A DNA stretch of 64,000 bases, from the NCBI GenBank assembly GCA_018819225.1, contig JAHJQN010000008.1, positions 128,001 to 192,000 on the forward strand, read 5' to 3'. The translations under genes were made by a program, and so were the position numbers. Below, piece after piece: positions 1 to 64,000 of this stretch. The notes beneath the pieces were generated by a model, which was not told the origin of the DNA, did no database searches, and saw only the letters and a program-made list of their open reading frames with translations. Position 1 is the stretch's first letter, and the number at the start of each line of letters is the position of its first letter. The DNA comes from Candidatus Micrarchaeota archaeon (lineage in GTDB: Archaea > Micrarchaeota > Micrarchaeia > Norongarragalinales > SBBD01).

Positions 1-928
1 AATCAAGCGCGTGCGAAAACAGGTGAAGAAACAAGGGGTAATCATGGCCATTTCAGGCGGGGTGGACTCCCTCGTGACCGCCGCCATCATGAAACAAGCG
101 GTTCCGAAACATCTCTACCTCATCCTCATTGATAACGGATTAATGCGGTCCGGAGAAGTCGAGCTGATCAAGGAATACTACCAAAACGCAGGATTTCCGC
201 ACTTCGAGGTCGTGGACGCAAGCCCGTTATTTTTGCGAGCCCTCCGGGACGTCACCGACCCGGAACAAAAACGGAGGAAGATCGGACACACGTTCATGCA
301 CGTCTTTGATACGAAAGCAAAGGAATTGAAGAAGTACAAACGAATCCGTTTTCTCGCGCAAGGCACCATCTACCCCGACCGCATTGCAGGCACGCACACG
401 CCGCTGGCAGCCATCAAACACAACCGCCACCACATCATCCGCTCCGAGAAAATGAAGCTTAAAATCATCGAGCCCCTAGCTGAATTCTATAAAGACGAGG
501 TCCGCGTGCTCGGAAGACAACTCAAGCTCCCGAAAGAAAAAATTGAGCGCCATCCGTTCCCAGGACCCGGACTCGCGATTCGCATCGTCGGAGAAGTAAC
601 GAAAGATCGCTTGGAAATGCTTCGAAGCGCAGACGACATCTTCGTCCACGAACTCAAAAAGGCTAAAAGATATCAAAAGATTTGGCAGGCGTTTGCCGTA
701 CTGATTCCCGTACGAACCGTTGGCGTGATGGACGACTACCGCACATTGGACTTCATCATTTCATTGCGAGCAGTAAACAGCAAGGACGGAATCACCGCGG
801 ACTGGGTGCGATTGCCGCCGGGTTTAATGGAAACGGTTTCGAACCGCATCATCAACGAAGTGAAGGGCGTGAACCGCGTGGTGTACGACGTGAGCCAGAA
901 GCCGCCGAGCACCATCGAATACGAGTGA
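1..928 (+). CDS. guaA: GMP synthase, ATP-pyrophosphatase and C-terminal domains (probably 5'-truncated by the window edge)
   Basis: PP-loop SGGVDS, DNGLMR, DPEQKR, LAQGTIYPD, HPFPGPGLAIR and C-terminal RVVYDVSQKPPSTIEYE. The frame is open upstream of the GTG at 11. Confidence 0.88.
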   Translation, partial: IKRVRKQVKKQGVIMAISGGVDSLVTAAIMKQAVPKHLYLILIDNGLMRSGEVELIKEYYQNAGFPHFEVVDASPLFLRALRDVTDPEQKRRKIGHTFMHVFDTKAKELKKYKRIRFLAQGTIYPDRIAGTHTPLAAIKHNRHHIIRSEKMKLKIIEPLAEFYKDEVRVLGRQLKLPKEKIERHPFPGPGLAIRIVGEVTKDRLEMLRSADDIFVHELKKAKRYQKIWQAFAVLIPVRTVGVMDDYRTLDFIISLRAVNSKDGITADWVRLPPGLMETVSNRIINEVKGVNRVVYDVSQKPPSTIEYE

Positions 929-976
929 ATTAGCCTTTTTTATACGGAATCCGGATGGCTTCAGAAACCTTCTTTT

Positions 977-3900
977 TCACATCCGAAAAATGGGTCCTTC
1001 GACAGGCCCTTGAGGCGGGTGTTTCCGGGAAGCAAAGTAAAGCGCACCGGCAACCAACAACAGTAAACCAATACTTGCAATAATCCAGTTCCACGAAGCC
1101 TTACCGGAACGCACCTTAAACAATAACTCGCGGGCGTTGTCCTTCGCGCGTTTCCACAAGCTCTGCGCTTCCTCATCTTGTCCCCGATTCTCCAACCGGA
1201 TGGCTTGATCCACCAGCGAGCGAATTTCTTGCGTGTCCTTCCCATTTTGCTCGAGTTCCTTTAGCGCGTCATTCAGCTCGGCGTCCTCCAACACGAGAAA
1301 CGGAGTCAATTGCTCGAAGGGGGTAGGCGTCACGTCATCCGGTCGAGTCCCTTGCTCCGTTGGAGTCGGTCCAAACGGATAATCATCGTCTCCGCCGGCC
1401 GGATAATTACTATAAGGCTTAGGACATAACCCGCAATCCGGTTTGCACGTTGAACAGGATTCGCTGTTCTGACAAATGCCGTCCCCGCAGTACGGTTCAG
1501 GCGTTATGGTAGGCGTCGGAGTCGGTTGCTCCGGCAACGCCGAAGAAACCATTGCAATATAAGAAGCATCGTCCGCATCGCGCGGGAAAGCACCCGCTTC
1601 ATTCACAATGGCCCACGCGGCTTCCAGCGGAGTCATCTCCGTAACAGGGGGAGCAGGAAGCGGATCGTTCGTCGTTCCTTCAATTGAACAACCTTTCGGA
1701 ATCACGTTTCCCTCCAGGTAAACCGGGCCCGGAGAATCGGTCAGAACGATGGCGTCGCACGCATCACTACCGGCATCCGCCAAGTAATAATTTTTAACTA
1801 GATTAGCGGTCGAACCCAAACGAATTCGCGTTCCGTAATTGTTCCAGGCGTATACCAAGTTGTTTACGATGTCGAGGTTGAACACGTTCGTGTGGGCCTG
1901 TGGATTGCGCTCGTGACCATCGAAATACAAATTGTGATGCAAGGAAATATCACCGGTTCCATCGTAAGCGATCAACTGGTTCTTGACCGTATCAGCCAGA
2001 ATGGACCATTGCACGGTAATGTCATGCGAACCCGAGATATCCAACGCCCCGTCCCCTCCCCGCCGGAACGAACAGTGATCGATAACGATATTGTACGCGC
2101 CCTGTTCAATGCGAAGATTGTCTCCTTGATTCTGATCCGGATTGTCGCGGAAACGCAAGTGCTGGAGAATGATATCATGAACGTCATCCGGATCACTGTC
2201 AATTTCCATCAACGGGCCTCCCGCAAATGAAGGGGAAGGAGCGATCGTAATTCCAGGAGAAGGAGCAGTGGAACCATCCACCGTAATGTGATGGCCCTTG
2301 AAAGAAAGCATGCTGTCAATCAGAATGGTTCCTCCAACGGAAAACGTGATCATGCGGTTCGACTGCGAAATCGCGTCACGAAGGGATCCGGTACCCGAAT
2401 TCGCTAATGATGTCACGACGTAAGGCGTTCCCCCCGAGCCGCCCGGAGTTTGCGAACCATATCCTTCAAACGGGCGGTCCTCACCGGGTTCCGGTGTCGG
2501 TTGAATGCATGCACCCACGCAACACACTCCGGAATTGCAGAATCCTTCGGGTTCAGGGGAACAATCTTCGAGCCCGCCGCAATCACTCAAACATTGACCT
2601 CCAAAGTCGAGCACGCAATCCAACTCGGAACCCTGACCTTCGCACTCCACGGCGCAACAGCGGTCCGAGTCCTCCGCAGGAAGCCACTGGTCCCCGGGAC
2701 ACGATTCATCCTCCGTGCAAATATGACCGCCTTGCTCGTCACACGTTGGAAACGGAGTCGGCGAAAGGCATTGCCCCGTTCCGTCATCACAGTTCAAACC
2801 TTGCGGGCAACCACATGCACCGCAGTCTTCAATGAGCGTACCGTCCTGACAGAACCACGGCCGATCCTGCGAGCATTCTCCGTAAGGCGTCCCATCATTG
2901 CAAGTAAGAGGGGGTTGTTCTCCGTCGAATTCAAAGGCACCAATATCAATGCGCCCCCCGGGATAATTGGATCCATACGCGGGATCGCCTCGATTGATGA
3001 GCGGCGAGCCTTCACGCAAATGCAAATCATCCAGGATGCGCATTCGATACGGCGGTTCGCAATTCGAAATAGCCGTTTCAAACCCCGCGCCGAACGTCAA
3101 CACGCAGGGGTAATCATCATTTTCGAGTTGACCGAGTTCCGTGTACGGAGTAACCAGCATCGGATCCCCGAAATTAAATAACGAATTCGGATCTTGAACC
3201 GGTTGGGGTACATCATTCTGCACTTGCCAAGAGGATAGCGAGTACGGTGCGTCCGTATTCTGTTCAATCCAGTCCTCGATGCCGGGCCACCAGCCATCCA
3301 CCCCGTACCAATCCCAAAAATTTCCATCCGGCTGGGTGGGGCTATCCTTATTCCATGAAGAACATGCGTTGAAATCGGAATCGAACACGTTTTGATACTC
3401 GGGGCCAACTAAGAAGCACGTTCCCCATTGATCCGTCCGCGAGAAAAGGAAATTGTTCCGGAATTTGATATCGGTCGCTCCCTGATACCACGGAATCGAG
3501 GGACAATAGGTCTGCGCGTGCGGGCGAATTCCCATAAAGTGATTATTTTCAATAACGCCTGAGACCTCATCGTAATCGCATTCCACATTGATGAACGGAG
3601 CCTGTTGGCCCACCGGATACCAGACGTTTCGCGTATACCGGAAGTTGTATGGACATAATTGACCTAAGTGCTCTTGTCCCCAAAAGATCTGGCTGTCCTC
3701 AACCACGCAATCCCGTTCTTTGCTTGAGTGGCTCAACACATTTCGTCCACCATAAAACAGGCTATTTGTAACGAAAATTCGATCCGATAACTGGATATTC
3801 AAAATACTTGAACGGGTCTCCAAATCATCGTTTCCCAACAAGCGGCGGGCATCGAAGTTGATACTCCATCCCTCGACGTGGTCGACGAAAGCGTCATCGC

Positions 3901-4492
3901 TGTCGTAAAGCCAAAGCGACCGACCGCCCCCTCGGTGAACGCCGTCCCGAGAAGAGGGGTCCACGAAAATCAAGGAGTCCTTAATGGAGAAACCCGTGTT
4001 CTCCTTCGAAACAATACCGCCCTTGTTCCGAACATAAAAACCTTCCAAATACCAGTAATCAAAACCGTCATGAATGTAAATAATACCGTTTTCAATGAAC
4101 GCTTGATTCGCGTCATCCTGAGCCGAAGGCGCATTCCCTTTTCCGATGATTTGAGAAGCCGTGGAAAGCGCGATCAACCGAATCGGATTTGCTTGGGTTC
4201 CCGCATTCGAGGGTCGAATAATCGCGGGATACGGCGGATCATCGTACGGCCAGATGTTCGTTTCTGTAAATGGGCCTTCATCAATATTATAGGTACCCGG
4301 ATGCACGTACGCGGTATCCCCCGCCTGCATCAACTCAACCGCTACATTCAGATGACACCAAGGCGTTCCCTGGGAACCGGGACCATTATTGTTACAAGCA
4401 GGATTCTGGATATCAACGAAATAGGTAGATGCAGAAACGAGAGAAATGAAGCTAGCAAAAACAAGGACGGTAAAGAAGTGCGGGAACCGCAT
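977..4492 (-). CDS. Membrane-anchored surface protein: right-handed beta-helix, Cys-rich modules, PL1 pectate-lyase-like domain, C-terminal TM
   Basis: Signal peptide, then TYFVD..GPGS..PW..AGDTAYVHPGTY beta-helix entry motif and DLHLREGSPLINRG..IDIGAFEF end motif. FEGYG..GG.GG..YVVTSL..G.GSLRDA, IVIDHCSF..DG.LD and ERNP are PL1 motifs. TM helix plus basic tail at the C-terminus. Confidence 0.8.
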   Translation of the reverse strand: MRFPHFFTVLVFASFISLVSASTYFVDIQNPACNNNGPGSQGTPWCHLNVAVELMQAGDTAYVHPGTYNIDEGPFTETNIWPYDDPPYPAIIRPSNAGTQANPIRLIALSTASQIIGKGNAPSAQDDANQAFIENGIIYIHDGFDYWYLEGFYVRNKGGIVSKENTGFSIKDSLIFVDPSSRDGVHRGGGRSLWLYDSDDAFVDHVEGWSINFDARRLLGNDDLETRSSILNIQLSDRIFVTNSLFYGGRNVLSHSSKERDCVVEDSQIFWGQEHLGQLCPYNFRYTRNVWYPVGQQAPFINVECDYDEVSGVIENNHFMGIRPHAQTYCPSIPWYQGATDIKFRNNFLFSRTDQWGTCFLVGPEYQNVFDSDFNACSSWNKDSPTQPDGNFWDWYGVDGWWPGIEDWIEQNTDAPYSLSSWQVQNDVPQPVQDPNSLFNFGDPMLVTPYTELGQLENDDYPCVLTFGAGFETAISNCEPPYRMRILDDLHLREGSPLINRGDPAYGSNYPGGRIDIGAFEFDGEQPPLTCNDGTPYGECSQDRPWFCQDGTLIEDCGACGCPQGLNCDDGTGQCLSPTPFPTCDEQGGHICTEDESCPGDQWLPAEDSDRCCAVECEGQGSELDCVLDFGGQCLSDCGGLEDCSPEPEGFCNSGVCCVGACIQPTPEPGEDRPFEGYGSQTPGGSGGTPYVVTSLANSGTGSLRDAISQSNRMITFSVGGTILIDSMLSFKGHHITVDGSTAPSPGITIAPSPSFAGGPLMEIDSDPDDVHDIILQHLRFRDNPDQNQGDNLRIEQGAYNIVIDHCSFRRGGDGALDISGSHDITVQWSILADTVKNQLIAYDGTGDISLHHNLYFDGHERNPQAHTNVFNLDIVNNLVYAWNNYGTRIRLGSTANLVKNYYLADAGSDACDAIVLTDSPGPVYLEGNVIPKGCSIEGTTNDPLPAPPVTEMTPLEAAWAIVNEAGAFPRDADDASYIAMVSSALPEQPTPTPTITPEPYCGDGICQNSESCSTCKPDCGLCPKPYSNYPAGGDDDYPFGPTPTEQGTRPDDVTPTPFEQLTPFLVLEDAELNDALKELEQNGKDTQEIRSLVDQAIRLENRGQDEEAQSLWKRAKDNARELLFKVRSGKASWNWIIASIGLLLLVAGALYFASRKHPPQGPVEGPIFRM

Positions 4493-4561
4493 GAAATAAT
4501 GAATAAACGCGAGGTGATTAAAAAGTTATGCTATCCAGGAAAAGAGGAACGAGAAACAGGA

Positions 4562-6589
4562 TTACGAGCGAACGGATCGCTTCAGCACCTTTTTTCGCTT
4601 ATCGAAAAAGAACCAAGCCGTAGCAACAGCCACCGCGCCCGCAATGAACACCCACGTCATGAAATTGAATTCCGCCTTCGCTTTTTCTTGATTATACACC
4701 CCCCGCACTTGTTCAGCCACCAAGTATCCGGCTGCACCTTCTCTGATTGCTTTGGATTTCAGCACGGGCGCCATTAATGGGCTACCACCTGGGCGAGGAG
4801 TAGGCAAACAGCTTCCCATGCAGCAGACACCTGTTTCACAAAAACCTTCCACGTCTTCCCAACACGTTCGGTAGTAATCGCAGTTGTCGAGGCAACGGCC
4901 GCCCAAATCGAGTATGCAGTCCAATTGCGCACCGCCACCCTCACACTCGACCGCACAGCAGAATTCGGAATCGCTGGCCTCAATCCATTGGTCTTCCGGG
5001 CATTCTTCGTCCTCCTCGCAAATGTCCCCTCCTTGATCTGCGCACGTGAGTAATCCGTCCGAGAATTCAAACGCACCGATGTCAATGCGCCCGCCTGGGA
5101 AATCCGATCCATACGCGGGATCGCCGGCATCCCGCAACGGGGAATCGGACTGGAGACGCAAGTCATCGAGCACGCGCATCCGAAACGGGGGCTCGCAATT
5201 CGATTTCGCGTTCTCGTATCCGGCACCGAACGTTAGATAGCATGAGTAGTCGTCATTTTCCAATTGCCCTAGTTCTTCGTACGGAGTTATCAACTTGGGA
5301 TCGAATAGAAACATTGAGTTTGGATCCTGAAGCGGTTGCGGAACGTCTTCCTGCACTTGCCACTCCGCTAATGAATACGGTGCATTCGTGTTTTCTTCAA
5401 TCCAGTCCTCGATACCCGGCCACCAGCTGTCCGTTCCCCACCAGTTCCAAAAATTCCCCCCATATTGCGTCATATCGTTTTCGTCCCAGCTTGAGCAACC
5501 ATTGTAATCACTATTGAACACCATTTCGTATTCCGGACCCGAAACCATGCATGCTCCGCCATCATCCGTTACTCGAAAAATGAAGTTGTTGCGGTAGACA
5601 ATGTCTGTGGCGCCTTGGTACCACGGCGTATCAGGACAATAGGTCTGAGCCCACATGTGGATTCCGATGTTGTGATTGTTTTCGAACACACCGGATACAT
5701 TGTCCTGCTCGCATTCCACGTTGATGTACGGAGCCTGTTGACCCGTTGGGTACCACACGTTCCGGGAGTATCGAAAGTTGTAGGGGCACAACATACCGAT
5801 ATGTTCCTGTCCCCACATGAACGTGCTATCTTCGATGACGCAGTTCTCCTCGTTTTTCTGGTGATCGATTACGTTCCGGCCGCCGTATAGAATGCTGTTG
5901 GTAAGCTTCAATTCGTTGGACTGTAGAGACGTGAGCGTACTCGAACGCGTCTCGAGTTCCTCGTTTCCCAAAAGACGGTGGGCATCGAAGTTGATACTCC
6001 AAACCTCGACGTGGTCGATCCATGCGTTATGCGACCGGTATAAGCGAAGGCCCCGCCCCCCGCCCTTATGCACGCCATCATTTGTAGATGGATCCACGAA
6101 AATAAGGGAGTCCTTCAACTCAAAAAAATCCGCGTAGTTCGTGCGAATGCCGCCGCGGTTTTTCACGTAGAAACCCTGCAGCGTCCAGTAATCGTTTTCA
6201 ACGAAGACAATTCCGCCCTCGATGAACACCTGGTTCTCATCATCCTGGGCTTCCGGGGAATTGCCCAATCCGATGATGTCCGCAGCGGTCGAAAGCCCAA
6301 TGAGCTGGATCCGCTCGTTCTCCGTTCCGTCATTCACCGATGTGATATCCCCTTCCTCGTCCGCATACGGACCCGAGGCAATATCGTATGTTCCGGGTAG
6401 AACGTATGCGGTATCCCCGGCTTGCATGGAATGCACCGCTTCGTTAATCGTACACCAGGGTAGCACTTCGGAACCCGGTCCGTTATCATCACAAGAAAGA
6501 TCTTGAATGTTTACGTAAAACATCGCACCGGAAACCGTAGAAAATAAAAGATAGAGAACCAACGCCGATAAACTGATAGGAAAACGCAT
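4562..6589 (-). CDS. Membrane-anchored beta-helix (pectin-lyase fold) surface protein with Cys-rich modules, paralog 2
   Basis: Clearly homologous to the N-half of 977..4492 (shared PWYQGATDI, WWPGIEDWIE, GRIDIGAFEF). Signal peptide and C-terminal TM plus KRKK. Confidence 0.8.
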   Translation of the reverse strand: MRFPISLSALVLYLLFSTVSGAMFYVNIQDLSCDDNGPGSEVLPWCTINEAVHSMQAGDTAYVLPGTYDIASGPYADEEGDITSVNDGTENERIQLIGLSTAADIIGLGNSPEAQDDENQVFIEGGIVFVENDYWTLQGFYVKNRGGIRTNYADFFELKDSLIFVDPSTNDGVHKGGGRGLRLYRSHNAWIDHVEVWSINFDAHRLLGNEELETRSSTLTSLQSNELKLTNSILYGGRNVIDHQKNEENCVIEDSTFMWGQEHIGMLCPYNFRYSRNVWYPTGQQAPYINVECEQDNVSGVFENNHNIGIHMWAQTYCPDTPWYQGATDIVYRNNFIFRVTDDGGACMVSGPEYEMVFNSDYNGCSSWDENDMTQYGGNFWNWWGTDSWWPGIEDWIEENTNAPYSLAEWQVQEDVPQPLQDPNSMFLFDPKLITPYEELGQLENDDYSCYLTFGAGYENAKSNCEPPFRMRVLDDLRLQSDSPLRDAGDPAYGSDFPGGRIDIGAFEFSDGLLTCADQGGDICEEDEECPEDQWIEASDSEFCCAVECEGGGAQLDCILDLGGRCLDNCDYYRTCWEDVEGFCETGVCCMGSCLPTPRPGGSPLMAPVLKSKAIREGAAGYLVAEQVRGVYNQEKAKAEFNFMTWVFIAGAVAVATAWFFFDKRKKVLKRSVRS

Positions 6590-6642
6590 AACTGGATACT
6601 ATGCAGAAAGGGTAAATAAACGTTTAGGTCCACAGAAAAAAA

Positions 6643-8640
6643 TTAATAAAACGAGCGACGAATTCGTTTTCTCTTTTCGAAGAAAAACCAAACCGAAGCC
6701 ACGGCAAGCGCCCCCGCAATCAACACCCACGTCAAGAAATTAAATTCCGCTTTCACCCGAGCACGATCCCGATGAACCTGTTCCGCCAACACATACCCCA
6801 AACTCCCATGTCGATCCGCTTCCGATTTTAACAACGGCGCTAATAACGGGCTTCCTCCAGGAGGACGCGGCGTCGGATTGCAGCTCCCAATGCAACAGAC
6901 CCCCGATTCACAGAAACCATCCGGCTCATCCCAACAAACGCGGTACTGACCGCAATCCGCAAGGCATTGACCCCCCAGATCGGTGCAGGGAATATCCGCT
7001 CCCCCACCCTCTTCAAACTCAAACGGGCCAATATCTATCTGCTCGCCCGGAAAATCGGTTCCAAAATCCGGATCCCCGCGATCGATTAACAAGGAATCGG
7101 GATGCAACGTGAGGTCCGCAAAATGGCTCATCCGAAACGGGTATTCACAATTCGAGTAAACAACGTCATACGCCCCGTTCGTTCCATAGTCGTCATCGAT
7201 CCACCCGCAGTGCGACTCAAAATTGGTCAAGGCCGTATAGATAGGCGGAAAATCGTTATCATCAGAACCCAAATTCCGGTATAAATCATCGGGAGCCGTC
7301 ATAAAGTTCGGATCCGCATACAAGGAATGAGGATCCTGCAGCAGCTGCGGATAATCGGACTGCGTTTGCCATGCGGCTAAGGAATAGAAAATATTGGGTC
7401 CGGGATCCGGATACACTTTCACCCTCCAGAAATAGGTGTCGCTTTCGACCTGCGGATACCCAAATACGGCGTTATAGTCCGAATTTACGGTTTCCATGAC
7501 GATTTTTCCAATTTCGTACCCCGTCGTAGAAGCTTTTCCTGAAATCCGGAGATTGTTACGGAGGAAAATAGTTTCAGCAGCTTCGTTGCAATCCGGTAAA
7601 ACATCCACACCTAACAGGTCGATCATTAAATTGTTATAGATATAGATGTCCCTGGCAACGTCCCGCGGACTTCCATCCACACAGTCCGGAACAACGTAGG
7701 TTGCTTGTTGGCGCATAGGACCAATGACATTGCGATTAATCGTGATGCCCTGAGCATTCGCCAGCGCACCAATATGTTCTTGACCAAAGAAATAGTAATT
7801 TTTTTCAATCAAGCCATCATGACCCGATGAAACCATGCGCACGTTCCTTCCCCCATAGAAAAAGCTATTTTTTATCTCGAAATCATGCGAATTACCACTC
7901 AGATAGAGGACCGCATTCGATAACGTGTCATGGAGATCGCAGTTTCCCCAACCCGGATAATCCGAATTGCTTATTCGGTTTCCAATCATATTGCGATCAA
8001 ACATCATTGTCCAAAACTCGACGTGATCTACGATAAAATTCGAGCTGCTTTGAAACATGGATTCGGAAACCGTATCGCCTCCCGTATTGCAATCTCCGTT
8101 GTGGTCGAAGCCCATTGTTTTTCGGGGCGAAACGTAGGAAAGAACGTGACGGAGTTCGACGCCCTCCGTGTCTATAAACTGTAAAGCAATTTTGCTGAAC
8201 CAAAATCCTTCCAAATGCCAATAATTTGCGCCATCGAATGTAATGTGTTTACTTTCTCCGTCGATACGTCCTCCCAACAATGGATCTTCAGGAGTAATCA
8301 CGAATACTTGGTAATCCCGGTAGCTATCAAAATCCCCATTCCCTTTTCCAATAATATCTTGGGCGTTTGAACGAGCGATCATTCGAATGGATTCCGAGCT
8401 GGTTCCCGATTGCGTCACCACCAAGTCCGTATCAAGACGATAGATACCGGGTTCAACGAAAACCGTATCGCCCGCCTGCGCGCGAGCAAACCCTTCTTGA
8501 ATAAGACACCAGGGAATCGTAGGACTTCCTGGCCCCCCATCAACACAATTCGGATTCTTAATATCAATGTAATATTGAGCGCCCGACACCCATGGAAAAA
8601 CCGATGAAAAAAGGATCGCAATCATTAGAAGAGATCGCAT
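6643..8640 (-). CDS. Membrane-anchored beta-helix surface protein with Cys-rich module, paralog 3
   Basis: Same architecture (QYYID..GPGS..PWC..AGDTVFV.PG.Y, GQEHIG, IDIGPFEF) but more divergent. C-terminal TM plus KRKR. Confidence 0.78.
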   Translation of the reverse strand: MRSLLMIAILFSSVFPWVSGAQYYIDIKNPNCVDGGPGSPTIPWCLIQEGFARAQAGDTVFVEPGIYRLDTDLVVTQSGTSSESIRMIARSNAQDIIGKGNGDFDSYRDYQVFVITPEDPLLGGRIDGESKHITFDGANYWHLEGFWFSKIALQFIDTEGVELRHVLSYVSPRKTMGFDHNGDCNTGGDTVSESMFQSSSNFIVDHVEFWTMMFDRNMIGNRISNSDYPGWGNCDLHDTLSNAVLYLSGNSHDFEIKNSFFYGGRNVRMVSSGHDGLIEKNYYFFGQEHIGALANAQGITINRNVIGPMRQQATYVVPDCVDGSPRDVARDIYIYNNLMIDLLGVDVLPDCNEAAETIFLRNNLRISGKASTTGYEIGKIVMETVNSDYNAVFGYPQVESDTYFWRVKVYPDPGPNIFYSLAAWQTQSDYPQLLQDPHSLYADPNFMTAPDDLYRNLGSDDNDFPPIYTALTNFESHCGWIDDDYGTNGAYDVVYSNCEYPFRMSHFADLTLHPDSLLIDRGDPDFGTDFPGEQIDIGPFEFEEGGGADIPCTDLGGQCLADCGQYRVCWDEPDGFCESGVCCIGSCNPTPRPPGGSPLLAPLLKSEADRHGSLGYVLAEQVHRDRARVKAEFNFLTWVLIAGALAVASVWFFFEKRKRIRRSFY

Positions 8641-8647
8641 TTTTCAA

Positions 8648-9124
8648 TCACTCGTTTACTTTCACATCAATGATGTCCGCAAGCGTCAAATCCGCCTTGC
8701 TCCGTTTGCGGGGTTTGAGCGTTGCGGATTGCTCCTCGGACTCATCCGATTTTGCTTTACGCGACACGTCTTCGATCAATTGAATTTGTAAAGCCTTCTC
8801 GAGTTTTTGCGCCAGTTTCACGTCCGGACGCATCCACTCGTGCTCCAAACGCTCCAACTCGTTTTCGCGGATAAACAGCTCGCGAGCCAGTTGCTGCCGC
8901 GTCTGACCGCGTTTATCTCGCGCGGCCTGAATTTTTTTCCCGTATCCATCCACCACATTCAACTCGCGCGCCGGGCGTTCCGGGCGATGCCGAGAAGTGA
9001 CCACGGGCTTCCGCTCGCGTTCAATAGGCTTCCCGTAATGCAGGCACCGCGGACAAAGAAATACGCGGGCGCCCTCCACCAAGGCTTCCCGTGACGCATC
9101 CGAACCGCAAACGTGGCACTCCAT
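8648..9124 (-). CDS. mbf1: Archaeal multiprotein bridging factor aMBF1 (Zn ribbon + HTH)
   Basis: CxxC..CxxC N-terminus, YGKKIQAAR HTH, KLEKAL.I.L and C-terminal LTLADI. Start taken at MECHVCG. Confidence 0.9.
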   Translation of the reverse strand: MECHVCGSDASREALVEGARVFLCPRCLHYGKPIERERKPVVTSRHRPERPARELNVVDGYGKKIQAARDKRGQTRQQLARELFIRENELERLEHEWMRPDVKLAQKLEKALQIQLIEDVSRKAKSDESEEQSATLKPRKRSKADLTLADIIDVKVNE

Positions 9125-9211
9125 CCGACATCCCCCCATGCCTCCAGTAGAAAACGTTTAAAGAATGCATTGCGCCCAAACTATTTAAATGGGATTCCAC
9201 GGGCGTAGATC

Positions 9212-10228
9212 ATGGGCGTACACATCGCAGACATACTGATAAAACACGAGCTCACTTTATCGGAAATTCAGGGAAAAGTAGCCGTCGACGCGTACAATAC
9301 GCTGTATCAATTTCTAAGCATTATCCGGCAAAAGGATGGCACGCCCCTCATGGACTCTCACGGACGCGTCACCTCCCACCTCTCCGGGCTATTTTATCGC
9401 ACGTGCAACCTGTTAGAAAAAGGCATTCGGCCCGTATTCGTATTCGATGGAAAGCCCTCCGACCTCAAGCGACACACCCTCGAATCCCGTGAAGAACGCA
9501 AGCAAACCGCGGAAAAAAAATTCGAGGAGGCGAAAAAAGCAGGACGAGAAGACGAGATGCGGTTGTACGCCCAACAAACCGTTCGCCTGCGAAAACACAT
9601 GGTCGAAGAAAGCAAACAATTATGCCGGTTAATGGGCATCCCCGTCGTTCAAGCGAAAAGCGAAGGCGAAGCTCAATGCGCGATCATGTGCCGAGAAGGC
9701 CTCGTGGACGCCACGGCATCCCAAGACTACGATTCGCTGCTGTTCGGATCCCCCGTCCTAATCAAAAACATCACTATCGCTGGAAGGCGAAAGCTTCCTC
9801 GAAGAAATAGGTATACCGAAATCGTGCCCGAACGCTTGGATCTCCAAGAAAACTTGAACGCGCTCGGAATTACGTACGAGAAATTGGTGTGGTTGGGCCT
9901 ATTGGCCGGAACGGATTTTGACCAGGGGATTAAAGGAATTGGAGCTAAAAAAGCGTTGAAGCTCGTCCGCGAACACGATTCGATGGACGCGATTCTCAAC
10001 AAACTAGGTGTGGAAATGGATTGGATGCCCGTTGAAGCGCTATTCAGAAATCCGCCCGCCACCCCCGTAACCAAAGACGAACTCAAACTGCTCGAACCCC
10101 ATCGAGAGAATATCATTTCCTTTATGATGGAACGCGATTTCTCGAAAGAACGCGTGCAATCCGCTCTCGCCAGGGCATTCAAAGAACCCACGGACACCAC
10201 GCAAAACAAGTTGTCGAAATGGCTCTAG
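9212..10228 (+). CDS. fen: Flap endonuclease 1
   Basis: MGV..., VDAYNTLYQFLSIIRQ.DG.PL, SEGEAQ, SQDYDSLLFG, GTDF, GIGAK and C-terminal PIP box QNKLSKW. Confidence 0.97.
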   Translation: MGVHIADILIKHELTLSEIQGKVAVDAYNTLYQFLSIIRQKDGTPLMDSHGRVTSHLSGLFYRTCNLLEKGIRPVFVFDGKPSDLKRHTLESREERKQTAEKKFEEAKKAGREDEMRLYAQQTVRLRKHMVEESKQLCRLMGIPVVQAKSEGEAQCAIMCREGLVDATASQDYDSLLFGSPVLIKNITIAGRRKLPRRNRYTEIVPERLDLQENLNALGITYEKLVWLGLLAGTDFDQGIKGIGAKKALKLVREHDSMDAILNKLGVEMDWMPVEALFRNPPATPVTKDELKLLEPHRENIISFMMERDFSKERVQSALARAFKEPTDTTQNKLSKWL

Positions 10229-10374
10229 GCGACGAAACCGTTTTAAAGTGGTACGGGTATGTAAAGACTCGGGTTTATTGCTTTCGAGTGAAACGTCGGA
10301 GACGCTCAACGTATTTCCGATAAAAAAAAGGAATTAAACGAATCCAACATTCCAAGGTGGTTCGAGTGCAAAAA

Positions 10375-10464
10375 ATGGCCTTGGTCATGAAAAGAAAGGA
10401 GGCCGCCGTCGTAGACGACGACGAAAATTGGGAAGAAGAATCCGCGGAACGCGAAGATGAATAA
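10375..10464 (+). CDS. Putative 29-aa acidic microprotein (MALVMKRKEAAVVDDDENWEEESAEREDE)
   Basis: Lies in the 285-bp fen/glyA gap, with a GGTGG SD-like motif upstream and a CTCGT..ACGAG hairpin downstream. Below the ORF-track size cut-off. Confidence 0.4.
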   Translation: MALVMKRKEAAVVDDDENWEEESAEREDE

Positions 10465-10513
10465 ACTCGTCTATTCCACGAGAATTCGCTTTATTTGCTC
10501 TTTTCGCTAGCGG

Positions 10514-11785
10514 TTAGTATATCACAAAATCCTGGCAAAACGCTTTCACTTCCTTGCGAACCCGTTCTCTCACCGATGCATCCGCAGGATGAGCCAGCGT
10601 ATCCGCCATCCACATGCCCACTTTTTCCATATCCGATTCCTTCATTCCCCGACTCGTCAGCGCCGGCGTTCCGATACGAATACCGGAAGGATCAAACGGC
10701 TTGCGGGGATCGAACGGAATCGTATTCTTATTGCAATACATGCCGACGTGCTCGAGAGCGCGTTCGGCTTCTCCGCCCGACAGATTCTTATTATTTAAAT
10801 CCACGAGCAACAAATGATTATCCGTTCCTCCCGTGACCAACGTAAAATCGTGATCCAATAGCGTGTGAGCCAGTGCCTTAGCGTTCTTCACGATTTGAGC
10901 CCCGTAGACTTTAAACTCAGGCTGCATCGCCTCCTTCAACGCCACCGCAATCGCGGCGGTTTGGTGATCATGCGGACCTCCCTGCAAACCCGGAAACACC
11001 GCGCGGTCAATGAGCGTCGGCAAATACTTCTTAGATTTTTCCGGAGGCTTTTTCAACGGTTCGGACGGTTCCCCGTTGCATAATATCATGGCTCCACGAG
11101 GACCGCGCAGCGTCTTATGCGTCGTGGTCATGACCACGTCCGCCACCCCGAAAGGAGAAGCGTGCACGCCCGCGACAATTAAACCCGTCACGTGCGAGAT
11201 ATCCGCCGCAAAATAAGCGCCGACGCTTTCCGCGATTTTCGCGAAACGCTTGAAATCAAACTCTCGCGGATACGCAGTAGCCCCACAATAAATGAGCCGG
11301 GGTTTCTCCTGATCCGCCAGCTCCGCAATCGCGTCATAATTCAAATACCCATCTTGACCCGTTGGATACTGTACGGCTCGGTAATACCGCGCGGAAAAAT
11401 TGACCTTCCAACCATGCGTCAGATGCCCCCCGTATAACAGGTGCATGCCCATCACGGTGTCACCGGGTTCCACGAGCGCAAAATAAATGGCTTGATTGGC
11501 CGGGCTGCCGGAATACGGTTGCACGTTGGCATGCGAGACCCCGAACAATTTTTTTGCGCGGTCGCGAGCCAAGTCCTCGACCCCGTCAACGAATTCGTTC
11601 CCCCCATAATATCGCTTGTGCGGATATCCTTCGGAATACTTGTTGGTCAAAATGGAGCCCATCGCCTCCATGACCGCCGGACTCGCGTAATTCTCGGAAG
11701 GAATGAGTTCTAACCCCTCCATTTGCCGTTGTTTCTCCCGTTTTATCAGTTCAGCAATCTGCGCATCGGCCTTTTCAATAAACAT
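10514..11785 (-). CDS. glyA: Serine hydroxymethyltransferase (bacterial/THF-type)
   Basis: LIPSEN, NKYSEGYP.KRYYGG, GGHLTHG, TTTHKTLRGPRG (PLP Lys), FPGLQGGP, GIRIGTPA. Confidence 0.96.
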   Translation of the reverse strand: MFIEKADAQIAELIKREKQRQMEGLELIPSENYASPAVMEAMGSILTNKYSEGYPHKRYYGGNEFVDGVEDLARDRAKKLFGVSHANVQPYSGSPANQAIYFALVEPGDTVMGMHLLYGGHLTHGWKVNFSARYYRAVQYPTGQDGYLNYDAIAELADQEKPRLIYCGATAYPREFDFKRFAKIAESVGAYFAADISHVTGLIVAGVHASPFGVADVVMTTTHKTLRGPRGAMILCNGEPSEPLKKPPEKSKKYLPTLIDRAVFPGLQGGPHDHQTAAIAVALKEAMQPEFKVYGAQIVKNAKALAHTLLDHDFTLVTGGTDNHLLLVDLNNKNLSGGEAERALEHVGMYCNKNTIPFDPRKPFDPSGIRIGTPALTSRGMKESDMEKVGMWMADTLAHPADASVRERVRKEVKAFCQDFVIY

Positions 11786-11841
11786 ACGCGATCCCCTCAA
11801 AATGACTTTAATGATATTAGTTGACTCAAACCATAAAATGA

Positions 11842-12849
11842 TTACGGAACCAGCCACATAATGCTTTGGATCGGGGACTGCACATGAATCAAGTCAAATT
11901 GGACGCTCAGGAAAATGATATAGAGTAACAATAACATGACTCCCTCGGTGCGCGTAATCACTTTCTTTCGAAACGCGAAGAAGAAAACGAGCAAGAATGC
12001 AAGCACCATGAACCCGTACCCTACAATGAAATGATCAAAAGTAAAGCTCAACGAACCGCCGATCACCGCCGCTAAACCCAGTACGAGCGTCAGTTCCGTG
12101 ATAAAACTGCCGATCAAATCCCCCCAAATCACTTCCTCCTCCCGAGCACTCAACGCACTCAAATCCAATACCAGTTCCGGAATCGCGATACCCAGTGAAA
12201 TGATCGTGAAACCCAACAGAATGGGATGAATGTTAAATGAGGCGGATATTTCCACGGCCGTATTGACAATGACATTGCTGGCTACCAGCGCAATGCCCAG
12301 AAATACCAACATTTCGAGAAGGAGCATCGTCTTGTTATGCTGTTTCGGCACCGACGGAAACATTTGATGCGTATGCTCCTCCTCCTTCGCCGCCACCGGG
12401 GCTTGCTCGCGCACGTGGAACAAATACATCAAGTACACGACCACGAGGATCAGGCCCTCCAACACGGTCAAACGATTATCCATCAACAAAAAGAAGGGGA
12501 TCGCGATCACGAAAAAGATCCAGCCAAAGTTTTCCAGAATGGATTGTTCCCGCACTTGAAACGCGCCCTTTCGAATCGTCACCACCGCCAATACCACACA
12601 CAACACGATAAGGTTCGCGCCGATTATGCTGGCGAGCAGTAAATCCACTTCCCCCGCTGAAGCCGCAATGCCGGAAACCATGAGATCCGGTAACGAAGTC
12701 CCTAAGCCTAACACCACGAAACTGAGAAGAAATTTAGGGACGCGCAACAACGAAGAAATCCCGGTAAGCAGTTTCACGATTCGGCTGCTGGAAAAACCGA
12801 GAACGACAAGCGTAATAACGAGTACGGTAAAACTGAACGCAATTCCCAT
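11842..12849 (-). CDS. Na+/Ca2+ exchanger (CaCA) family membrane protein
   Basis: Two alpha-repeats (LGTSLPDL and LGIAIPEL) and about 10 TM helices. Confidence 0.85.
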   Translation of the reverse strand: MGIAFSFTVLVITLVVLGFSSSRIVKLLTGISSLLRVPKFLLSFVVLGLGTSLPDLMVSGIAASAGEVDLLLASIIGANLIVLCVVLAVVTIRKGAFQVREQSILENFGWIFFVIAIPFFLLMDNRLTVLEGLILVVVYLMYLFHVREQAPVAAKEEEHTHQMFPSVPKQHNKTMLLLEMLVFLGIALVASNVIVNTAVEISASFNIHPILLGFTIISLGIAIPELVLDLSALSAREEEVIWGDLIGSFITELTLVLGLAAVIGGSLSFTFDHFIVGYGFMVLAFLLVFFFAFRKKVITRTEGVMLLLLYIIFLSVQFDLIHVQSPIQSIMWLVP

Positions 12850-12917
12850 GGACGTACGAACCCGTATACGTTTATATAACTTCGCGCGATTAACGCTAAA
12901 CAGACCGGGGGAAAACT

Positions 12918-13322
12918 ATGGCGGCGTTCAGCCTATTCGGAAAAAAAGCGATTTCCATGACCGGTGCCATGTACCGACTGGACTACGAAGTCCACCCCAT
13001 GAAGCTGCGCCCCCATCATGCCGATTACCTCAACTTGGAGATTGAAATTCAAAACGTGCTCGACAAGGAATTGCTAACCTCCATCGTCATCGTCATCCCC
13101 AAACAACTGGGGTTGGATCCCAGCGCATTATCCCACGAAAAAGAAATTCGGTTGGGGCTCGTGGCATCCCAAGAAACCAAGTTCCTGAAAATCCCGATTT
13201 ACACGACGCAACGCACGAAAAGCGGACGATATCCCGTGCACTTGTACGCGATCTCCCATTACCGGGATTACGGGTACGTGCTCAACGAGATGAAGCGGCA
13301 AATCGACATTCGGGTCGAATAA
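12918..13322 (+). CDS. Hypothetical protein (beta-rich, Ig-like)
   Basis: ATG ORF filling the gap between genes, with host-like codon usage. Confidence 0.65.
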   Translation: MAAFSLFGKKAISMTGAMYRLDYEVHPMKLRPHHADYLNLEIEIQNVLDKELLTSIVIVIPKQLGLDPSALSHEKEIRLGLVASQETKFLKIPIYTTQRTKSGRYPVHLYAISHYRDYGYVLNEMKRQIDIRVE

Positions 13323-13362
13323 CGCTCACGCTCACCCTATAAAAAAAAAGAGATGTACCGTA

Positions 13363-13686
13363 TTACTTCTTGTAGCGGTACGAGTACGGCATCGGCTTGT
13401 GGGGCGCTTTTTCAATGGATTCTTCTTCCTCCAACGGCTGCGCCGAACTCCCATCGGAAGAAACAATCACGATTTTATCCACGGCTTTAACACTCTTGAA
13501 GAGAATGGTTTTCTCTCGGAAAACGCGTTTCGCTTCCTCCTTGCTGCTCACGCGAATGGGTTCGAGCGTCAAACGCACGACTTCGCCTTTCTGCAAGTCC
13601 AGAATCACGTCAAAGACCTTGCCGACGAATTGCGCGTTATCCGTGTAAACATCCATGCCCATGATATTCGAGAGTTTTACTGCCAT
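13363..13686 (-). CDS. PRC-barrel protein (CdpB-like cell-division candidate)
   Basis: LS.I.G.DVYT....VGKV.DVILD...GEV is a PRC-barrel pattern. Confidence 0.85.
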   Translation of the reverse strand: MAVKLSNIMGMDVYTDNAQFVGKVFDVILDLQKGEVVRLTLEPIRVSSKEEAKRVFREKTILFKSVKAVDKIVIVSSDGSSAQPLEEEESIEKAPHKPMPYSYRYKK

Positions 13687-13768
13687 ACCGCATCACCCAA
13701 ATAAGTATTCCTGCATACCTTTTCCATCAAACGTTTTTAATTCTTTCCCCCTCTTGTTTTCCCGTCAA

Positions 13769-13866
13769 GCGGCTGTGGTCCAGTGGTAGGATCGGGGCTT
13801 CCCAAGCCTCGGGCCCGGGTTCGATACGCTTCAAACGAAAAAAGCGCGAAATTCCCGGCAGCCGCA
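13769..13866 (+). tRNA. tRNA-Gly(CCC) with a 27-nt non-canonical T-loop intron (13826..13852, position 59/60)
   Basis: Acceptor GCGGCTG/CAGCCGC, D-arm GTCC/GGAT, anticodon arm GGGGC-TTCCCAA-GCCTC and T-stem CCGGG/CCCGG. The insert forms an exact bulge-helix-bulge. Confidence 0.93.
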
Positions 13867-14013
13867 CGTCCTCCCTAATAAAGAGCGTATTGGACCATTC
13901 TCCAAATGTTTAATAACCACCCAATTCTAAACCATTCAGTCAGACACATGCCGAACGGGACGACACCCGAACGGTGACTTCCGTTCCACTATTAACAGGT
14001 TATTTTTTCTAAG

Positions 14014-15303
14014 ATGAAACTTGCAGAACTGCCCTTGAAGCCCCCGCTTCTCCGGGCGATAAACGAACTCGGCCTCGTGGACGCCACGGACATTCAAACC
14101 CAGTGCATTCCGGAAATCATGACCGGAAACGATTTGGTGGGCCACTCGCGCACGGGATCCGGTAAAACCGCTGCCTTCGGACTACCCATCCTCGATAAAA
14201 TTGAACCCGGAAAAGGCGTTCAAGCGCTCATTCTCACGCCCACCCGCGAGCTATGCGTCCAAGTCGCCGAATCCTTGAGCGATTACTCGAAGTTCATGCG
14301 AATCCGCATTGCCAGCGTGTACGGAGGCGTCAGCATCAACCCGCAAATCGATGCCGTCAAGCACGCCGACATCATCGTAGGAACCACGGGAAGAATCCTC
14401 GATCACATCGACCGACGAACCATTGATTTTCGAAATACTCGGTTCCTGGTTCTCGATGAAGCCGATCGCATGCTCGACATGGGATTCATTGAAGATGTTG
14501 AGGCGATCATGGGCGTGATTCCGAGCAAACGACAAACCCTACTCTTTAGCGCGACCATGCCAGGCAGCATCTACCACTTGATCAAAGAACATCTCCGATA
14601 TCCGGTCACGATCACGGGAGAAGTATACGTCGACAAACGCTTGTTGCGCCAAGTCTACTACGACGTCGAACCAGAAGAAAAGTTTTCACTCCTCGTCCAC
14701 TTACTCAAAAAACACTTGAAAGGATTGTCCCTCATTTTTTGTGCGACCCGACGCGAAGTCGATACGGTCACGCGAAACCTGAAAGAAAACGGTTTGAACA
14801 CGCTCGCCATTCACGGAGGACTCACGCAATCCAGACGCACGAATGCATTGAACGCGCTAAAAAAAGAACGTATAAGCATTCTCGTGGCAACTGACGTGGC
14901 CGCCAGAGGACTCGACATTCGATCCGTCTCCCACGTATACAATTACGATGTACCGGGTTCTCCGGAAGAATACTTGCATCGCGTGGGCCGAACCGCACGC
15001 GCCGGAGACGAAGGCGATGCAGTAACCCTCGTAACCTACCGCGACTTTCAGAATTTCAGGGCCGTCACAAGCGATCGCACCCTGGAAATCATCAAACTCG
15101 AAAAACCGCTTTTCGAACGCGTGCGCTTTCAACGACACTCCGGACAACGCGGAGGCGGACGACGACCCTTTTCAGGCAGGCCGCGACCGCATCACCGAGA
15201 CGGCGGATCCAACCACCGACCCGAACGCTGGGGAGGAGGCGGAAGACGATTCCACCCCCGTCAACAACAACCAAGCTACCGCGGACACGGAAGACGACGC
15301 TAA
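14014..15303 (+). CDS. DEAD-box RNA helicase
   Basis: TGSGKT, PTREL, DEAD, SAT, ARGLD and HRVGRTAR motifs, with an RG-rich tail. Confidence 0.96.
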   Translation: MKLAELPLKPPLLRAINELGLVDATDIQTQCIPEIMTGNDLVGHSRTGSGKTAAFGLPILDKIEPGKGVQALILTPTRELCVQVAESLSDYSKFMRIRIASVYGGVSINPQIDAVKHADIIVGTTGRILDHIDRRTIDFRNTRFLVLDEADRMLDMGFIEDVEAIMGVIPSKRQTLLFSATMPGSIYHLIKEHLRYPVTITGEVYVDKRLLRQVYYDVEPEEKFSLLVHLLKKHLKGLSLIFCATRREVDTVTRNLKENGLNTLAIHGGLTQSRRTNALNALKKERISILVATDVAARGLDIRSVSHVYNYDVPGSPEEYLHRVGRTARAGDEGDAVTLVTYRDFQNFRAVTSDRTLEIIKLEKPLFERVRFQRHSGQRGGGRRPFSGRPRPHHRDGGSNHRPERWGGGGRRFHPRQQQPSYRGHGRRR

Positions 15304-15363
15304 ACCACGCGGGTCTTGACAAAACCCTTATTAATCCAGAAAGCACTTAGGGAAGTGATTCGC

Positions 15364-16449
15364 ATGCCGAGAAAAAGCGCTAGAGGAAGTCCGCGAAACC
15401 AACGCGTACAGGTTCAAACCGCGGAAGCGTCCGACAGCCACCAAGCGAAGACCTCCGCTAAACCCAAAGGCTTCAAACCCATCAAACAAATCAAGAGCAC
15501 GGAAGAAATAGCCATATCCGATAAACTCATCGACCAAGTCGTGGGACAAGAGCGCGGCATCGAAATCATCCGAAAAGCCTCGAAACAGAAACGAAACGTG
15601 CTTCTCGTTGGAACACCCGGCACCGGCAAAAGCATGCTCGCCCAAGCCATGGCCGAACTCATGCCCATCGAGGATCTGCAGGACATCATGATTATAGCCA
15701 ACCGCGACAACGAAAACCAGCCGAAAGTCCGAATCGTGAAAGCCGGAGAAGGAAAGAAAATCATCGCCAAAGAAAAAATCAGCGGACGGCTCGCCGGCTC
15801 TCACACCAACCTCTTTCTCATCGCGTTCATGATCTTCTCCGTGTTCATTGCCCTGTATTTCCTGCCCAACTACTTCGATACCGTCATCGTAGCGGCCATG
15901 CTCATCGGACTCTTCCTCATGGGAGCCGCCATGATGTTCGCCATGCAATTGTCGCGAGGGCGCCTCGTGGAAGCCGATACCGCTAAACTGGCTGTGGATA
16001 ACGGCAAAATGAAGAAAGCCCCGTTTGTCGATGCGACGGGATCACGGGCGGGCGCATTGCTAGGAGACGTGAAACACGATCCGTTCCAAAGCCTGCCCCC
16101 TGAGCAAACATTGACGGGCACATCACAGCGCATCAACATGGAAAGCGCATGGTTTGAAATGGCTGCCAAATACCCCAATCGAATCGAAAAACGATCCAAC
16201 GGATATGAAGCCATTCGCCTACCCCGAAAAGAAAAAGTGTACGTGCTCGGAATGAAGAACGGGCGAACGGTTAAAAGCCGAGTCTGGTCCTTGAACCGTC
16301 GGCGCTATAAAGGAAAAATCAGCGAAATCAAAACCAGGGGACGACGCGTACGGACCACACCCGAACACGCCTTCCTCCTTGCAGGAAAAGACGCACCCGC
16401 ACGAACGCTCAAGAAAGGGGAGTGGCTGCAATCACTTAACGAGAGCTAA
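15364..16449 (+). CDS. lonB: LonB ATP-dependent protease N-terminal fragment fused to an N-terminal intein half
   Basis: LIDQVVGQE, Walker A GTPGTGKS, two TM helices and APFVDATG..AGALLGDVKHDPFQ, followed by intein sequence. Walker B and the protease domain are absent. Confidence 0.88.
   Translation: MPRKSARGSPRNQRVQVQTAEASDSHQAKTSAKPKGFKPIKQIKSTEEIAISDKLIDQVVGQERGIEIIRKASKQKRNVLLVGTPGTGKSMLAQAMAELMPIEDLQDIMIIANRDNENQPKVRIVKAGEGKKIIAKEKISGRLAGSHTNLFLIAFMIFSVFIALYFLPNYFDTVIVAAMLIGLFLMGAAMMFAMQLSRGRLVEADTAKLAVDNGKMKKAPFVDATGSRAGALLGDVKHDPFQSLPPEQTLTGTSQRINMESAWFEMAAKYPNRIEKRSNGYEAIRLPRKEKVYVLGMKNGRTVKSRVWSLNRRRYKGKISEIKTRGRRVRTTPEHAFLLAGKDAPARTLKKGEWLQSLNES
16090..16446 (+). mobile_element. 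Intein N-terminal splicing fragment (IntN, 119 aa)
   Basis: Block A-like SLPPEQTL directly after DPFQ, then YKGKISEIKT, block B RTTPEH.FL and A..LKKGEWL, then stop. No blocks F/G (HN). Confidence 0.82.
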
Positions 16450-16838
16450 TTGATTTTCGTCAACAGTTTGCGGCCCATAGCCACCATATACTGGATCTCC
16501 TTGCCCACTTCCACTTCAGACCTCATTTCCTCGGGAATCTCCACTTCGAACGTCTCGTAATCCTGCATGTCCATGAGCTGAGCCGACGTACCCGACAAGC
16601 TCACGACTTGCGCCCGCTTTCTCGCAATCATCGGTATCTCGATATCCCCATCCGAAGGCTTCGCCAACGAACGCTTGACTCCATCAAATATCCCAATGGC
16701 CACGACATTCATCTTCGCGGCCCCGTGTTTTCCGGGCTTGCTCTTGTCAATACTGACGACCCGACACGGAAAATCTTCAATTAAAACATACTTGCCAATC
16801 TTCAAGTCGCCCATGGTTGCGTAAATGCGATCCACCAT
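16446..16838 (-). CDS. eif5a: Translation factor aIF5A/eIF5A
   Basis: Hypusination motif SKPGKHGAAK, and QLMDMQDYETFE. Confidence 0.96.
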   Translation of the reverse strand: MVDRIYATMGDLKIGKYVLIEDFPCRVVSIDKSKPGKHGAAKMNVVAIGIFDGVKRSLAKPSDGDIEIPMIARKRAQVVSLSGTSAQLMDMQDYETFEVEIPEEMRSEVEVGKEIQYMVAMGRKLLTKIN

Positions 16839-16898
16839 ACGATAAACACCCCTGAAATAAACCGTTCAAATAGAACGAAAAGGTTAGCAAGAGAAAAT

Positions 16899-18602
16899 TT
16901 ATAAACGCGAAACCGGTGGCCGAGAAGACCAATACAGGGCTCCGCCCACCATCAACAAAACCGAGACAAAGGCCATTACAGAAAAATTCCCTGAACGGGA
17001 ACCTGCCACCTTCACGCTGATTTCATTAATGGATTGTTTCACTTTTCCAAGTAAAGACGAAGCGTCTTCATCCCGTTTCCGAGCCAGCAATAATCGAACG
17101 CGCGCGAGCTCCGCTTCCTCTTCCGTCGTGTCTTCACCGGCTTCCTCCAGACGCCGCAATTTTTCCTCCAAATCCTCGAGTTCATCGGAACCGCTCACGG
17201 GAGTAAAAGAAGGCGTCGGCGTCAACGAAATCGAAGGCTCCACCGTAATGGACGGCATACTCGACGGAACATCCGTGGGCGACGGAGAAATCGCTGGAGA
17301 GGGGGTCGCATTTGAACCGGGATACGGATCCGGCGAGGGAGTGGGAGTGGCACTCACGGAAGGCGTAGGAGAAATCGAAGGAGTGGGAGAAATGCTGGGG
17401 GTCGGTGAAGGCGTCGGAGTGGGAGACGGAGTCGGCGTGGGTTGAGCCACATCATTAAACGCGTATACGTAGCCGTCAGTCGCCGCAACGAAAAGCGTGC
17501 CATCGGCCACCACCATCCCGCTCATATGACACGGCAAATTGTAATGCCAAAAAAACGCGCCCGTGTCGGGATTCATCGCGTACACGGCGTCGTATGCACA
17601 CGCATACAAGACATCATTGCCCGATAATACCAGGCGTCCCCGATAACCCCCTCCACCGGTTTGCCACCATTTTTGTCCTGAGCCCGCATCAAACGACCAA
17701 ACCAGGCTCTGCTGCGCCTGCGTGGGAATGAAGACACGGTCATTCGCGTTATCAACGGTTACTGGACCCGGCGCATTCGATGACATCGAGAGCAAGTACG
17801 TCCAAGCCCTCGAACCGTTTTGCGGAAAAAACGCGTTCATTCGCCGACCCGCGTAACCGGATGCATCCGGAACAAAAAACATATTGTAGGATGAGCCAAA
17901 CGAAGCGGGTTTGATGGGGTAAATCGTAATCGAACTCCACAACGGGTTCCCGGTTTCCGCATCGAACCCGTGCAAACGATACTGCGGAGAGGAAATAAGC
18001 GTGGTCACCACTCCGCCCCCCACCGCGGGAGGATAGTCTTTAGTATAGCGGTTAACCGGCGTCTCCCATTCCACCACGCCATTTTCAGCATTGACACGAA
18101 CCAACGCCGCCGTATCCTCCCCCGTACGTCGCACTAAAAACAGTTTCGGAGACGAAAAAGCCGTCGAGTACGTCAGACCAAACGATTCCCCCACATCCGG
18201 AATGCGCCACAATTCATCCCGAGACGGAATATGATACGCGAATAAATCCCCGTTATTGACGTACAACGTGTCTCCAACGAGCACGGGATACTGCCAGCCC
18301 GACATTTCAGCCAGCTCCGTCACATTGTCCAACCATTCGCCCGTCTCGGCATCCAACAATGTGTAATTCGAATCCGCCACGTTTTCGTAACTCGGAACCA
18401 ACAAGCGACCATTCGAATACAGCAGTTGAACGTGCTCCGGCAAACCTTCCGCCACCTTCGTTCTCCACAACAATGAGTCCGTCAATGGCCCGTCATCCGG
18501 CGTAAACCCCGAATGATGTTCATCAAAGCCGTACTGAATCCAATCCGTCGATTGGGACAAGGAAAAGAAACAGACGAACGCGACGAGCCAAAAGAACGTC
18601 AT
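16899..18602 (-). CDS. PQQ/BamB-like beta-propeller surface protein with Pro/Thr/Ser linker and C-terminal TM
   Basis: Signal peptide MTFFWLV.., DW.QYG.D..HSG, repeated D..TG...W motifs, PTPS linker and TM. The start is reassigned from the ORF-track position 19259. Confidence 0.82.
   Translation of the reverse strand: MTFFWLVAFVCFFSLSQSTDWIQYGFDEHHSGFTPDDGPLTDSLLWRTKVAEGLPEHVQLLYSNGRLLVPSYENVADSNYTLLDAETGEWLDNVTELAEMSGWQYPVLVGDTLYVNNGDLFAYHIPSRDELWRIPDVGESFGLTYSTAFSSPKLFLVRRTGEDTAALVRVNAENGVVEWETPVNRYTKDYPPAVGGGVVTTLISSPQYRLHGFDAETGNPLWSSITIYPIKPASFGSSYNMFFVPDASGYAGRRMNAFFPQNGSRAWTYLLSMSSNAPGPVTVDNANDRVFIPTQAQQSLVWSFDAGSGQKWWQTGGGGYRGRLVLSGNDVLYACAYDAVYAMNPDTGAFFWHYNLPCHMSGMVVADGTLFVAATDGYVYAFNDVAQPTPTPSPTPTPSPTPSISPTPSISPTPSVSATPTPSPDPYPGSNATPSPAISPSPTDVPSSMPSITVEPSISLTPTPSFTPVSGSDELEDLEEKLRRLEEAGEDTTEEEAELARVRLLLARKRDEDASSLLGKVKQSINEISVKVAGSRSGNFSVMAFVSVLLMVGGALYWSSRPPVSRL
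17200..17445 (-). repeat. Low-complexity (PTPS/SISPTP)n linker
   Basis: Translates as PTPTPSPTPTPSPTPSISPTPSISPTPSVSATPTPSP... Confidence 0.8.
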
Positions 18603-18668
18603 GCTCCCATTAGAGAAACGCGCTATAAAAACGTATGGAAATAAAAAGACGCAGAACAAAAAAAAATC

Positions 18669-19475
18669 ATGGAACTCTTCTTTTTGGGAAGTGGCGGAGG
18701 CCGCGTGGTCGTCGATAGGCAAGTACTCGCCACCGGCGGTTTTCGAATACACGGAAAAGAAATCGCGCTCCACGTGGACCCGGGCCCGGGCGCCCTCGTA
18801 AAAACCTATCAACATCACTTGGACCCCGCCAAGCTGAATGGAATATTTGTCAGCCACGCCCATATCGATCACTGCAACGATGCCTCCATACTCGTAGAGG
18901 CCATGGCATTCGGATCCTTCAAGAAAAAAAAAGGAATGCTGCTCGCCAGCCAAAGCGTGCTGAAAGGAATCAACGGATTCGAAAAACAAATCGACGATTA
19001 CTTCCAAAACATGTGCGAAGGCGTTCACGTCCTTCAACCCGGAGTGCCCGTCGCGTATTCGCCGCGCATCCGCATCCGAGCGCTTCGAACCCAACACGAA
19101 GATCCGAGTGCCGTTGGTTTGGAAGTGGAAGCCGAAGGAATGCGAATCGCCTACACGGGAGACACCGAGATTTTCGACGGATTGAGCCAGCAATTGAATG
19201 GCGCTGATTTTCTGGTGATCAACTGCCTCCGGCCCGGAAACGATCGGTTCCCCTATCATTTAAGCATTCAAGAAGTCGCCGACATATTGAAATCCCTTAC
19301 GAAAAAACCGAAAGCCGTCTTCCTCACCCACGCCGGCATGAAACTCGTTCAAGCCGGCCGCGAAGAGCAACGCCAATGGCTGGAAAAGGAAACGAACGTT
19401 CGAATCATTAACGCCGTGGAAGGCTTGAACGTCTCGTTAAACGAATTGGCGTCCCGACAACAAAAACTCGTTTAA
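18669..19475 (+). CDS. MBL-fold metallo-hydrolase
   Basis: FLGSGG, VDPGPG, SHAHIDH, YTGDT and LTH motifs. Confidence 0.9.
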   Translation: MELFFLGSGGGRVVVDRQVLATGGFRIHGKEIALHVDPGPGALVKTYQHHLDPAKLNGIFVSHAHIDHCNDASILVEAMAFGSFKKKKGMLLASQSVLKGINGFEKQIDDYFQNMCEGVHVLQPGVPVAYSPRIRIRALRTQHEDPSAVGLEVEAEGMRIAYTGDTEIFDGLSQQLNGADFLVINCLRPGNDRFPYHLSIQEVADILKSLTKKPKAVFLTHAGMKLVQAGREEQRQWLEKETNVRIINAVEGLNVSLNELASRQQKLV

Positions 19476-20335
19476 AGCGCAAGCGACGCGAACCCCAGCA
19501 AACCCGCGCCTAAAGCAAGCAAGGTCAGATTACGCGCTTTCTTCAAATGAGCCAAAGACGGCGATCGCACCACCAAGAATAAGGCGTATAGAACCAGCGC
19601 ATGGTTCATTGCAATCAAAAGAAAATAGGCGTGGTGAAACGACTGAAAAAGCGGAATCCAAGTCAACAGAAGCGCGATGAGAAATAAAGCCCCCGATACC
19701 CGCACCGTACGAACCGAACCGAGAAGCATCGGCAACGTTCGCATGCCCTCCTTCGCATCCCCTTTCACGTCCCTCAACGTAATCAACAACTCTCTCCCGA
19801 TACCAGCAAAAAACGAGACCGCCACAAAAAGAAACACGTACTCCTGCAGGACCGGGGAGAAAACGAAATTACCATAAACAAACGATATTCCCATGCTACT
19901 TGCAATAAACACGTTACCCAGCAACGGACGCTTCTTCAAAACCGAATCGTACACCAGAGAAAACGCCGCAAAAACGAACGCCACACCAAACGCCCACGCA
20001 TTCACGAAAAGCGCCAAAAGCATCCCCAACGCATACAAAAACATCGAGGCCTTCAACGCATCCGATACCCGAATTCGCCTAGAAACCAACGGGCGTTCGA
20101 TTCGATGGTTAGCGCGATCGCTTCCCAAACCCTGAACATCATTAAAAATGAACGAGGCCGCCGTAATACAAAACGGGCCGAACACCGGAAACCACACCGC
20201 AAAAGAAAACAATGAAAACGAGACGGCTAACGACTTCGCCGTCAACGCCTCCGCAGCCACGATAGCGGCCGCTACCAAAAACGCGTGCTCCAGCCTCGCC
20301 AGCTTCCACCAATCCCCAAACGAATTCATAGGCAT
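19472..20335 (-). CDS. UbiA-family prenyltransferase (DGGGP synthase-like)
   Basis: ND.....DR.N...RP and RE....RD..GD..EG.RTLP motifs, multi-TM. TAATG coupling with the upstream gene. Confidence 0.85.
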   Translation of the reverse strand: MPMNSFGDWWKLARLEHAFLVAAAIVAAEALTAKSLAVSFSLFSFAVWFPVFGPFCITAASFIFNDVQGLGSDRANHRIERPLVSRRIRVSDALKASMFLYALGMLLALFVNAWAFGVAFVFAAFSLVYDSVLKKRPLLGNVFIASSMGISFVYGNFVFSPVLQEYVFLFVAVSFFAGIGRELLITLRDVKGDAKEGMRTLPMLLGSVRTVRVSGALFLIALLLTWIPLFQSFHHAYFLLIAMNHALVLYALFLVVRSPSLAHLKKARNLTLLALGAGLLGFASLAL

Positions 20336-21189
20336 TACAACGAGAACAACTTCGGCGTCTTTTCGTACACGTACAACAACAACATCAAGTCCACCAACGG
20401 AAATACGAGGAGGTAGGCTATTAAAATATCGCTCTCGGAAACCGTCCACTCCAAGAACGAGGCGCCCAGCATCACCCAAGACGAATAGAACGCGGGCACC
20501 ACACCCGAAAACACGATAAACAACACGCCGATTAACGACAACTTCGAATGAAATTCCCGCAACTTCGTCCGCTGAAGCACGATCAACGAGTCCCCAAACC
20601 GCTGCAACTCATCCGTCCCCGACCCATTCACGTACATCCACGCCAACTGGGAACAGACGCGCTTCAACATCAAGGAATCCGTACGCCGCGACAAGGCCTT
20701 AAGCGCATCCGGAACCGAAATCCCGTGCAAATGAACGGAGTCATGAACTCTATGGAATTCCTGACTCAAAACACCGAACCCGCCTTCCCCTCCTTCCTTC
20801 AACACGCGCTCGAACGATATCCCTAGCGCCAGCTGAACCGCCAAAGAGGGAAGCGCAACCGAAAGCTCGCGTTCCAATTCCTCCGCCCGCTTTTTCGCGC
20901 GATAATACGGGTACGCATAACCAACGGAAAAACTCAACCCAAACACTAGAAGAAGAACCGCTACAGAAACCCAAAGCGACCACCACAAAGAATAGGAGAT
21001 GATGAAAAGAAAGAGCGAAAGAAAACAGGAAACCACGAGCGTCGAAGACCAATAAACCGAGCCGGAAACATCCAGGCCCGCGCACTCAAGCGCCCCATCC
21101 ATCCGACGACGAGCCCGCCCCGAGAACACGAACGAAGCATCCACCAACAAAAACAAGGATCGAAACAGTTTAATCAGGATGGAAGGCAA
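20335..21189 (-). CDS. Type II secretion F / TadC-like pilus membrane platform protein
   Basis: TM pair, RA.ELEREL..AL, G.LS.EF, G.S...AL..L..R.DS..LKR, then further TMs. Confidence 0.8.
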   Translation of the reverse strand: MPSILIKLFRSLFLLVDASFVFSGRARRRMDGALECAGLDVSGSVYWSSTLVVSCFLSLFLFIISYSLWWSLWVSVAVLLLVFGLSFSVGYAYPYYRAKKRAEELERELSVALPSLAVQLALGISFERVLKEGGEGGFGVLSQEFHRVHDSVHLHGISVPDALKALSRRTDSLMLKRVCSQLAWMYVNGSGTDELQRFGDSLIVLQRTKLREFHSKLSLIGVLFIVFSGVVPAFYSSWVMLGASFLEWTVSESDILIAYLLVFPLVDLMLLLYVYEKTPKLFSL

Positions 21190-21252
21190 TGAAGTTCAGC
21201 TACAACGCCTCCCGGCCACGGATTCTCACTAAAGATACGAATATCCGCGTAT

Positions 21253-21654
21253 TTATTTCTTTTCCTCCTTCTTCTTACCCGGAGCCGAAAGCCCGAGCTC
21301 CTCCAACGTTTTCGGACCCGGCGTCACCACTTTCGCATTCAGTTGAGCCGTTTCCTTGGACACTTGGTTACCGATAATGGTTTTCATGCGTCGCTCGCCC
21401 TTCTTCAAACCCCGAATACCCGGCGGGCCGGAAAGCCACAACTGCGTCTTACGCGTTCCCATTACATCCGGACGCATCGGAAACCCGTCCCGATTGCTGC
21501 CCCCCGTAATCTTCAACGAATAACCCGGGAGCTCAATCAAGTCCCCGTTAATCGAATCACCAATCTTCTTTCCATGCAATGAAGACGATTTTTCGTCCGC
21601 CAATTCCTTTTGGTAACTCTTCGCGTTCTTTCCGTCATTAACAACAAGTTTCAT
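21253..21654 (-). CDS. rps6e: 30S ribosomal protein S6e
   Basis: GKKIGD.I.G, LKITGGS.RDGFPMR.D, GER..KTI.GN. Confidence 0.96.
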   Translation of the reverse strand: MKLVVNDGKNAKSYQKELADEKSSSLHGKKIGDSINGDLIELPGYSLKITGGSNRDGFPMRPDVMGTRKTQLWLSGPPGIRGLKKGERRMKTIIGNQVSKETAQLNAKVVTPGPKTLEELGLSAPGKKKEEKK

Positions 21655-21774
21655 GTCCTTTCACCGGTCGCGGAAGCACCGAAAGCGAGCTATAAGGCTT
21701 TAATAGACCCCCGCATTAGTTAGTAGTTGTTGCCAATACCGATTTTTAAAGCTTTCTTACCCCTCCGGGATCGC

Positions 21775-22371
21775 ATGACGCCGCACGAAGAGACGTTGTA
21801 TATTGCCGTGTTCTTTCTCGCGCTAACCCTGTTTACGCTGGTGAGTTCCCTCCTCGTATTCAACGACTTTGAAAACGGCGTCAAACTCGCCTTCCTCATC
21901 CTCCTCGTATTCATCGGCGTGCTTTCATTTCGCAACCGCATCCAATACCAAACCAAGGTCGCCAACTGGAAAGAAGGATTGACCGAACACATCCTCATCC
22001 AATCCCAAGCCACGTACTACGAACATACGCGTTCCTCTGAAACCATCGATACCGAAAATCCGGATGACCAAAACCGCGCTCAAGAAGGCAGCCTACTCGC
22101 CAGCAAAACCTACGTCATCTTCCAATCCGAACAAAAGAATTTCCAGCTCACCATCAATCGCTCCGACATCTTCACGGTTTTCAAAGGACGCCTGCAAAAA
22201 TCCGGCAAACCCATTCCGAAAGCCTTTCGCGGCGTACTCGCCATCCGCCTCCCCCACGCATTACATAAATTTATCGTACCCGACGTGGACCGTTGGCTCC
22301 GATTGTTCGATGAAGAACGCTTCGGCGCCCAACAATACCAAGACCTCAAGCGCAAGAGTGGAAGGGAATAA
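21775..22371 (+). CDS. Hypothetical membrane protein (2 N-terminal TM)
   Basis: ORF with host-like codon usage, TTTAAA box upstream. Confidence 0.65.
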   Translation: MTPHEETLYIAVFFLALTLFTLVSSLLVFNDFENGVKLAFLILLVFIGVLSFRNRIQYQTKVANWKEGLTEHILIQSQATYYEHTRSSETIDTENPDDQNRAQEGSLLASKTYVIFQSEQKNFQLTINRSDIFTVFKGRLQKSGKPIPKAFRGVLAIRLPHALHKFIVPDVDRWLRLFDEERFGAQQYQDLKRKSGRE

Positions 22372-22398
22372 AAGCGTTCGCCTCCCCCACAACTCCCA

Positions 22399-23517
22399 GT
22401 GAATAAAAAAATGAAAGAAATCGATCCGTGGGGAAACGCACTCGTCGACTACCAGAAACTCTTCACCCAATTCGGCCTCCAAACGCTTTCCCCCGCCATG
22501 AAAAAACGCTTTTCATCGCACCGCGGTTTCCGAAGAGATATCGTTTTCGCGCACCGCGGACTCGAATCATTCATTAAGACCGCTGACGACGGAAAACCAG
22601 TCGCCGTCATGACCGGCATCAAGCCCTCCAATTCATTTCACTTGGGCAGCAAGCTCACCGCCGAAGAACTCATCCTACTCCAAAAAGAATTCAACGCCAA
22701 AGCATTCTATGGAATAGCAGACCTCGAAGCCTATGCCGACAACGGATTGCCGCTGGAACAAAGCCACGAAATCGCTATAGACAACGTGGCGGATCTGCTG
22801 GCGCTCGGACTCCACGAAAAAAACGCGTTCATTTACAAGCAATCCCGGAACGCGGAAGTCATGCGCCTCGCGCAACTCTTCGCCAAGCGAACCACCACCG
22901 CTACCCTGGAAGCCCTCTACGGCAAACAAAACCTCGGACTATACTTTTCCGTGCTCACGCAAGCCGGAGACATCCTATTCCCCATGCTCGAAGAAAACGG
23001 GGGCGCCCGCGCCGTCGTCGTGCCCGTCGGAGCCGACCAAGACCCGCACATACGCTTAACGAGAGACCTCGCAGCCAAATTCGCTGCGGAAAAAGGCTTC
23101 GAACCTCCTTCCGCAACCTACCACAAGTTCTTCCGCGCCCTCGACGGCACCACGAAAATGAGCAAGCGCGACCCCCAAAACATCCTTTCCCTCAACGACT
23201 CCGAGAAAGAAGTGAAGAAAAAGGTCTCGAACGCGCTCACGGGCGGAAGGGACACCACGGAAGAACAGCGAAAAAAGGGAGGCCAACCCGAGAAATGCGT
23301 GGTTTACGAGCTCATGCAATTCCATTTCTATGATGACGACAAGGACTTGAAGGACATGAAGGAAGACTGCACGAGCGGCCGCTTGTTATGCGGGGAATGC
23401 AAGCTCCAGCGCATCGCGCACATCAACGAATACCTCAAGAAACACCAGGAGAAGAAGAAGGCAAAGCTCGCGAAAGCCGAGAAAATAATTGAAACGGTTT
23501 CCAACCCCCGCAGCTAG
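22399..23517 (+). CDS. trpS: Tryptophanyl-tRNA synthetase
   Basis: IDPWG, HLGS (HIGH-like), VPVGADQDPHIRLTRD, KMSK, TGGR.T.EEQR..GG, LLCGECK. Confidence 0.95.
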   Translation: MNKKMKEIDPWGNALVDYQKLFTQFGLQTLSPAMKKRFSSHRGFRRDIVFAHRGLESFIKTADDGKPVAVMTGIKPSNSFHLGSKLTAEELILLQKEFNAKAFYGIADLEAYADNGLPLEQSHEIAIDNVADLLALGLHEKNAFIYKQSRNAEVMRLAQLFAKRTTTATLEALYGKQNLGLYFSVLTQAGDILFPMLEENGGARAVVVPVGADQDPHIRLTRDLAAKFAAEKGFEPPSATYHKFFRALDGTTKMSKRDPQNILSLNDSEKEVKKKVSNALTGGRDTTEEQRKKGGQPEKCVVYELMQFHFYDDDKDLKDMKEDCTSGRLLCGECKLQRIAHINEYLKKHQEKKKAKLAKAEKIIETVSNPRS

Positions 23518-24266
23518 TTCTCCACTGGCTGCGCGCACACGGCAATCGCTCCGGCTTCACCACCCAATCCATGATACGTCCGCTTCTGCAACGTAATCTT
23601 GAATATTCGCGTGCGCTTGATCGTAGCACCCGAAGCGTACCATCTCCCGAGCGTCGAGAAACTGGCTTTCGAATCCGATCCAGTGTAAAGATTCGTAGGC
23701 ACGCCTGAAGTCGATGCCGTGCAGGAAAATGGATTCGTGGAATCAAACTCATTGACCGGGCACGGGTTAACTCCCAACGGCAGGCACCCCAGGCCCGTCG
23801 CGGGATCCCACGCTTGTCCGCCAATCGACGTATCTGATCCATCCAAGACCGTGAACTCTCCGGCAATATCTATGCACACCGAGTTCTGCATCAGGCTCGT
23901 TCCTTGCGTCAATTTCTGCCCATCCGGATCGTATGAAGCCATCTCCATTTTCCAGCATCCGGCGTAATGCCCGGGACAAGCCCGGCAATACTGTTCGCTG
24001 TTATAGTAAACGAACCGCAGCACGTCCACGGATGTTTCCCCGCACTTGGGCATGTGGAAATAGAATGTGCGCTTGCTGGGAGGCGACTGCAACGCCAAGT
24101 CCTGCATTGCTAATTTCAATTTATCCACTTCCGCTTTGACTTCGGAAATGCATTGCGCTTCCCCGGAATCCGAGATGAGTTTCAACGCGATCGTCATGCT
24201 CGCGATCAGGATAATGACGGCTATTACCAGCTCCATGGGCGCGCCGGACTGGGATCTAAAGCGCAT
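23514..24266 (-). CDS. Pilin-like protein, Cys-rich, with class III-like signal peptide
   Basis: RFRSQSG|APMELVIAVIIL hydrophobic N-helix. Last of three co-oriented pilin-like genes. Confidence 0.65.
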   Translation of the reverse strand: MRFRSQSGAPMELVIAVIILIASMTIALKLISDSGEAQCISEVKAEVDKLKLAMQDLALQSPPSKRTFYFHMPKCGETSVDVLRFVYYNSEQYCRACPGHYAGCWKMEMASYDPDGQKLTQGTSLMQNSVCIDIAGEFTVLDGSDTSIGGQAWDPATGLGCLPLGVNPCPVNEFDSTNPFSCTASTSGVPTNLYTGSDSKASFSTLGRWYASGATIKRTRIFKITLQKRTYHGLGGEAGAIAVCAQPVEN

Positions 24267-24335
24267 GCTCAACAGTAAACGTGCTGGCTATAAAAGTGTA
24301 AGGGATTCCCCTCCATTTTATGGTTATCAAACTCG

Positions 24336-24521
24336 TTACTTGAATACGAGCCACATGGCGCTGGACGCGAACTGCCGTGCTTCCTGCAGGTTGCCTCCGG
24401 CCACGTTGGATGCGTTCCTCAACAAGGGCTTGACGAGCGTGAAAATCAGTATGGCTGCGATCACGAAAACAATCAGCATGTAGATCGGCGTCCACTCCGT
24501 CGAGCCCTTGAAACGGGTCAT
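24336..24521 (-). CDS. Small pilin-like protein
   Basis: RFKG|STEW..YMLIVFVIAAILI resembles a class III signal. Confidence 0.65.
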   Translation of the reverse strand: MTRFKGSTEWTPIYMLIVFVIAAILIFTLVKPLLRNASNVAGGNLQEARQFASSAMWLVFK

Positions 24522-24548
24522 AATGCTAACCTTTCGAAGATTCGAAAT

Positions 24549-25043
24549 TTACGGTGTTGATGTTGAGAGTCCGCATGCATCTTCGCAGGTTGCTGTAGAA
24601 TCCGCGGCTGTTCTTCCAAGAGAAATGCAATAAAAGGGTGGGGATTGACGCGATTCATCTCCGCAAACCACGACATAGATGTCTAATGTTTGTTCCACGA
24701 CAATTTTGTTTGCAGTAACTGCAAGAGCGGTTGTGGGAACGCTTGTATGAGCAGAGAATTGGACATCAGATTCTGTTACCGGAATTTCTTGAATGACTTC
24801 CTTCATGTAGATGGTATTGCCTTCAGAAAACGTTACTTTTTGGGGTGAGGAAATTCCGAATCCTTTTGCTTGAACATTCTTTAAGCCGGATGACATCGAG
24901 TCCTTGGGATCCGAGGGGTTGAAGATCTTAACAATGTTCAAGATGTTCAACAGCACGGCGAGAATGGCGAGTGCGACGATGACGCTGATGACGAGCATCA
25001 TGGTTTCGAACGCTTGTCCTCTTCGGGCTTTCAGGTACTTCAT
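24549..25043 (-). CDS. Type IV pilin-like protein
   Basis: KARRG|QAFETMMLVISVIVALAIL class III signal, with a GGAGGTG SD upstream. Confidence 0.8.
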   Translation of the reverse strand: MKYLKARRGQAFETMMLVISVIVALAILAVLLNILNIVKIFNPSDPKDSMSSGLKNVQAKGFGISSPQKVTFSEGNTIYMKEVIQEIPVTESDVQFSAHTSVPTTALAVTANKIVVEQTLDIYVVVCGDESRQSPPFYCISLGRTAADSTATCEDACGLSTSTP

Positions 25044-25237
25044 ACGGATACGCACCTCCTGTGAAATGCAACGAATGCTTGAAGTTAAAGACCTTATAAA
25101 ACTTATCGTTCCCGCTATTATGCCGCAGCAACTCAGGGGCGCCTTCAAGGGGGAGAACCCCCGTATGCGAGCCGCCTTAACCCCCCGAATAAGGCGGTTT
25201 AAAAAACAATATCGCCAAAATCATTCCGCTTGCTTAT

Positions 25238-25311
25238 GCCGCAGTAGCTCAGCCTGGGAGAGCGTTCGGCTGAAGACCGATGTGTCGCCGGTTCAAATCC
25301 GGCCTGCGGCA
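25238..25311 (+). tRNA. tRNA-Phe(GAA), intron-less
   Basis: GCCGCAG/CTGCGGC acceptor, GCTC/GAGC D-stem, CTGAAGA anticodon loop, GCCGG-TTCAAAT-CCGGC T-arm. Confidence 0.95.
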
Positions 25312-25340
25312 CTCCCCATAACATCTCAATGCCGCGATTC

Positions 25341-25658
25341 TTACTTGGAGATTGATTTATCCAAAGGTTTTTCTCTACGAAGGAATTCGGCCACTTCTCT
25401 TGCCCATCCTCCAGGAATAACCATCTGGGTGTGTGGTTGAGTTATTCCACCCCGACTTCCATGGGCAACAACAATTCCTTTACCCATAAGTTCCGAAAGG
25501 GCATCCCGATTCGCTATTGGTTTTTGCCCATGCCCGCCCACTAAGTTACTATAGACTACGATTCCTGGGCGTGCAAAAAGTTCATGCAGTATGGCTAAAT
25601 GGTCCGCTCGCAATTTGGGATTCAATCCTCCACGTTTATACATTTCTTCAATAGGCAT
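25341..25658 (-). CDS. Hypothetical protein (low GC)
   Basis: ATG ORF with AGGAGA SD, in an AT-rich patch just 3' of tRNA-Phe. Confidence 0.55.
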   Translation of the reverse strand: MPIEEMYKRGGLNPKLRADHLAILHELFARPGIVVYSNLVGGHGQKPIANRDALSELMGKGIVVAHGSRGGITQPHTQMVIPGGWAREVAEFLRREKPLDKSISK

Positions 25659-25829
25659 GTAAATCTCCTTTCAACAATTGAAAATCTATAAAGATAGAAA
25701 TAATAAACTAGAATATTTAAGGTGTGGCTTTCAGTGGTTTCTTTCGGTTCGGACCGGCTGAGAAAAAACATTGAAAAGAATAATTTAATATAGTCAATTC
25801 AACCTGAAGCCCTTGAAAGGTGATCTGAA

Positions 25830-26051
25830 ATGAAAAAGAAAAAGAACATGTTTAATGAAGAGTGGACGGGTTGCGGGTCATGGAAGCACGGCGGGAGCGG
25901 AAATGCGGTATACGGGCTCGGTTTCCTGGGAGCTGCGTTTTATTACTTGACGACGGCAACCGATTTTTGGATGGGAGTCATTGGTTTACTGAAAGCCATT
26001 TTGTGGCCTGCGGTCCTCGTATTTGAAGTGTTACGATTTCTAGGCGTGTAA
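25830..26051 (+). CDS. Small membrane protein
   Basis: GGTGA SD. YGLGFLGAA.YY...FW.GV.G.LKAILWPA forms 2 TMs. Confidence 0.75.
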   Translation: MKKKKNMFNEEWTGCGSWKHGGSGNAVYGLGFLGAAFYYLTTATDFWMGVIGLLKAILWPAVLVFEVLRFLGV

Positions 26052-26070
26052 ACCCCATCCCCAAACGAGC

Positions 26071-26415
26071 TTACGGGCGGGCATTGGAAGACTCGGTCAA
26101 CTCCATTAAAACGCCCGGAATGTCAATGCCAAAAAGCTTCAAGAACTCGTACACGAATTGCTTGAAAATAAGGTAAAATAGAAGAAATACCAGGATGACG
26201 AGAATGCGGCGGCTCCAAGGTGACATACGGCGAACGAAAGCAAACCGCTGCACTAGAAAACCGTCTACTTTTCTATAAAAGGGACCGCGTAACACGAGCA
26301 GAACGAGAAACATGAAGCCAATGATTACAACGTATTGCAGTGGAAGCCCCAAGGAATAGAAAACAAGAAGTAATACTGATGCAAGAAGTAAGCGAACCCC
26401 ATCCATTCGATCCAT
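26071..26415 (-). CDS. Hypothetical membrane protein
   Basis: Three hydrophobic helices. Start taken at MDRMDG to avoid overlap with the divergent gene. Confidence 0.6.
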   Translation of the reverse strand: MDRMDGVRLLLASVLLLVFYSLGLPLQYVVIIGFMFLVLLVLRGPFYRKVDGFLVQRFAFVRRMSPWSRRILVILVFLLFYLIFKQFVYEFLKLFGIDIPGVLMELTESSNARP

Positions 26416-26485
26416 GGAAAAAAGCCTCATTCCAAGAAGGAGTAAAGCGTTTACATTAATAAATCCGAATTGCATTAGAAAAGTA

Positions 26486-27325
26486 ATGAACAAAAAAAAG
26501 GGCCTCTGGGGGGTGGGAATCCTCCTATTCTTTGTTATTATGCCCATACTTTTTGGTTTCCGTATCTCAAAAGGCTTGATTCTATCTGGGGCGGTCATCG
26601 TTTCCGGTCTTGCGTTGTTTTACCATGGATTCCAAACGTATCGACGCGTGCGGCTCATCGAAAACATTCCGACCTCCGATATTCGTTCGTTGGCCATGGG
26701 ATTGGTGGAAATCACGGGAAAAGCAGTACAAAAAGTCGATCTTAAAAGTCCGTTAATCGGTAAACCGTGCGTTTATTCACGCATTGAAATCCAAGAATTA
26801 AGACAACAAGGCAAGCACAGTAGTTGGGTCACGATTCATGAAAAAGAGCAGCGAGAAAACTTCTATGTAAGAGACGCAACGGGACAAGTCGAAATCGATC
26901 CGCGGGAAGCGCAGATAGAGATTCCGCCAGACCGTACCTGTTCGTTACCTGGAAAACAGTACCCTAAAGAAATCGAACAGTATTGCGAAAAAGAAAAAAT
27001 TCCCCTTCACAAACCGTTTTTCACCGTCGGACCGCTCCAACTCGGGGGAAACCCGTCTCGAAAATTGAACGAGTGGTTTATTGAAGCCGGTGATGCGGTT
27101 TACGTCATGGGAACCGCGGCTCAAAAGAATGGAGCGGAATCCGCCAAACAGGAGGATAGGATTATCATAACGAAGGGCATGCACCACCCGTTCTTCTACA
27201 TATCGGATAAAACGGAAAAGGAAACCATTAAAGGGCTGAAACGAAATTCATATTGGTTTATTGGGGGAGGCGCCGCGCTAGCAATAGTCGGTTTGGCCTT
27301 ATTACTCACTTTTGGAAGCGTATAG
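26486..27325 (+). CDS. GIDE-domain membrane protein
   Basis: TMs, then IENIPTS.IRSLAMGLVEI.G, SP..G.PCVY, FYVRD.TGQV.IDP, I..GD.VYV.G, FYISD and a C-terminal TM. Sits directly upstream of lemA. Confidence 0.8.
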   Translation: MNKKKGLWGVGILLFFVIMPILFGFRISKGLILSGAVIVSGLALFYHGFQTYRRVRLIENIPTSDIRSLAMGLVEITGKAVQKVDLKSPLIGKPCVYSRIEIQELRQQGKHSSWVTIHEKEQRENFYVRDATGQVEIDPREAQIEIPPDRTCSLPGKQYPKEIEQYCEKEKIPLHKPFFTVGPLQLGGNPSRKLNEWFIEAGDAVYVMGTAAQKNGAESAKQEDRIIITKGMHHPFFYISDKTEKETIKGLKRNSYWFIGGGAALAIVGLALLLTFGSV

Positions 27326-27339
27326 TCAGGTGAAAAGAA

Positions 27340-27909
27340 ATGGCCACAGGACTCGAAACCATTCTCGGTGCGGTCACGGCATTGATCGTCGTCTCCATCG
27401 TGCTGTGGATCATCATTATTTACAATGGACTCGTGATGCTCAAAAACAATATCCAGAAAGCGTGGGCGAATATTGACGTGTTGCTGAAACAACGCAGTTC
27501 GGAAGTGCCCAACCTGGTCAGCATCGTCAAGGGATACATGAAATACGAGAAAGAGGTTTTCACACGAATTACGGAAGCGCGAGCAGCAACCACTCAAGCA
27601 ACATCCATTCAAGAAAAGGCGCGAGCCAATGGAATGATGACGCAAGCATTGAAATCGTTATTTGCGGTAGCGGAAAATTATCCTAAATTAAAAGCCGGTG
27701 AAAACTTTCTCAAGCTTCAAAAACGCATTACGGAATTAGAGAACATGATAGCGGATCGACGAGAATTCTTCAATGACTCCGTGACGGCGTATAACATTCG
27801 AATACAGCAGATTCCGGATACGTTTATTGCGCGATTCCTGAAATATGAAAAAGAGACGCTCTTCGAAGCCATGGAAGAGGAAAAAAAGGTCGTTAAAACG
27901 GTTTTCTAA
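27340..27909 (+). CDS. lemA: LemA family protein
   Basis: YNGLV.L.N....AW.NIDV.LKQR...PNLV..VKGY, AVAENYP.LKA.ENF..LQ. Confidence 0.95.
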   Translation: MATGLETILGAVTALIVVSIVLWIIIIYNGLVMLKNNIQKAWANIDVLLKQRSSEVPNLVSIVKGYMKYEKEVFTRITEARAATTQATSIQEKARANGMMTQALKSLFAVAENYPKLKAGENFLKLQKRITELENMIADRREFFNDSVTAYNIRIQQIPDTFIARFLKYEKETLFEAMEEEKKVVKTVF

Positions 27910-27971
27910 AGATGGTCTGCGTGAAAACAAAGCCATTCCATACGTTAATAACCCGGGTGCGCGTAGCCCCA

Positions 27972-28538
27972 ATGGTGTTCACTCAAACCAAAAGCATTCT
28001 TATAGTGCTTTTCGCATTGATGATCGCGGGCTGTACGCAACCCGTTCCCGACGAACCAGGAATACCGATTCCCACATTCCCTCCGGCAACGGAAATTCCG
28101 ACGTATATAGCGAGCGTGCTGCCTTCGTTTCAAGAAACGCCGACCCCCACGCCCGCCGTGCCAACTGATATTGCATTAACCAGCGTAACGGCATGCGAAC
28201 TGAAAACGAATCCGAACGATTATTTACGGAAAGCAGTTAAGGTGGACGGATTCCTCCTATTCATTGGAGAAAGCATTCGAAGCGGTATTGGCAACTTTTA
28301 TATCGAAAAGGACGGATGTCGTGCGGTCATCGTGAGCTGGGAATCCGTCATCGTCCAACAATGCGCGTCATTTGATGAAGCGTGCGATCCCCTGGAAACC
28401 ATGCAGGACTATCTGTACAATCGAGTGCAATTAACGGGTACATTTACGGTGTTCAACAAAGAGGAACAAAAAGCGTATGGAGAACCCTATGGAATCAGTG
28501 AAATAATGGAAGTGGAAGTCATCGGGGAAGGCTCGTAA
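27972..28538 (+). CDS. Putative lipoprotein
   Basis: Lipobox-like MIAGC, Pro/Thr linker and an OB-like tail. Confidence 0.65.
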   Translation: MVFTQTKSILIVLFALMIAGCTQPVPDEPGIPIPTFPPATEIPTYIASVLPSFQETPTPTPAVPTDIALTSVTACELKTNPNDYLRKAVKVDGFLLFIGESIRSGIGNFYIEKDGCRAVIVSWESVIVQQCASFDEACDPLETMQDYLYNRVQLTGTFTVFNKEEQKAYGEPYGISEIMEVEVIGEGS

Positions 28539-28545
28539 ATACCCA

Positions 28546-29349
28546 TCAAGAACGATGAAACACGAGCAAATCCTTCTGCTTCAAATCGAATTTTTCCGAG
28601 AAACTCGCCTGATTAATGGCGAGTTCCACGCGGCCGTAATCATCCTTCAACAGAACCGGCGATCCAACGAAAACGTCTCCAAACGTCTTACGGAACGGAA
28701 TCTTGATGGGAAGCTGGCCGGGTTGCTCCATCAATAGGTAATCGCCTTCCTTCACACCCCACTCATCCAAAACGGATGCAAGGAGGTTTAAGTGAATGGA
28801 ACCGAATTGGTTGACGTGGAGAATCCGGCAAGAAAGGGTATTTCCCTCCGGTTTCGCTTCCGGAAACGGGCAAGGAACCAGTTGATCAAGAGAAACAGGA
28901 GCTCCGAGCTCGGAAATGGAAACGCCTTTCACAAGATGAGCGGCTGCCGGAGAAAAAACGTCGCGACCGTGAAAAATCGGGGAAACGGGCTGGCGCGCGT
29001 ATTGGAGATTATCAATAGAGACCGCGCGTTCGAATCCTTGGAAAAAACGTATGGCGCTCATGAGAACCCCGTTATCGGGGCCAACAAGAAAATCGCCGCG
29101 CTTCGTTTCAATCGCTATTCCTTTGCGCTTCGTACCGACCCCTGGATCCACCACGCAAACGTGCGCGCCCTTTGGAAGAAAACAAGCGGTTTCCATGGTG
29201 CGAGCTGCACTCCATAAATTATAGGAAGGCAATCCGTGCATCAAATCAATGATGCGCGCGTCAGGACAGATCTCGAGAATCGAGCCCTTCATGGCGGCAA
29301 TGCCTTGCGTCTGAACACCGAAATCGGAGGCGAGACTGACGAGTTTCAT
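28546..29349 (-). CDS. SAM hydroxide adenosyltransferase / chlorinase-fluorinase family (DUF62)
   Basis: SDFG, VVDPGVGT.R, VGPDNG, S..FHGRDVFSPAAA, ELAIN. Confidence 0.92.
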   Translation of the reverse strand: MKLVSLASDFGVQTQGIAAMKGSILEICPDARIIDLMHGLPSYNLWSAARTMETACFLPKGAHVCVVDPGVGTKRKGIAIETKRGDFLVGPDNGVLMSAIRFFQGFERAVSIDNLQYARQPVSPIFHGRDVFSPAAAHLVKGVSISELGAPVSLDQLVPCPFPEAKPEGNTLSCRILHVNQFGSIHLNLLASVLDEWGVKEGDYLLMEQPGQLPIKIPFRKTFGDVFVGSPVLLKDDYGRVELAINQASFSEKFDLKQKDLLVFHRS

Positions 29350-29408
29350 GATCAAGTTGATAGAGGAGAATCATTAAAAGTGTATCTCGCGTTAGCCCAT
29401 CGGGATAT

Positions 29409-30611
29409 ATGAAGCATTGGGAAGTTTTCAAGTACTCGATAAAGAATTTGCGGCACCGCAATTTGAGGAGTTGGCTCACGATACTGGGAATCATTATCGG
29501 AATCGGAGCCATTGTCATTCTTATCTCGCTGGCGCAAGGCATTGACAAGGAAATCCGGTCTCAACTGGATCTCTTTGGATCGAATTACATTCAAGTGATT
29601 CCCGGCAGCATGGAAGGCATGACCAGCGGATCCTTCTCATTCAAGGGAGCGCTGTATGCCCGGGATGTCGATTCATTGAAAAGCGTGGCCGGAGTCAAAG
29701 GAGTATCCCCCATTCTGTTGCTCATGCTCGCGAATGTGCGGCATAAGGAGGGTACCGTCAAAATGACGGTCAGCGGAGTGGACCCGACGGTGATGAACGA
29801 TTTTCTGTACATGGGATTGGAAGACGGGCGGTACATGAAAGAAGGGGATGTGGAAGGCATTTTTATCGGGCACAAAATAGCACACGATATGTTTAAGGAT
29901 GACGTGAGAGTCGGCGACGTGCTCATGGTCAATGAAGAAAGCTTTCGCGTGCGCGGCATCATGAATGAAGCCGGTGATTTTACAGGGGATTTCGATAACG
30001 GAATCTACATTGATTCGCGGGCGGCACGCAACTTGTTAGGGGACGGATACGACCCGACACGCGTGTTCGCCATCATGATCGTAACCGAAGAAGGCAAGGA
30101 GGTGAGTGCCATCGCAAAAGAAGTCGACCGCGTGCTCATGAAATCGCATAAAGTCGGTGAAGACGAAAAAGATTATTCGGTCATTACGCCGGAAGCCACG
30201 GCGGAGCAAGTGGGAATGGTCACCGGACTGCTTTCATTATTTCTGGGAGGGATTGCCGCGATTTCGCTCATCGTCGGCGGGGTAGGAGTCGCGAACTCGA
30301 TGATTACGTCCGTGCTGGAACGAACGCGCGAAATCGGTACCTTGAAGGCGTTAGGGGCATCCAACCAGGCCATCCTGGAAGTGTTCATGATCGAAGCCGC
30401 GGTACTTGGATTCATTGGAGGCATCATGGGAATAGGATTCGCATTAACGGTTTCTTGGATTCTAGGCAATTTCGGGGTTCCGAGCGTGGTGACTCCGGAA
30501 CTGCTGGGATTCGCGCTGTTGTTCTCCATGGTTGTAGGCGTGATATCCGGATTCTTTCCCGCAAAAAATGCGAGCCGAATGGAAGCCGTGGACGCGCTGC
30601 GTTACGAATAG
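29409..30611 (+). CDS. ABC transporter permease, MacB/FtsX family
   Basis: RSWLTILGIIIG, ISLIVGGVGVANSM..SV.ERTREIG.LKALGA, PA..AS......ALRYE. Confidence 0.93.
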   Translation: MKHWEVFKYSIKNLRHRNLRSWLTILGIIIGIGAIVILISLAQGIDKEIRSQLDLFGSNYIQVIPGSMEGMTSGSFSFKGALYARDVDSLKSVAGVKGVSPILLLMLANVRHKEGTVKMTVSGVDPTVMNDFLYMGLEDGRYMKEGDVEGIFIGHKIAHDMFKDDVRVGDVLMVNEESFRVRGIMNEAGDFTGDFDNGIYIDSRAARNLLGDGYDPTRVFAIMIVTEEGKEVSAIAKEVDRVLMKSHKVGEDEKDYSVITPEATAEQVGMVTGLLSLFLGGIAAISLIVGGVGVANSMITSVLERTREIGTLKALGASNQAILEVFMIEAAVLGFIGGIMGIGFALTVSWILGNFGVPSVVTPELLGFALLFSMVVGVISGFFPAKNASRMEAVDALRYE

Positions 30612-30613
30612 TT

Positions 30614-30775
30614 TCAACGCGATTTGCAGGGAACGTAAACGCACAAGCTTTTCGAGTTACCGCATTGACGACACATTTTATCCATGGTGACGCCGCACGT
30701 GTGACACGCCCCGGAATGGCTGGCCCTTCGCCCGCACCGAGAACACGCATAAACCGATTCCTTCAATGTTAACAC
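30614..30775 (-). CDS. Small zinc-finger protein (53 aa, 8 Cys), not in the ORF track
   Basis: GTG-start ORF (M)LTLKESVYACSRCGRRASHSGACHTCGVTMDKMCRQCGNSKSLCVYVPCKSR has three CxxCG knuckles and exactly fills the intergenic gap. Confidence 0.7.
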   Translation of the reverse strand: MLTLKESVYACSRCGRRASHSGACHTCGVTMDKMCRQCGNSKSLCVYVPCKSR

Positions 30776-30820
30776 CGTAAACTTCCATCCCTATCCGATA
30801 ATAATAACGTTTGGTACAAG

Positions 30821-31663
30821 CTACGTTCCGTGCAACGACAAGGCATGACGAACAATCGCGTCCGCGGGATTGATGCCCGTCGCGGAATACAATCCACGGA
30901 AATCCGGCATGGTGTTGACTTCAATCACGTTGAACCCTTCCTTTTTCGTTAACGCTATGTCGACTCCTGCAATTTCAAGCCCCAACACTTCAGCGGCTTT
31001 CACCGCCATTTTCTTGACGTCAGGAGGCAAATCGACTTTCTTGACCAAACCCCCCGTCGATACGTTGGTACGCCATTCTCCTAAAGGGGCTTGACGTAAC
31101 ACCGTGGCAAGAACTTTTCCGTCGAGAACGAATATTCGATAATCCTTACCGCCCGTATTCAAATATTCTTGCACGACAAACGGCTTGGGAACCGCATCTA
31201 AATAGGCCAGCTCCATCTCGAGATTCTTCATGAGATGAACGTCTTGACCATACGAACCGATCACTGGCTTCAACACGACCGGCGTCCCGATTTGGGCCAC
31301 GGCCTTCGAAGCCGATTCAAAGGAGTACACTAAAGAGGTCCGCGGAACCGGAATGCCTGCTTCCTTCAAACGAATCAATGATTCAAACTTGTTCCCCCCT
31401 AACTCGACACTCTTCGAGTTGTTGATCATGCGGATGCCCAAGTGCTCGAAATAGCGGCTGGAATAGATTTCGAAAGAGGAGGCGCGGGCCATGCGAAACA
31501 ATCCCACGGAAAACGAGAACGGCTTTTTCTCGATGTCCAACGAATGCTTTCGAATGTCCACGATTTCTGTGGAAACTCCGCTGTGCTCCGCTGCCTGTTG
31601 CAACGCACTCGTCTCCCACTTGTTGATGGTGATGCTGTCTACTACGATACCCAATTGCGCCAT
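30821..31663 (-). CDS. RimK/LysX-family ATP-grasp amino-acid ligase
   Basis: NKF....L...GIPVP.T, VLKP..GSYG, VQEYL, DYRIFV, WRTN...GG, GVDI, EVN. Confidence 0.9.
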   Translation of the reverse strand: MAQLGIVVDSITINKWETSALQQAAEHSGVSTEIVDIRKHSLDIEKKPFSFSVGLFRMARASSFEIYSSRYFEHLGIRMINNSKSVELGGNKFESLIRLKEAGIPVPRTSLVYSFESASKAVAQIGTPVVLKPVIGSYGQDVHLMKNLEMELAYLDAVPKPFVVQEYLNTGGKDYRIFVLDGKVLATVLRQAPLGEWRTNVSTGGLVKKVDLPPDVKKMAVKAAEVLGLEIAGVDIALTKKEGFNVIEVNTMPDFRGLYSATGINPADAIVRHALSLHGT

Positions 31664-31731
31664 GCTTGCCCCCTCTATTCTACAGGATAACCCCAAAATC
31701 TTTAATAAGCCAATTGGTCCGGAGCCGAAAG

Positions 31732-31804
31732 TGCGGCTGCCGGGATTTGAACCCGGGCCCTGAGATTGGCAACCTCATGTCCTACCAGGCTAGACTACAG
31801 CCGC
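31732..31804 (-). tRNA. tRNA-Gly(GCC), intron-less
   Basis: Reverse complement GCGGCTGTAGTCTAGCCTGGTAGGACATGAGG-TTGCCAA-TCTCAGGGCCCGGGTTCAAATCCCGGCAGCCGCA folds as a cloverleaf. Confidence 0.95.
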
Positions 31805-31998
31805 TTAATACCGGAAGGTACGTTGAACATCAAAGAATAAAACCGTTTCTTTTGAAGGAGCTATTCTTCGCAAAGAAAAGGTCCCTGAGCCCACAGCCGC
31901 TTGAAAGAGTCAGTAAAAGGACGGAAAACGAATAGGGCGAAGAAGGATTATAAATCATTTCCTTCAAGCAGAGCGAGAAAGGGACGCCAGGCGATGAA

Positions 31999-33660
31999 TT
32001 AACGCTGCACGTTGATGTGAATAACGCGGGACATGATGAATAGGAAAATCAGGAATAATAGAATCCCTAACGCAACGAGAATCATGTCGCGAGGAAATGG
32101 GATGCCGGACAAATCGTCCTCAAACACTTCGGGGGTAGGCGCGGGTTCCTCGAACGCGACGACAAGGGCTTGAGAAAATTCATGAGAAGGAATGCGAATG
32201 GAAACCGACGCACGCAATTCTTTCGCCGTGCCCACGTATAAAGAGAACGGCACGTCTTGAACTTCCCCGGTACGCAAACGCAACGAACGCGTTTCATTAA
32301 AACCCGGAGCCGTTAAAGAGACGTTGACATCGGGAAGCGGCTGGTTGCCGGTATTCTTGATTAAAATGGAGAGATTCATTACGCCGCCATTCTTATCCGT
32401 TGAAACCGAAAGAATTTCAACGCGTTCCTCTTGCGTGCGTTCACCGCCTTTGGACGCGTTCAACATTTTAACGACGCGCTGGCCCAAACTAATGACTTCG
32501 ATGGGGAACGTGTAAACGTAACCTTCATCCAATTGAGGCACCAATACCTTCCATCCCACGGTGCGTTCTTCATAGGGTTGCAGAAACAAGAGCTTATCGT
32601 GATTGTATTCATCGGGACCGAGTACGTCGAGCTCGGAAGGCACGTTCAGCGTCAAAGGAACCGCCAAACGCCTATCGCGATTTCGAACGGTCAGCCAAAC
32701 GGTTTCCAATGAATGGGATCCGACGCGTTTGTCCGTGACATCCAGCTCCATATCGAAATACTTCGGAAAGGGCTGGGTGTCCGTGAATTCAACATTAAAG
32801 GAACGCGTCAACTTGATTTGGCCCACGTCCGCATTGAAACTGCGAATGAGAATGTCTTCCTTGATGTCCTGCTGATCCAACCCTTCCCCGAACTTGATGT
32901 GCGTCGCGTCCAATAACATGGCTTCATTGAACGTGGGATCCACCGGAATCCACTCGTCCTCAATTAACGCCTCGACGAACGCATGCGCCCCCCAATCCGT
33001 CCCGCTATACACAAAAGCGGCTGAAAATTTTGCGGGAATGCCTACGGAACGCAGCATGGCAATCAACAAATGAGAAAATTCGTCGCACGTGCCCACGCGG
33101 TCGCGAAACACCTCCTCCGCATCATTCGTGACGGAAATGAGTGCCGTATCGTAGGCGAGATTGTTATGCACCCACAAACTCAATACGATCAATCGATTCC
33201 AGTCCGTTGTTTCATCGTGCGTCAACTGTCGGGCCATCTCTCGGATCTCGGGCGTCAATCGAATGTAAGGACTTTCCTGCAAATAGTACTCGGCTTCCGC
33301 CGGTAATGCCCGCTTGAATTCCAACGGAAAACCCACATGGACTTGGGACACCATGCCAAAGGTTTGGAAGGGCTTGCCGGGATCCAAGGTAAACAAGCGA
33401 ATCTTATTCCCATAATCATCCGTTTCAAACGAAGTAAAGAGCGACGTTTCTTCCGATAAGACCCGTTGAGAAGGATAATCCTTGAAACCGAAACTCTTGA
33501 TGCTGAGCTCGCTGACTTGCTGCGAACCCAAGTCAACCGACCAATTTAAGGTCACAATGGCGGTCGCACTCCCAATCATCTTCGGCTGCAGATCCACGTC
33601 CTCCGCATGAAGACCGGAAAGGAATAGAAGAAAGATAACGAGGAAGATCGCGTGCCTCAT
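31999..33660 (-). CDS. Secreted transglutaminase-like protein with Ig-like domains and C-terminal TM
   Basis: Signal peptide, GTCDEFS.L.IAMLRS.GIPA, HAF.E and W.PVDPT (Cys-His-Asp triad), TM anchor. Confidence 0.87.
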   Translation of the reverse strand: MRHAIFLVIFLLFLSGLHAEDVDLQPKMIGSATAIVTLNWSVDLGSQQVSELSIKSFGFKDYPSQRVLSEETSLFTSFETDDYGNKIRLFTLDPGKPFQTFGMVSQVHVGFPLEFKRALPAEAEYYLQESPYIRLTPEIREMARQLTHDETTDWNRLIVLSLWVHNNLAYDTALISVTNDAEEVFRDRVGTCDEFSHLLIAMLRSVGIPAKFSAAFVYSGTDWGAHAFVEALIEDEWIPVDPTFNEAMLLDATHIKFGEGLDQQDIKEDILIRSFNADVGQIKLTRSFNVEFTDTQPFPKYFDMELDVTDKRVGSHSLETVWLTVRNRDRRLAVPLTLNVPSELDVLGPDEYNHDKLLFLQPYEERTVGWKVLVPQLDEGYVYTFPIEVISLGQRVVKMLNASKGGERTQEERVEILSVSTDKNGGVMNLSILIKNTGNQPLPDVNVSLTAPGFNETRSLRLRTGEVQDVPFSLYVGTAKELRASVSIRIPSHEFSQALVVAFEEPAPTPEVFEDDLSGIPFPRDMILVALGILLFLIFLFIMSRVIHINVQR

Positions 33661-33711
33661 GTCAATAGAACGCCAGCCGCGTTTAAATGCTTTAGGTCAA
33701 ACGAAACCCGA

Positions 33712-34971
33712 TCAACGGATCCAACTAAAACGCACTCCAGAAAGCGCTTCCTCGATCTGAAGCAAACGATTATATTTAGAGGTGCGTTCCCCGCGGCAAG
33801 GCGCCCCCAACTTGATTTGCTTGCAATCCATGGCCACGGCAAGATCCGCAATGAACGCATCCTCGGTTTCACCCGAACGATGGGACACCATGACGCCCCA
33901 CTTATGGTTGACCGCGAGTCGAGCCGCCTCAAAACTCTCGCTCAACGTACCGATCTGATTGACCTTCAATAGAAGGCAGTTCCCCGCGTTTTTCTCCACC
34001 GCGGTTTTCAGGCGCGCCGTATTCGTTACCGTCAAATCATCCGCCACCACTTGCACGTTGGAAAAGCGTTTCGTTAACGTGGCATACGCCTCGAAATCCT
34101 CTTCATGAAATGGGTCTTCCAACGAAAGCAAGGAATAGTTGTTGATGAGGTCCGCATAATAATCCGTCAATTCGCCCGTCGAAAGCGATCGGCCGTCCAT
34201 TGAATACGATCCGTCCATGTAAAAAGAGGAAGCCGCTGCATCCATGGCCAGACGCACGTGCTTGGAATAACCGAGCTCGTTAATCGCCGTGACTATGGCA
34301 TTCAACGCCTCCGCGGTTTTTGTAAACGGCGGCGCGAACCCCCCTTCGTCTCCGACGTTGATGCTCGAAGAGCCCATGCGATTCTTCAACTGTTTTTTCA
34401 GCGTCGAATACACTTCGGCCACCATACGCGTGGCCTCCGCCCCATTCTTGGCGCCGACCGGCGCGATCATGAACTCCTGAATACTCAAAGCATTCCCCGC
34501 ATGCTTCCCGCCATTCAACAAATTCGCGAACGGCACCGGAATGGATAAAGACGGCGAACCATACAACTCCTGCAAGTAAACGTATAACGGGTGGTTCTCA
34601 CTCGCAGCCGACGCACGCGCTGAAGCCAACGAAATCCCGAGAATCGCGTTCGCCCCCAATTTCTTTTTCGTGGGCGTCCCATCCAATTCAACGAGAAACG
34701 CGTCCAGCTCCCTCTGATTACCGGCTTCCCGCCCCACCAGCTTCGGAGCCATGACTTTCCGAATGTTCGTGACCGCATTCAATACCCCGCGGCCCAAAAA
34801 CCGTTTGCCGCCATCACGCAATTCAACGGCTTCATGGATTCCCGTGGACGCACCGCTCGGCACCATCGCCGAACCCCGACTGCCATCCTCCAGCAACACC
34901 GTACAGTCGAGCGTGGGACTGCCACGCGAATCCAAGACCTCTCGTGCGGATACTTCGGAAATGTTTGCCAT
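33712..34971 (-). CDS. eno: Enolase
   Basis: REVLDSRG.PT, PSGASTG.HEA.ELRD, GDEGGFAP, LLKVNQIGT, SHRSGET. Confidence 0.98.
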   Translation of the reverse strand: MANISEVSAREVLDSRGSPTLDCTVLLEDGSRGSAMVPSGASTGIHEAVELRDGGKRFLGRGVLNAVTNIRKVMAPKLVGREAGNQRELDAFLVELDGTPTKKKLGANAILGISLASARASAASENHPLYVYLQELYGSPSLSIPVPFANLLNGGKHAGNALSIQEFMIAPVGAKNGAEATRMVAEVYSTLKKQLKNRMGSSSINVGDEGGFAPPFTKTAEALNAIVTAINELGYSKHVRLAMDAAASSFYMDGSYSMDGRSLSTGELTDYYADLINNYSLLSLEDPFHEEDFEAYATLTKRFSNVQVVADDLTVTNTARLKTAVEKNAGNCLLLKVNQIGTLSESFEAARLAVNHKWGVMVSHRSGETEDAFIADLAVAMDCKQIKLGAPCRGERTSKYNRLLQIEEALSGVRFSWIR

Positions 34972-35027
34972 AGCCGCTTACCTGAAACGGGTTTAGAAGT
35001 CAAACGTTTTAAATCCTGGTTACGGCG

Positions 35028-35594
35028 CTACTCGGAAGCGATAAAGCGCGACAAGTCAATGGGATGCGTGAACTCGAACCAAAATTCCGAGGGGGTCCAG
35101 CCTAAAAACGACGGAAAATAGAATAAGGCGACAAAAAAGAACGCGAACCCGACCATCACGCCGTAATTAAACCACTTTTTTTCCGGCGGATCCGGCTCAT
35201 GATACAAATCCGAGCGCATGCTCATCGCGAAACCAAACGGAGATCGCATCACCGCAAACTTACTGTACCGCAAGAAAATGTAACCGAAAACCGTCGCCAC
35301 GAAAAAATTGAAGAAGGACGCGAGACGGAAAAAAAGCAGTGACCCCAAGAAACCTCCCAGAAAAATAAGGCCGTCATACATGCTTTTACGAGCCACCTCC
35401 TCCGCGCTTTGACGCAACGACTTGCCGTGCTTCGCCAACGCCCACACATAGTTCGCAGAACGCTCGTCATACCCGTTCGCGACCAACCACATCTTGCAGT
35501 ACATGTAATCCTTGCCCGAATGCTGCAGGTTGCGGATCTCCTGAACGCGTCGTTTCAAACCCTCAGACGGCTCGTCTTCCATACCATTCACCAA
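35028..35594 (-). CDS. Hypothetical membrane protein
   Basis: ORF with 3 hydrophobic segments and an AGAGGT SD. Confidence 0.6.
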   Translation of the reverse strand: MVNGMEDEPSEGLKRRVQEIRNLQHSGKDYMYCKMWLVANGYDERSANYVWALAKHGKSLRQSAEEVARKSMYDGLIFLGGFLGSLLFFRLASFFNFFVATVFGYIFLRYSKFAVMRSPFGFAMSMRSDLYHEPDPPEKKWFNYGVMVGFAFFFVALFYFPSFLGWTPSEFWFEFTHPIDLSRFIASE

Positions 35595-35670
35595 TACCTC
35601 TTACCTTAAAAAAATAAGCGGAAAGCCCGCAGCACACGGTTTAAAAAAACGCGGGAAGTGCAAACCATTC

Positions 35671-36975
35671 ATGATCGTCGAACAACCGCATATGCTGCAG
35701 CGCCCGCGATTTCCTCCATTATTCAAAGGATCGGAAGCGGCCACCGTAATTCAAGCGCAGAAACAATGGATTGCAGGAGCCCCCCGAACAGGATTCTGCC
35801 CCATTTGCCGTAGTCGGGGGTGCGCGCACCTTGAAAAACTCCAGCTTCAAATCCAATTGAAGCAAAAAAAGAAATTAACCCGAGACGTATTTGGGGCGTC
35901 GCCACCGAACGCGTTCATTGGCACTCACGGTTACCCGTTCGTCAACATCGGGCCATTAGTCGGAATCGACGACAGCGTGGATTCAAAGACATTCGATCAT
36001 CCCGCGGACTGGTACGGTAAAACCGTGAACGAAATCGTCGAGTTCCGCAGCATGCTCGCCCGCGGGAAAAAAATGCATTCAGTAAAACAAGAAAGCCGCA
36101 CGCTCTCGGAATTGCAGGATGTCGTGCTATCCAGCCAAACCATCGATCTGGAAGTGAGATTCCGGAAAGAGTTAAGCTTCAGCGTCGCGTTGTCCCCCGT
36201 CACCCAGCCCATGGGACCGTCCGCCGAAATGGAGCGCATGCGGCTGGCGGGCAACCCAACGATTCCGAGAAAAGTGGATAGCCTGCTCGAAGAGAACCTG
36301 AAGACGCGCGATGCCGTCGACGAACTCATGAAACGGAATTACGACGTGTATTACTTGCAGAAATTATTGTCGATAGGCGTGTTCGGACAAAGACAGCGGA
36401 AGCGGCTCGTGCCCACGCGATGGAGCATCACCGCCACGGACAAGATGACGGCCGATCATTACATTGACGAAATCAAAACGCTCCCGTGGCTGCCTGAAAT
36501 TCGCGTGTACAGCAATGAATACCTCTTCAACCGATTCGATATCCTATTAATTCCCGGTCCGTGGGAATTCGAACAATTCGAGGCATGGCAGAAAGGAAGC
36601 GCGTGGTCCGCTGGAGGAAAAGAAGAATGGGGATTCGTATCGGAATACGAACCCTATAAGGGGAGAAGCGATTACGCCGAAAAAGAAGCCGGAGGATATT
36701 ACGCGGGGCGATTCGGCGCGGCGGAAGCGCTCGCTAAACAGCTGCGAAAGCAGGCGAAAGTCGTGGTGTTCAGGGAAATCGGAAAGGAGTATAACATGCC
36801 CGTCGGGGTTTGGGCTGTTCGTCAAACAGTAAGAGAAGCCTTCAAAAAACCACCATATAAATTCGCTACCCGAAATGAAGCCGAAGAGTTCCTGAAAAAC
36901 AGATTAAAGGTAAGTATGCGGGATTATGCTAAAGGCAGTCGCGTGCTTCCTCAAAGAAAATTGACCGAATACTAA
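35671..36975 (+). CDS. nreA: DNA repair protein Nre
   Basis: CPIC Zn site, G.SPP..F.G..GYP.V..GP, LVPTRWSITA.D, GGYYA.R, PVGVW.VR and C-terminal PIP box QRKLTEY. Confidence 0.9.
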   Translation: MIVEQPHMLQRPRFPPLFKGSEAATVIQAQKQWIAGAPRTGFCPICRSRGCAHLEKLQLQIQLKQKKKLTRDVFGASPPNAFIGTHGYPFVNIGPLVGIDDSVDSKTFDHPADWYGKTVNEIVEFRSMLARGKKMHSVKQESRTLSELQDVVLSSQTIDLEVRFRKELSFSVALSPVTQPMGPSAEMERMRLAGNPTIPRKVDSLLEENLKTRDAVDELMKRNYDVYYLQKLLSIGVFGQRQRKRLVPTRWSITATDKMTADHYIDEIKTLPWLPEIRVYSNEYLFNRFDILLIPGPWEFEQFEAWQKGSAWSAGGKEEWGFVSEYEPYKGRSDYAEKEAGGYYAGRFGAAEALAKQLRKQAKVVVFREIGKEYNMPVGVWAVRQTVREAFKKPPYKFATRNEAEEFLKNRLKVSMRDYAKGSRVLPQRKLTEY

Positions 36976-37053
36976 ATGGACTTAAAAGAAAAGCCAACCA
37001 CTGGAACACGAGGGTCGAACAAGCTACTTAGTTATTCACACCGAAAATAGGTT

Positions 37054-38244
37054 ATGGATTACTTTCATTTCTGGGATTTGCCACCCGATTCTTACATTAT
37101 TTTAACAGAACCATGCCAAAAGCAACTTCTCTTAAAATCAATTGACAAAACGAAAACGTTAAGACAGTTATCAATAATATTACGGGAAAAAGCGCGGGTA
37201 TACCGTATCCGGGCAATGGTTAGTTTTCCCGTGATAACAAATTGGAAAACATGTAAACGAAGAAAAATTCCAGTTTGGGTAATAATCGAACTAAGTAGGT
37301 TATTGGATATCAGTCCGGACCATATTGAAACAAAAATTATCGGATACGGAAATGCGGGGAGGAGCTTATTCATTACCGGAAATTTTCCCATAAAAATTTC
37401 TCCAGAATTCGACTCCGTCGTTTCGAATTTTATGGGAGACGGAAGTTTTGGAAATATTAAAAGCCTGCCTAACTACAAACAAAAAAATGAGCTCGGTAGA
37501 CGAATTTTTTTAACCAAACTTTATAACGTATTTGGAAAATTTTGTAAAAATGATCTCGCGTATGATACCTATTGGCAGGTTAGAATTCCTAAAATCATTG
37601 GAGAAATCATAAAAAAGTATTATCAAATCAGTCCAACGGATAGTTTGAACAGAAGACTGCCCAATCAAATGAAGAACAAATCAAGAAATTTCAAAATAGC
37701 CATTTTAGCATCATTTATTGTTGACGAAGGCCATATCGGAGACTCCATAGAAATCTATTCGGGGAATAAAGCGTTACTTCAAGATTATCTCGAGATAGCG
37801 GAAAGCCTCGAGTATAGATGTACTGAAATAAAAAAGAAAAAAGGGCACTTGACACCGCGACCCTCATACCGATTTCGAATTTCTGCAAGAAGTAGTAAAA
37901 AAATTCTTGCTGATCTCGAAGAACTTAAACAGGAATATCCAAATTGTAGTTTGGCTCACAAACAGAAGCAGTTAGAACAAATCGTTAGAAAACAGGAAAT
38001 TCAATTTAAACGCTGTCAATCAAGAAAGCAGGATATATTGAAATTATTGGACCACGAAGTGAATACGATCAACAAGCTTAAAGAGATCCTTCCGATAACC
38101 GGCACCACTATTTCGGAACACCTCAGAGAGCTTGAAAATAAGGGATTAATCGAAAGAGTCGGAAAAGTGAAAGATGCCGATATTTGGAAGCGAATGATCT
38201 CAATGGCACCCAACATGCAAGGAAAGCATAGTCCAATACGGTAA
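37054..38244 (+). mobile_element. Free-standing LAGLIDADG-type endonuclease-like protein with C-terminal winged HTH (low GC)
   Basis: Two LAGLIDADG-like motifs (VVSNFMGDGS and ILASFIVDEG), YRFRIS, L.HK..QLE and an HTH (TISEHLRELE.KGLI). Sampled lines are about 27-35% GC versus about 57-60% in the body of nre. Confidence 0.72.
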
Positions 38245-38323
38245 TTGGATACTCCGATTTCTAGGAAAGCAAAAGCCTTATTAAAACGAGCGCGGCAAAG
38301 AGCACTAGAGGAGAAAGCCTGGA

Positions 38324-39145
38324 ATGCGCGCACTCATCTTAATGGCATTCGTGATGATCGGAATCGCGAGCGCCGCCCCGCACGTCATCATTGTCGATCC
38401 GGTTGTGCATACCATCTCCGAAGGAGAAACACTGGATTTGGGCGTGGTAGGGCCGGGACAACGCCTGGAAGTGGAAATTCGCAGTGGAACAGGAGAACCC
38501 GATTTCCAAGGAGAGGAAAAAGACTGGGATCGCTTGCTCGTGGATGAATCCTCCTTGCCCATCGGATGGGAACAACTCGACAGCAAGTACTACGAGCGAA
38601 TCATGAAGGCATTCGTCATCGTTTCACCGCTCGCGCCCGACGGAGAGTATGCGTTTGCACTCCGCACGTTCGACGAATACCAGGGAACGGATCCCGTACG
38701 CTTCAACGCGAAAGTGAAAGTGAGCCGAGACGTATTCAGGTTCCAAGTCCTGCAAGAAGATGTCACGGCCGGAACCGACCAGCCCGCCGTCTACGCCATG
38801 AAGCTCCAAAACCTGGGAAGCGCCAGCGACGCATTCCGGATCGAAGTCGCGGAAGGACTGCCGTCGAAATGGGCGTATACGAGAGACGTGTTCGTACCCC
38901 ATAATACGGAACAGACCATTCAATTCGAGCTCGTCGGAACCGACCAAGGCGAGTACAACGTGCACTTCACAGCGACCTCCCTGTCTTCCGCGGAAATCCA
39001 AGGAGACCAATACGCGGGATTGATAGTCAGAAGCTCGATCATCGAGGAAATGAAAGCAGCGGGTCGAGGCATGCTCTTGTTTCCAACCATCGAGCAAATC
39101 GTGTACAACTTGATAGGCCTTATTGCCATCAACGCGTTCGAATAG
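38324..39145 (+). CDS. Secreted hypothetical protein (Ig-like)
   Basis: Signal peptide MRALILMAFVMIGIASA, L.NLGS.SD.F, beta-rich. Confidence 0.7.
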   Translation: MRALILMAFVMIGIASAAPHVIIVDPVVHTISEGETLDLGVVGPGQRLEVEIRSGTGEPDFQGEEKDWDRLLVDESSLPIGWEQLDSKYYERIMKAFVIVSPLAPDGEYAFALRTFDEYQGTDPVRFNAKVKVSRDVFRFQVLQEDVTAGTDQPAVYAMKLQNLGSASDAFRIEVAEGLPSKWAYTRDVFVPHNTEQTIQFELVGTDQGEYNVHFTATSLSSAEIQGDQYAGLIVRSSIIEEMKAAGRGMLLFPTIEQIVYNLIGLIAINAFE

Positions 39146-39147
39146 AC

Positions 39148-40290
39148 TTAACGCAACGCAGCGCGAACCTCTTTAACGGAAGCATTCGTCTTGATACTCG
39201 TCGGCGAAAAATGCGTCCGCGAAACCTGAAACCCCTTGCGCTTCAATTGATCGGAAACGCGTTCAACGGATCGAACCGACACTCCAGACTTTTTCGCCAA
39301 CACGTGCAAATCGAAAAAAGAAACGGGAAACGCGTTCTCGGAACGCAGCAAGCGAATAAGCTTCTCAACGGATTTCGCATCCTTTGAATGATCTTTTCGA
39401 ACATCCTTCAGCAGCGCATCCAAAAATTTCGAGTCATTTAATTCAGAAAGCCACAACGGGCCCGCCGCTTCCAAAGGCTCGCGGCAACTCGGACAACATT
39501 CTTTTTGCCGCCTGGAAGGAAAGCGGTGCAGGCAATGAACGCAGTGGTTCACGAAACCGATGTTCGGAATCATGTCATCCGCCTTCATCGCGCCTTTCTC
39601 GCATAACAGAAAGGTTTTCACGTAATGACGGCGGTAAAAGGACAAAAGAGGCAGGACGGCGAAATCAAATTTCATCGCCGTACGCGCGACGCGGCCCACG
39701 AGAACACGCAATGCGATCTCGTGCGCGTACGCGCTATGCAACGGACGCGCATCGTAGTGCTTAATGCAGGGAAGCATACGGGCTCCCGCCAAGTTCGCGA
39801 GATCCGTTGCCGTAACTGAAAGAACAGAGGTTTTCTTCAAGCGCCTGAAAGCCGACTCCAGAAAGAAAACCGGGGAACCGAACGGATCGATTTCAATGAA
39901 ATCGAAAAACGTTTCCGAATTAAGGAAAAAGCGGTTCAAGTCCGTGCGTTCAATGGAAGAAACGCGCTCGAGTTTATTCGCTTTCACGTTTTTTTTCAGG
40001 AACGGTAACGCGTCATCGTTCGCGTCCACGAAAAACATTTTTTCAACGTTTTTTCCTTCAAGCGCATAGCGGATGCCGCGCACCCCCAGAGCGCACAAGC
40101 CATCAACAGCAACTGCTTTCTTCACGCCGATGCGCTTCATGGAGTGCTTGAAAGCCAGAACGGAAACGTCGCGGTTGAACTTCATGGCGGGGTTGAAGAA
40201 CACGGGGCAGTGAAACGGATCCCGCAGGCTCTGCCTCGGAATCGTCAAAGAAGCTAAACCTTCCGTTATTTGAGTGGTTTTCATCGTCAT
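39148..40290 (-). CDS. trm1: tRNA (guanine-26-N2)-dimethyltransferase
   Basis: VFFNPAM.FNRD.SV, G.RGIRY, IEIDPFGSP, VTATD, CxxC..CxxC, GPLW, RTHF.P..IKT.A. Confidence 0.95.
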   Translation of the reverse strand: MTMKTTQITEGLASLTIPRQSLRDPFHCPVFFNPAMKFNRDVSVLAFKHSMKRIGVKKAVAVDGLCALGVRGIRYALEGKNVEKMFFVDANDDALPFLKKNVKANKLERVSSIERTDLNRFFLNSETFFDFIEIDPFGSPVFFLESAFRRLKKTSVLSVTATDLANLAGARMLPCIKHYDARPLHSAYAHEIALRVLVGRVARTAMKFDFAVLPLLSFYRRHYVKTFLLCEKGAMKADDMIPNIGFVNHCVHCLHRFPSRRQKECCPSCREPLEAAGPLWLSELNDSKFLDALLKDVRKDHSKDAKSVEKLIRLLRSENAFPVSFFDLHVLAKKSGVSVRSVERVSDQLKRKGFQVSRTHFSPTSIKTNASVKEVRAALR

Positions 40291-40306
40291 TCGAAATCAC
40301 AAGAAA

Positions 40307-43300
40307 TTATCCTGCCAACTTTTTGCAAAGCACAGAGTAGAAAACGCTTTCGAGACCGTTTTGCAATTGATAATGGAATACGGAAGTACCCGAAAGCGGA
40401 ATATTCAATGTTTTTTCAAGAGCTTTAAGGATCGCGGGAGTCTGCGCGTCTGTAACTCCCCATCGTGCCTGCAATAAAGTTCCCAACCAATTGGCATAAA
40501 CGCTGTACTCAGGGTATTTGTATTGCGTGTACACTTGAGCCCCCGCGATCGCGATTCCAACGTAATCAAGGTGACAGGTTTCCGTTACGCCGGCATGAAC
40601 AACCGCATACATCTGATTATCACATACAGAAGAAACGACATAGGAGCGCTTGGGATTGCATTTCTCTATGCAGATGACCACACCTTCAGGCGGAGGACCG
40701 TATAGAGGTTCGGGGAGCCCAACAAGGCAGGAACAAAGGAGTTGTGTGGTGCGGGTCAATGGGAAGAATCCGGGGAAATCGATGTCGATACCCGAAGCAG
40801 TTACTGCCCCCGCTTTCGTCGCCGCTTGAGTTGCAGTGTATGCTGCTTCCTTACATGCAATTTTTGTAGAATACGCAGCTGCTTCACATGCGGTCAATTC
40901 TGCAGCACAAGCGGGTTGAGCACAACAGGGGCATATCAAAACTGCACAGGTAGCGGCGGAGCACGCAGCGTATACATCCCCACAAATATTCATTTCGGCT
41001 AAGTAAGCCGCATCACACGTACGAACCGCCGAAGTGTAACTGGTCGTTTGCGATGAAGCGACGTGGTCGCACATCAGTTTTCTGACAGGGATTTGCCAGA
41101 AACTGCTTGGAATCGGAATCGGAGTCAGATTCTCCTTGTCCTTGACTTGCTCTGCAGCTGCAAGGTTAGCATTCGGATCCGAGTCCACGCAATCTGGCTT
41201 GCCCGTCAGGAAATCGCATAAGGCCAGATAGCCGCCGGACGATTGTCGGCTGAACGACTCGGTTCCTTCGGAAGCCGGCGTGCGCGAACTGCCGGGACAA
41301 GACGGAGGCTGGTTCGGGGAAACGTACTGGTAGCGGTACAGGCGGGAAATGCGTGCGCGGTACGTCCACGCAAAACCGTCGTAAGTGGAAGCGTAGACTT
41401 CGTAAACCGCTGGCGCGTCGCTCTCGCAACCGTACTGCGAAGGCGAGTCCTGAACGGAGACTTGACTGGGAAGCTTGGCGCCTTGAAGCAAGCGAATCAC
41501 CGTAGAGAAAATGAAGGGTTGATCCGTAATCTTTGAAATAGGTAGTTTCGCTCGCTTGTCCGTGCGGAAAGCGGTTTGGTCGGCCATGTTTTGAGCCAGT
41601 TGTTTGAACGCAGAAAACGAGCCTGCGGCTGCTTGAGTCGTGCACCAGCCGTCCGCGCAACAAAACGCGTCGCTGCAGCTTTCCTTGCGCGGGCCCTGAT
41701 CGCTGATATCTTGGTAGTAAGTGGAAGTGGGAGCGTATACGAGGGAAGCGGCCTTGCCGTCGTTCTCAAAAAGTTCCAATAGGCCGTCGCCGCTCCACGC
41801 ATAACTTTTAGCGCCCGCGCGATCGAATTCAGTGAATTGTTGATTGTTAATGGATAGGCGGCGCTGGCCCTGCGCTTCACTGATAATGTGGAAGAGCTTG
41901 GAGGAAGAGCCCTCTAAAGAAGCGGGTTCCAAGTAAGTCGTGGGAAAGCTGTTGTCGATGCGCAAATCAATGGGAAGCGATAAAACGTTGGAAGCGTCTC
42001 CGGGACAGGTCAGCTCGAGAACGGATTCGCCTGCTTGCGTTAGCTGGCCTCCGCTTAAATCAATGGGGCACGACGGACGATAGGGTCCGCCGCGGAAAAT
42101 AATGTAGCCGTCTTGAACTGAGAAACAGTCTGCGTTCGGGGAACGGATCGCCGTAAGCGGATGAGTGCATTTATCGGTGATGTCGAATTTCACTACGTCG
42201 CCTGGGAAAATGGGATCGGCCTGCATTTGAATGGACGCGATGTTGGTAACAAGTTGTCCGTTGACGATATCGATGCCGATGCCGGGACGAGGAGTCGGAG
42301 TCGGCCCTCCTGAATCCCCAACGCATACGCCGTTCTGGCATCCACGCAAGCAGTTTTGCACGCGTTCGGCTTGCAGAACATTGGAACACGTTCCGAAATC
42401 ACATGAACGCGTTCCATAATTCGAGTATACATCCCCGTTTTGACAGAAGGGCTCGCCGGAATAGCCATCCAAACCGCAATCGCCGTCGTAATGGCAGTCA
42501 ATAGTGGGATCGGGTTCGGAAATCACGTCTACAAACGTGTCGGTGCAGGCCTTGCTGCCGATGGATGCGGAAACCGAAAAGCTGCCGGAGTTGGGATAGT
42601 AACACATCGCCGAGCATAAACCCGTGCGGTCCGCGCAATTCGTTGCAACGGTTGCGCGATCGTTCCCGCAATTAATGTTAATGATTTGAGGCGCTGAAGA
42701 AAGATCGAAGTAATTGACTTGAGCCATCGTGGATTGACCTGAATTCAGCTCGCTCTTTTGAACGTTGACGGTGCAACGACCGTTTTCAGTTGGAATAGAG
42801 GGAATGCACGTGCCCGTGCTTTGATCGCATTCGCCGGAAGCGCATTCGTAATTGTAAGTGCACTCAAGCGGAGTCGAACAAGAGCCCGTGCAGCAAACCC
42901 CTGCGGTACAAGCGCCCTCGATGGGAGAGCATTCCTCGTAATCGCCGCAACCGCCTACGCACGAGCCGCCTGCTTCGGAGCATAAGGCGTCTGCAGACGG
43001 CGTTTCGTCACAGAGTCGAGTATTTTCATTACAGCTCCCGGAATCACATTCCGAGTCTTCCTCGCAGGGTTCCGGAGCAGCGTCCGGAGATTCACAGTAT
43101 CCGGTCGCGACGTCGCATTGTTGCGGATAACACTCCCAGTTCTCGGAACAAGGCTGGAGCGTGGGCTCGGGAGTCGGCGTGCCGATGAAACCGCAATCCA
43201 CGCGGCAGATTCCATCCAAACAAAGCATTTTCCCGGAAGGACATACCTCGAGTTCGGGCTCTTCCGACGGATCGGGAAGGGTTATGCAAAGGTATTGGCA

Positions 43301-46084
43301 CGAGCCATCCTCGCAAATGCGCTTTCCTCGGCCGCAAGAAGTTAGAATGGAGAAATCGATGGTTTCACGGATCTTCTGGTTCTCAAGATTTTCTGGCCAG
43401 ACTTCAACCGTAACGGTTTCCTCACCTTCGCGCAAGGGCCAGCTCGTTACTTTAACATCGTAATAGGAGCTATCGGAAACGGAGGCAAGAACAGAAGAGG
43501 CTTGAGAGTCCATAGAAGCGGCGTGGTTAACCGAGTACTTTTTGAACGCGAGAAGGCCGCCGCGTTGTGAAACACGGAAATTGAAGGGACGATTCGAGAA
43601 CGAAGGAGAGGGATCGAAATCGAGGTGAACGAATAATGCGGAGAGAACGCAGGAATCCTCGCAGCCATCGCACGAATCGTCGCACTCGAGTCCGGAAGGG
43701 CCTTCCAATGCGCGGGCTTGAAATCCGTCACCAGCTAGAAACCCGTCTTGCTCCAGCGCAATGGATAAACAGCCGGCTGCTTGACACCTGAACTCTTGAA
43801 CTTGCACGAGCGGAAGAGATTCCTCGAATGTACTGGCATAGCAGCCTCCTTTGTCCGGCGTGCTTTCCAAGAAGCCCAGTTGTTCGTCAGGAGGGACGCG
43901 GAAATAGCCGTCATCTTGCAACGCGTACGCCCTGTAAAAGAACGGAATCGAGGTTTTACCTTGCACATTATTTTTGACTTGGAAGCGGAAGGAAACGTCT
44001 TGGACCATGGGACCGTTGAAAACAAGTTCCATCCATTTGAAGCCGTCATCGCTCGCCGTATCCACTGGGCAAACCGGACCCGGAACGTAGGAAGGAGAAC
44101 GAACCACTGAATCAGCGGGAGTCAGCGCATCATAAGAGAGAAGCTGGCCCTCGCCTTGCTCGAGGTCCGAACCCGTACCCAAACGGAAATAGACGCCGGT
44201 TTCCTCCGCGTCACTTGAACCCACTAAAAGCTTAGCGGTATATTGAAGGCCGGCTTGCAGCTCGGATACTTGGTTGTCGAAGGCATCGAAGACGCCCAGC
44301 CATTGAACATAAGACCCTTCCAGCTCATCGATGGGTAACAGGAATAAGGGAACGGATTTCTCGTCCTCTCCTCCGGAGAACACTTCAGAAGAGTAATCGA
44401 AGTACTCGGACGCGAACACGTCCACGATTCCCGAAGAAAGATGGGGCAAGCGCAGATAACAAAGCGTGCCCGAACAGTAATCAAAGGATTCGTCTTCAAC
44501 GGAAAGCGCGAAGTCCGCAAACACGGGCGCTTCAGAAAACGCGTCGTACGCCGAGACTTCTAAGAACGTGACCGGGCCGCTCAAAAATATTTCTAAGTAT
44601 TCGTTTTGTAGAAGGAGGACGCGGCCGTAACCGGTCTCGCCTGAATAATGTTCTTCAACGGTGTATTTGAAATTGATAGGAAGGTAGACCGTTAAACTCG
44701 CGGAAGAATCGGTGTTGGATTCCAAGAGCACGGTCTTATCCTCCGATAAAACGCGTACCTCGGCACCCGAAAGCGCATTGCGGGAAGCATCCTGAGTTTG
44801 AATGGTTAATGCGGCGGAATTCTCGGCGGTCGCCATTTCCAAAAACAAAGAAACGTCTTCCGAAAAGGGAGCGGTAAAGAAGCCGCTGACCGCCGGAAGA
44901 CGCGCATCCGAAAAAGCGGACACGTAATAAGTGAGGGAAGCGGGATCTTCACCCAATGCGAGTTCGATGTCCGCGAGAGTCAACACGGATTCGCCCGAAC
45001 TCTCTTGTTGCAATACGAGCCGGCTATCGGACGTGTAAAGCGAGATGGTTGAGGAAACGAGGTTGCCTTCCTCGTCCAACGTGCGAACCTTGAAGTCTTC
45101 CGTGAGTCCGTCCGAACGAAGCGAAATTTCGTGCTTCGTCAACGCTTTGATCTTTATTTGCTGCGAGCCCGCATAGGGAAGGAAGAGGTCGGAACGGGCG
45201 GCAAGATACACGCGGGATCCGACGAGCAGGCCATCGAAGGTAGTTTTGCCGTTCACCGTGTCCTTGGAAGCGAGCTGCACATCCGTGGACGCGTCGAAAA
45301 CCGTTACCGTGGATTGGGACACGGGATTTCCGTCCGGATCTTTCACGAGAACCTCGAGCGAACCATACTCCAAATCAGCGGGCGCGCCGGACGGACGAGG
45401 CGTGGCCGAACCCGACCGGCGCTGCAAAGTCACTTCAACGACTTTCCCTTTTTTCGGGAGAAACGAAAACGATTTTTCCAAGTAGTTCGGGTGAGACACG
45501 CGCGTGTTCACCGTACGGCCCTCGGAAACCAACAAAACCGCCTTTCCTTGGGCATCCGTTTCGGCCGAAGAAGATTTTTGGGAGCGATCCGAAGCGTATT
45601 GAATGGATGCTTTGGAAATGGCCGAACCGGAATCGTGATCCAAAACGAGAACGGTGATGCTCAAGGTTTCAAGCGCGGGAATGGTTTGTTCAGGCGATAA
45701 TTCCACGCTGACGGACGGCTTGTTTTGAACAACAGCCGTCGCCAACTCGTAACCGTTCTTCAGCACTTTCACGACGACTTTCGGCAGGTTGACATTTGAA
45801 AACAAGGCGCGGCCTTGCGCGTCGCTTCGCTGTTCGTCAATGAAATTTCCCTTCTCATCGAAAAGTTGAACGCGTGCATCGGACACGGCTTCACCGCTCT
45901 CCGATAACACGGTCACTTTCAATTCGCTGATCACGGATTTCGGGAGAAAGAAAGTGGTCAAGAAAGCGAGAATGGCGAGAACGAGAATGATCAGAATAAT
46001 GAGGGACGGGAGCGCGGGAAGACCCTTGGATTCGGCGAATTCGGCGAACTGAGCATATACGCGCTTGAGGTCCTCAGGATCCAT
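40307..46084 (-). CDS. Giant (1925 aa) N-terminally anchored surface protein with carboxypeptidase-regulatory-like repeats and many Cys-rich modules
   Basis: N-terminal TM, repeated V.V.D..G..V..A.V....TD..G.A beta-sandwich units and Cys clusters in the C-terminal half. Confidence 0.8.
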   Translation of the reverse strand: MDPEDLKRVYAQFAEFAESKGLPALPSLIILIILVLAILAFLTTFFLPKSVISELKVTVLSESGEAVSDARVQLFDEKGNFIDEQRSDAQGRALFSNVNLPKVVVKVLKNGYELATAVVQNKPSVSVELSPEQTIPALETLSITVLVLDHDSGSAISKASIQYASDRSQKSSSAETDAQGKAVLLVSEGRTVNTRVSHPNYLEKSFSFLPKKGKVVEVTLQRRSGSATPRPSGAPADLEYGSLEVLVKDPDGNPVSQSTVTVFDASTDVQLASKDTVNGKTTFDGLLVGSRVYLAARSDLFLPYAGSQQIKIKALTKHEISLRSDGLTEDFKVRTLDEEGNLVSSTISLYTSDSRLVLQQESSGESVLTLADIELALGEDPASLTYYVSAFSDARLPAVSGFFTAPFSEDVSLFLEMATAENSAALTIQTQDASRNALSGAEVRVLSEDKTVLLESNTDSSASLTVYLPINFKYTVEEHYSGETGYGRVLLLQNEYLEIFLSGPVTFLEVSAYDAFSEAPVFADFALSVEDESFDYCSGTLCYLRLPHLSSGIVDVFASEYFDYSSEVFSGGEDEKSVPLFLLPIDELEGSYVQWLGVFDAFDNQVSELQAGLQYTAKLLVGSSDAEETGVYFRLGTGSDLEQGEGQLLSYDALTPADSVVRSPSYVPGPVCPVDTASDDGFKWMELVFNGPMVQDVSFRFQVKNNVQGKTSIPFFYRAYALQDDGYFRVPPDEQLGFLESTPDKGGCYASTFEESLPLVQVQEFRCQAAGCLSIALEQDGFLAGDGFQARALEGPSGLECDDSCDGCEDSCVLSALFVHLDFDPSPSFSNRPFNFRVSQRGGLLAFKKYSVNHAASMDSQASSVLASVSDSSYYDVKVTSWPLREGEETVTVEVWPENLENQKIRETIDFSILTSCGRGKRICEDGSCQYLCITLPDPSEEPELEVCPSGKMLCLDGICRVDCGFIGTPTPEPTLQPCSENWECYPQQCDVATGYCESPDAAPEPCEEDSECDSGSCNENTRLCDETPSADALCSEAGGSCVGGCGDYEECSPIEGACTAGVCCTGSCSTPLECTYNYECASGECDQSTGTCIPSIPTENGRCTVNVQKSELNSGQSTMAQVNYFDLSSAPQIININCGNDRATVATNCADRTGLCSAMCYYPNSGSFSVSASIGSKACTDTFVDVISEPDPTIDCHYDGDCGLDGYSGEPFCQNGDVYSNYGTRSCDFGTCSNVLQAERVQNCLRGCQNGVCVGDSGGPTPTPRPGIGIDIVNGQLVTNIASIQMQADPIFPGDVVKFDITDKCTHPLTAIRSPNADCFSVQDGYIIFRGGPYRPSCPIDLSGGQLTQAGESVLELTCPGDASNVLSLPIDLRIDNSFPTTYLEPASLEGSSSKLFHIISEAQGQRRLSINNQQFTEFDRAGAKSYAWSGDGLLELFENDGKAASLVYAPTSTYYQDISDQGPRKESCSDAFCCADGWCTTQAAAGSFSAFKQLAQNMADQTAFRTDKRAKLPISKITDQPFIFSTVIRLLQGAKLPSQVSVQDSPSQYGCESDAPAVYEVYASTYDGFAWTYRARISRLYRYQYVSPNQPPSCPGSSRTPASEGTESFSRQSSGGYLALCDFLTGKPDCVDSDPNANLAAAEQVKDKENLTPIPIPSSFWQIPVRKLMCDHVASSQTTSYTSAVRTCDAAYLAEMNICGDVYAACSAATCAVLICPCCAQPACAAELTACEAAAYSTKIACKEAAYTATQAATKAGAVTASGIDIDFPGFFPLTRTTQLLCSCLVGLPEPLYGPPPEGVVICIEKCNPKRSYVVSSVCDNQMYAVVHAGVTETCHLDYVGIAIAGAQVYTQYKYPEYSVYANWLGTLLQARWGVTDAQTPAILKALEKTLNIPLSGTSVFHYQLQNGLESVFYSVLCKKLAG

Positions 46085-46128
46085 GCAATGTCGCTAGGCA
46101 CTAAGAAGCGAGAGCTTAAAAAAGGTTT

Positions 46129-48201
46129 TTAGGAACGAAGAATGCGGCGAATCTGATCCTTGGGAGTCCCGTGATACGCGTCTTCGGATAAAATGCCGGC
46201 CTGGAAAAGCTTGCGGCCGCGCACGCGACCAACGCCCTTGATCCGGCACAGCGAAAGCAATTCCTCTTTAATGCCGTGGCGCAGACGGCGACGCAAGCGC
46301 TTGGCTTCCGCGTGCACGCCGGAGGCATTCAGAATAAAAGCGAGTTCCTGCACCGAATAACATAACCAGACCACGTTGCGCAAACGGGTAGCAAGCATTC
46401 CGGGAGGGACTTCAAACTTCTCGAGAAGCGATTCCTCCGTTTCCTCATTGATCCAAGCGTTCAACAGCTTCGCGGCCTTGAACTTCGACAGAAAATTATA
46501 GTCATCGAACTGTTTTTCCAAATAGAGGTTCAGCGGAATGCCTTCGAGTTCCTCGAACAGGGCTTGCTCTTCGTTGCGCTTCACCACGGGAAGAGGAGAC
46601 ATCTCCGTTGCGCAGTGCAATGCCAGCAAATAATCCAAGACGCGCTTGTCTCCCTTGGATTGGATGAAGTCCACGAACGCGTTCGCGGAAAGCGGATCAA
46701 TGTAAAGCTCGGAAATTCGTTTTCCGAGCGGAGTGGCGGTCAGCGACGCGTTCTTGCGTTCGCTCACAAAACCCATGTTCTTGAGCTCGAAAACCACTTC
46801 CTCCACCATACCCAGCAATTCATCCGAAGAACCGTATTGAAACGCGAACAGGCTTTTCTGGAAAAACTCAAAAAGCTCTTTAAACGAATGGCAGTACCCG
46901 GACGCCAATAATCCCAAGCAATGCATGCGCAAAACCGCTGCGGACGAGAGTTTGGATTCAATGTTCTCGAGGCCCCCGAACACGTATTCCGAAAGTACGC
47001 GATCCTTGTCCTTCGGAGCACACATGAGAACCGCTATGCCTTGCGAATCATACCGGGGACGGCCCGAACGGCCCGCCATTTGAGCGACCTCAAAACGCGG
47101 AATGTACTCGGAAAAAGCACCCGTAAAACGCTTGAGATCCCGAATGATCACGTAAGAAGCAGGTAAATCAACGCCCATGGCCAAGGTCGTGGTAGCCACA
47201 ATCACTTTAATGACGCGTTTCTCCTTGAATCCCTCCTCAATCACGGTGCGTTGTTTCCCCGTAATGCCCGCGTGATGAAACGCGATGCCGTTCCGAAGAG
47301 CATCGGAAAGCGTGCGGCACTGCATCGTGGGATGGGGCAACGCCTTCAAAGCGCGAGCCGAAAGCGTCTCCAAGGAAGCGCGTTCCTCGGAAGAGATGAA
47401 CGGGGAAATGAACGGACTCAGCTCTCCAGCCGTGCGTTCTGCCGAGCGACGAGAGGAAACGAATACAATGGCTTGACCTTTCGAAGTCAAGCAACGACCC
47501 AATACGTCTTCCAGAACGCGCTTGGAAAGGATTTCCTCGGAAGACGAGCCGGAGTCGCCCAGTAATAAATACTGGTTCCCAGCAGCAATCGCGTACACCA
47601 ATTTAGTGGGACGGTAATCACTGGAAAAGAGTCGCGCATTCATCCAGCCCGCGAGTTCCTGCGCGTTCGCAACCGTGGCGCTCAAGGCGAGGAGCTGCAC
47701 GTCCAAGTTCATGAGCTTAACGAACACGATTTCCAGGGTGGCTCCGCGGCCGGCATCATGTAATAGATGCACTTCATCCACGACCGCCAGGGTAATGCGT
47801 CGGATCCAAGAGGCGTTGTGGCGAAGCAAGGAATCGAATTTCTCGACCGTGGCAATGATGACATCCGCGCGTTGAAGCTCTTCCGAAGAGGAATCAAAAT
47901 CAGACGTGGCAACGGCTACTTTCAAACCAAACGGGGCCAGCGAAGCGGAAAACTCGCGATGCTTTTCTTGCGCCAGCGCTTTTAATGGAACCAAATAGAT
48001 GCTCTTGCCGTTAAGCTCCTGCGCGTTTTGAATGATGCGAAGAATGGCCAGAAGCGTTTTGCCGGAAGCCGTGGGAGCGCACACGAGTGACCGCGGGGAT
48101 CCAAGAAATCCTTGAGCCAGGAGATGGCTCTGCATGGGATTCAACGAACGATAGGGAAGTTTTTCTAATGCGGACTGCCAACGGAACACCTGCATAAACA
48201 T
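46129..48201 (-). CDS. hel308: Ski2-like DNA helicase Hel308/Hjm
   Basis: PTASGKT, PLKALA.EK, DEVH, LSAT, FHHAG, TTTLAMGVDLPA, QMAGRSGRP.YD, T.LG...S.LYIDP, GVGRVR. Confidence 0.92.
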   Translation of the reverse strand: MFMQVFRWQSALEKLPYRSLNPMQSHLLAQGFLGSPRSLVCAPTASGKTLLAILRIIQNAQELNGKSIYLVPLKALAQEKHREFSASLAPFGLKVAVATSDFDSSSEELQRADVIIATVEKFDSLLRHNASWIRRITLAVVDEVHLLHDAGRGATLEIVFVKLMNLDVQLLALSATVANAQELAGWMNARLFSSDYRPTKLVYAIAAGNQYLLLGDSGSSSEEILSKRVLEDVLGRCLTSKGQAIVFVSSRRSAERTAGELSPFISPFISSEERASLETLSARALKALPHPTMQCRTLSDALRNGIAFHHAGITGKQRTVIEEGFKEKRVIKVIVATTTLAMGVDLPASYVIIRDLKRFTGAFSEYIPRFEVAQMAGRSGRPRYDSQGIAVLMCAPKDKDRVLSEYVFGGLENIESKLSSAAVLRMHCLGLLASGYCHSFKELFEFFQKSLFAFQYGSSDELLGMVEEVVFELKNMGFVSERKNASLTATPLGKRISELYIDPLSANAFVDFIQSKGDKRVLDYLLALHCATEMSPLPVVKRNEEQALFEELEGIPLNLYLEKQFDDYNFLSKFKAAKLLNAWINEETEESLLEKFEVPPGMLATRLRNVVWLCYSVQELAFILNASGVHAEAKRLRRRLRHGIKEELLSLCRIKGVGRVRGRKLFQAGILSEDAYHGTPKDQIRRILRS

Positions 48202-48261
48202 GTACCTGAATGCTTCAAGAGAGGAAAAAGGTTATTAGAGGCATCAGGCGCCGCGTTTCCA

Positions 48262-49818
48262 TTAAGGTCGCTTGACCTGCAACGAAAGCCCGCGTTCAGC
48301 CAATTCGTTCATGCGGTCAACGGAAAGACGGGCCCGCGGACTCAAATCCATTTCCTTAAAATGCTCCAACTCGTCTTGAATCTCTAGCAATACTTGCTGG
48401 TGGACCAACGGTTTTTGCAATACCGTTGCTTCTTTCGCGTTCCGGCTTCCCTCTCGCGGCTGGAACCAGAACTCCAATCGCAATTCATCAATTTTATCCA
48501 TGAGAGGCGTCAAATCCACTTGCGAACGCGAGGAAGGCTGAACGCGTTTAGACCAGTCGGAAATTTCCCGTCGAAGCATCGAAAGATCGTCATCCGAGCG
48601 TTTGGAGACATGCGTTCTCGCAAGCACCTGACCCATTTGAAACTGGAGATTCGAAAGCAATTTCTGGAGCTCCGGATCCTCTTTCTTTCGAGAAACCGCT
48701 TGCTGAACCTCATGCAATACGCCCGCAAGGTGCGCGTCCCGCTTCGATGCCTCCATCTGTCGACGGCGCAACTCCAATGATACGCCGCCCAACGCCTCGT
48801 TCAAATCCCGCAACACCGGAGTCAATTGCGCCAACTGCGTGTTGAAGTGACTCGAGCGCTGGCCTTGAACGGCCATGGCATTCTGCAACGCATCCATTCG
48901 CTCCAGCGTATGTTGTTCCACGAGATCGGCGTGTTGAATGACTTCCTCGAACTGATTGCTGTACGGCATGGCCTCCTTGATTTGAGCCAACAGCAAACGT
49001 TGCTGTTCCAAAGATTCCTTAAGCGTTGAAAACTCCTGTTGCAAGCCCTGCACGTCCTCCTTCCAAGGAACATGTTGCTTCTCCGCAATCATTCGTTCCG
49101 TTGACGATTCCAACGAGCTCCTAAGAAGGGAAAGCGACAAGTCCATCGATCGGAGTGCCTGTGAATGGCGTTCAACGGCCTTGGAAAGCCCTTTCACGTT
49201 CGATTCAACGGAAGAGGAAAGGGATTCGAGAGCGCGCTCACGGTCCATTCCTTCCTCCGTACGCGCGCGCTGATCCGAAAGCGCGGACAGCACGGCCGTC
49301 AGCTTGTGATTCAAATCCTCGATGCTCGACGCATTATCGGAATACGATTCCTGCAAACGCGCCAAGCCTTCATGAAACGTTTTCAAGTGCTCCAGACGCT
49401 CGCCCAAACCCTCCGGCGCCTTGACGGGCTTGCCGGAAAAAGAACGCATTTCCTTGCGAACCGCTGAACGAAGCGTCGTGCGCACCACGACTTCAAAGTG
49501 ATCGAGTCGCCGGGAAAACGCATTCAATGACGCTCCCACGACCTCGGACTCCATAAAGTGAGTCGTGGCCAATTTCAAATGCGCAAACTCCTTCCGAAGA
49601 GCGCGCAACTGATCATGCAACGCACCCGTGTTCGTGGCGTGCGCGTCATCCAAATTCGAAATCTGTTTTTCCAGCGTCGAAGACGAAGTGGCTAAGCGAT
49701 CCAAGGCCTCCGCTAATTCGCGTTGATGAGCCGGTGACGCGCCATGAACGTTTTGGCGCATATGCGCCAGTTCATCTTCCATGGCCCGAAGCGCCCGACG
49801 AACCGTCTTTTCTTCCAT
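48262..49818 (-). CDS. Long coiled-coil hypothetical protein
   Basis: 518-aa heptad-rich ORF with no signal peptide or TM. Confidence 0.7.
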   Translation of the reverse strand: MEEKTVRRALRAMEDELAHMRQNVHGASPAHQRELAEALDRLATSSSTLEKQISNLDDAHATNTGALHDQLRALRKEFAHLKLATTHFMESEVVGASLNAFSRRLDHFEVVVRTTLRSAVRKEMRSFSGKPVKAPEGLGERLEHLKTFHEGLARLQESYSDNASSIEDLNHKLTAVLSALSDQRARTEEGMDRERALESLSSSVESNVKGLSKAVERHSQALRSMDLSLSLLRSSLESSTERMIAEKQHVPWKEDVQGLQQEFSTLKESLEQQRLLLAQIKEAMPYSNQFEEVIQHADLVEQHTLERMDALQNAMAVQGQRSSHFNTQLAQLTPVLRDLNEALGGVSLELRRRQMEASKRDAHLAGVLHEVQQAVSRKKEDPELQKLLSNLQFQMGQVLARTHVSKRSDDDLSMLRREISDWSKRVQPSSRSQVDLTPLMDKIDELRLEFWFQPREGSRNAKEATVLQKPLVHQQVLLEIQDELEHFKEMDLSPRARLSVDRMNELAERGLSLQVKRP

Positions 49819-49932
49819 GAATTAAACCTGAAAGCGGGGGAATGACCAAGTAACGCCCCGAACCATTTAAAGGTTTGGTTCCAACCGCCGGAAAATTCAG
49901 GTATTTATTCATTCCCTTTACCAATAACTCCC

Positions 49933-51201
49933 ATGAACGTCTTCTTCAAAACGTACGGCTGCACATTGAACCAAGCCGACGCGGAGCTGGCCCAACAACT
50001 CGTGCAATCCCATGGACATTGCATCGTCGAAAACGAAAAGAATGCCGATCTCGTTATCGCGACCACGTGCGGCGTCAAGGAAACCACGGAAAATAAGATC
50101 CTGCATTATTTACAAACACTGGAAACCCGTAAAAAACCGTACATTGTAGCGGGCTGCCTTCCCGCCATGAACATAAAAAAAGTGAAACGCTTCGCGCCTT
50201 CCGCCAACGGATTCATCGGACCCAACCACCTGAAAAAAATTCCGGAAATAATGGAATCATTAAATGGAAAAGCGGTGGAAGCACTGAATGCGCCATTCTC
50301 CGAAAAATTTGAAATCAGTCCACGCGGCCTTACCCCCATTACTCGCATCCAAATTTCATCCGGATGCTTGAGCGCCTGCAGTTTTTGCGGTACGAAACTC
50401 GCACGCGGCATGTTTCAAAGCAAGCCGGAAGAACGCATTATTCAAGAGGCCGAACGCGCCGTGTCCGCAGGCGCCAAGGAATTGCAGTTGTGCTCGCAAG
50501 ACACCGGATGCTACGGATTCGATCAACAAACGAATCTGGCGCGAGTCGTCAAACAATTAAACGCATTGGAGGGAAGGTTCCGCATACGCATCGGGATGGG
50601 TTCGCCTCACCACATGATGCGCTTTGAGGATGAACTCGTGGAAGCGCTCCGAATGCCTCACACCTACCAATTCTTACATATTCCGTTACAGTCCGGAAAT
50701 AATGAAATACTTCAAGCCATGCGACGGAATTACGCGGTGGAAGACGTGCAAGGGTTTATATCTCGTTCAAGGAAAGCCATTCCGGGGATAACGCTTGCTA
50801 CGGATATGATTGTCGGGTTTCCGGGGGAAAGCGAAGTTCAGCACCGCGATTCAATGACGCTTTTGAAAGAACTGCGTTTTGATGTGGTGAATGTGAGCAA
50901 GTACTCCGTACGAGAAGGAACCAAGGCAGCTGAAATGGAGCAAGTGCCATCCCAAATAAAAAAACGGCGAGCGAAAGGAATGGCCGTCCAGGAACGGAAT
51001 ACGGCTTGGGAAAAAAATCAGGCGTTTATCGGAAGAACGTATCCCGTGCTGCTCACGGAGAACGGCACCCGGGGATTTCTGGCGGGAAGAAATGATTTCT
51101 ATAAAACGGTGCTCGTTCCGAAGGAAGGAAAAGAAATAGGGCAATTCGTGGAAGCGGAAATCGAATCCGCCACTCCCTCGTACTTGAAAGCCAGAAAATG
51201 A
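49933..51201 (+). CDS. tRNA methylthiotransferase (MtaB/e-MtaB radical SAM)
   Basis: TYGC.LN, TC.VK..TE, GC, CxxxCxxC (CLSACSFC), HIP.QSG, IVGFPGE and a TRAM domain. Confidence 0.93.
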   Translation: MNVFFKTYGCTLNQADAELAQQLVQSHGHCIVENEKNADLVIATTCGVKETTENKILHYLQTLETRKKPYIVAGCLPAMNIKKVKRFAPSANGFIGPNHLKKIPEIMESLNGKAVEALNAPFSEKFEISPRGLTPITRIQISSGCLSACSFCGTKLARGMFQSKPEERIIQEAERAVSAGAKELQLCSQDTGCYGFDQQTNLARVVKQLNALEGRFRIRIGMGSPHHMMRFEDELVEALRMPHTYQFLHIPLQSGNNEILQAMRRNYAVEDVQGFISRSRKAIPGITLATDMIVGFPGESEVQHRDSMTLLKELRFDVVNVSKYSVREGTKAAEMEQVPSQIKKRRAKGMAVQERNTAWEKNQAFIGRTYPVLLTENGTRGFLAGRNDFYKTVLVPKEGKEIGQFVEAEIESATPSYLKARK

Positions 51202-51305
51202 AAAAAGAGGCGTAAAAAGGCGCTTATAAAGCAAATAACGATTTTAAACCCCCTTAGCGTACATCCGTCCTATCAATTAATGAATTCAACCGAAAAGGTG
51301 ATTAG

Positions 51306-51890
51306 ATGCAGTTTGTAGACCAGTGGGTTGCCGTATTAACCAAACCCAAGGAAACCTATGCGTCCGAAAAAGGAAAATCGAGCCTCGCGGAAGGAGCCAA
51401 ACATCTGGCCGTTGCGTACGGCATCATGGGACTCATCTATGGACTGGGCATCGCCTTGTTCTCGGCATCCCTGACCGTGATTCCCGGAGCAGGAGCCATC
51501 GCCGGACTGGGAATGGCCATGATCGTCGTGGCGCCCATTATGATGGCTGTCTTCGGCATCGTCGCAAGCCTGATCGGTAACGGAATCATCTGGATCATCG
51601 CGAAAGTATTGGGAGGAAACGGGCCGTTCGAACAACAGTTTTACTTGAGTTCATTGTACTTGGCACCCATCGCCTTGCTAGGACTCATTCCGCTCGTGGG
51701 CATGTTGGCTGGGCTCTATGGATTGTACCTCTTGACGCTCATGCTCAAGGAAGTGCATGCATTCGACACCCTGAAAGCCGTGGCCGTATGGATCATCCCC
51801 GGAATCATTGGATTCATCATCATGGGAGCAGCGGTCATGACGCTGATTGCCGCGGGTGCAGCGGGCGCAGGCAACGTTCCAGTCCGATAA
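51306..51890 (+). CDS. YIP1 family membrane protein
   Basis: VL..P.ET, AK.LGG.G.F and a multi-TM pattern. GGTGA SD. Confidence 0.8.
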   Translation: MQFVDQWVAVLTKPKETYASEKGKSSLAEGAKHLAVAYGIMGLIYGLGIALFSASLTVIPGAGAIAGLGMAMIVVAPIMMAVFGIVASLIGNGIIWIIAKVLGGNGPFEQQFYLSSLYLAPIALLGLIPLVGMLAGLYGLYLLTLMLKEVHAFDTLKAVAVWIIPGIIGFIIMGAAVMTLIAAGAAGAGNVPVR

Positions 51891-51899
51891 AATGGCCGG

Positions 51900-51935
51900 A
51901 ATTTTTTCTTTTTTCCTTTTCTTTTTTTTATTCTC
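51900..51935 (+). terminator. Oligo-T archaeal terminator
   Basis: Long T-tracts directly after the YIP1 stop codon. Confidence 0.55.
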
Positions 51936-51981
51936 AAGCTCCATCTGGCGCTGAGCGCGAGAAATCAGTTAATGAAATCCA

Positions 51982-54003
51982 TTAGCAGCCGTGCTTGCCT
52001 TCGCTGAACAGCTTGATCATCTCGGGAAGCAGCTTATGCTCCTCTATCAATACGCGCTCCGCGAGCTTCTCAGCCGTATCACGAGGTTTCACGGGCACGC
52101 GACGCTGTCCCAAAACGATCCCCCCATCCACATCGGAGGTCACCAAGTGAACGCTGCAGCCGCTTTCCTGATCCCCGGAGGCGAGGACCTGCTCATGGCA
52201 GTGAATGCCCATGCAACCCTTAAACTTGGGCAATAACGTCGGATGAATATTGATGATTCGTCCAGTAAATGGCTTGAGAAGCGTCTCGCCTACAATGCGC
52301 ATGTAACCGGCGAGTACCACGAGACGCACGTCCCGCTTCTGCAATTCCTTCAGAATCGCTTTCTCGTGCCCGATTCGATCGGAATACGCTTTCGAATCAA
52401 TGCACACCGCGTCAATACCGTGTTGTTCCGCCCGTTTCAATGCGTGCGCATCCGGACGGTTCGAGATGACGACGCTGATGTTCACGTGCAACGATTTGTT
52501 ATCCACCGCATCAATAATGGATTGCAGGTTACTGCCGCGACCCGAAACCAGTACCGCTATATTGAACGAGCGCTCCAACTTCTTGCGACCACGGGCATAC
52601 GCGTTAATCTTTTCCGTGGGGTAGACATCCGTCAAACAACTTAAACAAATGTCCTCGCGAGGCAACCCGATGGAATTCACTAAACCGTCCAGCGACATGT
52701 ACTGCACGCTATCCGCACCCAATTCCGCGCGTATTTGCTCCGTATTCCGAGCCGAAGCAATCAATTCCTTGTACGTCGGAAAGTCAATACCCATGTAACA
52801 CGGTGCAATAATGGGAGGGCAGGAAATCAGGAGGTGTATTTCCTTCGCGCCCACCGAGCGCAGCATTTTAACGAGTTTACGCGTCGTGTGGCCTCGCACG
52901 ATACTGTCATCCACGATGGCGACGCGCTTCCCTTCAATCAAGGGTTTCACGGGAGACAGCTTCAATCGAATGGAGGACTTGCGTTTGGAATCCGCGGGCA
53001 TGATAAACGTCCGATGAATATAGCGGTTCTTGATCAAACCTTCAGCAAACGGAACGCCGCTCTCCCGGGAAAACCCCAAGGCAGCGGAACGCCCGGAATC
53101 CGGAACCGGAATCACGACATCCACTTCATTATGAAACGGTCGGGCCAACTCGATACCCAAGTTTTCGCGCACTTGATAGACATGACGGCCATTAATAATG
53201 GAATCCGGACGCGCGAAATAAACGTATTCGAACATGCAGTGCGCGCGCGGCCGAGCTTTCATGACTTTAGATTCCACGGACGTGCCTTGAATGACCACGA
53301 TTTCGCCGGGAAGGATCTCGCGATCGTATTGCGCGTCCAACGCATCCAGAGCGACGGTTTCCGATGCCACGTAAACGAGTTCGTTAACCAACGTGCGCTT
53401 GCGGCCTAAACACAAGGGCTTGTAACCCTGCGGATCGCGCGCCGCAATCAAGACGCCGTTGGACAACAATAAAATCAGGGAGTATGCGCCCTCCAATTGC
53501 GTCATCACGGATTGCATGGCCGTAATATAATCGGCCGACGACGGGACACGCGTATGAAGTCGTTTGAGATGATCCGCAAACAGTTGCAAAATGAGTTCGG
53601 TGTCCGCCGTGCACGAAAACTTGAGGGAGCCCCCCAAGCGTTGTTTCAGTTCTTCATAATTGACGATGTTGCCATTAAAGGAAATGGCGATCTGCAAGCC
53701 ATTCGCATGGCGCATCAACGGCTGCGCGTTATCTACGGTAGAGGTGCCGGTCGTAGAATACCGGACGTGACCCGCCCCCACTGAACCGGTGAGCCAATCC
53801 AAGTCCTCGTAATCGAATACCTCGGACACCAGACCCATCGCTTTAATGGTACGCAACTTCTTGTTCCGAACCACCGTAATCCCCGCAGACTCTTGCCCGC
53901 GGTGTTGCAACGCCGTTAAGCCATGGAAAAGACTCAGCGGCACTTCAACGGAAGGCGTCTTTCCGGATACGCCGATGACGCCGCATTTTTCTTTCACGGC
54001 CAT
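51982..54003 (-). CDS. purF: Amidophosphoribosyltransferase fused to GAR transformylase (PurF-PurN)
   Basis: PurF: EK|CG, LQHRGQESAG, GHVRYSTTG, CMFEYVYFARPDS, VDDSIVRG.T, C..C. PurN follows in frame: VLVSGRGSNLQ, LAGYMRI, NIHP.LLP.F.G, G.SVH.V...VD.G. Confidence 0.93.
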   Translation of the reverse strand: MAVKEKCGVIGVSGKTPSVEVPLSLFHGLTALQHRGQESAGITVVRNKKLRTIKAMGLVSEVFDYEDLDWLTGSVGAGHVRYSTTGTSTVDNAQPLMRHANGLQIAISFNGNIVNYEELKQRLGGSLKFSCTADTELILQLFADHLKRLHTRVPSSADYITAMQSVMTQLEGAYSLILLLSNGVLIAARDPQGYKPLCLGRKRTLVNELVYVASETVALDALDAQYDREILPGEIVVIQGTSVESKVMKARPRAHCMFEYVYFARPDSIINGRHVYQVRENLGIELARPFHNEVDVVIPVPDSGRSAALGFSRESGVPFAEGLIKNRYIHRTFIMPADSKRKSSIRLKLSPVKPLIEGKRVAIVDDSIVRGHTTRKLVKMLRSVGAKEIHLLISCPPIIAPCYMGIDFPTYKELIASARNTEQIRAELGADSVQYMSLDGLVNSIGLPREDICLSCLTDVYPTEKINAYARGRKKLERSFNIAVLVSGRGSNLQSIIDAVDNKSLHVNISVVISNRPDAHALKRAEQHGIDAVCIDSKAYSDRIGHEKAILKELQKRDVRLVVLAGYMRIVGETLLKPFTGRIINIHPTLLPKFKGCMGIHCHEQVLASGDQESGCSVHLVTSDVDGGIVLGQRRVPVKPRDTAEKLAERVLIEEHKLLPEMIKLFSEGKHGC

Positions 54004-54088
54004 TCTGAAGGCCTCGTATACCCAATCGGTGCGTTCAATTGAATCATGCCCGCGTACCTATTAAAACGCATCAGACCGTCTTTCCACG

Positions 54089-56302
54089 CTATTTCATGCA
54101 ACCGGGAATCCGGCGCTCGAACTCATCCCGCATCGCAGTCACCGCGCAATCCACGACGCGCTTGCGTGAAGATTCCGAATCAAATAGGACAAAACGTTTT
54201 TCAAGAACCGGCTTTCCGATAATCTCCGCCTTGACGTTCCGGCTCTTCGCCAAGTTCAAGAGCTTCTGAGGCTCGCGCGACGCGACTAAAAACCGGCCAG
54301 GGGTCTCCGCAAACATGATTTCATCCGCCTGCAGTTTTCCCTTGGAAGGCAACCGATCCAGTTGCACCTCCGCGCCCATATTGCTGCGAATGCACATTTC
54401 CGCCAACGCCAAACCAAAACCGCCAGACGACACGTCGTGACAGGAGGAAATCAAGCGCAGCTTGTTCGCTTCCAAAATAATTGAAAGGGTTCGTTTTTCC
54501 CGGTCGAGATCAACGGAAGGCGCCTTGCCGCCCTCCCATTTCAGGATCGAGTGCGCGTATTCACTTCCCCCGAGCTCGGGAGCCGTTTCTCCAATAATGA
54601 CGATCGAATCCTCCGTGTTCCGGAAACGCATCTCCGTAATGCGCGCCATGTCCTCCACCACGCCTACCAAAAGAATGACGGGAGCCGGCTTGATGGCTTC
54701 CTTGGTACGGTCGTCCTCATTGTAAAAAGAAACATTGCCACCGACGCACGGAATCTGCAACATCTTGCAGGCATCCGCAATACCCCGAACGGATTCAGAA
54801 AACTGCCAGAAAACAGCGGGATCGTTCGGATTACCGAAATTCAAATTGTCGACCATGCCAACGGGCACCGCGCCCACGGCCGCCAGATTGCGCGCGCACT
54901 CCAGCACGCTTTCCGCGCCCCCCGAATACGGGTCCAAATAAGATAAACGGTACACGCAATCCGTTTTCAATGCCAGACCCTTCTTTTCCGTCAAACGCAG
55001 CACCGCCGCATCCGTGTCCCCTGCTTTTAACACGGTACGGGCCTGCACCTCATGATCGTATTGTTGATACACCCAACGCTTACTCGCCAAATTATCCGAA
55101 CGCAGCATATTCATGAACACGTGATTCAAGTTTTCGGGAACCGGCGGGCGTTTTTGTTTGGCAAGCGTTTTCACGTACTCCGGAACTTTTACTGGCATCG
55201 AAATCGTGGGAACATCCGTTAACAAATCCACCGGAATCTCGGCCACGACGCGGCCCTCGAACTCAATCACAAACTGAGGTTCATCCGTAAACGAGCCAAT
55301 CACCGCATGAGTCAGGCCGTACTTATCAAAAACGTTCGTGAGATGCTTCAAATCCTTCGGAGCACACGAATAGAGCATGCGTTCCTGCGATTCGGACAAC
55401 ATGATTTCCATGGCCGTCATATCCTTCTCGCGAAGCGGTACCGCCGACGCATTGATCTTCGCTCCCTTGCCGCCCTTGAACGCCATTTCCGACGCGCAAC
55501 ACGTCAGCCCTCCGCCTCCAAAATCCTTCAACGCCTTCACTTTACCGGAGGGAAGCAATTCAAGCGTCGCATCCACGATCAACTTCTTCGTGAACGGGTC
55601 CGGAATCTGAACGGCCGGACGCTCGCCCTCACTCTTCTCACTCAAATTCTTGGAAGCGAACGTCACGCCGTGAATGCCGTCGCGGCCCGTGAGACTTCCT
55701 ACTAACACGAGCAAGTCTCCCGCATCCCTTGCTTTTCCGAGAATCAATTGATCCTTGGCCACGAGACCCACGCAAGCCGCGTTCACGATGCAATTCGTTT
55801 CAAAACCGCGATCGAAATTCGTATCGCCCGCCACCGTAGGAATCCCCACGCAATTCCCGTAATCCGCAATGCCTTTCACCACGTAATTCATGAGCCACTG
55901 CGAATGCTCGCTATCCAAGCGACCGAAACACAACGAATCTAAAACGGCGATCGGCGTCGCACCCACCGCAAGAACATCCCGAATAATGCCTCCCACGCCG
56001 GTGGCCGCACCGCTATACGGTTCAATGGCGGACGGATGATTATGCGACTCGATCTTGAACGCAATGCATTGATTGTCTCCCACATCCACCACGCCGGCAT
56101 CAAAACCGGGTCCCAATACCACGCGCTTTCCCTCGGTAGGCAATTGCTTCAACACGGGTCGAGACGTTTTATAACTGCAGTGTTCGCTCCACATGATGTC
56201 AATCATGCCGGCTTCCACGGGAGAGGGATCGCGGGACAAGCGCTTCTTGACGAGCGCCAGTTCTTTTTTCGTCAAATCGACTTCGATGCCCGAAACCATC
56301 AT
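54089..56302 (-). CDS. purL: FGAM synthase subunit PurL
   Basis: MWSEHCSYK, ESHNHPS, GAATGVGGIIRD, SESQER, LNFGNP, GGNVSFYN, HDVS.GG. Confidence 0.97.
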   Translation of the reverse strand: MMVSGIEVDLTKKELALVKKRLSRDPSPVEAGMIDIMWSEHCSYKTSRPVLKQLPTEGKRVVLGPGFDAGVVDVGDNQCIAFKIESHNHPSAIEPYSGAATGVGGIIRDVLAVGATPIAVLDSLCFGRLDSEHSQWLMNYVVKGIADYGNCVGIPTVAGDTNFDRGFETNCIVNAACVGLVAKDQLILGKARDAGDLLVLVGSLTGRDGIHGVTFASKNLSEKSEGERPAVQIPDPFTKKLIVDATLELLPSGKVKALKDFGGGGLTCCASEMAFKGGKGAKINASAVPLREKDMTAMEIMLSESQERMLYSCAPKDLKHLTNVFDKYGLTHAVIGSFTDEPQFVIEFEGRVVAEIPVDLLTDVPTISMPVKVPEYVKTLAKQKRPPVPENLNHVFMNMLRSDNLASKRWVYQQYDHEVQARTVLKAGDTDAAVLRLTEKKGLALKTDCVYRLSYLDPYSGGAESVLECARNLAAVGAVPVGMVDNLNFGNPNDPAVFWQFSESVRGIADACKMLQIPCVGGNVSFYNEDDRTKEAIKPAPVILLVGVVEDMARITEMRFRNTEDSIVIIGETAPELGGSEYAHSILKWEGGKAPSVDLDREKRTLSIILEANKLRLISSCHDVSSGGFGLALAEMCIRSNMGAEVQLDRLPSKGKLQADEIMFAETPGRFLVASREPQKLLNLAKSRNVKAEIIGKPVLEKRFVLFDSESSRKRVVDCAVTAMRDEFERRIPGCMK

Positions 56303-57000
56303 CGCACGAGCACCTCTTTCATGCTTTCAAATACTAGCCGCGCCTTCTCGTTATTGAATGGATTCAAGATACGCTCGGACGCCCGCTCCGGATGCGGCAT
56401 CAAGCCCACCACGTTGCCTTCCGGACTACAAACCCCTGCAATGTTATCAAACGAGCCGTTCGGATTCGACTCCGGCGTTTCATTGCCCTTGAAATCCGAA
56501 TACTTGAATACGATCTGTTCGTTATCCTCCAACTCCTTCAACTGCTCCGGCGGAATAAAGTAATTGCCTTCCCCATGCGCAATCGGCACTTGAAACACGT
56601 CGCCGCGAACGAACTTGCGCGTAAACGATGTGCGAATCGTCGTCACCTTCAATTGCACCCACTTGCACACGAATTTCAGCGACTGGTTTCTCAGAAGCGC
56701 GCCAGGAAGCAACCCCGCCTCCGTCAGCGTCTGAAAACCGTTGCAGATGCCCAGAACCGGACGGCCATCCTTCGCCATGCGCTTCACTTCCTTCAACGCA
56801 GGAGAAAACGCGGAAATAACGCCTCCCCGAAGATGATCCCCGTACGAAAAACCGCCCGGAAGAACCGCGGCATCAAAACGAGATTCCTTGAAATCACGGT
56901 GCCAAACCAGCTCGGCGTTCATGTGAATGACGTCCCGCAGAACGTGCAACGCATCCAAATCACAGTTGGCTGCCGGAAAACGAAGGACCGCTATCTTCAT
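56299..57000 (-). CDS. purQ: FGAM synthase subunit PurQ
   Basis: FP..NCD.D, LPGGFSYGD, GICNGFQ, PIAHGEG, NPNGS, MPHPER. Confidence 0.97.
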   Translation of the reverse strand: MKIAVLRFPAANCDLDALHVLRDVIHMNAELVWHRDFKESRFDAAVLPGGFSYGDHLRGGVISAFSPALKEVKRMAKDGRPVLGICNGFQTLTEAGLLPGALLRNQSLKFVCKWVQLKVTTIRTSFTRKFVRGDVFQVPIAHGEGNYFIPPEQLKELEDNEQIVFKYSDFKGNETPESNPNGSFDNIAGVCSPEGNVVGLMPHPERASERILNPFNNEKARLVFESMKEVLVR

Positions 57001-57028
57001 GTTAAAACCATTAAAATCGGAGGAGACA

Positions 57029-57289
57029 TCACGCAATCGAAACAGAATAATCTTGGGAAACCGGATTCGCGAGACGCAACTCGCGACACATCTTGTCCAC
57101 CATGGATTTGGCTTTGTCCTTGTTAGCGGCCTTCAGATGAATCCGCAATAGCTTGGCGGTACGCACCCGATCCACGTGCTCAAACCCGTTCCGCTTCATC
57201 AAATCATTGGCGATGGTTGCCCCCTCGGGATCGCTAAGCGATGGCTTGTATTCGATGGTAACCTCGGCCACAAACTCTTTTTCCGTCAT
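57029..57289 (-). CDS. purS: FGAM synthase subunit PurS
   Basis: K....DPEG.TI, VR..K, MC...LANPV. Adjacent to purQL. Confidence 0.95.
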   Translation of the reverse strand: MTEKEFVAEVTIEYKPSLSDPEGATIANDLMKRNGFEHVDRVRTAKLLRIHLKAANKDKAKSMVDKMCRELRLANPVSQDYSVSIA

Positions 57290-57410
57290 GAGACAAACCC
57301 CCCTCGAAATCGATGAGACCAACAGTTTACACTGGTTTTCTTAATAATGTTTGCGGCCGTACGAAAAGCATATATATCCGGAATGCATTACGCATCGGCT
57401 GATTCTTCCG

Positions 57411-58292
57411 TCAGGCTTCAAACAATAGCGATAAGTCGATGGGCTTCGCGCGCAAGGTCAATGCACTGGAGGAAACGAAATCCGCTCCGGCTTTCAAGTA
57501 CGACGACGCGTTTTTTTCCGTAATGCCTCCGCTCGCCTCCAAAATCAACGAGGGATATTTCCGGCGCAGAACGCGAGCGATCCTCCGCACGTGGTAAGGA
57601 GAGAGATTGTCTAACAAGAGCGCATCCGGCCGTTCCTCCGCAGCCGCCAATGCCTCGCGCATCGAACGAACCTCCACTTCAACTACAGGAGAGCGCTTGC
57701 CGCGATGCCCTCGAACTTTTTGAACCGCTATACGCAGCGCATTCAAGTAAGAAACGCGTTGTTCCCTCGCAAGCGCCGCCACATGATTCTCCTTGATCAG
57801 ATACCCGTCAGCGAGGGACAAGCGATGCGTCAGGCCTCCGCCTACTTTCACCGCACGCTTCTCGGAATCGGAAAGCAAGGGATGCGTTTTGCGCAAGCTC
57901 GCGATCCGCGGTCCAAAACGATCCGCCAACGCTCGAGTCGCAGTCGCAATCCCGCTCAACACCATCAAATAATTCAATGCGGTACGCTCCCCGGCCAGAA
58001 TGCGGCGAACGTCGCCGCGCACTTCCAATAACACGCGGCCTTTGCGAAAGCGTTGGCCTTCCCGAACCCGGGCTCGCACCTTCAAACCACGAAATACGGA
58101 CTGCGCTTCCGGTAACCCGCAAAAGACTCCGCTTTCCTTCGCGATCACGCGGCCGGTAACCGATGACTTCAGATTCATGGCGACCGTGGTCACGTCCGCT
58201 GAAGCATCTTCACGCAATGCGAGCAACGCCTTCCTTTGAGCCCTTGCAGTAAACGTTTCCGGACGTTTGGAAAACCCATTAAGAGAACGCAT
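57411..58292 (-). CDS. nadC: Quinolinate phosphoribosyltransferase
   Basis: EDA..DVTT, ERTALN.L..LSGIAT, RKT.P, HR..L.D..LIKENH, EVEV, LLDN, EASGGI. Confidence 0.93.
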   Translation of the reverse strand: MRSLNGFSKRPETFTARAQRKALLALREDASADVTTVAMNLKSSVTGRVIAKESGVFCGLPEAQSVFRGLKVRARVREGQRFRKGRVLLEVRGDVRRILAGERTALNYLMVLSGIATATRALADRFGPRIASLRKTHPLLSDSEKRAVKVGGGLTHRLSLADGYLIKENHVAALAREQRVSYLNALRIAVQKVRGHRGKRSPVVEVEVRSMREALAAAEERPDALLLDNLSPYHVRRIARVLRRKYPSLILEASGGITEKNASSYLKAGADFVSSSALTLRAKPIDLSLLFEA

Positions 58293-58348
58293 GAAAGGGG
58301 TTGAGGAGACCTTCCTCTTAAAAGCCTTTTCCGGTAAAAGAAAAGGGT

Positions 58349-58648
58349 ATGGACGAAAACGAACAGGAAGAATACGGAAAGCGGGCGGAAGAAGCGCAGC
58401 ACCGGGCCCAACAGGACGCGGCGCTGAAGAACCTGCTTAGGAAAATGCTGGAGCCGGAAGCCTACGAGCGCATTCAGAACATCAAGCTATCCAACCCCGA
58501 GCTGTACGCGCAACTCATCAAAATGATCGCGTACTTGCAGCAAAGCGGGCAGTTGAAAAGCAAAGTATCGGAAGTCCAGTTGAAACAAATCGTGTCCCGG
58601 ATTCTGAGCCAGAGAAAGGAAACGAGCATCCGGTTCGCGAGAAAGTAA
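58349..58648 (+). CDS. PDCD5-family DNA-binding protein
   Basis: LR..L.PEA.ER...I....PE....... and I.F.RK end. Confidence 0.9.
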   Translation: MDENEQEEYGKRAEEAQHRAQQDAALKNLLRKMLEPEAYERIQNIKLSNPELYAQLIKMIAYLQQSGQLKSKVSEVQLKQIVSRILSQRKETSIRFARK

Positions 58649-58689
58649 AACGGATCCTGCGGGCATCGATTCAGGCGAGTCATTAGGGG

Positions 58690-58745
58690 GCGCGAGAAAA
58701 ACAAGAAAAAAAGAATGGAAAAAGAAAAAAGAAAGAAAAAAGCCG
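58690..58745 (-). terminator. Oligo-T terminator of the pilin gene
   Basis: Long A-rich tract on + (T-rich on -) directly after the stop codon. Confidence 0.5.
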
Positions 58746-58750
58746 GAAAC

Positions 58751-59215
58751 TTATTCCAGCTTTCCGCGGATGAATCCGCCCGTGTCCGTGTGCGTCAATA
58801 GACTCTGCGAGTCATTGTACGTGATCGACACCGTGTAGTCGTACGCGTCTCCCGGATTTCCATTAATGCCGTCACAGTTTATGGTAAGCAAACCGTTGGC
58901 TGGCACAATTGCAGGATTCGGGCTCGGAACGCAGTTGTTGAGAGCGTTTGGAGCAGTACCGATCGTGGCAGTACTAACCGTAATGACGCGGCCTACTGCG
59001 TTACCGAGAACGAGCGTAGCCGTACTCGTAGCGTTCGCTGGAACCGTGAAGTCCGAACATGTGAACGCGGTAAAACCTCCACATTCTTTGCCTCCACGGA
59101 ATTTGGCGGGGTTGAAGACTCCGGTATACCACAAAACGGCCGCAATAATGACGATTGCCAGAATGGCCCAGCCGTAGGTCACCAGATACTCCAACGCGGA
59201 TTGACCTCTTTTCAT
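58751..59215 (-). CDS. Type IV pilin (class III signal peptide)
   Basis: MKRG|QSALEYLVTYGWAILAIVII, with an AGGTGA SD. Confidence 0.88.
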   Translation of the reverse strand: MKRGQSALEYLVTYGWAILAIVIIAAVLWYTGVFNPAKFRGGKECGGFTAFTCSDFTVPANATSTATLVLGNAVGRVITVSTATIGTAPNALNNCVPSPNPAIVPANGLLTINCDGINGNPGDAYDYTVSITYNDSQSLLTHTDTGGFIRGKLE

Positions 59216-59330
59216 TAAATCACCTGCTTAGGCGGGTATTAATAGTACCCAACAAACCTGAAACCAATAATATTAGCCTCTTTAAAAGGATTTCCATTCG
59301 TACGAGCCAAACCCGACGGAAAAAAACGCG

Positions 59331-59531
59331 TTAAGACTTCATGAAAATTTCAAAAACAGCGGGCAAGTGCAAGGCGATACCGGCGATCAGTAACGGAATA
59401 GCGAAATCAAAAACGAGTCCGGAAAAATAGGCGCCCAATGCGAGTCCGGCCAGGAAATCGCCTATGGCCACAAAAATGTGGCCCCAGACGCTGATGCGCT
59501 TCAAACGCTCGCGGAATTTCTTTTTTTTCAT
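59331..59531 (-). CDS. Small membrane protein
   Basis: Basic N-terminus followed by 2 TMs. Confidence 0.55.
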   Translation of the reverse strand: MKKKKFRERLKRISVWGHIFVAIGDFLAGLALGAYFSGLVFDFAIPLLIAGIALHLPAVFEIFMKS

Positions 59532-59598
59532 GCACGCTACCCAAAGCCATATTAAACAGGCGTTATTAACCTTTTCCATTCGAGGGGAAAAACGGGTT

Positions 59599-60612
59599 AT
59601 GCCTTACACTTACGCTCGCGCGGGGGTAAACGTCCAGCGAGTCAAAGGCATTCAACGGGACACGCAAAGACAATTGGCCTCGACGCTGAACCGAGACGTC
59701 ATACTATCAGCGGGGCATTACTCGGCGCTCGTCAACATCCAAGGAAAAAAAATTGCCGTGCACACGGATGGCGTGGGCACGAAAGTGCTCGTGGCGCAAC
59801 AACTCGGAACGTACGATACCGTAGGGATTGACGCGATTGCCATGAACGTCAACGACTTGGCGTGCATTGGCGCCAAACCGATTACCGTCGTCGATTATCT
59901 AGCGCTGCAAAAACCGGATCCTGCACTCATTCGCGAGATCATGAAAGGACTCGTGAAAGGCGCGAAAAAGGCGAACGTGAGCATCGTCGGCGGGGAAACC
60001 GCGATCACCCCGGATTTGATCAAAGGAATCAACGGCAACGGATTCGACTTGTCCGCAACGTGCGTGGGCATCGTGGAAAAAAAGCTTATTACGGGAAAAG
60101 ACATTCGGGAAAACGACGTGCTCGTGGGAATGGCGAGCACGGGATTGCATTCCAACGGATACACGCTCGCCCGAAAAGTACTCCTCAAGGGAAAAAACCG
60201 TTCCAATAAAAAACTCATGAAAGAGATGTTGAAGCCTACGCGTATCTATTCACCCGCAGCCCTGGAAATGGCGGAAAAAGTCCGCGTGCACGGTTTCGCC
60301 CACATTACGGGAGGGGCGTTCTCGAAATTGACGCGCGTGCTCCCCAAGAAGCTCGGGGTCGTCCTGGATCGCATGCCGACGCCCCCGCGCCTGTTCAACA
60401 CCATTCAACGGAACGCCCATCTCGGAAAACGGGAAATGTACCGCACGTTCAACATGGGTATCGGGTTCTGCGTGTGGGTGGCGTCCAAACAAGTGAAGCG
60501 CACGCTCGCCATCAGCCGAAAACACGGTATTCCCGCGCAGGTCATTGGAAGGGTCATCAAAGGCCATCGCATTCTATTGCACGACAAAGGATACGTGTAC
60601 GATTTAACGTGA
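59599..60612 (+). CDS. purM: AIR synthase
   Basis: Y..AGV, TDGVGTK, AMNVNDL, GGETA, GLHSNGY.LARK, HITGG, EMYRTFNMGIG. Confidence 0.97.
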   Translation: MPYTYARAGVNVQRVKGIQRDTQRQLASTLNRDVILSAGHYSALVNIQGKKIAVHTDGVGTKVLVAQQLGTYDTVGIDAIAMNVNDLACIGAKPITVVDYLALQKPDPALIREIMKGLVKGAKKANVSIVGGETAITPDLIKGINGNGFDLSATCVGIVEKKLITGKDIRENDVLVGMASTGLHSNGYTLARKVLLKGKNRSNKKLMKEMLKPTRIYSPAALEMAEKVRVHGFAHITGGAFSKLTRVLPKKLGVVLDRMPTPPRLFNTIQRNAHLGKREMYRTFNMGIGFCVWVASKQVKRTLAISRKHGIPAQVIGRVIKGHRILLHDKGYVYDLT

Positions 60613-60616
60613 GTCC

Positions 60617-61561
60617 ATGGATGCATTAAACTTCGAACTGGCGCGCGTGCTGATCGCCGTCATTGGAACCGCTTTCGCCGCGTACCAAGATTTCCGAACC
60701 TCGTTCATTGATGACAAAATCCTGTTTTCCATGATCGGAGCGGGAGCACTCATTACGCTTGCGTCCCTCAACGAAACCATTATCGTGTACACATTCGTGG
60801 TCGCCGCATTCATTTTCCTTATGGGATACGTGTTGTACCGGCAAGGACAACTCGGAATGGGCGATGTCCTTCTGTTCGTGGGTCTCCAGTTGTTGTTGCC
60901 GTTCCACCCGCAGATCTTCTCGGATTATGTGATCCGGCCGTTCCCGTTCGAATTACTATCGACGATGGTTCCGCTGGTGGGAAGCTCGTTCTTGATAACG
61001 CTCAATATCCTCAAGCACCTGCTGTTCTTCCTCACGATTTTCTTGGTGAGCTCGTACGTGGCCACGCTGGTGAGTGGAATCACGTACGCACGGGAATTGT
61101 TTAAAACCCGCAAACCCTTGAAACCGAGCTGGACCGGAGCCGGCGTCTCCTTATTCGTTCTCGTGATCGCGGGATTCGTGTTATGGACCACGCTCGCGTT
61201 CTCGTACGGAACCGTTCTCTTTCTGTTGCTGTTGTTATCCACGGCATTCTTCTTGACGTTCCGGGAACAATTATTGGAGGAAGTCGTCACCAAGCGCATG
61301 ACGCTGAAAGAAATCGAGGACGAGGATATTCTGGCACTCGAAAGCATGCCCAAGCGCATCGTTCAAAAATACCATCTCGGAAAAGTGCTGACTAAAAGCG
61401 AAGTGAAAAAGCTGAAACTCATTTCGCGCAAGGAAAGAATGACTCGGTTCCCCGTCTACAAAATATTGCCGCGGTTTGGCCCGTATATTCTGATTGGTCT
61501 GCTCGTGGCGCTGGCATTCGGAGACTTGTTCTCCCTCTTGTTCCGCCTCTCCGGAGGATGA
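60617..61561 (+). CDS. Prepilin/prearchaellin peptidase (A24, PibD/FlaK-like)
   Basis: AAY.D.RT..I.D (first Asp), G.GD (GxGD Asp) and C-terminal P.F.PYI. Multi-TM. Confidence 0.85.
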   Translation: MDALNFELARVLIAVIGTAFAAYQDFRTSFIDDKILFSMIGAGALITLASLNETIIVYTFVVAAFIFLMGYVLYRQGQLGMGDVLLFVGLQLLLPFHPQIFSDYVIRPFPFELLSTMVPLVGSSFLITLNILKHLLFFLTIFLVSSYVATLVSGITYARELFKTRKPLKPSWTGAGVSLFVLVIAGFVLWTTLAFSYGTVLFLLLLLSTAFFLTFREQLLEEVVTKRMTLKEIEDEDILALESMPKRIVQKYHLGKVLTKSEVKKLKLISRKERMTRFPVYKILPRFGPYILIGLLVALAFGDLFSLLFRLSGG

Positions 61562-61566
61562 TTCGG

Positions 61567-61827
61567 TTATTCGGAGATATCGATTTGCTGTCCCAGCGCT
61601 TGACCGGGAAGACCTTTCATCATGATCGCTCGAACCGCACCTTGTTTTCCGTGCGCTTCGACGACCTGTCCCTTGATCAGTTTTCCAGAAGGACTCTTCC
61701 ACACGACCGCTTTCCCTTTAAGCTTCTCGGCGTCCGAACGCTTCTTCGACCCCTGGGGAACGAGAACGTAATGGCGCTTGTACTGCGAGTGCCTTCCTCC
61801 ACGATAATTTCGAATCCGTGCTTTCAT
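61567..61827 (-). CDS. rpl35ae: 50S ribosomal protein L35Ae
   Basis: YRGG...Q, L.GK.V.W, HG..GAVRA....LPGQALG. Confidence 0.94.
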   Translation of the reverse strand: MKARIRNYRGGRHSQYKRHYVLVPQGSKKRSDAEKLKGKAVVWKSPSGKLIKGQVVEAHGKQGAVRAIMMKGLPGQALGQQIDISE

Positions 61828-61953
61828 ATCTATCCACCAAAACCGCGAATACTTAAAACTTATTAAGTGCTACACGCTAAGAGCGTTAACGTAAGTACCC
61901 ATGCGGATAAGGATTAAAAAACGTATCCTTACCCTCCCTTGTTGGAGAGAACG

Positions 61954-63051
61954 ATGAACGAGCTACTGATCAACGATCGCGTCATGCGCAAGCTCTTGCC
62001 GCGCATTCAAGCCACGGCGGAATTTCTTAAAAAAGCCGCCGAACGGAACCAGCACATTCTCATCAAATTTGATGGAGACGGGGACGGAATTTGTTCCGGA
62101 CTCAATATGCTGAAAGCCCTCAGGCGCGTGAGCCATAACAAGCGCATCAGCAATTATCCGGGTCCCTCCGCCGTCTATCGCATCGAGGAAGCGCTGAACG
62201 ACTTGAATCGCGCGGAAAGCACGAAGGAAACCGTTTTTCTATTCCTAGATCATGCCGCCAATGAGGAAAGCGTGGACGCACTGCATTTATTAAAAAGTTA
62301 TGGCGCGCGCATCGTCATCATAGACCATCACCCATTTTCAACGAAAACGAAGGCGCTCGCCGAACGCATGGTGTCGCCCATGCTGGTTTCCAAGGATGGG
62401 GCGTCGTATGTCACCGGATTACTGGCATATGAAGTCGCTAAACGGATTGCACCCGAAGAAGCGGATGATGCGCTGGCATGGTATGCATTGCAAGCGGACA
62501 AGAGTCGTTTCGCGTCCAAAAAAGAATTCATGGAACCCATTGCCATCGAGTATCTCGAGTTCTTCCGACGGAACAATTCACTCGAATTCTATGAAAAAAC
62601 GCTGGCCGATTCCGAAACCGTGAAAGAAAGCTGCCATCAAGCCAAGGAAAAAATCGGGCAAGCGCTGACCCTGGCCAAGCGAAACGCGGAATACAAGAAA
62701 AGCAGGCGCTTTACTTCTGCCGTTGTCCGCGTCGCTAAATGCGTTCCGGAGGGCGATTATCCTTCCAAAAGTAGACTGATCAGCGAATTTCAGCAGCTCA
62801 TGGAAAAAAAGCACGAGAACCTCGTGAGTTTAGGGGTGGACAGCGACTCCATGAGTTTCCGTGCCAGCAAGAAGGCGCTGAAAAACGGTTTTCGGGCCTC
62901 TCAGATCATTCGCCAACTCAAAGACATGTTCGGAACCGAAATTATTTCGGGAGGAGGACATGATGTGGCGGCGAGCTTGAAAGCCAATCCCTCGGCGATC
63001 CATGCCATCGTGCATGAAGCGCTCGCGCTCGTCGAAAAACCTAAGAAATAA
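61954..63051 (+). CDS. DHH-family phosphoesterase (RecJ-like)
   Basis: DGDG, FLD, IIDHH, S.R and GGGH..AA motifs. Confidence 0.87.
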   Translation: MNELLINDRVMRKLLPRIQATAEFLKKAAERNQHILIKFDGDGDGICSGLNMLKALRRVSHNKRISNYPGPSAVYRIEEALNDLNRAESTKETVFLFLDHAANEESVDALHLLKSYGARIVIIDHHPFSTKTKALAERMVSPMLVSKDGASYVTGLLAYEVAKRIAPEEADDALAWYALQADKSRFASKKEFMEPIAIEYLEFFRRNNSLEFYEKTLADSETVKESCHQAKEKIGQALTLAKRNAEYKKSRRFTSAVVRVAKCVPEGDYPSKSRLISEFQQLMEKKHENLVSLGVDSDSMSFRASKKALKNGFRASQIIRQLKDMFGTEIISGGGHDVAASLKANPSAIHAIVHEALALVEKPKK

Positions 63052-63061
63052 ATTGAAACGA

Positions 63062-63379
63062 CTAAGGTAATGGAGGGAGGCCGTCACCATTGTCTTCGGG
63101 TAACGGAGGCAGCTCATCATTTGGACCTCGAGTATCCTCAGGCACAACCTCGCCAGTGGAATCATCGTCTGGAGGCAAAGGAGGCAATTCTTCTCCAATC
63201 GTGGGATTCGCCGTAGGGCAAGGAGCAAACTCGCATGAAGGAGGAACGCGTCCCACGTTACTTCCGTCCGCGCATACTTTGGCTTCCTGCGTACATCCCG
63301 TCGAAGGCGGTTGTTGAACGCAACCCATCAGTAAACCAAAAGCGAAAACACCCAGAAAAGCAATGAAAGCGAGTTTCAT
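63062..63379 (-). CDS. Small lipoprotein with CT.EAK.C.DG..VGR..P.CEF..CP module
   Basis: Lipobox LLMGC, 4-Cys module and ELPPLP repeats. Confidence 0.75.
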   Translation of the reverse strand: MKLAFIAFLGVFAFGLLMGCVQQPPSTGCTQEAKVCADGSNVGRVPPSCEFAPCPTANPTIGEELPPLPPDDDSTGEVVPEDTRGPNDELPPLPEDNGDGLPPLP

Positions 63380-63455
63380 GATAACCAATCACCAAATCGA
63401 TGAACAAGAAAAAAGAAAGAAGGGAGGGTTAAAAACCCTCCTGTTGCGGGAGGCA

Positions 63456-64000
63456 TTAACCGTAATAGCCGTCCTCTTCCCCAGCGGCTTGTGCATCTTC
63501 CGTTTCGTGGGACTTGGTCTCTTCCGGTAACGGAGGAATGTCTTCGAAGGCGCCTAACGTGCACGCACTCGAGACCTTCACGAAATACCCTTCACCGGGA
63601 ACCAACGTGCTCACGCGCTCGTATTGTTTGGAGAACGCGTTCCACTTCCACGGCCCGCTCTGGACATTGCAGCCCTGCGAAATCGAACTGAACGAAACCG
63701 CGTCCGCCGGACCCCCGATTTGGTTCCAACCTTGGAACAAGCGCTCGCCCTCCAGCGTTTCCTTCCGGTTACCCGCAATGGTCACGCTGCAGGAATCGCT
63801 GACTTTTACCCAGTACCCACTTCCGCTGGGCACAGACGCGCCTTCCTTGAGAACCCCATATTTCACGTATCGGCGCTGTTGCGTGTTGTAATGCCACAAC
63901 GTCGCCTGCGAGCAAGTGCTCTCCGTGATAATTCCGCCCTTGAACTGAACCGGCAAAGGCTGAATTAAGGTCGGCATATTGGTCTGCACGATCGCGGCAC
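63456..64000 (-). CDS. C-terminal part of a probable secreted protein (5' end outside the window)
   Basis: Two repeats W.YN.....Y......G.GYW/FVKV...C separated by GWNQIG. The frame is open to the window end. Confidence 0.65.
   Translation of the reverse strand, partial: AAIVQTNMPTLIQPLPVQFKGGIITESTCSQATLWHYNTQQRRYVKYGVLKEGASVPSGSGYWVKVSDSCSVTIAGNRKETLEGERLFQGWNQIGGPADAVSFSSISQGCNVQSGPWKWNAFSKQYERVSTLVPGEGYFVKVSSACTLGAFEDIPPLPEETKSHETEDAQAAGEEDGYYG

Follow-up and report, generated by a model that had tools for sequence, protein, structure and literature searches.

The window analyzed here, a 64,000-nucleotide stretch of a Candidatus Micrarchaeota genome, carries on its forward strand an open reading frame (ORF) encoding 361 amino acids (P0001; positions 15364 to 16449, stop codon included). 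Its translation matches both the NCBIfam LonB model TIGR00764 and the intein N-terminal model TIGR01445. Residues 43 to 249 correspond to positions 4 to 202 of TIGR00764 (E = 2.4e-57), with a score of 194.9 bits that lies, for this gene alone, below the equivalog cutoff of 516.6 bits. The Walker A motif, or P-loop (GTPGTGKS, residues 83 to 90; positions 15610 to 15633), falls within AAA-type Pfam matches spanning residues 57 to 111. It is followed by a membrane hairpin composed of two hydrophobic helices (residues 150 to 167 and 174 to 194; positions 15811 to 15945), in which Kyte-Doolittle means over a 19-residue window reach 2.56 and which align with the hydrophobic insert of the solved contiguous LonB 4zpx_A. 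Alignment to the same structure delimits the N-extein as LonB residues 1 to 242 (positions 15364 to 16089, forward strand), with GDVKHDPFQ at its C-terminal end and HDPFQ itself at residues 238 to 242. The initial annotation had described the gene as LonB from its N terminus through Walker A and the hairpin to HDPFQ, and the model match, the motifs, and the located helices agree with that description.

Directly after HDPFQ, at base 16090, the reading frame switches to an intein, as had been claimed. This tail (IntN; positions 16090 to 16446, forward strand) is 119 residues long, begins with Ser243 as intein residue Ser1, and ends in LKKGEWLQSLNES immediately before the stop codon. IntN scored 29.9 bits against TIGR01445, above the cutoff of 24.5, and 25.2 bits against Pfam Intein_splicing, under the cutoff of 35.8, as expected because only half of that domain is present. 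Block B is found as TTPEH (residues 331 to 335; positions 16354 to 16368), which supplies the Thr and His of the TxxH motif. IntN aligned with 13 split relatives and with the cis mini-intein of one further genome, and the nearest match among PDB sequences was the Mja KlbA intein (2jmz; E = 8e-4). The tail is strongly basic, with a net charge of +16 (range within the family, +14 to +18) and a pI of 10.85.

The gene is bounded downstream by a convergent eIF5A gene outside the system (positions 16446 to 16838, reverse strand; 130 residues; IF5A-like_N, E = 3.4e-17). The LonB stop codon TAA at positions 16447 to 16449 overlaps the eIF5A stop at positions 16446 to 16448, and the two ORFs share 4 bp; coordinates and domain match thus bear out the overlap that had been noted, which leaves no room for a longer ORF. 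No Lon protease domain is present in the window, and every Lon_C match of the genome lies outside it, again as the initial annotation had it.

The partner gene and the fit of the two halves

It had been predicted that a second gene elsewhere would encode the C-terminal part of the intein, ending in (H)N, and behind it SGG, the remaining AAA+ portion, and the protease. We searched all 8 contigs of the assembly (1.37 Mb; completeness, about 90%) with Lon_C and recovered exactly such a gene, a 459-residue ORF on the minus strand of the same contig as the window (G000:C7:52695-54074; in alternative coordinates, L001:1435-2814:-). The genes for the N-terminal half (LonB-N) and the C-terminal half (LonB-C) lie on opposite strands, 89,290 bp apart. 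LonB-C begins with a 41-residue IntC that ends in ANGILMHN (VYNATTSTGNYFANGILMHN) and is followed by SGGLGTPAH; the intein C-terminal model TIGR01443 scored 18.8 bits at this start, above its cutoff of 15.6. The remainder matches positions 194 to 607 of TIGR00764 with 664 bits, which by itself exceeds the equivalog cutoff, and carries the Pfam domains LonB_AAA-LID and Lon_C. Walker B (VLFIDE) occupies residues 65 to 70, and the catalytic motifs of the Ser-Lys dyad, GDSAS and GGVTQK, occupy residues 344 to 348 and 384 to 389. The gene starts at its own ATG, and its upstream DNA contains a TTTATAAA box together with the stretch AAGGTG, which, judged by eye, would represent archaeal promoter and ribosome-binding signals. 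A scan confined to promoters and terminators of the bacterial type returned nothing above shuffled expectation.

IntC is also basic (pI, 10.42), and cysteine is absent from both IntN and IntC. The penultimate His of IntC (HN) is retained in this genome. In block F an Asn (VYN) is found here and in 14 of 14 relatives, at the position of the Asp (LYD) in the IntC of Nanoarchaeum PolB; that protein, NEQ528, was also the nearest PDB match to IntC (E = 0.087).

The two exteins fit together closely. The N-extein aligns to residues 28 to 218 of 4zpx_A (E = 1.2e-50) through HDPFQS, and the C-extein aligns from Q217-S218 onward. The exteins therefore abut at Q217/S218, and removal of the intein would leave neither gap nor overlap. 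On the LonB model they tile positions 4 to 202 and 194 to 607, and the predicted ligated protein of 660 residues lies within the range of intein-less LonB proteins of relatives (630 to 720 residues). Across the two genes all features of LonB are present, namely, Walker A, the transmembrane hairpin, Walker B, the LID, and the S16 protease.

An intact lonB gene elsewhere, named at the outset as an observation that would speak against a split enzyme, was looked for with TIGR00764 and was not found in this approximately 90% complete genome. The search returned only the two halves and a LonB-like AAA-only paralog of 487 residues that has neither the membrane hairpin nor the protease domain. Intact lonB was likewise absent from all 11 genomes of the family to which the window belongs. 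A genome-wide census of inteins counted three of the cis type, carried by two large ORFs of a different contig, and beyond these a single orphan IntN and a single orphan IntC.

We modeled the complex of IntN (LonB-N residues 236 to 361) with IntC (LonB-C residues 1 to 60). The pair scored 0.83, compared with 0.00 for the best of three controls, although split-intein complexes have already been solved and the score may partly reflect likeness to them. Of 78 solved complexes, 51 attained that mark, as did 2 of 108 mismatched pairs. Contacts agreed by at least 86% between runs, and the pLDDT of the partner was at least 67. As a prediction, the model supports specific pairing of IntN with IntC.

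Conservation among relatives and the likely origin of the split

Both halves were searched against 41 genomes of the same order. Split lonB was detected in 17 of these, namely, in every one of the 11 members of the window's family and in six genomes from two other families; two fragmented assemblies within the family gave the N-terminal half alone. In the split genomes IntN extends 111 to 138 residues past the junction (163 in a single read-through case), and IntC is about 36 to 45 residues long. Position 1 of the intein is Ser in 15 of 16 split relatives and Thr in the other, and T130, E132, and H133 of block B are invariant in an alignment of 16 sequences (A1). All 14 relatives compared retain the terminal Asn of IntC and Ser+1, and the penultimate His is replaced in three, giving LVSN in G008 and G036 and LVRN in G001. 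The reading frames of both halves remain open despite mostly saturated synonymous sites; this saturation makes the median dN/dS values of 0.38 for IntN, 0.28 for IntC, and 0.13 to 0.15 for the exteins rough ones. These observations bear out the claim that the gene shows no sign of decay.

The surroundings of both genes are conserved as well. In at least 11 genomes from independent assemblies, eIF5A lies convergent to LonB-N, and the genes flanking the C-terminal half are common to three genera. This recurrent synteny of both halves makes misassembly, which had been named at the outset as something to be looked for, very unlikely. In a sample of 141 genomes of the phylum, the split was confined to this order; elsewhere, lonB carried a large cis intein in a few cases and was otherwise free of inteins. 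A profile of the junction and IntN, searched against 1.84 billion cluster representatives, identified approximately 32 that end 97 to 177 residues past the DPxQ junction with Ser1 or Cys1, some of which may be truncated gene calls. The profile was used in place of a word-indexed protein search with the IntN region, an insensitive method that returned one relative only. On the evidence of sequence, the split intein in LonB is real and conserved.

Relatives within the order display the intein in several arrangements. Cis inteins occupy the same DPxQ/SGG site in G021, G030, and G034. The intein of G021 is a homologous cis intein of 497 residues that has Thr1, TPEH, and a terminus resembling IntC, and that of G034 is a mini-intein of 161 residues whose alignment runs straight over the split point. 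In G020 the two halves are adjacent on one strand and are separated by a free-standing ORF of 344 residues. The gap between the halves in G039 holds a 70-residue remnant of that ORF (E = 9e-10), and in one copy in G031 the halves are adjacent. In the window's family the halves lie far apart or on separate contigs.

The free-standing ORF of G020 shares 35% identity with the internal domain of the cis intein in G021 (E = 2e-51). It had no Pfam match even at an E value of 10 and no match among PDB sequences, and a single-sequence model of it reached a mean pLDDT of 31.9. We regard it as a putative endonuclease on account of its homology to the G021 internal domain and of LAGLIDADG-like motifs recognized by eye. 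The arrangements can be placed in a series in which a cis intein with an endonuclease would first have become a fractured gene whose endonuclease stood free; decay of that endonuclease and, finally, dispersal of the halves would have followed. We consider this the likely course of events.

In a tree of the C-exteins, the window's family forms a single clade in which all members (9 of 9) are split, with support of 100/99. The distribution outside the family is patchy, and the split gene of G039 is nested (99/97) among the intein-less alleles of its own genus. A single origin of the split is unsupported, as well-supported branches of the C-extein tree force at least two changes and only the family clade is clean. 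The patchy intein state and the nested position of G039 indicate that gains or losses have gone on. The nesting of G039 among intein-less alleles hints at a bolder and, in our estimation, rather doubtful scenario in which the LonB split intein is still mobile as a fractured unit (IntN-stop, endonuclease gene, start-IntC) that invades lonB alleles devoid of an intein and subsequently loses its endonuclease and disperses. If such mobility proved true, the whole life cycle of split-intein origin would be captured in one gene family. Still more speculative is the idea that LonB assembly would have a checkpoint in the joining of the soluble half to the membrane-anchored one, and the post-translational control point of the initial annotation is likewise speculative.

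Trans-splicing, its alternatives, and known inteins

We consider it highly likely that LonB is naturally split here, with the gene in the window specifying its N-terminal part, and that the halves are joined by class 1 protein trans-splicing; that the halves associate in the cell and are spliced there is what we infer. The LonB-N product would be anchored in the membrane, comprising the N terminus, Walker A, and the hairpin that leads back to the cytosolic face, with IntN as its tail. The LonB-C product would be soluble and would consist of IntC, the remainder of the AAA+ module (Walker B and LID), and the Ser-Lys protease. IntN and IntC would associate into one HINT fold, after which an N-O acyl shift at Ser243 would produce an ester that is attacked by Ser42 of the C-terminal half, the +1 residue. 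Cyclization of Asn41 would release the intein, and an O-N shift would leave a seamless LonB of 660 residues with the junction HDPFQ/SGGLGTPAH. These proposed steps follow established intein chemistry (for a review, PMC4031507). The ligated protein would yield the tryptic junction peptide HDPFQSGGLGTPAHLR. The break separates Walker A from Walker B; each fragment by itself is therefore expected to be inactive as an ATPase-protease, and activity should need ligation.

The intein halves could instead act as a noncovalent dimerization module for the LonB fragments, with no peptide bond formed. The predicted association of the halves would suit such a role, as would the replaced penultimate His in three relatives and the presence of Asn in place of the block F Asp in all copies. 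However, Ser1 or Thr1, the Thr and His of block B, the terminal Asn, and Ser+1 are retained in every copy across families, and their retention despite saturated synonymous sites is unexpected if the splicing chemistry is dispensable. In addition, the present genome has kept the penultimate His, and without splicing the complex would carry 160 foreign residues in the alpha/beta core of the AAA+ module, in the interval between Walker A and Walker B. We regard a noncovalent role as improbable.

Decay appears less probable still. An intein-bearing lonB gene might have been broken by a rearrangement that left two nonfunctional fragments, an account to which the position of the break inside an essential module lends itself and which would not be out of place in DPANN-type genomes, which are reduced and prone to gene loss. 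Against this, each fragment is preserved as an intact ORF throughout the family (11 of 11 genomes) and in two further families, the exteins and intein halves show the dN/dS values given above, no replacement LonB was found in the genome, and the C-terminal half on its own reaches 664 bits on the LonB model. We give hardly any credence to an assembly or binning artifact in which a chimeric contig brings eIF5A up against a truncated lonB while the actual gene is uninterrupted. The assembly is of the metagenome type and consists of 8 contigs, but a stop 111 to 138 residues past the junction beside a convergent eIF5A gene recurs in the independent assemblies described above, the C-terminal half has its own ATG and different upstream DNA with the TTTATAAA box, its flanks are shared by three genera, and the approximately 32 cluster representatives from the library of 1.84 billion proteins terminate there too.

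To our knowledge, the natural split inteins described so far occur almost only in enzymes of DNA replication and repair, as represented by cyanobacterial DnaE, Nanoarchaeum PolB, and the fractured genes of phages and metagenomes. In the Nanoarchaeum PolB intein the first nucleophile is, as in the LonB IntN, a hydroxyl residue and not Cys. The LonB halves are similar in size to those of DnaE, with an IntN of about 120 residues and an IntC of about 36 to 41 residues across the two systems. The DnaE inteins use Cys1 and Cys+1 and combine an acidic IntN with a basic IntC, and these opposite charges drive their fast assembly. In contrast, both LonB nucleophiles are Ser, and the halves are free of cysteine and both basic.

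The PolB split intein of Nanoarchaeum equitans (NEQ068/NEQ528; PDB 5oxx and 5oxz) resembles that of LonB in being archaeal and natural and in belonging to a reduced DPANN-type genome in which the halves lie far apart. The IntC motifs also correspond, in that LYDLSTESGKFYVNGLVLHN/T of NEQ528 aligns with VYNATTSTGNYFANGILMHN/S of LonB, although sequence similarity between the two inteins is marginal. The hosts differ, LonB being a membrane-anchored AAA+ protease and PolB a replicative polymerase; so do the +1 residue (Ser in LonB, Thr in PolB) and the block F residue (Asn as opposed to Asp). Unlike the PolB intein, the LonB split intein forms a family present in many genomes, with cis and fractured relatives. 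With the cyanobacterial DnaE inteins (Ssp and Npu) it shares distant genes on opposite strands, a split at the endonuclease insertion point, and clade-wide conservation (PMC4760082).

The same route to splitting has been proposed for the fractured genes gp41-1, NrdJ-1, and IMPDH-1 and for related split inteins (PMC2677866). Dassa et al. (2009) described fractured genes in eight DNA synthesis and repair enzymes only (PMC2677866). Unlike those genes, the LonB halves in the present genome are 89 kb apart on opposite strands and have no endonuclease between them. The fractured-gene arrangement, which was not encountered in this genome, was encountered in G020 and, as a remnant, in G039. The putative endonuclease of these relatives also differs from those of the described fractured genes, in that it derives from the LonB intein's own internal domain and matches no Pfam family. 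The contiguous inteins of euryarchaeal LonB share the host protein with the present one but are encoded in a single gene and splice in cis, whereas the LonB intein here is encoded in two genes. Novikova et al. (2016) listed ten LonB inteins, all from Euryarchaeota, and split inteins for PolIII-alpha only (PMC4760082). The statement that no split Lon was known accords with our literature searches, in which we found contiguous LonB inteins only and no description of a split Lon or a split LonB intein.

The LonB pair is naturally split and cysteine-free and combines Ser1 with Ser+1, and we therefore consider it a candidate for a redox-insensitive, orthogonal ligation tool. The order to which it belongs contains full-length cis inteins, mini cis inteins, fractured genes with an endonuclease, fractured genes with a decayed endonuclease, and dispersed halves; as all of these forms occur within one order, the origin of split inteins becomes directly testable by comparison. 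In the present genome the sole membrane Lon is encoded as two genes, each with one intein half, and the enzyme is very probably ligated after translation. Trans-splicing would thus be able to become fixed in an enzyme of protein quality control, one that is the only membrane-bound AAA+ protease in an entire archaeal family.

Properties of the two LonB half-genes

The N-terminal intein half (IntN) encoded within the LonB-N gene (window 16090-16446, + strand) is unusually basic, with 27 Lys and Arg residues versus 11 Asp and Glu residues and a pI of 10.85. A net charge of +14 to +18 was observed for IntN throughout the family to which the genome belongs, and acidic IntN sequences, with net charges of -8 and -3, were found in two genomes of another family. 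We also observed that the products of the two half-genes share their first four residues, MPRK (window 15364-15375; L001:2803-2814, - strand, for the C-half gene), which is probably a coincidence.

ORFs between adjacent LonB halves in relatives

In G020, a relative in which the LonB intein halves are adjacent, a free-standing ORF of 344 aa lies between them (L015:380-1414, + strand). Its product shows homology to the domain inside a cis LonB intein (E value of 2e-51) and matched no Pfam family or PDB sequence; LAGLIDADG-like motifs, IFGTLYGDGG and FLDGFLACEVG, were read by eye. In a second such relative, G039, the gap between the two halves contains a cysteine-rich ORF of 124 aa (L039:1064-1438, - strand) without a Pfam match, which adjoins an endonuclease remnant and has a hydrophobic segment at its N terminus.

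Other inteins and a LonB-like paralog in the genome

Searching with intein models identified three contiguous inteins outside the window, on contig C5 of the same genome (G000:C5:93023-95824, + strand, and G000:C5:11209-12564, - strand). Two of them share one very long ORF, a frame of 1,657 aa, and the third is in another very long ORF, a frame of 1,392 aa. The LonB profile search detected on this contig, likewise outside the window, a LonB-like AAA+ paralog of 487 aa (G000:C5:80993-82366, + strand) that has neither the membrane hairpin nor the protease domain. Matches to this paralog were listed for almost every one of the order's 41 genomes, and three family f11 genomes carry it approximately 2 kb 5' of the LonB-N half.

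Genes near LonB-N

Directly 5' of the LonB-N gene is a DEAD-box helicase gene (window 14014-15303, + strand; domain matches to DEAD at 3.2e-52 and Helicase_C at 9.1e-32), whose product carries a long C-terminal tail of approximately 70 residues rich in Arg, Gly, His, and Pro. The ORF list also includes a 786-aa ORF (window 16899-19259, - strand) whose central portion is rich in repeats. It also has a linker rich in Pro, Thr, and Ser (...PTPTPSPTPTPSPTPS...), a short charged helix, and a hydrophobic anchor at the C terminus, and it resembles a surface protein.
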